A stretch of 34,706 nt of DNA, taken from the IMG/VR virus record IMGVR_UViG_3300032237_001368, positions 1-34,706 of that record; one strand, 5' to 3'. The notes under the pieces were generated by a model that saw only the letters and a program-made list of their open reading frames with translations, did no database searches and was not told the origin of the DNA. The position numbers and the translations under genes were made by a program. Source of the stretch: a virus (Duplodnaviria; Caudoviricetes). Positions 1 to 34,706 of the stretch are shown piece after piece (position 1 is the first letter of the stretch; every line of letters starts with the position of its first letter).

Positions 1-99
1 GTTTCAGAAAGAGCATTTGAACGTCTTGTTAACAAAATAAATGAAATTGTACTCGAACCAGCATCTTGGAAAAACAAAACAATACCTGCTGAGAATTAA
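1..99 (+). CDS. 3' end of hypothetical protein (partial)
   Basis: Frame 1 is open from the window edge (VSERAFERLVNKINE...PAEN) to TAA at 97-99. Confidence 0.5.
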   Translation, partial: VSERAFERLVNKINEIVLEPASWKNKTIPAEN

Positions 100-120
100 T
101 ACTATTAAATTAAACAAGTT

Positions 121-651
121 ATGTTAAAATATCAAAACATAAAAGTAGTTAAATGATATATACTCGTTCCTAAAGAATCCGGTAATACAAAAGCTTATCG
201 CGGAGCTACCATTCCAGTAGAGGATTTATTGAAACTGTCTTTTCAATTTGACGGAGAAGGGGGTTACCAGGCAGTAAACCCTTCATACACATACACTTCG
301 AAAAATACTGCTGGGTTTCTTTCTTTTACAGAACGCCTGATGCGGGCAGAGAAGTTTACCAAGTTCCATTCTGGAACTACTTTTGTATTGACAACTGGCA
401 ACATATTTCCAGTCGTTTTAGAATGTTCTATTTCCAATCCAAACCTTCTGTTCAATACAGAATTCACTTCTTTAATTTCACCATTTGCTAATGAAGAAGA
501 AATGATTTACGTTGGTCGTTCTTTAAAGCCAGAAGCAATTTACATTACCATTGCAGATGAAATTTTCTCCAACTTTGCAAATTTGAAATGGCAATGGCCT
601 GCAGGGTACCAACTAAAAGCAAAATTGTATTTTATTCAACCAAACGCTTAA
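121..651 (+). CDS. Hypothetical protein; probable start ATG 121 with in-frame TGA at 154-156 (ORF track gives 229-651)
   Basis: ATG121 is in frame with ORF 229-651 and one stop interrupts it; no family recognised. Confidence 0.5.
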
Positions 652-1089
652 TCTTTACCGCGCGAATAGAATGAGCCGGGACTAATCTGAAAGATTAGAC
701 TTCCTAATACTACTTACATCACTACTCTATCAATTATATATACACGTATATATAAGCGACTATTTGATACTCGTAACTAATATACTCCAATAACGATACT
801 ATACCTAACTGAAAGAGTATATACCATATATACATACAACAACCAATATACTTACCTATATGTATTCCAGACGAAAATCCATAGCAATTTACCAGTAAAT
901 ACTACCTTAGAACCACACCGCATTTGTTCTGGGCGGATGTGTGAAAGTTCTAATCACTGATGACTTGTAAAGACGGATGTAGGTAGGTGTATGACTGTGG
1001 AATCGGCAGTGTGGAGAAAGGTATGGAAGGTAGCTTAAGGCAGATAGGACCTTTCACCGCTTCACACCACTTCTTTTTCAATACGACAC

Positions 1090-1240
1090 CGAGTCTCTGT
1101 ATATATACAGACTCGAATACCCTGTCTGTGTATATATACACTATCTAATACTCTATGTGTATATATACACTATCTAATACTCTATGTGTATATATATATA
1201 CAGACTCGAATACTCTATGTGTATATATACACTATCTAAT
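1090..1240. repeat. Tandem array of ~29-33 bp units with palindromic TGTATATATACA core
   Basis: Cores at 1098, 1129, 1158, 1187 (TA-expanded) and 1220; linkers (CTATCT/GACTCG)AATAC...; dispersed copies at 1369 and 1634. Confidence 0.9.
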
Positions 1241-1682
1241 AGTAATTAATACAAATTTTCAAATTGCCTATATTTATATATAGTAACGGCATTCAATTGG
1301 ACAAACAATGGTTGGGCTGAAACTGCAATTGCTGATGTGGTGTCAGCGTCTTTACTAACGACAGGAGCTGTATATATACAGTGCACCGAACACATAATGC
1401 CTGTGCTGCGTATTGTTATTGAAAAACGTGCTACGTGCACGTACAGGGGTAGTAGCCTGTTAACATTGAAAAGCCGACTGTGAAAAGCGGTGCGAAGACA
1501 TTGGCTTTTGCGGACCAGTGTAACATTGATAAATGATAAATGAAGTGGTATGCCGGGGTGTATGTAATGCATGATATCATGTATTTTTTTTCATGTATAT
1601 ATGTACCGTACGGAATGACTATTTAATAGTCTCTGTATATATACAGAACCGAATACCTTTCGCGAAAGAATTTGAAGAAAGA

Positions 1683-1721
1683 TTTGGTAAATTGAATTTT
1701 TCTTCTTATCTTTAAGTATAG
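1683..1721 (+). promoter_or_regulatory. Bacteroidota sigmaA-type phage promoter TTTG-N20-TAnnTTTA(A/T)GTATA (first of >20 copies)
   Basis: Similar copies at about 2231, 2794, 2935, 3289, 4656, 4959, 7507, 8843, 10097, 10595, 18838, 20897, 22258, 24543, 25115, 26528, 26796, 26977, 28449, 29532, 30907, 31715 and 33900, nearly all directly before a gene; matches the -33 TTTG / -7 TAnnTTTG consensus except for the last base. Confidence 0.85.
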
Positions 1722-1737
1722 GTCAAAAATAAGATAT

Positions 1738-1833
1738 ATGACAGTAAAACAAAAAGCAATTTTATTAGGTTATGGTATTTTATTTGCACTTGTAATTTGG
1801 GCTGTGATGATAGTAATTGCAGTAGTTGGATAA
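1738..1833 (+). CDS. Small single-TM membrane peptide (31 aa)
   Basis: ATG after promoter and the recurrent AATAAGATATATG leader; MTVKQKAILLGYGILFALVIWAVMIVIAVVG. Confidence 0.6.
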   Translation: MTVKQKAILLGYGILFALVIWAVMIVIAVVG

Positions 1834-1857
1834 TTCTAAACAATAAAAAATTATATT

Positions 1858-2229
1858 ATGAAAAACTTAAGCGATCCATCCATTGCGAAAGCTGAAGACG
1901 CACCATGTAGTTCACAGCTGCGTATCGATCGAGAACTGCTTCAGGAACTGTATGATAAAGGAAGTTCTGATGTAAAAGAAGCACTTCGTACAAAGTATCC
2001 CGGCTTATTTGGTCCAATAAAGACTGAACGTATAGATCGAGGGTACGGTTTCTATTCTGAGTACCAATTGGCTGATATAACCATGACCGACGGTGGCCGC
2101 TACCAGCTGTTAATAGGTTTCGGACTGGCTCCAGCTGGATTCGAACACAAATGTTTAGTGTTGACCGGTGATGAGACCCTTAAGTTCGAACTTTTAAGTG
2201 ACAAAGTAGTAACTATAGTTCAAATTTAA
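1858..2229 (+). CDS. Hypothetical protein
   Basis: 123-aa ORF with A-rich leader, ending at the next promoter. Confidence 0.7.
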   Translation: MKNLSDPSIAKAEDAPCSSQLRIDRELLQELYDKGSSDVKEALRTKYPGLFGPIKTERIDRGYGFYSEYQLADITMTDGGRYQLLIGFGLAPAGFEHKCLVLTGDETLKFELLSDKVVTIVQI

Positions 2230-2289
2230 ATTTGGTAGATTGAAAAAATCTACTTACATTTAAGTATAGAAATTAATAATTAAACAACA

Positions 2290-2703
2290 ATGAAAATTAA
2301 AAACACTCCTGCTCCGCGCCCCGCGGCAAAGACAGCCACTAAAACATCTACGGTGAAGACAGTTGCTAAAACAACAGTGCCTGTTGTTCAGAAAGAATCA
2401 GCGAATCAGGATTCGCTGGAAAAGATGGTAGCTACAAAGCCAAAGACAGTAAAATTAAATCCATCTCACTCGTATATCGGTTTCAGCATCATCGGCAAAG
2501 ATGAAAAGATTTTGAACTTTCGTCAAGGCAAAAAGAATGTTGTAGCATGTAATGAAGTGAAGTGTATAGGTGCTAATGCAACCGGCCGCAGGTTAACAGT
2601 TACCTTCCACGATGCACAGGGCAACCAAATACTCGAGCGCCGGGTTTATAAAGAATATTTTGAAAAGATGGCCCAGACTTTTGAAGTAGAGTTGCCTGAA
2701 TAA
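2290..2703 (+). CDS. Hypothetical protein with basic K/T/A/P-rich N-terminal tail
   Basis: ORF after promoter 2231; PAPRPAAKTATKTSTVKTVAKTT. Confidence 0.75.
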   Translation: MKIKNTPAPRPAAKTATKTSTVKTVAKTTVPVVQKESANQDSLEKMVATKPKTVKLNPSHSYIGFSIIGKDEKILNFRQGKKNVVACNEVKCIGANATGRRLTVTFHDAQGNQILERRVYKEYFEKMAQTFEVELPE

Positions 2704-2753
2704 AGAAGCATGCCATGCAAGCAGTAGTTCCCCTGGAGCTACAACAGCAAAGG

Positions 2754-2778
2754 AACCCAGTACTCGGTGCTGGGTTTT
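2754..2778 (+). terminator. Intrinsic terminator
   Basis: AACCCAGTAC-TCG-GTGCTGGGTT followed by T run. Confidence 0.6.
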
Positions 2779-3007
2779 CTACTGGATATTAGATTTGGTA
2801 AATTGAAAAATTCTTCATAACTTCAAGTATATCGATCCCGTTAAACCCGGTAGGAGTAAGACACCAACAGGCATTTTTCATATATAAACTACCTTATATA
2901 TGTAAAAGAAATATGTTCAAAAGGAAAAGAAATATTTGGTAGAATGGTTAAGACTTCATATCTTTATGTATAGGCAATAAGGTAAAAGCCACTAAAAAAT
3001 AAGATAT

Positions 3008-3280
3008 ATGACACAGACACAGTTTTTGATGACCGGTAAATCGACTAAGAACATGAACTTTGCAAATACTAAGACAGCATCTAGATCATATAAAATGATC
3101 GGTCGTACAGACCGCGGTTGTTCAGTAGACGTGAAAGTAGGGGGCTGTGTTAAAGGCACAATTAGCTTTTCTGTTAAATTCGGCAAATTGATTCAGACGG
3201 GTAGCACAGTAAATGGCATTACTCCATTAGATGTTACCGAAGCTACTATGATAGCTAAAAAAGCTTTGAAAATTGCCTAA
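3008..3280 (+). CDS. Hypothetical protein
   Basis: Promoter 2935 plus AATAAGATATATG leader. Confidence 0.7.
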   Translation: MTQTQFLMTGKSTKNMNFANTKTASRSYKMIGRTDRGCSVDVKVGGCVKGTISFSVKFGKLIQTGSTVNGITPLDVTEATMIAKKALKIA

Positions 3281-3338
3281 TCATTAGATTTGGTAAATTG
3301 AAATCAATTCCTTAACTTTAAGTATAGAACAAGATAAT

Positions 3339-4508
3339 ATGAAGAAAGTAATTACAGCGACAGTAAAGCAAGAAGGACGCTTCTTTAAAGCGATGACCAA
3401 TGAAGGCGTGGACGTATCTGGCCAAATCGATCGACCAATGCGCCGTAAGGCAGCTGAAGAAGGTCTTGAGCTGCAATACAATTCCATCGACAATACCTGG
3501 CATTTCATCAATGACGGCTCGCATATATCCACTGTAACGCTTCCTGAAGAAGCTCCTGAACTCGTAGAGCCCGGAGCCGAGCATCACACCGTAACCGAGT
3601 TCATCCACAAATCGCCGGCCCTCAAACCGAGCGAGTTGTGTATGACCGACCTCAAATGGAAATATCTCGTACGCTCAGCAATGCGTGGTAAGAACATTAT
3701 GATGGTCGGTCCTGCAGGCGCTGGTAAGACAGTAGCTTCAAAGTATCTGGTAAAGGCTTTGAATCGTCCAGACTTTTACTTCAACCTGGGTGCAACGCAA
3801 GATCCTCGATCGACACTAATAGGTAATACACACTTCAATAAAGAAGAAGGCACTTACTTCTCAGAGTCGCTGTTCGTAAAAGCTATCCAGACAGAAAATG
3901 CAATCATTTTGTTAGACGAGTTGTCTCGTGCACATCCTGAAGCCTGGAACATATTGATGACTGTACTGGACCTTAACCAAAGGTATTTGCGTATAGATGA
4001 GAAACAAGGATCGCCTACCATTCAAGTAGCCTCTGGTGTATGCTTCATAGCTACCGCGAATATTGGTAACGAATATACATCGACTCGTGTACTTGACCGC
4101 GCGCTTATGGACAGGTTCATTACCATAGAAATGGAACAGCTGAATGATGTAGAGGAGTTCCGACTGTTGCAAATGAAGTTCCCTAAGGCTCCAAAGCAAG
4201 CATTGCAGGCCATTGCAGAGATAGCAAGTATGACTCGTAACGAAGCTCGTCAGGCTGGTGCAAAGTTAACAGCAACGATGTCAACTCGTGCATCCGTAGA
4301 GTGTGCTGGTCTTATATATGACGGCTTTACCTTAGCAGAAGCCGCCGAAGTATCTATATATCCTTTCTTCTCTGAAGATGGTGGCGTGGACTCTGAACGA
4401 ACTTTTGTGAAACAAATTGTTCAGAAGTTTTGTGTGAATCCAGAGTTAGAAAAGGCTAATCTGTTTGGAGAGGACGACGTTAATAATACTTCTCCTATGC
4501 CGTTCTAA
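3339..4508 (+). CDS. MoxR/CbbQ-NirQ-NorQ-like AAA+ ATPase with extra N-terminal module
   Basis: Walker A GPAGAGKT, Walker B IILLDELSR, sensor-1 ATAN, Arg finger LDRALMDRF, sensor-2 STR. Confidence 0.92.
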   Translation: MKKVITATVKQEGRFFKAMTNEGVDVSGQIDRPMRRKAAEEGLELQYNSIDNTWHFINDGSHISTVTLPEEAPELVEPGAEHHTVTEFIHKSPALKPSELCMTDLKWKYLVRSAMRGKNIMMVGPAGAGKTVASKYLVKALNRPDFYFNLGATQDPRSTLIGNTHFNKEEGTYFSESLFVKAIQTENAIILLDELSRAHPEAWNILMTVLDLNQRYLRIDEKQGSPTIQVASGVCFIATANIGNEYTSTRVLDRALMDRFITIEMEQLNDVEEFRLLQMKFPKAPKQALQAIAEIASMTRNEARQAGAKLTATMSTRASVECAGLIYDGFTLAEAAEVSIYPFFSEDGGVDSERTFVKQIVQKFCVNPELEKANLFGEDDVNNTSPMPF

Positions 4509-4538
4509 GAACTTCATATATACTTGTCATATAGTAAA

Positions 4539-4568
4539 GGATTTGGGGTTTTTCAACCCCAAAATCCG
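4539..4568 (+). terminator. Hairpin, probable terminator
   Basis: GGATTTGGGGTT...AACCCCAAAATCC after the AAA gene. Confidence 0.5.
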
Positions 4569-4706
4569 TCTTGATTTCACGGGCCTGCCTATTAATATTC
4601 TCGGCACTGACAGGCTAAATACGGTAATATAGAAGAAAGATAAATATTCTTTCGATTTGGTAAATTGAAATCATTTACATACATTTATGTCTAGACAATA
4701 AGATAT

Positions 4707-4949
4707 ATGAATATTCAAGAAACTCGGTGTACGTCGGCGATCGGTTCATTTTTGCAAGCAAATGAAGTTATCAATTTTCTGGAATTAAGATGTACTGTAT
4801 TTACAGCCGCATTTGCTGTAAAGGCTTGTTGTAAAAAACATGAAATCGACAATGTCGAATATTACAATGCATTGGACTTGTCAAGTGTGCTGTCCCCGAA
4901 AATATATCGAGAATTAACAGCTAATGTAAATACATATATGTATATGTAA
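4707..4949 (+). CDS. Hypothetical protein in a promoter-flanked cassette
   Basis: Lies between two near-identical promoter/leader copies. Confidence 0.6.
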   Translation: MNIQETRCTSAIGSFLQANEVINFLELRCTVFTAAFAVKACCKKHEIDNVEYYNALDLSSVLSPKIYRELTANVNTYMYM

Positions 4950-5009
4950 TACATTAAATTTGGTAAATTGAAATCATTTACATACATTTATGTATAGACA
5001 GTAAGATAT

Positions 5010-7121
5010 ATGAGTAAGACAACAGATAGGTATAGTACAGCAGAGCTTCAAAAGAAGTACTCGGGCAAAACCGGCTATAAAGCATCGGCCGATAAGTCAA
5101 TGTCAAACTCTAGCTTCTGGTTAGATGATGACTTTGCACAAGAAAAGCCGTCAATGATTGTAGACCGTACAGAACGTAAGTCAGCGGAGTTTGTACGTCT
5201 CGCTGCTTACCAAAGGGCAGTATCCAACTTCGTACGAATTGTAACCGGTAAGGCTGATATACCTGTAGTATATTCTTCGGGTAACGATTCCTACACCAAT
5301 GGCATGAAAGTTGTAATTTCATCCAAGTTAGATGAAAACGAATTTGACTCTTCAGTAGGCTTAGCATTGCACGAGGGCAGCCATTGTGCACTCACTGACT
5401 TTGAACTTTTGAACAAGGTAGTGTTTTACGGTTTACACTGCGATGCAATATATGATTGGTACAACTCTAAACAGCTTCCTGCTCCAGCACAAACTATGAA
5501 TCGACTTAAGGACTTGATAAACATCATAGAAGACAGACGCATCGATCGCTTTGTGTATGACTCAGCTCCTGGTTACCAAGGTTATTATCAAGCCCTTTAT
5601 AAGCGTTACTTCAACTCTAAAGAAATTGACCAAGCGCTAGCCGCCGGCCTGAAAAACGATGCTAAATCTTGGGACGACTATATATTCCATATCTGTAACT
5701 TTGCAAACCCTAATCGCAATTTGAAGACTCTTCCAGGTCTTAAGAAAATATGGGAACTGATACACATACCGACAATTAATAGGTTGAAGTCTACGCTGGA
5801 TGTAGTGAATCTCGCGGTGCAAGTACACATAACAATACTTGAATGTATAGCTGAGCAGGAAGCTTTGGAAGGAACTTCTAACTCTGGAGAAGCTTCGGAC
5901 GACCCAGATGCCAATGATGAAGGCGCCGACGAAGGTACTTCGACTGAAGGTGAAGAAGAAGCAGAAGAAAACACTGACACGTCTAACAAAGAAAAAGAAG
6001 AACTTCTTAAGAAGATCGGTAATAAGCTGGAAAAGGCTATTAAAGAACAACGGGAATTTTTAGAAGGTAATACTGATAAGAAAGCCTTGAAGAAACAAGA
6101 CGCCCGAGCTGTTAACGCCGCGGCAGAGTCAAATGCATCTTACGAATCTGTCGGAGGCGATGTTGTTGATGAAATGGGTTATGTACATCACCTAGGCAAA
6201 ATAAATTGCCTGGTAGTCAAAGGCTTAACAAAATCAATTATCAGTTCAGGTATTTTAGGTGGCCAGGTAAAGGATCCAAGCACTGTTCGCCAATCTATTG
6301 AAAGAGGATGGATCGAGTCTGACTATATCCAGGAAGGTATAGCTCTCGGTACCATGTTAGGCAAAAAGCTTAAGACTCGTGATGAAGAACGTTCTTTGAA
6401 AACAACCAGGCTGGACGCAGGTCGCATAGACAAACGTCTAATAGCTGAGCTAGGTTTCGGTAACGATCGAGTATTTGCTCAAACAATGTTTAACACTACT
6501 CGTCCATCACATATACACATATCAATAGATGCTTCAGGCTCAATGAGCGGTAACCCCTGGCGCTCTGCAATGAAGACTGCCATAGCAATTGCCAAAGCAG
6601 CCACAATGACCAGTTCAATGGAAGTAGTTATCTCAATAAGAGGTTCTGTAGGTCCCGATCCTTTAATGTGGATTATATACGACTCGAGAACAATGAAGTT
6701 AGCTGCTGTGAAAGAACTTTTATATGCAGTGAAGTCAGATGGTGCCACTCCGGAAGGTTTATGCTTTGAAGCCATCTTGCAAGAAATTGTAAAAGATGCT
6801 CGCGGTAAAGACGCTTACTTCATCAACTTATCAGATGGCGAACCTGGCTTCCATGGTCACAGCTTAAGCGGTGGTCGCAGCTTTTCATACACAGGCGACG
6901 TTGCCTTACTTCACACTCGTAACCAAGTGAACCGGTTGCGGGCCGAGTCTATAAAAGTAGTATCTTTCTTTATTACAGATGGAGAAGCCAGTAGTGAATG
7001 GTCACAATGCTCATTGAAAAAGTTTCAAACGATGTATGGTAAAGATGCAGAGAACATTAACGTGGCATCACTTAATCACTTGGCCAAGTCGCTGAATAAG
7101 ATGTTTGAAAGAAAGTCTTAA
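5010..7121 (+). CDS. vWA-domain protein with N-terminal HExxH metallopeptidase-like domain (CobT-like MoxR partner)
   Basis: LHEGSH followed by NIIEDRRID; acidic linker; MIDAS DASGS...T(ATPE)...D(LSDGEP). Confidence 0.88.
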   Translation: MSKTTDRYSTAELQKKYSGKTGYKASADKSMSNSSFWLDDDFAQEKPSMIVDRTERKSAEFVRLAAYQRAVSNFVRIVTGKADIPVVYSSGNDSYTNGMKVVISSKLDENEFDSSVGLALHEGSHCALTDFELLNKVVFYGLHCDAIYDWYNSKQLPAPAQTMNRLKDLINIIEDRRIDRFVYDSAPGYQGYYQALYKRYFNSKEIDQALAAGLKNDAKSWDDYIFHICNFANPNRNLKTLPGLKKIWELIHIPTINRLKSTLDVVNLAVQVHITILECIAEQEALEGTSNSGEASDDPDANDEGADEGTSTEGEEEAEENTDTSNKEKEELLKKIGNKLEKAIKEQREFLEGNTDKKALKKQDARAVNAAAESNASYESVGGDVVDEMGYVHHLGKINCLVVKGLTKSIISSGILGGQVKDPSTVRQSIERGWIESDYIQEGIALGTMLGKKLKTRDEERSLKTTRLDAGRIDKRLIAELGFGNDRVFAQTMFNTTRPSHIHISIDASGSMSGNPWRSAMKTAIAIAKAATMTSSMEVVISIRGSVGPDPLMWIIYDSRTMKLAAVKELLYAVKSDGATPEGLCFEAILQEIVKDARGKDAYFINLSDGEPGFHGHSLSGGRSFSYTGDVALLHTRNQVNRLRAESIKVVSFFITDGEASSEWSQCSLKKFQTMYGKDAENINVASLNHLAKSLNKMFERKS

Positions 7122-7138
7122 CGACAATTGAACGCAAT

Positions 7139-7177
7139 AACCCTAGGGGAGACAACCAAAACTCCCCTAGGGTTTTC
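7139..7177 (+). terminator. Intrinsic terminator
   Basis: AACCCTAGGGG(GAG)...(CT)CCCCTAGGGTT followed by T. Confidence 0.7.
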
Positions 7178-7450
7178 TGCTTGTAGAACAAGGGTTTCCC
7201 CTTACTAACCTAGGGTTTTGTATTAATTGTACCCTAGATAATCAAGGGTAAATGGGCGGTAAATCTAGGGTATAATAACCCTGAAAACCAGGGGGGTATA
7301 TGGCCGTGAGTGGTGGCCTATATCACGTTTCTATTGAGGCGACAATTTTTTTCATATAGAACCTGGTTTCACACCACTAGGTACCCTAGAAACCTAACAA
7401 TTACCTAGTACCTATCAATTACCTATCAATTACCTAGAAAACTAACAATC
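7139..7450. repeat. Non-coding tract dense in CCCTAG/CTAGGG/ACCTA motifs
   Basis: Many short inverted repeats at 7139-7290; direct repeats CAATTACCTA at 7398-7436. Confidence 0.65.
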
Positions 7451-7565
7451 CAAACTGTAACCATTGCTGCATACGAACATATTGAAAAAACAAATATCCA
7501 AGTAAATTTGGTAAATTGATTCAAATGTCTTAACTTTATGTATAGAACAAAACACCGTATTATAT

Positions 7566-7739
7566 ATGTTAACCACAGAGCAAATAGCAAACACCATAAC
7601 AGTACTGTCCAACGAACAGTATCAAATCATAGCCGAGTTCGATCCTGAATGGGCAGACCAAAATTTGTTTGATTTAGGCCCGAACAGAGGTTGGTTGAAT
7701 TTGTCCATATACTCAGAGGTCATCAAGCCATTTGGTTAA
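7566..7739 (+). CDS. Hypothetical protein (57 aa, below ORF-track cutoff)
   Basis: First ATG after promoter 7507; MLTTEQIANT...IKPFG. Confidence 0.55.
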   Translation: MLTTEQIANTITVLSNEQYQIIAEFDPEWADQNLFDLGPNRGWLNLSIYSEVIKPFG

Positions 7740-7978
7740 TAGACAACACTAACGAACATTTTACTGTTCAAGCTTATGTAAGCAACAGTACTAAATCGGT
7801 GGGATCATTCTCTACCGAAAAAGAGTGTATCGATTATTTAAAAGAACAAATAATTTGTACACTTAAGCGTGAAGGATATAGAAGTAGGGAAGGCAATATT
7901 GGTTACTAAATCATACAAACAAGTCCGGCCGTAGAAAATTCATCATTAATATATATTACTAATATTTAAAACAACATT

Positions 7979-8788
7979 ATGACACATTACACAGTTACCA
8001 AAGACGGAGTTGCAGTATCGCCAAACTGTAGAGTATGGACTACAACATTTCTTCAAGACGGGTGCGATGCACCATACTCTGCAAAAGTTTCAGACCTAGA
8101 ACCAGGCTTAGAAATTTTCTCTACCGCGGATCGCTGCAATGAACACATCAATGAATTATGTACTGCATTTACATCTTACGACGGCGTAAAAATACGGTAT
8201 GGCCAACCATATTGGTATGTTGTTGCTAACAAAGTTACTAGTGATATATATAACAATATTGCGTTCGACTTTTGTGAAACGTGTGACTGTGTAACTCGTT
8301 GCGGCGAAAATTTAAGGTTTGAATATTTCTCAACCGCGGCCGCCGCAAGAGAGTATTTAGATTCTTTGAAACGTACAGAGTCTCAATTGCATGTAGAGAC
8401 TTTTGCACTGCAAAAGACCGTGCATCAGCTGATGTTAGAACATCTCGCACTTCAGCCTGGAGATCGAGTTCGAGTAACTCGAAAGGCAAAAACTCTAGAG
8501 TTAGGATGGGATTCTTTCTGGTTGCCGGAAATGGACCAATATGTTGGTAAAGAACTTGAAGTCGTTGCAGTAAGGGGATGTGCCGGGATACACTGCAACG
8601 ACTACTTGTTCCCAGCACATGTTTTAGAGGTGATTTCTCGAGCCGAACGGAAACGCACAGTACATCTGTCTGAGCATTTTCAAGCAACTGTTTCTGAAAA
8701 AGGGATGACCATACATGGATGCTTGATTACGCGAGAGAAATTCTTGGAATTGCACACTGTGGCCCGGGAAGTTGGGTTTATTTCTTAA
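7979..8788 (+). CDS. Hypothetical protein with internal repeat and SH3/KOW-like segment
   Basis: Two similar units (T.DGV.I....W / FST......I/L); LQPGDRVRV...W...MDQYVGK. Confidence 0.75.
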   Translation: MTHYTVTKDGVAVSPNCRVWTTTFLQDGCDAPYSAKVSDLEPGLEIFSTADRCNEHINELCTAFTSYDGVKIRYGQPYWYVVANKVTSDIYNNIAFDFCETCDCVTRCGENLRFEYFSTAAAAREYLDSLKRTESQLHVETFALQKTVHQLMLEHLALQPGDRVRVTRKAKTLELGWDSFWLPEMDQYVGKELEVVAVRGCAGIHCNDYLFPAHVLEVISRAERKRTVHLSEHFQATVSEKGMTIHGCLITREKFLELHTVAREVGFIS

Positions 8789-8898
8789 ATTTGCACGACT
8801 AAATTTGTTGTCAAAAACGGCGCTTCGCGCTAGAAAAATAAATTTGGTAGGTTGGAGAAAAATACATATCTTTATGTATAGGTAAAAAGAACAAAGTT

Positions 8899-9441
8899 AT
8901 GAAAGAATTATTAGTACATCTAAAAGCTTGTGAAGAGGCTATTACTTGGGCTGGAGATAAAACTTGGCCAGAAATATTTGAAACGTGTCATCGTGGAGAC
9001 TGGTTATTATGGTTGTTCTTCAATACAATGAATCATAATAACGAAGAACACTTTACTTTATTAACACATGCTAAAGGTCATTGTGCCAATACCGTAAGGC
9101 ATTTGATGGCAGATAAAAGAAGTATTGATGCTGTCGATGCTGCTATCAACTATAATGGGGATAGGCAAGCTTTAAAACAAGCTGCTTATGCTGCTGCTTT
9201 TGCTGTTGATTCTGCTTATGCTTATGCTTATGCTGCTGCTGATTCTGCTGCTTTTGCTGATTCTGCTGCTGCTGATGCTGCTGATGCTGCTTATGCTGCT
9301 GCTGCTGCTGCTTTTGCTGATTCTGCTGCTGCTGATTCTGCTTATGCTGCTGCTGCCGATGCTCGCGCCTCAAATCAGCTGTCAACAGCAAACATTGTAA
9401 GGCAATACATCCCTATTGAAAAATGGAATATAAATATTTAA
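8899..9441 (+). CDS. Phage protein with Ala/Asp/Tyr/Ser low-complexity tract
   Basis: LKAC...W...DWLLW N-domain; GCT-codon repeat at 9181-9363. Confidence 0.8.
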   Translation: MKELLVHLKACEEAITWAGDKTWPEIFETCHRGDWLLWLFFNTMNHNNEEHFTLLTHAKGHCANTVRHLMADKRSIDAVDAAINYNGDRQALKQAAYAAAFAVDSAYAYAYAAADSAAFADSAAADAADAAYAAAAAAFADSAAADSAYAAAADARASNQLSTANIVRQYIPIEKWNINI

Positions 9442-9474
9442 AGTCTTAATCTTCAAAACTGAAAACTAAATAAA

Positions 9475-10046
9475 ATGAACAAAGTGAAAAGTTTGTACGA
9501 ACAAATTAAAGATGGTGAAGTAACTAAAGTAGAATCTCCTGAATATGGGGTTAGCAAAAAATAGAACTATTAGATGATAAAAGTTATCATTTCCCAATAG
9601 TAGTTATTTATTCAGATAATAATGAAATAAGTTATAATGAGTATGGAACTATGTCATGTCTTTTTAGAATTACTGAAGAAGATATAGTACCGTATAAAGA
9701 GGAAATTGAGCTTGAAAAGAAACAAAATTCCCAATTAGTAAATTCTCTTTTTAACGTAGGTGATCGTGTTGAAGATAAGAACTTGAAGATAATAGGTACT
9801 GTTGTTTACATTTTAAAAAATGGTTTTTTAGTTGTAGAAAGGGAAGATTACCGCACTCTTTATTCTTGTGTTCCAGAGCATTGTACAGTAAAAACTTTAT
9901 CTTTTGGTGATGTTGTAACTCTACTTGATTTTCCTAAAGGTGAAAACCGTGCTATTTTTATTGAGAACCATGATAGTCAAGTAGCAATAGTTCGTTACGG
10001 TAAAGACTTTATGCAAATAAGCATAAATGAAATTGAAAAAAGTTAA
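9475..10046 (+). CDS. Hypothetical protein, apparently frameshifted at the A-run near 9555
   Basis: MNKVKSLYEQ...GVSK continues in the frame of ORF 9651-10046 (IELLDDKSYHFPIVV...). Confidence 0.55.
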
Positions 10047-10153
10047 GAACATAAGAATGTTAAACAATAAAAATGCTTGAACTTTTCAAAAATTAATTTG
10101 GTAAATTGAAATTATCTTCTTAACTTTGTGTATAGATAGAAAAGAACAAAATT

Positions 10154-10591
10154 ATGAAAAGACAAGATTATCAAAATGCATTCGGTTATTGGACAGTAGA
10201 AACTCCGAACGAAAAAGGCTCATTAGTGAAAAACTTAGGAACATTCCGAGGTTACATCGATGAAATTGCTTTGAATTTAGCAGATCAATGTCATTACAGT
10301 TTGGAATTCACAAAAGTCCCTGATGAGCACGTGGAAAACTTCAAAGTAAAGGCTTCAAGCGTAAACGTCATACTTGACATCCAGTCTGGTACATGGAACA
10401 TGAGTAGTGATGAAAGGGTAAACTTCTTTCAAAAGATTTTAAAAGACCGGCCGACAACAGTTTCTGATGGACAGTATTACGCCAGCGTAACTTTACATAG
10501 TACACAATACTCTGAAGAAGATTTGTTACGAGAAAAAGCGCTGGCCAAGCTAACTCCGGAAGAAATCAAAGCTTTAGGAATTGCAAAATAA
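10154..10591 (+). CDS. Hypothetical phage protein
   Basis: Promoter 10097; C-terminal REKALAKLTPEEIKALG motif common in phage early proteins. Confidence 0.8.
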   Translation: MKRQDYQNAFGYWTVETPNEKGSLVKNLGTFRGYIDEIALNLADQCHYSLEFTKVPDEHVENFKVKASSVNVILDIQSGTWNMSSDERVNFFQKILKDRPTTVSDGQYYASVTLHSTQYSEEDLLREKALAKLTPEEIKALGIAK

Positions 10592-10662
10592 ATTTTTGGT
10601 AAATTGAATTTTTCTTCTTATATTTAAGTATAAATCAAAAAAGAAATAAATCATAATAAGGT

Positions 10663-11007
10663 ATGGAACAAAAAGAACTACAAGTAGGGGATGTGCTTTA
10701 TCATGAAAGCAGGTGGCGGTCAATTGAAAAAGGGAAAGTTGAGGGAGTAACCAAAAAGTTAGCTTTACTCGATAACGGAACGATATTAAGCCGTTTTGAA
10801 CAAGTGAAAGATAATCAAAAAGTGTTTATAGAGCATCGCAGCTTAGGAAAATGGCAATTAAAAACAGAGGAGTTAAAGCAAAAATTTGAACTTCAAGAAG
10901 CTAAGTTAAATACTCGAATTACCATTGCTCAGTTAAAAATTGATAATCTATCACTGGAGCAATGCAATGCCATTCTTTCAGCCATAACCGCTACAACAGG
11001 CGAATAA
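10663..11007 (+). CDS. Hypothetical protein
   Basis: Promoter 10595; 114-aa ORF. Confidence 0.7.
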   Translation: MEQKELQVGDVLYHESRWRSIEKGKVEGVTKKLALLDNGTILSRFEQVKDNQKVFIEHRSLGKWQLKTEELKQKFELQEAKLNTRITIAQLKIDNLSLEQCNAILSAITATTGE

Positions 11008-11212
11008 CACATGAAACCAACTATTTACAGTGTAGTAACGCTACGTAGGCTTATACAGAAGAATCAATCTCGTGAATTAGGGGCGTATTACGGAAAATAT
11101 GAATTTCGCGGCAAAGCCTTTCGCGAATTGAATAGATTTATCCTAGAACAAATAATGAATTGACCATTTATTCAATCACATAACCATCACATAAAATGAG
11201 CAAAACAACAAC

Positions 11213-11398
11213 GTGGCACCCATCCAGCCACCTAGCGATGGTAGAGAAGTATTAGTGTACTCTCCAGAGGTAGACAGTGGCGAAAACATAAAAACTGGTC
11301 ATCACGAATGGAGAAACAATGAATGGGTTGTAAAAGAATGGAACTATATGATTTCAGTAACCCATTGGTGCAATCTCCCCGAACCACCACAACTCTAA
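11213..11398 (+). CDS. DUF551-like protein (true start probably ATG ~11196 via frameshift)
   Basis: C-terminal VTHWCNLPEPP signature. Confidence 0.65.
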   Translation: MAPIQPPSDGREVLVYSPEVDSGENIKTGHHEWRNNEWVVKEWNYMISVTHWCNLPEPPQL

Positions 11399-11519
11399 CC
11401 ACGCCAGCCGCACCGAAAGGGCGGCATTTGGCGGTGAAAACAATTAACAATATGACACCAGCATAAAAGGTATTATTAAAACAAAGACTTATAATCTTAT
11501 AACTAAATAAAACTGTAAC

Positions 11520-11771
11520 ATGAACAAGTTTATTAAGGTAACATCAAATGAATGTCCTACTACTGAAATATTGGTAAACGTAAGAGAAATAGAACATATT
11601 TCTCGTAGGAAGGATTTTTCTTATACAAAAATTACGTTTACATCTCAGGAATATTGGAACGTGAACGAAACACCAGAAGAACTTCTAGTCCTGATTAATG
11701 GGACTGAGAAAAATGTATTTGACAGTGATTACCTTGAGGGATATAGAGATTGGTTAAAAGAACCAATATAA
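11520..11771 (+). CDS. Small FlbD-like fold hypothetical protein
   Basis: FIKVT...ILVN...IEHI...T.I.F...V.ETPEEL pattern. Confidence 0.5.
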   Translation: MNKFIKVTSNECPTTEILVNVREIEHISRRKDFSYTKITFTSQEYWNVNETPEELLVLINGTEKNVFDSDYLEGYRDWLKEPI

Positions 11772-11912
11772 TTTTGTCAGTAAAAATTGGTATTGTATAT
11801 TTGCAATGCATTCTTTAGTAAAGGTCGCAGCTTACAATACGAATTAACTTAGTGTATTGAATCCTCTTCATACAAATATTTTATCATTAATGTAATCGCA
11901 AAAAGATTTTAA

Positions 11913-12290
11913 ATGAACATTGTAAACCACGAGCCTATTATTCGAGTCTTTGTGAACGGCATTCAAATTACCTTTCCAAATCAATTCACTGTTTTAGTAA
12001 AGAATGGTATCGGCGCTAAATGCACGCAGCGTCAAGCACCTGAAGATTCGGCAGAGTTGTTTCTAGCTAAGCGTTTCGGCGGGGTTGGAAACCCAGACGT
12101 CGAGGTCGAAATTTACAGCCCGAAAAAAGAAAACATCACTGAAAAGTTTGGCGAACATGGATCGTTAGGGTTCGTAACACCGGTTGAATTAGTAAATTTA
12201 TTGTATATAGTTTCAAGCTTAAGAAATGACGTTAAAGGAGTACCTGGAACTGGAAGAGGTGGATCGAAAGGAAGTGTGTCGTATAATTGA
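11913..12290 (+). CDS. Hypothetical protein
   Basis: 125-aa ORF. Confidence 0.65.
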   Translation: MNIVNHEPIIRVFVNGIQITFPNQFTVLVKNGIGAKCTQRQAPEDSAELFLAKRFGGVGNPDVEVEIYSPKKENITEKFGEHGSLGFVTPVELVNLLYIVSSLRNDVKGVPGTGRGGSKGSVSYN

Positions 12291-12675
12291 TGAAAATCTT
12301 AAATTTGACATTACTTCCTTAGAAAATATAGATAAGTCTGTAATGGACGTTGAAACGTATTTCGAAGAGAGACGTCGTGAAAGAGAGAAAATTACCACAA
12401 TTAATTGGCCAGAAAAGCTTTCTAGAAAAGAGTCTGTAATTTGCAGACTGAAGATGATGATAGAAATGTTAGTGTGTGCAGATCCGATTGATGAAGACGC
12501 TGAGACACTGAAAATAATTAGTGAAAGATTTATTAAATCTGTCATCAAAGAAACTTTTCAACAAAAGACTACAAAAGAAACAAAGTGGCCTGGCCTCGAT
12601 CCTACGGGGGCAATTCTTTTAAACCATATATATTCAGCAGTTTATAAATTGTATGAAAAGAAATTTAAAATTTAA
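12226..12675 (+). CDS. Hypothetical protein
   Basis: 149-aa ORF. Confidence 0.65.
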   Translation: MTLKEYLELEEVDRKEVCRIIDENLKFDITSLENIDKSVMDVETYFEERRREREKITTINWPEKLSRKESVICRLKMMIEMLVCADPIDEDAETLKIISERFIKSVIKETFQQKTTKETKWPGLDPTGAILLNHIYSAVYKLYEKKFKI

Positions 12676-12723
12676 TTGATAGATTCAATTGAATTCCATA
12701 TTTTTATCAAAAGCAAAAACAAA

Positions 12724-12918
12724 ATGTCAAACAAAGAAACAACGTCTTCCGGTTTAGGATTAGGAACAATTATATTTCTTATTTTCTTGGTATTAAAATT
12801 AACCAATCAAATTGATTGGTCATAGTGGTTGGTAACCTCTCCATTATGGATTCCAATCATTGCAGTAGCAGTATTTACTATCGTGACAATCATTGTCGTA
12901 GTATCAAAAAAGCATTAA
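12724..12918 (+). pseudogene. Small two-TM membrane protein with in-frame TAG
   Basis: MSNKETTSSGLGLGTIIFLIFLVLKLTNQIDWS*WLVTSPLWIP...; TAG at 12823 sits where this common phage family has Trp (IDWSWWWV..P.W). Confidence 0.7.
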
Positions 12919-12940
12919 GTTAATCATTAAAATAAAACAC

Positions 12941-13144
12941 ATGTATTACACAACACGCGTTCAACTAGAATATGAAACAGACAAAGGAGCTACTAAAAAG
13001 AAAACAGAAACTTACCTGGTTAAGGCAGAATCTGTTACAGATGTAGAAGCCATAATTCATGAAAAATTCTCTGGTTATACCATGGGCTTCGAAGTAACTT
13101 CGACCACAGCTTCTCGAATTTTAGACGTTTATTCAGCAGACTAA
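12941..13144 (+). CDS. DUF4494-like protein
   Basis: G..KK.TE.YLV.A.S.T..EA pattern of the Bacteroidota DUF4494 family. Confidence 0.7.
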   Translation: MYYTTRVQLEYETDKGATKKKTETYLVKAESVTDVEAIIHEKFSGYTMGFEVTSTTASRILDVYSAD

Positions 13145-13158
13145 TCAACACATTTATT

Positions 13159-13542
13159 ATGGCAAATATTATAAGAAAAAGAAAGTTTTCCAATAACCAG
13201 ATAGTAGTATTTCGATTCGGCGAAAGGAATTTGGTAGGTAAGATTTGCGATGTTAAGCAGGTAGGAAAGCGAAGCTTTATCTACGATGTTAAAGGTGAAG
13301 ATGGTATAATCTATGAAGAATTAGGAGTTGACACTATAATGAATCACACTATAGATACTTACAAAACAAAACTTTTCTATAAAAAGTATAACATCAGTGA
13401 AGATCGTATTCCTGAAATAGAACAGGAAGATGCTGAGCTGGGAGATTCAATAGATTCTGAAACTGAAGAAGTTGCAGAAACTTCATCTAAGACTGATGAA
13501 GAAACATTATTTTCTGACGAAGATACCGATCCAAATTGGTAG
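13159..13542 (+). CDS. Hypothetical protein, SH3-like N-terminus and acidic tail
   Basis: 127-aa ORF. Confidence 0.7.
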   Translation: MANIIRKRKFSNNQIVVFRFGERNLVGKICDVKQVGKRSFIYDVKGEDGIIYEELGVDTIMNHTIDTYKTKLFYKKYNISEDRIPEIEQEDAELGDSIDSETEEVAETSSKTDEETLFSDEDTDPNW

Positions 13543-13580
13543 TTTCAAAAGACTTCTATATATTTATATAGAAGATATTT

Positions 13581-13971
13581 GGGGGTGACTGGTTTTGACA
13601 GCAGCTCGAAGTTTTAAATTGATGCAAGCAGTCTAGGTAAAGACTATAATCTATCTAAAAACAATAAATGCAAACGAAGTAGAATTATCTACTTGGACTT
13701 TCGAAGACGCTATGGCGTTCGTTAGTGCTGAATCAATGGTTCACGCATAGTCCATCGGGTCGTAGCACATACACCTAGGAACAGAAGTGCTATTATGGGT
13801 CACAGGTCAGAGCCCAGCTAAAATAATTCTGAGACCAGGTTGTTTAGAAGTAGGGTTCCCACATACATCAAACTTCATATTTTGTCTAGTTAGAAAACGA
13901 GAATAAGCTTGTGAATGACTTTTAAGCGTAGATTGTTTGGACTCGGGGTTCGATTCCCGACACCTCCACCA
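13581..13971 (+). ncRNA. ssrA: tmRNA
   Basis: GGGGGTG/CACCTCC acceptor with G3-U70, GGTTTTGAC 5' motif, T-arm CGGGGTTCGATTCCCG, 3' ACCA; tag ORF at 13670-13750 after AATAAAT-GCA. Confidence 0.93.
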
Positions 13972-14063
13972 ATGCAACCGAGTAAGAACGGTTCGACTTT
14001 TATATTACATAGGAAGGTCTTAAATGACCTTTCTATTTTTAATCTGCATTTAAAAATAAAGTT

Positions 14064-14447
14064 ATGGCAAAATTTAAAGTAGGCGACAAAGCTTACAAAC
14101 CTAACGGGTATAAATTCCCTTGCACAATAGTGTCTGTATTTACTACAACGTCTGGCGAAACTCGAATAGTTGCAGAAATGGATGAATACAACATGCTTCA
14201 CATTTTCAATGAAACTCAATTAGAGCCCATAGCTGCGAACCCGAGCACCGGTGTTTGTTCAGAACCTCTGACTTTAGAACAACGTGAGAATTATTGGTTC
14301 AACAACATGAAACCGAATAGTGATATCGTTGAACAGTTTGATACATTTTCTGCATCATCACGCAAAACATATCTTGATAAATTAAATGTTCCAGAATCAA
14401 TATACAAATACATACATGAACTTAGAGAAAAATACGAAAATGAATAA
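14064..14447 (+). CDS. Hypothetical protein (KFKVGD SH3-like N-terminus)
   Basis: 127-aa ORF. Confidence 0.7.
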   Translation: MAKFKVGDKAYKPNGYKFPCTIVSVFTTTSGETRIVAEMDEYNMLHIFNETQLEPIAANPSTGVCSEPLTLEQRENYWFNNMKPNSDIVEQFDTFSASSRKTYLDKLNVPESIYKYIHELREKYENE

Positions 14448-14597
14448 CATACAACTTAATACACCTGAAGAAATAGATAAATTCTTAGATGAGGTAAAAT
14501 CTATAGACTTTTCATTTGCTATCATGGCTATAAGAAATTGGTCTAAACAGCAATCAGAAAGATTACTAAGTATGATTAAAAACTGCAAAAATAAATC

Positions 14598-15074
14598 ATG
14601 AATCAATTAGATTTAGATTATCAAGCGCTATTAAAAGACATTTTAGAAAATGGCGTGGAGAAAAAAGATAGGACTGGTACAGGGACATTAAGTGTTTTTG
14701 GGAGACAAATTAGGCATAAGTTTAAAGACGGAAAATTTCCCTTACTCACAACAAAGAAAATGCATTGGAAATCAATAGTTACAGAGCTTCTGTGGTTTTT
14801 ACGTGGAGATACAAATATCAAGTACCTTGTAGAGAATGGATGCCACATTTGGGATGGGGATGTGTATAAGAACTACCTAAAGGAGACTGAGCGTTTTGGG
14901 GAAAAATGGCAATTAACAAAAGAAGAATTCATCGAACGAATCAAAACCGACTCTGAGTTTGCAACGAAGTGGGGTGAGTTAGGACCTGTGTATGGGGCTG
15001 GTTGGCGTAGATGGGGCGGTAAATCAGATGACAAACTTTACGAAGATTATTTGAAAAAAGTTAAAGAAAAGTAG
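14598..15074 (+). CDS. thyA: Thymidylate synthase, N-terminal fragment
   Basis: [35 protein letters not shown]. Confidence 0.93.
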
Positions 15075-15113
15075 TATTTTTCCATTTATTACTATATTTA
15101 TATATAGTAAACA

Positions 15114-15815
15114 ATGGTAATTATGGACTACAAAAAAATACACGACAACCTTATTGAGAGAGGAAAAAATAGAAAATTAAATGGATATGTTGAAAAACAT
15201 CACATTATACCAAAATGTATGAACGGGACAAATGAACCAAATAATTTAGTGGAATTAACTGCAAGAGAACATTTTTTAGTTCATTGGTTATTACACGAAA
15301 TGTATCCAGAAAATAGTGATTTAAGGTATGCTTTTTGGTCAATGTGTCGTAATTCAGACAACCAACAAAGGTATAAACCATCTTCGAGGATATATGAATA
15401 TGCTAAACATAAAATGTTAGAAATATGGCAAAAGTTTAAACCGTCAGATAAACAAATAAATTCTATTAAAGAAAGTTTAACTGGCACAAAATGGTATCAT
15501 AAACCAGATGGAACTAATTTGAGAGCATTTCCGACTGACCCAAAAATTAGTGATGAAGGATGGTTACATGGTAGGTTTGGTGGTAAATCAATTTCTGATA
15601 AGGCTAATAAAGTAAAAGAGAAGAAATATAAAGGAAAGAAATTACCTTCAACCTCAAACAAAAAATGTTCAATAGATGGTGTTGAATTTGAATCGGCTAA
15701 GACAGCTGCGGATTATCTCAATATGAATGAGTATTCTATTAGATGGATTCTACAAGGCAGAGGTCGCTCAGAAAAACACAAAGAGAAATATAAAAATTGG
15801 TTCTATATAAATTAA
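15114..15815 (+). mobile_element. Free-standing HNH homing endonuclease gene inserted in thyA
   Basis: EKHHIIPKC..G.N...NLV.LTAREHFLVH; C-terminal NUMOD-like IDGVEFES; own TATATTTA promoter at ~15093. Confidence 0.9.
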
Positions 15816-15820
15816 ATTTT

Positions 15821-16633
15821 ATGAATTATAAACGTGAAGATGGGACACCTTTCTCAAAAGAAGAGTTCCTACATAAACTAAAGACAGATAAAGAATTTAG
15901 CGATAAGTTTGGTAGCAAAGGAATAGACCAAATCCAAAACCTAATCAACCTACTTAAAACAAATCCAGATGATAGAGGTATAATTGTATCAGCGTGGAAC
16001 GTGGGAGAGCTCGACCAGATGGTACTTCGCCCATGTCATAACTTTTTCCAGTTTTATACGAGAGAAATTCCATGGTATAACGATTTAACTACAATAAAAA
16101 ATGCATATGTTAAATGGAGCCTTTATAAGTTTAAAGACGTGCCATATGCTGGGGATGCTAAAGCAGACACAATTGCAGCTGCTGACAAAATATTTACAAT
16201 AGGTTGGCAAGAAAGACCCGACCCATTTACTGGAAAGCCGTTAATAGAGCTTGAATGTTTTTCATCTATTCCCAAAAGAGCAATCTCACTCATGTGGAAT
16301 CAACGCAGCGTCGACACACCATTGGGGTTACCTTTTAATATAGCCTCATACGCTCTATTGTTGGAGATTGTTGGTAAAATGGTTAATATGGTGCCCGATG
16401 AATTGATTGGAACTTTGGGTGATACTCACATCTACCTTAACCAAATTGATGGCGTTAAAGAACAGTTAACAAAAGAGCCATATGAATTACCAACACTTAA
16501 GATGGGTAAATCTGATGCTTTTTATACGTCATTATCTGATGATTTATCATTACTGGATCAGTTAGATCCGTCAGACTTCACGATTGAAAATTATCAATCA
16601 CACCCAGCAATAAAAGTTCCTTTGTCAAACTAG
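15821..16633 (+). CDS. thyA: Thymidylate synthase, C-terminal catalytic fragment
   Basis: IDQI, SAWN, catalytic PCH, QRSVD..LGLPFN, GDTHIY, YQSHPAIK; start taken as ATG 15821. Confidence 0.93.
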   Translation: MNYKREDGTPFSKEEFLHKLKTDKEFSDKFGSKGIDQIQNLINLLKTNPDDRGIIVSAWNVGELDQMVLRPCHNFFQFYTREIPWYNDLTTIKNAYVKWSLYKFKDVPYAGDAKADTIAAADKIFTIGWQERPDPFTGKPLIELECFSSIPKRAISLMWNQRSVDTPLGLPFNIASYALLLEIVGKMVNMVPDELIGTLGDTHIYLNQIDGVKEQLTKEPYELPTLKMGKSDAFYTSLSDDLSLLDQLDPSDFTIENYQSHPAIKVPLSN

Positions 16634-16647
16634 CCATATTTATTGGT

Positions 16648-16827
16648 ATGACAGAGATTATTTTTTGTATTGTATTTATTATATCGACTCTCATGTACAT
16701 ATTCTTTCAAGCAAAGATGTACATGAGAGATTTTCAGTCTTGGCGTGTTATCAATTGGGCATTGTTCTTCATCACTATTACTTTGTTTGCAGCAAATTTA
16801 TTCAGCTACATCAGTCGTATTTGGTAA
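16648..16827 (+). CDS. Small two-TM membrane protein (59 aa)
   Basis: ATG after TATTTATT; MTEIIFCIVFIISTLMYIFF...SRIW. Confidence 0.55.
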   Translation: MTEIIFCIVFIISTLMYIFFQAKMYMRDFQSWRVINWALFFITITLFAANLFSYISRIW

Positions 16828-16855
16828 ATTCAAAAGATTTAAATAAATTTATTGT

Positions 16856-17563
16856 ATGAAAGTTGATGCTCTATTCATATCAGATGTGCACTTAGGATCA
16901 CGTGGTTCGCAATCAGAAAAATTGTTAGAAACACTTAAGATGTACGAACCTAAATTTCTTTTTATAGTCGGCGACTTTATTGATGGTTGGCTACTTAAGA
17001 AAAGACACTATTGGAAACAGGGATACACCAATTTAATTAGGAAAATTCTCAAGCTTTCAAAAAACGGGACCAAAGTAATTTACATTACAGGAAATCACGA
17101 TGAGTTTCTTCGTCACTACACTCCTTTAAATTTCGATGTAAATATTGAAATTGTTGATGAATATATATGGGATGGGCATCTCATATCACATGGAGACTTG
17201 TACGATGGCGTAATGAATTTGAAATGGTTAGCACATTTAGGTTCTTTCGGATATGAAATTGCGATACGATTAGACCGTCTGATGAAGAGATTTGGTTACA
17301 AAAAGTCGGTATCTAAATGGGCTAAGGACAATGTGAAAAATGCAGTAAAGTTCATTACTTCGTTTGAAACACAAATGGTTTATCAAGCTAAGAAGCGTGG
17401 TTGCAAAGGAGTTATTTGCGGACACATTCACAAGCCTGAAGATAAAATGATAGATGGTATTCGCTATTTGAACTGTGGCGATTGGATAGAAAATAATAGT
17501 TACATAGTTTGCACAGATTATCAATATAAAGTTATAAGTTATGAGAAAGATTTACCTAGATGA
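16856..17563 (+). CDS. Calcineurin-like metallophosphoesterase, LpxH/LpxH2-like
   Basis: SDVHLG, GD..DGW, GNHD, HGD, GHIH, N.GDW. Confidence 0.88.
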   Translation: MKVDALFISDVHLGSRGSQSEKLLETLKMYEPKFLFIVGDFIDGWLLKKRHYWKQGYTNLIRKILKLSKNGTKVIYITGNHDEFLRHYTPLNFDVNIEIVDEYIWDGHLISHGDLYDGVMNLKWLAHLGSFGYEIAIRLDRLMKRFGYKKSVSKWAKDNVKNAVKFITSFETQMVYQAKKRGCKGVICGHIHKPEDKMIDGIRYLNCGDWIENNSYIVCTDYQYKVISYEKDLPR

Positions 17564-17974
17564 TGTAAGAACCCCGACTGAAACTGGATGGGTTGTAGTT
17601 AGAAATTTTGCTGAGTTTCGTCAACGCGTTGAAGAAATTGGTTTGATAAATATTGAAATTATTTCCTTAGATCATATGATCGCGGTCCTGAATCAATGGC
17701 AGAATATTTCAACAATGTTGCACCGAATTACACTTTGAATTACGAGAACATTCCAAATGAAAAAACTGGTTTAGATTGTGCAAAGTGGTTGGTACAACAT
17801 TGGTATGACCATTCAGACGGCGGGAATATACATTTTCCAAAAGTGTATACGCACTCTGCAAATCCTATAGGTTCTGCAAATATAATGGGTTACATCAACA
17901 ATTTCCACATGAACCGTAGGGCTGCACAATCTTGCATTAGAGTACAAATTCCACATTCTGTAAAAGAAAATTAA
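17541..17974 (+). CDS. Cyclic-phosphate-processing receiver-domain protein, split by frameshift at ~17677
   Basis: IYLDDVR.P...W.VVR...ISLDH then TG.DCAKWL...HSANP.G in the next frame. Confidence 0.8.
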
Positions 17975-18313
17975 TGGATTCGATATTACATATCATTGGT
18001 CTCTGTCCGGACCACACCTCGCATATATCTATACTAGATTTTTTATCAATGTTTAGTGTTTCAGAATTATATTGTAATATTCAAATGATTTACTTACATT
18101 TAAGTATAAGGTTAAAGAATTTAATGACATGGAAGATGTAAGAGGTAAACACCATATCGACACTGTAAAGTGGATTTGTAAAGTAATTGAATCTTGTACA
18201 ACCCCTAAGCAATTAATTGCATGTAGGAAGCTGACACTTACTTTGCTTTGATTACAGAAATGCGTTCTGCATTGTACTGTAAAAATTACGAAAGATTAAA
18301 AAATTAAAAAAAG

Positions 18314-18823
18314 ATGAAAGTATTATTTCTTGACCATGATGGTGTAATTTGTTTACAGTCGGAATGGGGTGGTAGAGTTGACAAAGAACGAGAAGGATTG
18401 GATTCAGTGTTTGATGATTTCAATGAAAGCGCGGTTAAAGTTTTAAATGAAATTATTGACGCAACTGACTGTGAAATTGTCGTTTCCTCGGACTGGCGAC
18501 ACTATGCTACCTTAGAACAGTTGCAGGAACTGTATCGCGTACGCGGTATTAATAAACAACCAATCGGTTGTACAGAAGACTTTAGCTGGTCAGAAGCTAC
18601 CTCAGAAGCTTCTCGAATTCAGGAAATTGAAAAATGGATATTTGAACATAAGGAAATCACCGCCTGGTGCGCTGTTGATGATATGGACTTAGCAAATTCC
18701 ATTTCAATTGACACCGGCGAACCAATTGGGTTGTCGTGTTTTGTAAAAACGCCGAATTCCAAAGAGGGTTTGAAACAATCAGGCAAAAAAGAAAAAATTG
18801 TACAATTCTTAAATATAAAATAG
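18314..18823 (+). CDS. HAD-superfamily phosphatase (Swiss-Army-knife RNA-repair type)
   Basis: FLDHDGV, IVVSSDWR, R..EI..W, AVDD. Confidence 0.85.
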   Translation: MKVLFLDHDGVICLQSEWGGRVDKEREGLDSVFDDFNESAVKVLNEIIDATDCEIVVSSDWRHYATLEQLQELYRVRGINKQPIGCTEDFSWSEATSEASRIQEIEKWIFEHKEITAWCAVDDMDLANSISIDTGEPIGLSCFVKTPNSKEGLKQSGKKEKIVQFLNIK

Positions 18824-18895
18824 AAATATTCAATATTTTAGCAGATTGAATTAATTTACTTATCTTTAAGTATAGGAAAAAGAAAATAGAAAATA

Positions 18896-20029
18896 ATGGA
18901 AAATTTAAACTCAGTAGCATTTGTTGCTAGAATTACAGAAATCAAGCCGATACCAGGCGCTGATAACATCGAGCAGGCTATGGTAGGTAGTTGGTCTTGC
19001 ATTATCAAGAAAGGCCAGTATACAGAAGGCGGTTTAGTAGTTTGTGCAACCACAGACTCGGTAATACCAGAAGCATTGGCCGAAAAAATGAACGTAACAA
19101 ATTATTTGCGTTCAGGCAATCGTGTTCGAACAATCAAGCTTCGTGGTGTGTATTCAGAATGTTTGATAATACCTTTCATGTACACTGAAATGGAAATGTC
19201 AAAACTGAAAGAAGGTATGGATGTGATGTCATATATGGGCATTGTAAAGTACGAAGCTCCAGTAAAACAAATACAGCTGGCATCGGGTAAGAAAGTACGA
19301 TACTCTGAAAATCCTAACTTTACAGTGTATTATAAGTTCCCGAACATGAAAAATGTAAAGGGAATGTTCGAAGATGATGACCTTGTACAAATAACACGTA
19401 AAATACACGGCTCAAATGCCCGTTATGGAATTGTTCGAAAGAATAAATTTACTTTCTGGGAAAAAGTAGCGAAGTTTTTTAGGTTGGCCAACAAATGGTC
19501 TGACTATGAGTTTGTAGTTGGTTCGCACAATGTTGAAAAAGGTTCTGATTCTCAAGGATATTACGATGCTAATATTTGGTATGATATAAACAAGAAGTAT
19601 CTTATTAAAGAGCGTCTTTGGAATTATGTGCAACTACAAATGAGTCCTGAAAAGATAGGATCTGGTGTTATTCTGTATGGCGAAATTTTCGGAGCAGGAG
19701 TTCAAAAGAACTATGATTACGGTCTTAAGACTATTGAATTTGTTGGATTTGATTTTGTGGTAAATGGTGTTTATCAAACCCCGGAAGACACAAAACGTAT
19801 AGTCTTAGGAGGATTAGTATTACCGCACGTCGAAGAACTTTACGTCGGTCCGTGGCGCCAGGACATACAGGACAAGCATGTGTTCAATAACTTTATTCCA
19901 GGTACAAAGGTACCGCATGAAGGAGTTGTAGTAAAAGCATACACCGGCGAAAGGCAGAAAATAGCTAAGGTGATCAACCCAGATTATCTTATCTATGGAG
20001 AAAAGAATGATGTTAGCGACGGTCATTAA
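18896..20029 (+). CDS. ATP-dependent RNA ligase, DRB0094/Rnl5 family
   Basis: N-terminal OB module (PIPGADNIE...LRGVYSE), motif I KIHG, YGE, FD, EGVVVK, K.IN. Confidence 0.9.
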   Translation: MENLNSVAFVARITEIKPIPGADNIEQAMVGSWSCIIKKGQYTEGGLVVCATTDSVIPEALAEKMNVTNYLRSGNRVRTIKLRGVYSECLIIPFMYTEMEMSKLKEGMDVMSYMGIVKYEAPVKQIQLASGKKVRYSENPNFTVYYKFPNMKNVKGMFEDDDLVQITRKIHGSNARYGIVRKNKFTFWEKVAKFFRLANKWSDYEFVVGSHNVEKGSDSQGYYDANIWYDINKKYLIKERLWNYVQLQMSPEKIGSGVILYGEIFGAGVQKNYDYGLKTIEFVGFDFVVNGVYQTPEDTKRIVLGGLVLPHVEELYVGPWRQDIQDKHVFNNFIPGTKVPHEGVVVKAYTGERQKIAKVINPDYLIYGEKNDVSDGH

Positions 20030-20099
20030 TAATATTGGTTAGAGAGTGACTGTTGCTGCTGAATCAAGCTCTATAGGCAAATGTGGAACTCTCAAATTT

Positions 20100-20177
20100 G
20101 GTCAGGTAGCGCAACAGGTAGACGCAATCGGTATCATAGATGAGAGGGTGTTGCCGGTTCGAATCCGGTCCTGACCA
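20100..20177 (+). ncRNA. tRNA-like RNA without a canonical anticodon arm
   Basis: Acceptor GGTCAGG/CCTGACC, D arm GCG..GGTAGA..CGC, T arm GCCGG-TTCGAAT-CCGGT; central segment lacks a 5-bp/7-nt arm. Confidence 0.75.
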
Positions 20178-20191
20178 CAAAAATAAAAGTT

Positions 20192-20848
20192 ATGAAACTA
20201 AAACTAACAAAAACCGGCCCGAATATTTGGTTTACATCAGATACTCATTACAGTCACAAAAATATTTGTCGAGGAGTTTCTGAATGGACAACAAATCGAT
20301 TCACTCGAGATTATCCAAATTTGGATAAAATGAACGATGTGATTGTAAACAACATCAATGCAGTTGTTCAGCCAGACGATATACTGTTTCACCTAGGCGA
20401 CTGGTCTTTCGGCGGAATTGAAAATGTTTCCAAGTTCCGAGAGAGAATCTCTTGTCAAAATGTGCATTTGATTTTAGGTAATCATGACCACCACATCAAG
20501 AAAAACACCAACAATTTACAGGACTTGTTTGCATCTGTTAATCAAATGTTGACTGTACAGATAGCAGTGGACCGATCCCCGAAGCTAATAGCCGACTCTA
20601 GATATGAGTTGACTCTATCCCATTTTCCAATAGCTTCTTGGGAAAATATGAACAAAGGAGCTATTCATTTACATGGTCACGTTCACTTGCGTAGGAACCA
20701 GCGTTTGCATGACGGAAAGTCCATGGACGTTGGCGTGGATGGAAATGACCTGCACCCACACAATTTGCGTGACATCTTGTCTATAATGGAAAAGCAGCCA
20801 ATAGCAAAGCTTACACTTCCAAAAGACCATCACGAGGAAGAAATGTAG
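20192..20848 (+). CDS. Calcineurin-like metallophosphoesterase
   Basis: SDTHYSH, LGD, GNHD, SHFP, HGHVH, DVGVD. Confidence 0.9.
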   Translation: MKLKLTKTGPNIWFTSDTHYSHKNICRGVSEWTTNRFTRDYPNLDKMNDVIVNNINAVVQPDDILFHLGDWSFGGIENVSKFRERISCQNVHLILGNHDHHIKKNTNNLQDLFASVNQMLTVQIAVDRSPKLIADSRYELTLSHFPIASWENMNKGAIHLHGHVHLRRNQRLHDGKSMDVGVDGNDLHPHNLRDILSIMEKQPIAKLTLPKDHHEEEM

Positions 20849-20953
20849 AAAATTTTTTATATGTAAAAGAAATATTCGTAATTTCAATTGAAAGTATTTG
20901 GAATTACGAGTATTTCTCCATACATTTATGTATAGGTAAAAAGAAATAGAAAT

Positions 20954-22252
20954 ATGTTAGCAGAACTTCGCGAATTGCGTGTCATAGTTGATGACCTTAA
21001 CTCAACCAATAGCACAAATGATAAAAAAGTCATTTTAAGCAAGTACAAAGACAATGCATTTTTCAAGCAGATATTGTTTTACACTTACAATCCATTTTAC
21101 CAGTACTTTGTGACACCGGCATCGCTGGAAAAGCGTTACAATGATGATCTGGGCAAGGCAGGAAAAAAATACCGTGACCTTTTCCAACTTTTGGACGATC
21201 TTCGTTACAGGAAAGTTACCGGTCACACTGCTATACAAGCTGTGAACGACTTTGTATATGAATTTGAGCAGTACAAAGACTTGATTTACAAAATCATTGG
21301 CAAGGATTTGGAAATTAGGATGGGCGATTCACTCATCAACAAAATTATTCCAAACCTTATACCTACCTTTGACTGTGCACTTGCTGCAAATTTCGAAGAC
21401 GTCGATGTAGACTTTGTTACAGATAAGTGGTTTGCTTCTCGCAAGCTCGACGGCTGTCGCTGTTTGGTAATTGTGAACTCAACAGGAAATGTATCTTGTT
21501 GGTCACGCCAAGGCAATCAGTTCGAAACACTTGAAAAAGTAGAACAAGCTGTTAAGAAAATGTCTTTGAAAGGTGTGGTTTTCGATGGAGAAATTTGCCT
21601 GGTAGATGAAAACGGTAATGAAGACTTCCAGTCAATCATGAAACAGATACGTAAAAAAGACCATCAAATTGTCAGTCCAAAGTATTTGATATTTGACCTC
21701 ATTCCGTTGAAGGATTTTGAATCGAAAAAAGGCTCTACACCATACTCCGATCGGTATGACGCATTGTGTGAATTAGTTGGTATGTATAACAACACGCTGC
21801 AAATTGTTACACAAACTGTTATAGAAAATGCTAACCAATTCACATCTATGATGGAGACAGCAGATTCGAAAGGGTGGGAAGGACTTATGCTTCGTAAAAA
21901 TGTTGGATATGAAGGTAAGCGTAGTAAAAACTTGGTTAAGTGTAAGTCATTCCAAGACGCGGAATACACCGTAACTGGGTATGAAATAGGCCCTTTCAGG
22001 ATGATTGAAAATAATCGAGAAATAACCAAAGAAGTTTTGTCGAATGTGGTTATCAAACATAAAGGCAATGAAGTTTCTGTAGGATCTGGATTTACTATTG
22101 AAGAACGTGAATATTTTGCCGAACATCCTGAAGAAATTGTAGGCAAAGTCATCACAGTTAAGTATTTCCAGGAAACCGTAAATAAGTCCGGAAAGTACAG
22201 TTTACGATTCCCAACAGTGAAAGTTATACACGGGAATTCCCGCACTGTATAA
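20954..22252 (+). CDS. ATP-dependent DNA ligase
   Basis: KLDG, FDGE, FD, EGLMLR, K.K, VGSGF, SLRFP. Confidence 0.95.
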   Translation: MLAELRELRVIVDDLNSTNSTNDKKVILSKYKDNAFFKQILFYTYNPFYQYFVTPASLEKRYNDDLGKAGKKYRDLFQLLDDLRYRKVTGHTAIQAVNDFVYEFEQYKDLIYKIIGKDLEIRMGDSLINKIIPNLIPTFDCALAANFEDVDVDFVTDKWFASRKLDGCRCLVIVNSTGNVSCWSRQGNQFETLEKVEQAVKKMSLKGVVFDGEICLVDENGNEDFQSIMKQIRKKDHQIVSPKYLIFDLIPLKDFESKKGSTPYSDRYDALCELVGMYNNTLQIVTQTVIENANQFTSMMETADSKGWEGLMLRKNVGYEGKRSKNLVKCKSFQDAEYTVTGYEIGPFRMIENNREITKEVLSNVVIKHKGNEVSVGSGFTIEEREYFAEHPEEIVGKVITVKYFQETVNKSGKYSLRFPTVKVIHGNSRTV

Positions 22253-22798
22253 TGATTTTTGGTAAAGTCAAAAAGTTTAATTAAATTTAAGTACAATCAA
22301 AATAAAATAAACATGTATTCATCAAAAACATCAATTTCAAATCAAATGTTGTTGTCGCCACACACAACTACTAGAAGTACAACAGAATTTGAAGTAATAT
22401 TGTCGAATAAAGAAATTGACAAAACTTCAGACGTACAGAATACGAAACTTACAAACAAGATACCATCGATGTTAAATCGGCTATCAGAAACAAAAACGAA
22501 TAAAGAATATGAAATAATATTTAAGGCTTTTTCTTGTCTATTAATCGTATTTCTTTATGTTATAATTTTTTATATTGTTTCAAACATATAGTATGGAGAA
22601 TTTTTTTAACAGCTTTACATGGAAAGTTTTACTCTTTATCATGAAAGTTATCGCAGTTTTCATTTCAATCGACTTCGCATTTTTCATGATGAATCGAGAT
22701 AATACCATTTCGTTCGTAGCTGGTATTTTGCTTGCAATCGCAACAATAGGCGTGTTTATCGAACACATAAAAAACAATTACTTTAAAAACAAATAAAA

Positions 22799-23671
22799 AT
22801 GAAAAAGTTAATGTATGTGCTAGCTCTCGCACTGTCTTTGAGCTCAATGATGACAATGCAGTCTTGCAAGCGCATTGCGCCGACAGAAGCTGGATTTCGA
22901 ATTTCAAACTCAGGAACTTACCGCGGTATAGATTCTCTTCCACTTTTGACCGGATGGCAGTTTTATTTTCCAGGACAAAGTCAAATTGTAACAATACCGA
23001 CTACAATGCAGCATGAAGTTTGGACCGATTCAAAAGATGAAGGCCAGGATGGTATGCAAGCAATCACTATAGCCTGCCAGGGCGGCGCTGGCTTCCGTAT
23101 AGATGTTGGTCTTAACTACCACGTGGATGCGAACAAAGCGGCGCATATTTATTTGAAATGGCATAATGATAACCTTTCTGTAATTACTAATCAGTATATT
23201 AAGAACGTAGTTCGCGGTTGTATGCAAGATGTTTCGGGTCACATCACAGTAGACTCTATTCTAACAAACTTGCCTGCATTTGAACATGAAGTTGCTGCAA
23301 ATGTTGCAACAAAGCTGTCCGCAGACGGTTTCATTGTCGACGGATTTAATATCACTTCACAACCTCGCCCAACAGATGCTGACCTGCAAGCTTCTATCAA
23401 TAACAAAGTCAAGGCTAAACAAGATGCAGAAACTTCTGTAATGGAGTTGCAGAAATCTATAGCAGAAGCAAATAAAAAGATAGCTGATGCCCGAGGTGAC
23501 TCTGCATCTAAAGTAATTGCCGCTGCAGGCGAAGCGCGGGCAATACAGTTAAAGCAGCAGGTAGTTACTCCAGTATATGTTGAGTATATCAAAGCTAGCA
23601 CATGGGATGGTAAGTTACCAAATGTAATGACCAGCTCCGGTGGCACAATGTTGAATATATCAGCTAAGTAA
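22799..23671 (+). CDS. SPFH/Band-7 domain lipoprotein
   Basis: Signal ending MQSC; SPFH core; coiled AEANKKIADARG; WDGKLP. Confidence 0.88.
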   Translation: MKKLMYVLALALSLSSMMTMQSCKRIAPTEAGFRISNSGTYRGIDSLPLLTGWQFYFPGQSQIVTIPTTMQHEVWTDSKDEGQDGMQAITIACQGGAGFRIDVGLNYHVDANKAAHIYLKWHNDNLSVITNQYIKNVVRGCMQDVSGHITVDSILTNLPAFEHEVAANVATKLSADGFIVDGFNITSQPRPTDADLQASINNKVKAKQDAETSVMELQKSIAEANKKIADARGDSASKVIAAAGEARAIQLKQQVVTPVYVEYIKASTWDGKLPNVMTSSGGTMLNISAK

Positions 23672-23680
23672 TAAAACGGC

Positions 23681-23756
23681 AATCTGTGTAACGCTCAGTG
23701 GCTAGAGCTCCGGATGAAATATGTCGGGTGCGAGGGTTCGACTCCCTTCACAGATT
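23681..23756 (+). ncRNA. Atypical tRNA-like element
   Basis: AATCTGTG/CACAGATT stem, GCTC/GAGC D arm, GAGGG-TTCGACT-CCCTT T arm; 4-nt linker and distorted anticodon arm around GAA. Confidence 0.65.
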
Positions 23757-23772
23757 CTTAAAATTTAAAAAA

Positions 23773-24015
23773 ATGAAGATATTACTAATAGTATTAGTAG
23801 TTTACATCGTAAGTGTGCTACGAGCTCGTAAATGGCTGCAAAAAGCGCATTCAGAAAGCGGCATATATTCTGGATTGACACCCAATGGCGGCGACGTTTT
23901 TATAGTACTATTTCCATTACTTAATACAGTGTTTGCTATTATGATGATATTTTTACCACCATTGTGTGACCATAAAACAATAGACTGGGGCGAGTTTTTC
24001 AATATTAAAAAATAA
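23773..24015 (+). CDS. Small two-TM membrane protein
   Basis: MKILLIVLVVYIVS...; the ORF-track 5' extension overlaps the tRNA-like element. Confidence 0.6.
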   Translation: MKILLIVLVVYIVSVLRARKWLQKAHSESGIYSGLTPNGGDVFIVLFPLLNTVFAIMMIFLPPLCDHKTIDWGEFFNIKK

Positions 24016-24020
24016 TTAAT

Positions 24021-24503
24021 ATGAAAAAGATACTAATTGCATTGTGTATAGCATTTGCTAGTTTAAATGTAAACGCACAAAATTACATTGCAGTTTCAAC
24101 TACCTTGTATACCAATCCCGGAACATTTGCAGCAAAGGCGTCTCCTGCTATTGAGATAGGTAAACAGTTAGGTCCACTATCTGTTGGAATAGATGTTGGA
24201 AAAACGAACTGCTCTCCTGTACGTGGCAAGGACACTACAGTGTATTTTGAACTTCGTCCAAACTTAAATGTGTTTCAACAAGGAAAATTTACCAACACAT
24301 TGACAATTGGAGTTGGCGCAGTTCCATTTAGCACTCAATCAATGATGGGAGAGCTAAGTTATGGTATTGAATATGCAATGTCAGATATCGTTCACTTAAA
24401 TGTTAACTTTGGCCAGTATTATTTCAGTGGCACGAATGTGAGTAGTTCTGCAACATATTTTGGAATTAATATTATAAGATATTTCAGTACGAAAAAGAAA
24501 TAA
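24021..24503 (+). CDS. Secreted small beta-barrel-like outer-membrane protein
   Basis: Signal peptide ending NA|Q; alternating hydrophobic strands; C-terminal YFGINIIRYF. Confidence 0.6.
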   Translation: MKKILIALCIAFASLNVNAQNYIAVSTTLYTNPGTFAAKASPAIEIGKQLGPLSVGIDVGKTNCSPVRGKDTTVYFELRPNLNVFQQGKFTNTLTIGVGAVPFSTQSMMGELSYGIEYAMSDIVHLNVNFGQYYFSGTNVSSSATYFGINIIRYFSTKKK

Positions 24504-24592
24504 TATATGTAAAAGAAATATATCAAATTAATTTTGAATATATTTGGTAGATTGAAAAAGTCTACTTACATTTATGTATAGACAATAAGAAC

Positions 24593-25114
24593 ATGGTAAA
24601 GACAGCAACGGTATCGCAAGTAGGTAAATTTTTCAAAGTAATCACAAATACCGGAGAAGATATATCCAATCAAATTGAGCGTCCAATGCGTAAAAAAGCA
24701 TTGGAGTTGGGCAAGGAATTAGAATTTGACACACAAAATTCGTGCTGGAAAATATCTGGAGTGCAGAGTACCAGTACACCAGTACCGATGAAAAAAGCCG
24801 CGGATACGAAGAAGGCCGCTATTGAAAAAATAGAGGAAGAGATTGTATCTCAAACAAAAGTAAAACGTCAGCGCAAAGTGTATGACACTGTGGAAATGCC
24901 TAAACCGAAATTTGAACCAGGTGATTTGGTAACTGTGGAATTTATCGGGTCAAGACGCCAAGTAGTTCTTTCAGAAATTAAGCGTAATCCACAAAATATA
25001 AATCGTTGGATTTACACAGGTATTGAAGTTGGGACTGGCACTTCAATACCATACATCGGTATCAATGATTCGGAACCGTTCGCAAACATTGTTGAAGAAA
25101 AAGTAGAAGAATAA
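24593..25114 (+). CDS. Protein sharing the N-terminal module of the AAA+ ATPase, plus SH3-like C-domain
   Basis: 27 of 49 ungapped identities to residues 6-54 of ORF 3339; KFEPGDLVTV. Confidence 0.8.
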   Translation: MVKTATVSQVGKFFKVITNTGEDISNQIERPMRKKALELGKELEFDTQNSCWKISGVQSTSTPVPMKKAADTKKAAIEKIEEEIVSQTKVKRQRKVYDTVEMPKPKFEPGDLVTVEFIGSRRQVVLSEIKRNPQNINRWIYTGIEVGTGTSIPYIGINDSEPFANIVEEKVEE

Positions 25115-25160
25115 TTTGAATTTCTCAAAAGAATAACTTATCTTTAAGTATAAGTAATTA

Positions 25161-25282
25161 GGTCAGGTGGTGGAAACGGCAGACACGATGGTTGGTTAAA
25201 AGAGGGATGTATTCTAAACCGAACCCAGTAAAATGGGCTACCCGTTGAATATCATATACAGTTTCGAACCCTGGACTGACCA
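25161..25282 (+). ncRNA. tRNA-like RNA with ~70-nt expanded anticodon domain
   Basis: GGTCAG/CTGACC-A acceptor as in 20100; D arm GTG..GGCAGA..CAC; TTCGAAC loop; own promoter at 25115. Confidence 0.65.
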
Positions 25283-25330
25283 CAAAATTAAAAAAAAACT
25301 ATATATTTATATTATAGTAAATGAAGAAAT

Positions 25331-25417
25331 GCTGCTGTGGCGAAATTGGTAGCACGCGAGGGACTTAAAATCCCTTGGGCAGCAATGCCCGTGTCGGTTC
25401 GACCCCGACCAGCAGCA
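25331..25417 (+). tRNA. tRNA-Leu(TAA)
   Basis: AGGGA-CTTAAAA-TCCCT, long variable arm. Confidence 0.93.
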
Positions 25418-25433
25418 CTTTAATATTAAAGTT

Positions 25434-25661
25434 ATGAAACAACCAAAAGAAGTCATAGTCTTAGATTGTGATGAAAAACGCCTGTACAACTTGCCGGATA
25501 CACCTGTAAAGTGTAAGATACAAGAACGTGAGAAATACGACAATTCAAAGGTCGTGTGTGTTTATAACCCGTCGTATACTTTAGAAAACTCTGAAACAGA
25601 ACCTAGAATTCTAGCTTTGTGTGAAGGGGAGTATGAAGTAACAGACTGGACTAAAGATTAA
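25434..25661 (+). CDS. Hypothetical protein
   Basis: 75-aa ORF. Confidence 0.6.
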   Translation: MKQPKEVIVLDCDEKRLYNLPDTPVKCKIQEREKYDNSKVVCVYNPSYTLENSETEPRILALCEGEYEVTDWTKD

Positions 25662-25665
25662 TTGT

Positions 25666-26217
25666 ATGAAAAAGAAAATTTTAATGTTTGCTTCTGCAGG
25701 TATTTTGTCTTTGGGTTGTACGTCTTTCTACGCAAATCCTAGTATTACCGAAACGTTATCAGCAAACGGGATAGAAGTATCTGATTCAACACCATCAGTT
25801 GTTATGTACAACAGTATTGTAAAATATGCTAATATGTATGAAGTTCCGAAGGAATATGCGTTTGCTTTAGCTTATCAAGAGACCAGATACAAAGGACCTG
25901 CAGATGTAAAGTACAAACATATCATCGCATCTCCTTCAGGAGCTTTAGGCCCGATGCAAATTACGTATTCCACAGCAAAATTATTTGTTGAAGATGGCGA
26001 AATTTTAAATAAAAAGCTTCTTAAGTCAGATATTGATTTAAATGTGAAGATTTCAATGCGTATTCTTCGTGCTTTGAAAGACAAGTATGGTACGTGGGGC
26101 AAGGCATTCGGGGCGTACAATACCGGAAAACCAATAGTTAACAGCTATTCGAGAAAAATTTTAAAGAAATCATATACTTGGGTAATGTTTTCAAAGCCAG
26201 GGGCATATATATTATAG
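25666..26217 (+). CDS. Lytic transglycosylase (SLT domain) with N-terminal signal
   Basis: QET catalytic Glu, GALGPMQI, AYNTG. Confidence 0.9.
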   Translation: MKKKILMFASAGILSLGCTSFYANPSITETLSANGIEVSDSTPSVVMYNSIVKYANMYEVPKEYAFALAYQETRYKGPADVKYKHIIASPSGALGPMQITYSTAKLFVEDGEILNKKLLKSDIDLNVKISMRILRALKDKYGTWGKAFGAYNTGKPIVNSYSRKILKKSYTWVMFSKPGAYIL

Positions 26218-26395
26218 AACAGAAGTTAAAAATGAAAAACTTTAGACTACATAACATACTTAACATTGTCGATAGTAATATCACAGTCCCTGCTACGTGG
26301 GGATCGATTGGCAATCGCAAGTATCAGTTTACATGTATTCCTAGGGTAAATATTAGTTAATTCACTATATATTTAATATATTTCAAAATATTTGA

Positions 26396-26428
26396 CCCTC
26401 GGTAACACAAAATACCGGGGGTTTTTTA
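26396..26428 (+). terminator. Intrinsic terminator
   Basis: CCCTCGGTA...TACCGGGGG-TTTTTT. Confidence 0.75.
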
Positions 26429-26584
26429 ATGCGTATTAACCCCGTTTTTCGCCTGTAACAGTGAAAGTAGTATATATAATAAGGCGTTGATATTAGATTA
26501 AAAATTATTCAAGTATTTTCAAATTGATTTGGTAGATTGGTTCAAATTACTTAACTTTAAGTATAGAACAAATAGACACAGAAC

Positions 26585-26794
26585 ATGAAAGACTTATATA
26601 GTATATTAAGAAATGCGGGATTATCAATTGACACAGCATGCGATGTAATAGACATTCTTAGACCAGTACTTAATGATTTATATATTCAAGTCGAGAATGG
26701 TTTTAAACCACCTGAGACAGAAAATTTTCCGTATCCAGATGATTTAAGAGAGCTTGAAATTGATAAATTTATTAATACCGGTTCTATAAATTAG
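26585..26794 (+). CDS. Hypothetical protein
   Basis: Between promoters 26528 and 26796. Confidence 0.6.
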   Translation: MKDLYSILRNAGLSIDTACDVIDILRPVLNDLYIQVENGFKPPETENFPYPDDLRELEIDKFINTGSIN

Positions 26795-26851
26795 ATTTGG
26801 TAAAACGAAATAAATGTCTTAACTTTAAGTATAGAACAAAAAGAACATTGT

Positions 26852-26985
26852 ATGGCACAGAAAGTATAGGTCAATTTGCAGTAACTAAAGAATGGGCAAG
26901 ACATCTCAGGAAATGGGGTAAGAAAGCGTTTTGGTCTACAGAAAGAACAAAAGCCAAAAGAAATTTAGAAAAAAGTTTGGATTAA
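26852..26985 (+). CDS. Small basic protein; probable 1-nt frameshift after MAQK
   Basis: GQFAVTKEWARHLRKWGKKAFW; the ORF-track start lies inside the promoter. Confidence 0.5.
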
Positions 26986-27024
26986 TCAAAAGGTTTCTTT
27001 AAATTTAATAAAGGAAGAAACAAT

Positions 27025-27153
27025 ATGAGGACATTGAAACAAATGTTGAACATGATATTCAACCACGAAATTTGGTTTGTATGTAAATATTGCGGACTGG
27101 AGTTTGACTATAGAAAAAATGAGTATTGTGATACATGTGGTAAAAGAAATTAA
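27025..27153 (+). CDS. Small zinc-ribbon protein (42 aa)
   Basis: CKYC-x11-CDTC. Confidence 0.55.
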   Translation: MRTLKQMLNMIFNHEIWFVCKYCGLEFDYRKNEYCDTCGKRN

Positions 27154-27157
27154 AAAT

Positions 27158-27229
27158 GGACTTGTAGCTCAGAGGCAGAGCGGCACCCTGTTAAGGTGAG
27201 GGTCGGGATTTCGAAATTCCCCTAGTCCG
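27158..27229 (+). tRNA. tRNA-Asn(GTT)
   Basis: CACC-CTGTTAA-GGTG. Confidence 0.85.
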
Positions 27230-27271
27230 CTTAATATACTCGTAAAAATAAGGTAGTATATTAGATATGAT

Positions 27272-27408
27272 ATTTAGAATATATTGGTTGTCAGAGGACA
27301 GTTTGTGTTTGGTAGTCCACAAATTTTTTATTCTTTTATGAGAGAAATAAAAAAAATATATAGGGTCGACACTATATATGAAAAATGAGACACTTTATAT
27401 TCTAAATT
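27272..27408 (+). ncRNA. Candidate AT-rich cloverleaf RNA
   Basis: 12-bp closing stem ATTTAGAATATA/TATATTCTAAAT enclosing three hairpins. Confidence 0.55.
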
Positions 27409-27497
27409 AATTTAGATTATGTATTTGTTTAAAGTTTGATATTGCTTTAAGGTAATAATAAATATCCGACCGAGTGTGGCGTAATCACACTCAAATT

Positions 27498-27581
27498 GAC
27501 GCAACGCTAAAGTTGGAGAGTTAGGACGGTCTGTAAAACCGTTGCCGAATGGCTGAGTAGGTTCGAATCCCACTTGCGTCA
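27498..27581 (+). tRNA. tRNA-Tyr(GTA)
   Basis: ACGGT-CTGTAAA-ACCGT, variable arm. Confidence 0.9.
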
Positions 27582-27625
27582 CTTATGAAAATACGACATT
27601 CATTAGGCAACAAAAGTCTAATGTA

Positions 27626-27829
27626 ATGAAAGCAAACAAAATTTTAGCAGAAACGACGGATTCTCTTACTTACAAGCTAGCCTTTAGAACTAAAGAACTT
27701 CTTGCTTGTCCTTTGTGTGGGCCGAATAAAGGATGTAATAGAAGACGCAAGCAAATGCAAAGAAATTGGAAGAAATTCCGTAAAACAAAATTTAAATTGA
27801 AACGAAAACAACAGAGACACTCTGAGTAG
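27626..27829 (+). CDS. Small basic Cys-containing protein
   Basis: CPLCGPNKGCN...RNWK. Confidence 0.65.
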   Translation: MKANKILAETTDSLTYKLAFRTKELLACPLCGPNKGCNRRRKQMQRNWKKFRKTKFKLKRKQQRHSE

Positions 27830-27846
27830 AACATAATAAAAATTAT

Positions 27847-27919
27847 GCGTTCGTGGCTTAATAGGTAGAGCACCTGGCTTTTAACCAGGGGGTCGCAGGT
27901 TCGAACCCTGTCGGACGCA
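27847..27919 (+). tRNA. tRNA-Lys(TTT)
   Basis: CCTGG-CTTTTAA-CCAGG. Confidence 0.92.
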
Positions 27920-27931
27920 CATTTAAATTAT

Positions 27932-28002
27932 ACGTTGATGGTGAAATGGTATCATTACAGTCTCCAAAACTGCAGTTGTAGGTTCGAGTCCTGCTCATCG
28001 TG
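27932..28002 (+). tRNA. tRNA-Trp(CCA)
   Basis: CAGT-CTCCAAA-ACTG. Confidence 0.88.
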
Positions 28003-28010
28003 CATAAAAG

Positions 28011-28103
28011 TCCTTAATGGTGTATCATCCACCCCAGACGTGGGGTTAAATTGCACAGCGACTTATAGTCGATGGTGATCGGTATGGAATCCGATTTAAG
28101 GCA
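28011..28103 (+). ncRNA. Atypical tRNA-like RNA (possible TAT anticodon) with hairpin inserted in D-loop
   Basis: CCTTAA/TTAAGG acceptor; ACCCCA-GACG-TGGGGT insert; CGA-CTTATAG-TCG; ATCGG/CCGAT T stem with non-canonical loop. Confidence 0.6.
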
Positions 28104-28115
28104 AGTTATTTAAAA

Positions 28116-28195
28116 TCCAGATTGGCTCAGTGGCGACAGCACTTACCTTGTAAGTAAGAATACAAACACCGGGGGTTCGAGTCCCTCATCTGGAT
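28116..28195 (+). tRNA. tRNA-Thr(TGT), 12-nt variable loop
   Basis: CTTAC-CTTGTAA-GTAAG. Confidence 0.85.
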
Positions 28196-28204
28196 CTTTT
28201 ACAT

Positions 28205-28278
28205 AGTGACGTAGCTCAATTGGTTAGAGCACTTGCCTGATACGCAAGAGGTTATGAGTTCGAGTCTCATGGTCGCTA
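28205..28278 (+). tRNA. tRNA-Ile(GAT)
   Basis: CTTGC-CTGATAC-GCAAG. Confidence 0.9.
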
Positions 28279-28286
28279 CTTTAATA

Positions 28287-28361
28287 CGAGAGGTCGGGCA
28301 GGTGGCTATACCCGCGTGCTTCGGGAGCACGATATCGCTGGTTCGAATCCAGTTCTCTCGA
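28287..28361 (+). tRNA. tRNA-Pro(CGG)
   Basis: CGTGC-TTCGGGA-GCACG. Confidence 0.85.
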
Positions 28362-28367
28362 CACTAC

Positions 28368-28438
28368 GGGCGTGATGCGATGGCAAGCAGTCCTCACTTG
28401 CAATGAGGTATTTTTCGGTTCGATTCCGACACTGTCCA
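28368..28438 (+). tRNA. tRNA-Ala(TGC), irregular acceptor
   Basis: CCTCA-CTTGCAA-TGAGG; G3-U70. Confidence 0.8.
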
Positions 28439-28485
28439 CAAAAGTATTTTTTGTTTATTCAAAAGAAATACTTAAATTTATAATG

Positions 28486-28575
28486 TAGAAAAAGAAGCGG
28501 AATTAAGGGTTACTTCAAAATCAATCTTCCAAATCGATAAAAACAAACACTCTTAGTAGTATTTCTCTTTTTCTA
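28486..28575 (+). ncRNA. Candidate Y-RNA-like element 1
   Basis: 10-bp terminal stem TAGAAAAAGA/TCTTTTTCTA; GCGG-N8-GTTACTTC; TAAGGGT/ACTCTTA; own promoter at 28449. Confidence 0.6.
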
Positions 28576-28580
28576 AATTT

Positions 28581-28655
28581 AGTTCCTTAGCTCAGTTGGT
28601 TCAGAGCAATTGCCTTACAAGCAATAGGTCATAGGTTCGAATCCTATAGGGACTA
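28581..28655 (+). tRNA. tRNA-Val(TAC)
   Basis: ATTGC-CTTACAA-GCAAT. Confidence 0.92.
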
Positions 28656-28809
28656 CTTAAAATCAATAATAATCCATGCGTCTCTCAACTGAGGATTATG
28701 AACACAGATTACACCAGAGGGATTTGTAGTCCGCGGTTGATAAAAATGTTGTCGGAACGTAACTCCAAAACCTATCGAATAGGAAATGTGTTAGGGGATG
28801 ACAGCTCCC

Positions 28810-28885
28810 GCGGTAGTAGCTCAATTGGTAGAGCACTGTCCTTCCAAGTCGGGAGTTGCAGGTTCGATCCCTGTCTACCGCTCCA
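28810..28885 (+). tRNA. tRNA-Gly(TCC), encoded CCA
   Basis: Loop CTTCCAA; GCGGTAG/CTACCGC-TCCA. Confidence 0.92.
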
Positions 28886-28935
28886 ATAGAGTTTTTATCC
28901 GTGCACGGTTCTCTTATAAAAAACCGAGGACACCT

Positions 28936-29006
28936 GCTCTCAAAGTGTTACGGTAGCACATATGGATTTGGCCCATATAGCCTTGGTTCGACCCCAGGTG
29001 AGAGTA
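28936..29006 (+). tRNA. tRNA-Gln(TTG)
   Basis: TATGG-ATTTGGC-CCATA. Confidence 0.85.
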
Positions 29007-29009
29007 CAA

Positions 29010-29180
29010 TTTACTGCTTTGAAGTTGAATAGTGAGATGAGTTAATTTCTATAGGTCAATTCACTGGATGAAAATTCTGTATAAACTCACAGCTATTACA
29101 GTAGCGTTATTCAATGAAAGAGATATACACTTCATGCGTCGTGAAGCCTCTATATTCTCTTCTGTAAAAGAGACAGTAAA
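29010..29180 (+). ncRNA. Candidate structured RNA (~170 nt)
   Basis: TTTACTG/CAGTAAA closes two long arms. Confidence 0.55.
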
Positions 29181-29188
29181 ATAAAATT

Positions 29189-29275
29189 GGTAGGGTGTGC
29201 AAGTGGTCAAAAGCGACTAGTCTTGAAAACTAGTGTGGTGTCAAAGCCCCGTGGGTTCGAATCCCACCCCTACCG
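29189..29275 (+). tRNA. tRNA-Ser(TGA)
   Basis: CTAGT-CTTGAAA-ACTAG, variable arm. Confidence 0.92.
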
Positions 29276-29287
29276 CAACAATTATTT

Positions 29288-29360
29288 GGTGATGAAGCTA
29301 ACTAGGTAGAAGCGCAAGACTGAAAATCTTGAGGAATTGGTTCGATACCAATCGTCACCA
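29288..29360 (+). tRNA. tRNA-Phe(GAA)
   Basis: CAAGA-CTGAAAA-TCTTG. Confidence 0.9.
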
Positions 29361-29368
29361 CATTAAAT

Positions 29369-29441
29369 AGTCCAGAGGTCAAACGGTTAAGATGCCACAT
29401 TGTCACTGTCGGCGGAGCGGGTTCAACTCCCGTCTGGACTG
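29369..29441 (+). tRNA. tRNA-Asp(GTC)
   Basis: ACA-TTGTCAC-TGT; AGTCCAG/CTGGACT. Confidence 0.85.
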
Positions 29442-29449
29442 CAATTATA

Positions 29450-29523
29450 GCACCTTTAGCTCAATTGGTGAGAGCAACGCGCTCATAACGCGGAGGTTAT
29501 AGGTTCAAATCCTTTATGGCGCA
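29450..29523 (+). tRNA. tRNA with CAT anticodon (Met or Ile2)
   Basis: CGCG-CTCATAA-CGCG; two acceptor mismatches. Confidence 0.8.
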
Positions 29524-29586
29524 CATTTTATTTTGTAAATCCAAAAGATTTACTTATCTTTAAGTATAGCAGTTAAAAAATAGAAT

Positions 29587-29787
29587 ATGAAAAAGATTGT
29601 AATTTTCGAAGACGTTATTAAAGAACTTCCGTCTGGTACAGTTAGTAAGAACAGGGTTGTATTGCGATCGATTACGCCAAATGCAAGTTTTTGCGGTTTC
29701 ACAAAAAATGGTGCAGTGATCGACTCGGAAGTACGTAAATTGTGTTCATATCTTGAACCAAAATTTACTGGTTACTACATATCGTAG
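29587..29787 (+). CDS. Hypothetical protein
   Basis: Follows promoter 29532. Confidence 0.6.
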   Translation: MKKIVIFEDVIKELPSGTVSKNRVVLRSITPNASFCGFTKNGAVIDSEVRKLCSYLEPKFTGYYIS

Positions 29788-29798
29788 CAATCACATAT

Positions 29799-29869
29799 GG
29801 TGACTGTAGTGTAATGGTAGCACGAGAAGTTGTGAACTTCTTAGAAAGGGATCGAAACCCACTGTCACA
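29799..29869 (+). tRNA. tRNA-His(GTG)
   Basis: AGAAG-TTGTGAA-CTTCT; G-1 present. Confidence 0.82.
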
Positions 29870-29873
29870 CAAA

Positions 29874-29959
29874 GTAAGGTAGGCGAATTTTGGTAGTTGT
29901 ACCTGTTTTCTAAACAGCGTAACGTAAAAGCTTCGAGAAGCCGTTTAAATCATCTTACA
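29874..29959 (+). pseudogene. Degenerate class-II tRNA-like element
   Basis: GTAAGGT/ATCTTAC acceptor, GGTAG D-loop, CTGT-TTTCTAA-ACAG, GCTTC-GA-GAAGC hairpin, no proper T arm. Confidence 0.5.
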
Positions 29960-29965
29960 CAAAAT

Positions 29966-30046
29966 GCCCCGTTGGTGGAACTGGTAAACACGCCGCACTT
30001 AGAATGCGGAGCTCCGGCATTAGGGGTTCGACTCCCCTATGTGGTA
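29966..30046 (+). tRNA. tRNA-Leu(TAG)
   Basis: CCGCA-CTTAGAA-TGCGG. Confidence 0.85.
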
Positions 30047-30062
30047 CATTTTAAAAATAGTT

Positions 30063-30134
30063 GGCATCATAGTATAACGGATAGTACATGGAGCTTCTAC
30101 CTCCAGAATCCAGGTTCGAGTCCTGGTGGTGTCT
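30063..30134 (+). tRNA. tRNA-Arg(TCT)
   Basis: TGGAG-CTTCTAC-CTCCA. Confidence 0.88.
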
Positions 30135-30217
30135 CAAAAAATTATCTATATATAAGTATGACTATTGTTTTTTTCATTTTAACTTTAAATGAGTGTTGAA
30201 AATTTCAAATATAAAAA

Positions 30218-30291
30218 GACTTTATAGCTCAACTGAATAGAGCACTTGGCTACGAACCAAGAGGTTGTAGGTTTGAATCCTGCTAAAGTCG
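30218..30291 (+). tRNA. tRNA-Arg(ACG)
   Basis: CTTGG-CTACGAA-CCAAG. Confidence 0.9.
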
Positions 30292-30297
30292 CAATTT

Positions 30298-30372
30298 GGG
30301 CAATTGGCTGAGTGGTCAAAGGCGCTGGTCTGCAAAATCAAACAATCATTGGTTCGAATCCAATATTGCCCT
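30298..30372 (+). tRNA. tRNA-Cys(GCA)
   Basis: TGGT-CTGCAAA-ATCA; GGGCAAT/ATTGCCC-T. Confidence 0.88.
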
Positions 30373-30418
30373 CAAGATTGGAAAATCGCAATAATTATAT
30401 ATGTAGAAAAAAAGTTTT

Positions 30419-30904
30419 ATGGTCCGGGCATTCAAAAGTTTAACGAACAGACAAAGTGTAGATTTAATTCCATATATTCAAAAGTATCTGTTGGAAAATA
30501 CAGAGACTGAAATATTCATTGGGTGCGATTCTCAAAATCATGGACGTATAACTTCATTTGCTACGGTTATTGTGCTGCATAATAAAGGTAGAGGCGGACA
30601 CGTTTTATATTCTCAGGATTCAATCCCTAGAACTAAATCAGGACGTCAAAACGCAAAGACTGAAGTTGAATTTCAAAGACTTTGGTCTGAAGTTGAAAGG
30701 TCGATAGAAACTGCTGAATATTTAAAGTCACATAACATCAAGCGTCCGACATTCATCGACATTGACTTGAATCCAGACCCACAGTTCAAATCGAACCAAG
30801 CTCTTCGGGCTGCGTTAGGATATGTTGAGTCTTTAGGTTATGTTGTAAGATGTAAACCCGATGCTGTTTCCGCAACATATGTTGCAGATAAATTGTGTAA
30901 ATAA
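30419..30904 (+). CDS. Ribonuclease H-like YkuK (DUF458) family protein
   Basis: IFIGCDSQ, GGHVLY, RLWSEV..S, IDID.N, KP.A..A.YVAD. Confidence 0.85.
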   Translation: MVRAFKSLTNRQSVDLIPYIQKYLLENTETEIFIGCDSQNHGRITSFATVIVLHNKGRGGHVLYSQDSIPRTKSGRQNAKTEVEFQRLWSEVERSIETAEYLKSHNIKRPTFIDIDLNPDPQFKSNQALRAALGYVESLGYVVRCKPDAVSATYVADKLCK

Positions 30905-30945
30905 ATTTTGAATTAACCAAAAGGTTATCTTATATTTAAGTATAA

Positions 30946-31153
30946 AGAAATTGATGTTGAAAAAGTAAATTGTAAGTATGTTGAATGGGACACTGCCAGA
31001 ACCCAATAAAAGATAGTTCAACGAAAGCAATTGAAAGACAATGGCGCATCGGGTAACTCACTGGGCTGCAACCCACACCGAGTGTGAGAGGTCAATACCA
31101 ACAACCTCCTTTATCCCGAAATGGTAAGAAGTAAGGTCAATGCATCAATTTCT
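30946..31153 (+). ncRNA. Candidate 208-nt multi-domain structured RNA
   Basis: Perfect 11-bp closing stem AGAAATTGATG/CATCAATTTCT; starts at promoter 30907 and abuts tRNA-Glu. Confidence 0.7.
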
Positions 31154-31227
31154 GTCCGAGTGGCCAAATTGGTTAAGGCACCACCCTTTCACGGTGGCAA
31201 TTGAGGGTTCGAGCCCCTTCTCGGATA
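31154..31227 (+). tRNA. tRNA-Glu(TTC)
   Basis: CCACC-CTTTCAC-GGTGG. Confidence 0.92.
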
Positions 31228-31245
31228 CATTGCAAAATATTTTAG

Positions 31246-31479
31246 TTAGACGCGGTCGTAATGGTTACTTCGAATTCGTCTGTTAACGGGCGAGAGGTCG
31301 CAGGTTCGAATCCTGCCCCCGCTACTTTAGTTCTTTATTTTTCGTTTGAAGCGGTTGTTAGAGTTACTTCAACTATCCTTTCAGAAAGGAGATCGGGACG
31401 CAGCAATGCCAAAGACTCCAAAAAGTGTAAACACTCATCTCACTTTAAAAATAGAGTTCGGATCATTATACCGGTCTAG
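31246..31479 (+). ncRNA. Candidate Y RNA (YrlA-like, with T arm) containing a nested second Y-like element (31333-31456)
   Basis: Bulged terminal helix 31246-31264/31463-31479; two GCGG-N8-GTTACTTC motifs; GCAGG-TTCGAAT-CCTGC. Confidence 0.65.
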
Positions 31480-31561
31480 AAATGAGGGTACGAATCATTG
31501 ACGTAATCAATAATACTTTGACAAAGTATTCTCAAACGATAAATAAAAAACAAAATTATTT

Positions 31562-31625
31562 AATCGGAGCGGCTGTAAGTGTTACATCGGTGAATGTCAA
31601 AAACACTTACTCATTATTCCCGGTT
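31562..31625 (+). ncRNA. Candidate minimal Y-RNA-like element 4
   Basis: AATCGG/CCGGTT; GCGG-N8-GTTACATC; GTAAGTGTT/AACACTTAC. Confidence 0.6.
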
Positions 31626-31678
31626 TTATGTTTTTAATACCTCGTGAGTATTCCTATTCACTCGAGTCTTTTTACACG

Positions 31679-31705
31679 AACCGGCCCTGTAAGGTCGGTT
31701 TTTTT
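31679..31705 (+). terminator. Intrinsic terminator closing the RNA cluster
   Basis: AACCGGCC-CTGTAA-GGTCGGTT-TTTTT. Confidence 0.8.
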
Positions 31706-31773
31706 ATGACTTGTTTTGAGTAATTCAAAAGAATTACATACATTTAAGTATAGAGAAAAAATAAAAATAGAAA

Positions 31774-32178
31774 ATGAACTTTAAAAAGCGGTTTCGGGTA
31801 CATTTACGTCGAGCAATTCGTAAAAGTCAAAATGCATTTAGTTCGGAAAAGAAACTTTCTGAAACACAAGAATTGGCTATTTCAGTAATTAAGCGGGCTA
31901 TTTCACATCCAGACGCCAAGCTGTTAACAGCACCTATATCAGGTACCAAATACATTCATTTCAATGACGTTTTTATTCGTATTGAAAAATGTTATGTTAA
32001 CATAATCAATGGAAGTTATTCTTATCACGTTGATATGTTTGATGAAACGCTAAACTCCATTAATCATAAATTCAATGCTAAGTTAGAATTGACTTACAAG
32101 CGTTGGGAAAGAACGATAACAGCAAAAACGAATAAAAGTTTAAACACAATATTACAAGAATTAAACAATATAAAATAA
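31774..32178 (+). CDS. Basic hypothetical protein, co-transcribed with Ro60
   Basis: Promoter 31715; 3 nt from the TROVE start. Confidence 0.75.
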   Translation: MNFKKRFRVHLRRAIRKSQNAFSSEKKLSETQELAISVIKRAISHPDAKLLTAPISGTKYIHFNDVFIRIEKCYVNIINGSYSYHVDMFDETLNSINHKFNAKLELTYKRWERTITAKTNKSLNTILQELNNIK

Positions 32179-32181
32179 TTT

Positions 32182-33795
32182 ATGTCAACATTATCTAAGT
32201 ATTCGAAAAAAGAAGTTGCAGCAGTTAGAAAGCATGAAGATGTTGTAATTGAAAATTTCATGGGCGGAAACTCTTATACATTGTCTCCGTTGACAACGCT
32301 ACGAATTGTAGCCGCTTCATCTATATTTGGAGAACCACAATATTATCGAGATGGCATCGAATCTACAAAAACAATTCGCAACTATACTACATTGATGGAG
32401 TATTCAATCTTCAGTGCAATGTTGAAAGACACTTGTACTGCAGCTGACGTGTTTACGTCTGCGATTGATGCTGCGTTGGATTTTGATTTCAAAGGAACTT
32501 TGGACCTGGCTCTAGAACTGCGCGTAGAGTATTTCATGAGGCTGAATCCATCAGTGATATTTGTTCGTGCAACTGAACACAAAAATCGAGTAGCCTTCAA
32601 TGAAGCTAATCCAGGTTACATGAAGCGAATTGGTAAGTCGATTGCCATTCGTCCAGACGACGTTACCAACCAGTTCGATTACTTCATGTTCTTGAACAAG
32701 TCGAAAAATGGTCTACCATCTATTTTAAAGCGTACTTGGGCAGAGACTTTAGAGTCTTTCTCTCGTTATCAGTTGAACAAGTACAAAGGAAAGTCTTTAA
32801 TTGACTTGGTTCGTATATCACACGCGAACAACGTTCACATCAATGAATTGATGAAAACAGGTACATTGGTTATGCCAGATGAGGATAGGACTTGGGAACA
32901 GTTGAAATCTGAAGGTAAGTCTTGGGAAGAGATTCTTCAGACCATTGACATGCCGCACATGTCTTTGTTGAGAAACCTTCGTGGCATTTTCACTGAAATC
33001 AAAGATCGTGGTGCTGCAGAAGAAATTCTTTCAAAGTTGAAGTCTGGGGTATTGCGTGGAAAGCAGTTTCCATTCCGTTACTTCTCAGCATATCGTGCTA
33101 TACAAAATGGCGGTTCTTGCAACCATCAAGGGTTGATTTTAGATGCATTGGAAGAATGTCTGGATATCGCAGTAGCGAATATGCCAAAGCTTTCCGGCCG
33201 CGTAGCTTGTTTGTCAGACAACTCAGGTTCTTCTTGGGGAGCTATGAATTCTGAATATGGTACGGTTACTGTAGCTGAAATAGCTAACTTATCATCATTG
33301 ATTACGGCTGCCCAGGCCGATGAGGGTGAAGTAGGAGTGTTCGGAGACAGACTTTCACTGAAAGCAGTTTCTAAAAGAAATGGTATTCTGTCCCAGTTAC
33401 AAGAAACTTGTAGACGTGGAAAGTCACAAGGCGGTGCAACTGAAAGTGGTGTTTGGTTGTTCTGGGAAAACGCAATACGTGAAAAAATTCATTATGACAC
33501 TGTATTCATCTATTCGGATATGCAGGCTGGGCATGGTGGATTGTTTGGATGTGCTAAGGAATTTAGATACAAGAATGTCCGATGTATCGATGTGTTAGCA
33601 TTGGTAGAAAGATATCGTCAGACAGTGAATGCAAAAGTCAATGTCTTTTCAGTGCAAGTTGCTGGATATGACAACACAGTTCTTCCAGAAAACCTGTATC
33701 GTGGAGCAATCCTGGCAGGTTGGACAGGGAAGGAGCCCGCGTACGCCAAAGCCGTAATCGACGCTTGGGACCAAGCAGAAGGTATTAAGAAATAG
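32182..33795 (+). CDS. TROVE-domain protein (Ro60/Rsr homolog)
   Basis: ENFMGG..Y, FSRYQL.KY, DLVRISH, TWE, MSLLRNLR, QFPFRY..AY; C-terminal vWA DNSGS...YSDMQ. Confidence 0.92.
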   Translation: MSTLSKYSKKEVAAVRKHEDVVIENFMGGNSYTLSPLTTLRIVAASSIFGEPQYYRDGIESTKTIRNYTTLMEYSIFSAMLKDTCTAADVFTSAIDAALDFDFKGTLDLALELRVEYFMRLNPSVIFVRATEHKNRVAFNEANPGYMKRIGKSIAIRPDDVTNQFDYFMFLNKSKNGLPSILKRTWAETLESFSRYQLNKYKGKSLIDLVRISHANNVHINELMKTGTLVMPDEDRTWEQLKSEGKSWEEILQTIDMPHMSLLRNLRGIFTEIKDRGAAEEILSKLKSGVLRGKQFPFRYFSAYRAIQNGGSCNHQGLILDALEECLDIAVANMPKLSGRVACLSDNSGSSWGAMNSEYGTVTVAEIANLSSLITAAQADEGEVGVFGDRLSLKAVSKRNGILSQLQETCRRGKSQGGATESGVWLFWENAIREKIHYDTVFIYSDMQAGHGGLFGCAKEFRYKNVRCIDVLALVERYRQTVNAKVNVFSVQVAGYDNTVLPENLYRGAILAGWTGKEPAYAKAVIDAWDQAEGIKK

Positions 33796-33950
33796 TTTAA
33801 TACACACATAATATTTGAAAAACACCAATATTTTTTATTTATATTGACACATTAGATAAATTTTTATATCACATTATTTTGCAGGAAATGTAAAATAATT
33901 TTGGTAGATTGAATTTAATTCCTTAATTTTAAGTATAAATAATAAGATAT

Positions 33951-34178
33951 ATGGCAACAGCTAAAAGGACAAACACCGTAAAATTTGGTAAATTCGCAAT
34001 AGTATTGGAAAAAGGCCAGTTGATGTATTATACCAGTGGTGAACTTTCTAAAGTTAGGGACGTTAACCCGAGCTTCAACAACAATGACTTGTATGAATTG
34101 GCTGTTCGCATAACTGAAAAGAATGACTATGGTACGATAGAAAATACCACAAAGGACAAGGTAGTGAAAAAATTCTAA
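33951..34178 (+). CDS. Hypothetical protein
   Basis: Promoter 33900 plus AATAAGATATATG leader. Confidence 0.7.
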   Translation: MATAKRTNTVKFGKFAIVLEKGQLMYYTSGELSKVRDVNPSFNNNDLYELAVRITEKNDYGTIENTTKDKVVKKF

Positions 34179-34206
34179 TTTTAGACTTTAAAAGTACAGT
34201 ATTAAT

Positions 34207-34425
34207 GTGAACCGTATGCCAAAACAAAAATCACGTTATCGGATCGTACCAACGACCAATGAAAAGTTTGGTTCTTGTTGGGCCTTGAAAGAAGGTGACC
34301 AGTTGTTAGGCACCTTTATAAGTAAGCAACATGCAGAAAAGCGTAAACTGCAATTGGAGATGAAATCTGAAGAAGATTTCCTGTTGGTTGCAACTCGCAA
34401 ACAAGAACTTAAAATTGAAGATTGA
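34207..34425 (+). CDS. Hypothetical protein
   Basis: 72-aa ORF. Confidence 0.6.
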   Translation: MNRMPKQKSRYRIVPTTNEKFGSCWALKEGDQLLGTFISKQHAEKRKLQLEMKSEEDFLLVATRKQELKIED

Positions 34426-34428
34426 TTT

Positions 34429-34706
34429 ATGAAAAAATTCATCCACAGACATTATTTACCTCCAATGTTCCACATGTCAAATGGTCAAAAGTTTCTTTGT
34501 CCGTCTTGGCAACCGGTTCCAATGGAAACGACTTTAAATGATGTGGAATGGATTAATCCATATAACAAGTCAGTAAAAAAGACGAAGGCCCCGATGGGTA
34601 AGGAATGGATGTTTCCTTCCTCTTCACAAAAAGGTGTTGTGTACACAGTTAGAATCGTTAACGAACAAATTACTTGTTCGTGCCCTGGGGCATGGAGCGC
34701 AAAAAA
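34429..34706 (+). CDS. SWIM-type zinc-finger protein (partial)
   Basis: SS...YTV......TCSCPG running off the window end. Confidence 0.65.
   Translation, partial: MKKFIHRHYLPPMFHMSNGQKFLCPSWQPVPMETTLNDVEWINPYNKSVKKTKAPMGKEWMFPSSSQKGVVYTVRIVNEQITCSCPGAWSAK

Follow-up and report, generated by a model that had tools for sequence, protein, structure and literature searches.

A phage tRNA array with a 208-nt gap

What occupies the 208 nucleotides between an RNase H-like protein gene and tRNA-Glu in this phage tRNA array? The window analyzed here is an entire IMG/VR virus record of 34,706 bases; its completeness is estimated at 18%, so the record probably represents one part of a large phage genome. 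It contains 21 tRNA genes according to ARAGORN and 22 according to Rfam, together with one tmRNA and a DNA ligase gene. A Pfam scan of 22 of the 99 listed ORFs identified three RNA-related neighbors, an RNA ligase (PF09414), a HAD RNA-repair phosphatase (HAD_SAK_2, PF18143), and a TROVE protein (PF05731). The recurring promoter motif of the window resembles the Bacteroidetes TAnnTTTG element as set out in the available text of PMC10309648, and from this resemblance we infer a host in the Bacteroidota.

The array has several further features. Three of its gaps (27231-27497, 28004-28115, and 29008-29188) fold better than their shuffled versions (z of −2.2 to −2.8 against 60 shuffles per gap); additional small RNAs may lie in them. 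A tRNA-like gene with a long central insertion lies behind its own promoter copy at 25161-25285, where both ARAGORN and Rfam miss it, and two tRNA genes are absent from the ARAGORN calls, one at 29369-29441 (45.3 bits with Rfam) and one at 28367-28442 (tRNA-Ala by eye). Among the 21 genes that ARAGORN does call (20100-31228), tRNA-Gly alone has CCA within its called span, and the gene called Asp at 20100 has the odd anticodon ATC. The phage tmRNA (13581-13971), whose long tag begins ANEVELSTWTFEDAMAF, is nearly identical in the related phages L002-L004. Thymidylate synthase is divided between two ORFs (14598-15074 and 15797-16633) around a 233-aa ORF that has no Pfam match; an intron or a mobile insertion is possible, and the Rfam intron models gave no match in this region (14598-16633).

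A bounded RNA gene between a promoter motif and tRNA-Glu

A sequence-only reading of the window had placed an RNA of 208 nt between a phage promoter and tRNA-Glu, closed by a perfect 11-bp stem. Both statements held. The RNA fills 30946-31153 exactly, with the promoter motif before it and tRNA-Glu beginning at the next base, and the stem is present with one U-G pair in addition. The locus is laid out as follows.

30419-30904: RNase H-like protein gene, upstream neighbor of the 208-nt RNA
30907..30944, + strand: recurring phage promoter motif (TTTG ... TATATTTA AGTATA), TAnnTTTG-like
30946..31153, + strand: structured ncRNA, whole gene, 208 nt
30946..30957, + strand: 5' strand of P1, paired with 31142-31153 by 11 Watson-Crick pairs and one U-G
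30958..30967, + strand: purine-rich junction UGAAAAAGUA after P1
31154..31228, + strand: tRNA-Glu(UUC), called by ARAGORN and by Rfam (62.5 bits)
32182-33795: TROVE/Ro60 protein gene, 1 kb downstream of the 208-nt RNA

The pattern TTTG-N16-22-TAWATTTA occurs six times in the window against 0.49 expected, a count that none of 100 shuffles reached, and the copies of the motif fall in repeat families D6, D7, and D15. Transcription would start near 30944-30946. A helix of at least 11 Watson-Crick pairs appeared anywhere in the RNA in 6 of 2000 dinucleotide shuffles, and in none of the 2000 did one lie at most 5 nt from both ends. Pairing of the P1 ends has a probability near 1 in the ensemble, and the inner 8 bp are the conserved part of the helix. 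When the RNA and tRNA-Glu are folded as a joint transcript, P1 and the cloverleaf both form, side by side.

All three plus-strand frames of the RNA contain stop codons. An antisense ORF of 65 codons (30833-31030) was considered and rejected as a low-complexity reading that overlaps the RNase H-like gene.

Internal fold and predicted pseudoknots

Two domains are predicted inside P1, each with a loop that could pair with a downstream strand (all on the + strand).

30968..31032: domain 1, with helices P2a (30968-73/31027-32), P2b (30980-85/31017-22), and P2c (30986-89/31002-05)
30994-98: domain 1 loop UGCCA, candidate strand of pseudoknot 1
31042..31046: UGGCG, predicted partner of loop UGCCA in pseudoknot 1 (duplex −6.6 kcal/mol)
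31049..31119: domain 2, with helix P3a (31050-53/31115-18) and the weak P3b (31057-60/31085-88)
31062-65/31072-75: P4 hairpin in domain 2, loop CUGCAA
31088-92/31104-08: P5 in domain 2, whose loop holds UACCA (31096-31100)
31122..31126: UGGUA, predicted partner of loop UACCA in pseudoknot 2 (duplex −5.4 kcal/mol)

Every helix named in the earlier reading was found in the sequence. Two of them, CTCAC/GTGAG and GAGG/CCTC, are both present but share G31088, and one of the two must lose a pair. The overall folding energy is ordinary (z = −0.91, with 36 of 200 shuffles folding as well). The helices of domain 1 have ensemble probabilities of 0.55-0.91; domain 2 is absent from the unconstrained minimum free energy structure, where TCGGG/CCCGA has a probability of 0.03. 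When the four pseudoknot strands are held unpaired, TCGGG/CCCGA and GAGGT/ACCTC rise to 0.85-0.98, and CTCAC/GTGAG stays at 0.02-0.04. Each predicted pseudoknot alone is weak, being matched by 948-2840 and 1854-2073 of 20000 shuffles, respectively; the two together were matched by 85-268 of 20000 (0.4-1.3%) in what was a post-hoc test. No likeness between the RNA's two halves was detectable (498 of 1000 shuffles), and eight other gaps of the tRNA array show no likeness to the RNA.

Relatives in assembled metagenomes keep three helices by compensatory change

Twenty public runs from 13 studies contain part of 30400-31800, and we compared eight of them, each from a different study, as assembled contigs; the runs are labeled freshwater, lake, aquatic, or wastewater metagenomes. 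Outcomes for base pairs were read by hand, changes were assigned to contigs by depth, and loose ends were aligned without gaps. Seven of the eight runs cover the RNA body in part, and the eighth (X5) reaches its first 13 bases only.

Compensatory pairs were found in three helices by this hand reading: three in P2b, one in P3a, and two in P4. P2b keeps six of six pairs in X13 record 5, three by two-sided changes and one by a one-sided change. In P3a, G31052>A and C31116>T occur together in X13 record 6 and give an A-U pair. P4 keeps four of four pairs in X8 record 13, two of them through two-sided changes, around the same CUGCAA loop. The covariation evidence comes from three divergent contigs, two of the strands being read from ungapped loose ends, and is a direct comparison rather than an R-scape-tested alignment. 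One-sided changes that keep a pair were seen in P1 (G31142>A, which in X4 and X6 converts U-G to U-A), in P2a (G31027>A), and in P2b (A31021>G). Other changes break pairs: T31150>A and T31151>A disrupt the outer pairs of P1, a change at 31119 breaks the terminal TCGGG/CCCGA pair (P3a) in four runs, a change at 31061 breaks the P3b pair C31061-G31084, and the end pair of P4 is lost in X4, X9, and X13 record 6.

P2c, P5, and the four pseudoknot strands have no listed change in tables that apparently omit changes near contig ends, and UGGUA (31122-31126) is unchanged in the four contigs that cover it. With no change listed in these strands, covariation neither supports nor refutes the predicted pseudoknots. 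The most conserved core is 30986-31016, and the junction after P1 is kept as UGAAA(A/G)AGUA in the loose ends of X8 record 13 and X13 record 5. Loop and junction sequence is kept while helix letters vary, a pattern that would be expected for a tertiary fold or a binding surface.

The flanks are informative as well. The joint between the RNA and tRNA-Glu is gapless in four contigs (X4 record 4, X6 record 15, X9 record 17, and X13 record 6). The promoter motif occurs twice in X5, X7, X8, and X9; in the three of these contigs for which the joint is listed, 50-55 other letters separate the two copies. The same motif also precedes other sequences in relatives. The doubled motif with other letters in between indicates that the RNA travels with a promoter copy and not with the RNase H-like gene. 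In X17 record 10 (depth 2.2), the promoter is joined to tRNA-Glu by 22 letters without the RNA body, and this linker forms an 8-bp hairpin whose strands derive from the P1 arms and in which U-A has replaced A-U at two pairs. Run X17 is probably DNA, and the contig may have arisen by deletion or through an error of assembly. A weak single-sequence model of the RNA (R1) detected it in 0 of 16 related IMG/VR fragments, the ones covered among 20 related loci, and in 0 of 4 large phage genomes. Because X17 record 10 keeps only a stub and none of the 16 related fragments carries the RNA, its body may be dispensable; the same 0 of 16 indicates that the RNA is not tied to the TROVE or the RNase H-like gene. 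It was likewise not found near the 3 loci related to the RNase H-like gene or the 17 related to the TROVE gene.

A chance fold in a non-functional spacer, to which the ordinary folding energy (z = −0.91) and the lack of a homolog in the scanned collections could point, is extremely improbable and largely refuted by the closing stem, whose 11 bp joining the two ends appeared in 0 of 2000 shuffles, and by the compensatory pairs seen in P2b, P3a, and P4.

A new family of orphan phage RNA

No family in Rfam 15 matches the 208-nt RNA, either at the gathering score or at E≤10, and we found no full-length homolog in the collections scanned. A pattern scan of three of the 64 viral parts returned 120 stretches, none matched by nhmmer. 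Two further viral scans returned no match, two others gave 34 and 27 matches that were all chance, and a scan with 14 matches gave chance hits besides one whole raiA RNA and two raiA 3' ends. The five matches in metagenomes and the 37 in genomes were also chance, and blastn against phages and plasmids gave no real match. With the core as pattern and three mismatches allowed, 6 of 401 genomes of the phylum Bacteroidota matched versus three control matches, and none of the six loci matched model R1; in five phage records the core pattern matched once, apparently in coding DNA. The patterns of the viral, metagenome, and genome scans had been drawn from less conserved words and not from the most conserved stretch (30986-31016), so the empty scans do not show that the family is rare.

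A literature search, with most subscription journals outside its coverage, found no description of the RNA. Fremin et al. 2023 list 8495 viral candidate RNAs of 29-151 nt in the available text (PMC10690425); four core words are absent from four of the supplement files, and a fragment of the 208-nt RNA may be among the candidates listed elsewhere in that work.

We conclude that the locus is a structured, bounded, non-coding RNA gene in a phage tRNA array, as established by its boundaries, its closing stem, three helices with compensatory change, the core at 30986-31016, and the array setting. It is a new RNA family of a kind already known, the orphan structured RNAs of phage tRNA arrays: it is non-coding, its structure is kept by selection, and it lies inside a phage tRNA cluster. 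RNAC and RNAD of T4 are orphans of this kind whose role is given as unknown in the available text of PMC3014915. These species 1 and 2 RNAs (rnaC, 139 nt; rnaD, 119 nt) resemble the 208-nt RNA in being small, stable RNAs of a tRNA cluster, each beside a tRNA gene; they come after tRNA-Arg, whereas the 208-nt RNA comes before tRNA-Glu with its own promoter copy. In sequence they are unlike it, shuffles having equalled the observed scores in 352 and 676 of 1000 cases. GOLLD and ROOL, also described as orphan RNAs of phage tRNA regions with unknown role in the consulted portion of PMC12286853, share the phage or prophage location near tRNA islands, and ROOL shares multiple predicted pseudoknots. 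In contrast to the 208 nt found here, these RNAs form cages and span 659 to over 800 nt, and neither Rfam model matched.

Comparison with known RNA classes

We consider it unlikely that the RNA is a distant, rearranged, phage-borne relative of the raiA motif (ModT) RNA that shares the raiA role. The two have in common a size of about 200 nt, a closing stem joining the 5' and 3' ends, UGAAA directly after P1, and two pseudoknots (predicted here), and several short words resemble the Rfam consensus: GACAAUGGCGC, CGAGUGUG..GGUCAA..ACCA, and AGAAGUAAG. We aligned the RNA with 43 of 46 raiA loci (L273, L297, and L299 were left out), and the mean local alignment score was reached by 9 of 300 shuffles, a borderline result. 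The other measures of word likeness were mostly at chance level, with 1628 and 1122 of 3000 shuffles scoring as high in tile tests, 121-511 of 1500 in a top-k profile test, and 63 of 1000 in a single-sequence test against the raiA RNA of L255. The RF03072 covariance model, whose gathering score is 101.3 bits and which gives the genuine raiA in L255 188 bits, gave no match at E≤10. The helix order also differs. In raiA as presented in the available text of PMC12968392, the PK-L strand lies between P5 and P6 inside P4 and the P1c linker directly follows P4; this arrangement is not found in the 208-nt RNA, where the AUGG strands sit outside the P4-like helix (the TCGGG/CCCGA domain). Furthermore, AGAAGUAAG and the second GGUCAA are altered in relatives (at 31131, 31133, and 31135), and raiA is described as chromosomal, in Bacillota and Actinomycetota (PMC10861870, in part).

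The viral raiA loci are of separate interest. In L247 and L254, near 801-840 of the match strand, the 3' end is all that is present of raiA, and L255 carries a whole raiA (12-217) near the record edge. Together these loci suggest that raiA serves as a prophage integration site.

The earlier reading had called the RNA structural or catalytic. The structural part is supported by the closing-stem statistics, the compensatory changes, and the absence of an Rfam match; the catalytic part is unsupported. A ribozyme that processes the linked tRNA or another RNA would agree with conserved loops and junctions around two predicted pseudoknots and with a 3' end exactly at the tRNA boundary, and still appears rather unlikely. 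The ribozyme models of Rfam 15 (RNase P, group I, HDV-like/theta, glmS, and others) gave no match, and in X17 record 10 tRNA-Glu is present although the RNA body is missing. For the cleavage, host RNase P would be enough. Ribozymes adjacent to phage tRNAs do exist: theta ribozymes are phage RNAs that abut a tRNA gene, as the 208-nt RNA does, but the available text of PMC10879173 describes them as minimal HDV-like RNAs that process tRNA 3' ends, whereas the present RNA is 208 nt long, sits on the 5' side of its tRNA, and matches no HDV-like model in Rfam.

Both predicted pseudoknots are UGGN-NCCA pairings, and their strands have no listed change in relatives. UGGC and UGGU might swap from the RNA's own GCCA and ACCA to the NCCA ends of uncharged tRNAs, so that the RNA would act as a binder or mimic of tRNA 3' ends. 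The tRNA-array setting fits this proposal, as does the T-box bulge, in which UGGN pairs with tRNA NCCA (PMC7583486, in part). It seems quite unlikely to us nonetheless: four-base words of this type are common, and the intramolecular pairing would outcompete tRNA. A T-box proper gave no Rfam match, and neither a stem I nor a terminator is nearby. A broader proposal is that two UGGN-NCCA pseudoknot modules, imitating or capturing tRNA 3' ends, define a new phage RNA class. Such an RNA would work in trans, either to sense tRNA charging or damage or as a decoy for it, or would be a new tRNA-end ribozyme; this is in our view also rather improbable.

The RNA could instead be a cis-acting leader that controls the output of tRNA-Glu and of the repeats that follow, ahead of the TROVE gene. 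No other element comes between it and the promoter, the first terminator-like site downstream on the + strand lies at 31678, and GCAUC at 31046-50, a repeat of P1 3' strand sequence, could pair with the P1 5' strand in its place. No terminator-like site or ribosome-binding site adjoins the RNA, however, and P1 joins its very ends with a probability near 1, the usual mark of a free RNA. We give the leader proposal a low probability.

We regard it as very unlikely that the RNA is a Y RNA partnering the Ro60/TROVE protein, even with the TROVE gene only 1 kb downstream (32182-33795). Bacterial Y RNAs (YrlA) likewise have a closing 5'-3' stem and a nearby Ro60/TROVE gene, and RNase P cuts a mycobacterial YrlA at a tRNA-like module, as described in the available text of PMC4201824. 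The 208-nt RNA differs from them in lacking the GNCGAAN0-1G motif given in that text, its two CGAA words being preceded by AA and CC. There is no YrlA or tRNA match within 30946-31153 at E≤10 in Rfam, and so no internal tRNA-like D/T arms, and 0 of 13 TROVE-bearing records examined have the RNA, so that in related records RNA and TROVE are not linked. The region 31250-31620 offers better Y-like candidates. Repeated units that start with GCGG and contain GTTAC(T/A)TC occur at 28495-28560, 31250-31326, 31349-31445, and 31565-31620, three of them upstream of the TROVE gene, and similar GCGG-starting units are present in L129 (9540-9830). The stretch 31252-31323 is tRNA-like (22.9 bits), and part of 31331-31480 is conserved in three runs. 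These GCGG-starting units are likely Y-RNA-like or TROVE-leader RNAs.

Discussion

The role that we favor, tentatively and with somewhat less than even confidence, is that of a trans-acting RNA that binds a host RNA-targeting protein as a decoy or scaffold and so supports the phage's kit of tRNAs, tmRNA, and RNA-repair enzymes. It is read from the neighborhood, namely 22-23 tRNAs, a tmRNA, an RNA ligase, a HAD RNA-repair phosphatase, and a Ro60/TROVE protein. One precursor containing the RNA and tRNA-Glu would likely be transcribed from the RNA's own promoter (30907-30944). RNase P matures tRNA 5' ends (PMC4201824, in part), and the host enzyme would likely cut at 31153/31154, the 5' end of tRNA-Glu, freeing the 3' end of the RNA. 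Release by tRNA 5' processing, as the sequence-only reading had proposed, is a sound proposal, and the abutting 3' end, here and in four contigs, argues for it. The blunt P1 would shield both ends of the RNA. The two predicted pseudoknots might then pack the domains against each other, with the conserved loops perhaps forming a binding surface. Through such a surface, the RNA could bind or soak up a host RNA-targeting protein, whether a defence nuclease, a toxin, or a translation factor, and translation would thereby keep running during infection.

Among the RNAs found in phage tRNA arrays, this one represents a new fold. Its ends are sharp, it has a promoter motif of its own and a natural RNase P substrate attached, and its length of 208 nt makes it easy to produce and test. 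If the paired UGGN/NCCA strands do engage tRNA ends, the RNA would be a new way for a phage to protect or sense its tRNA pool.
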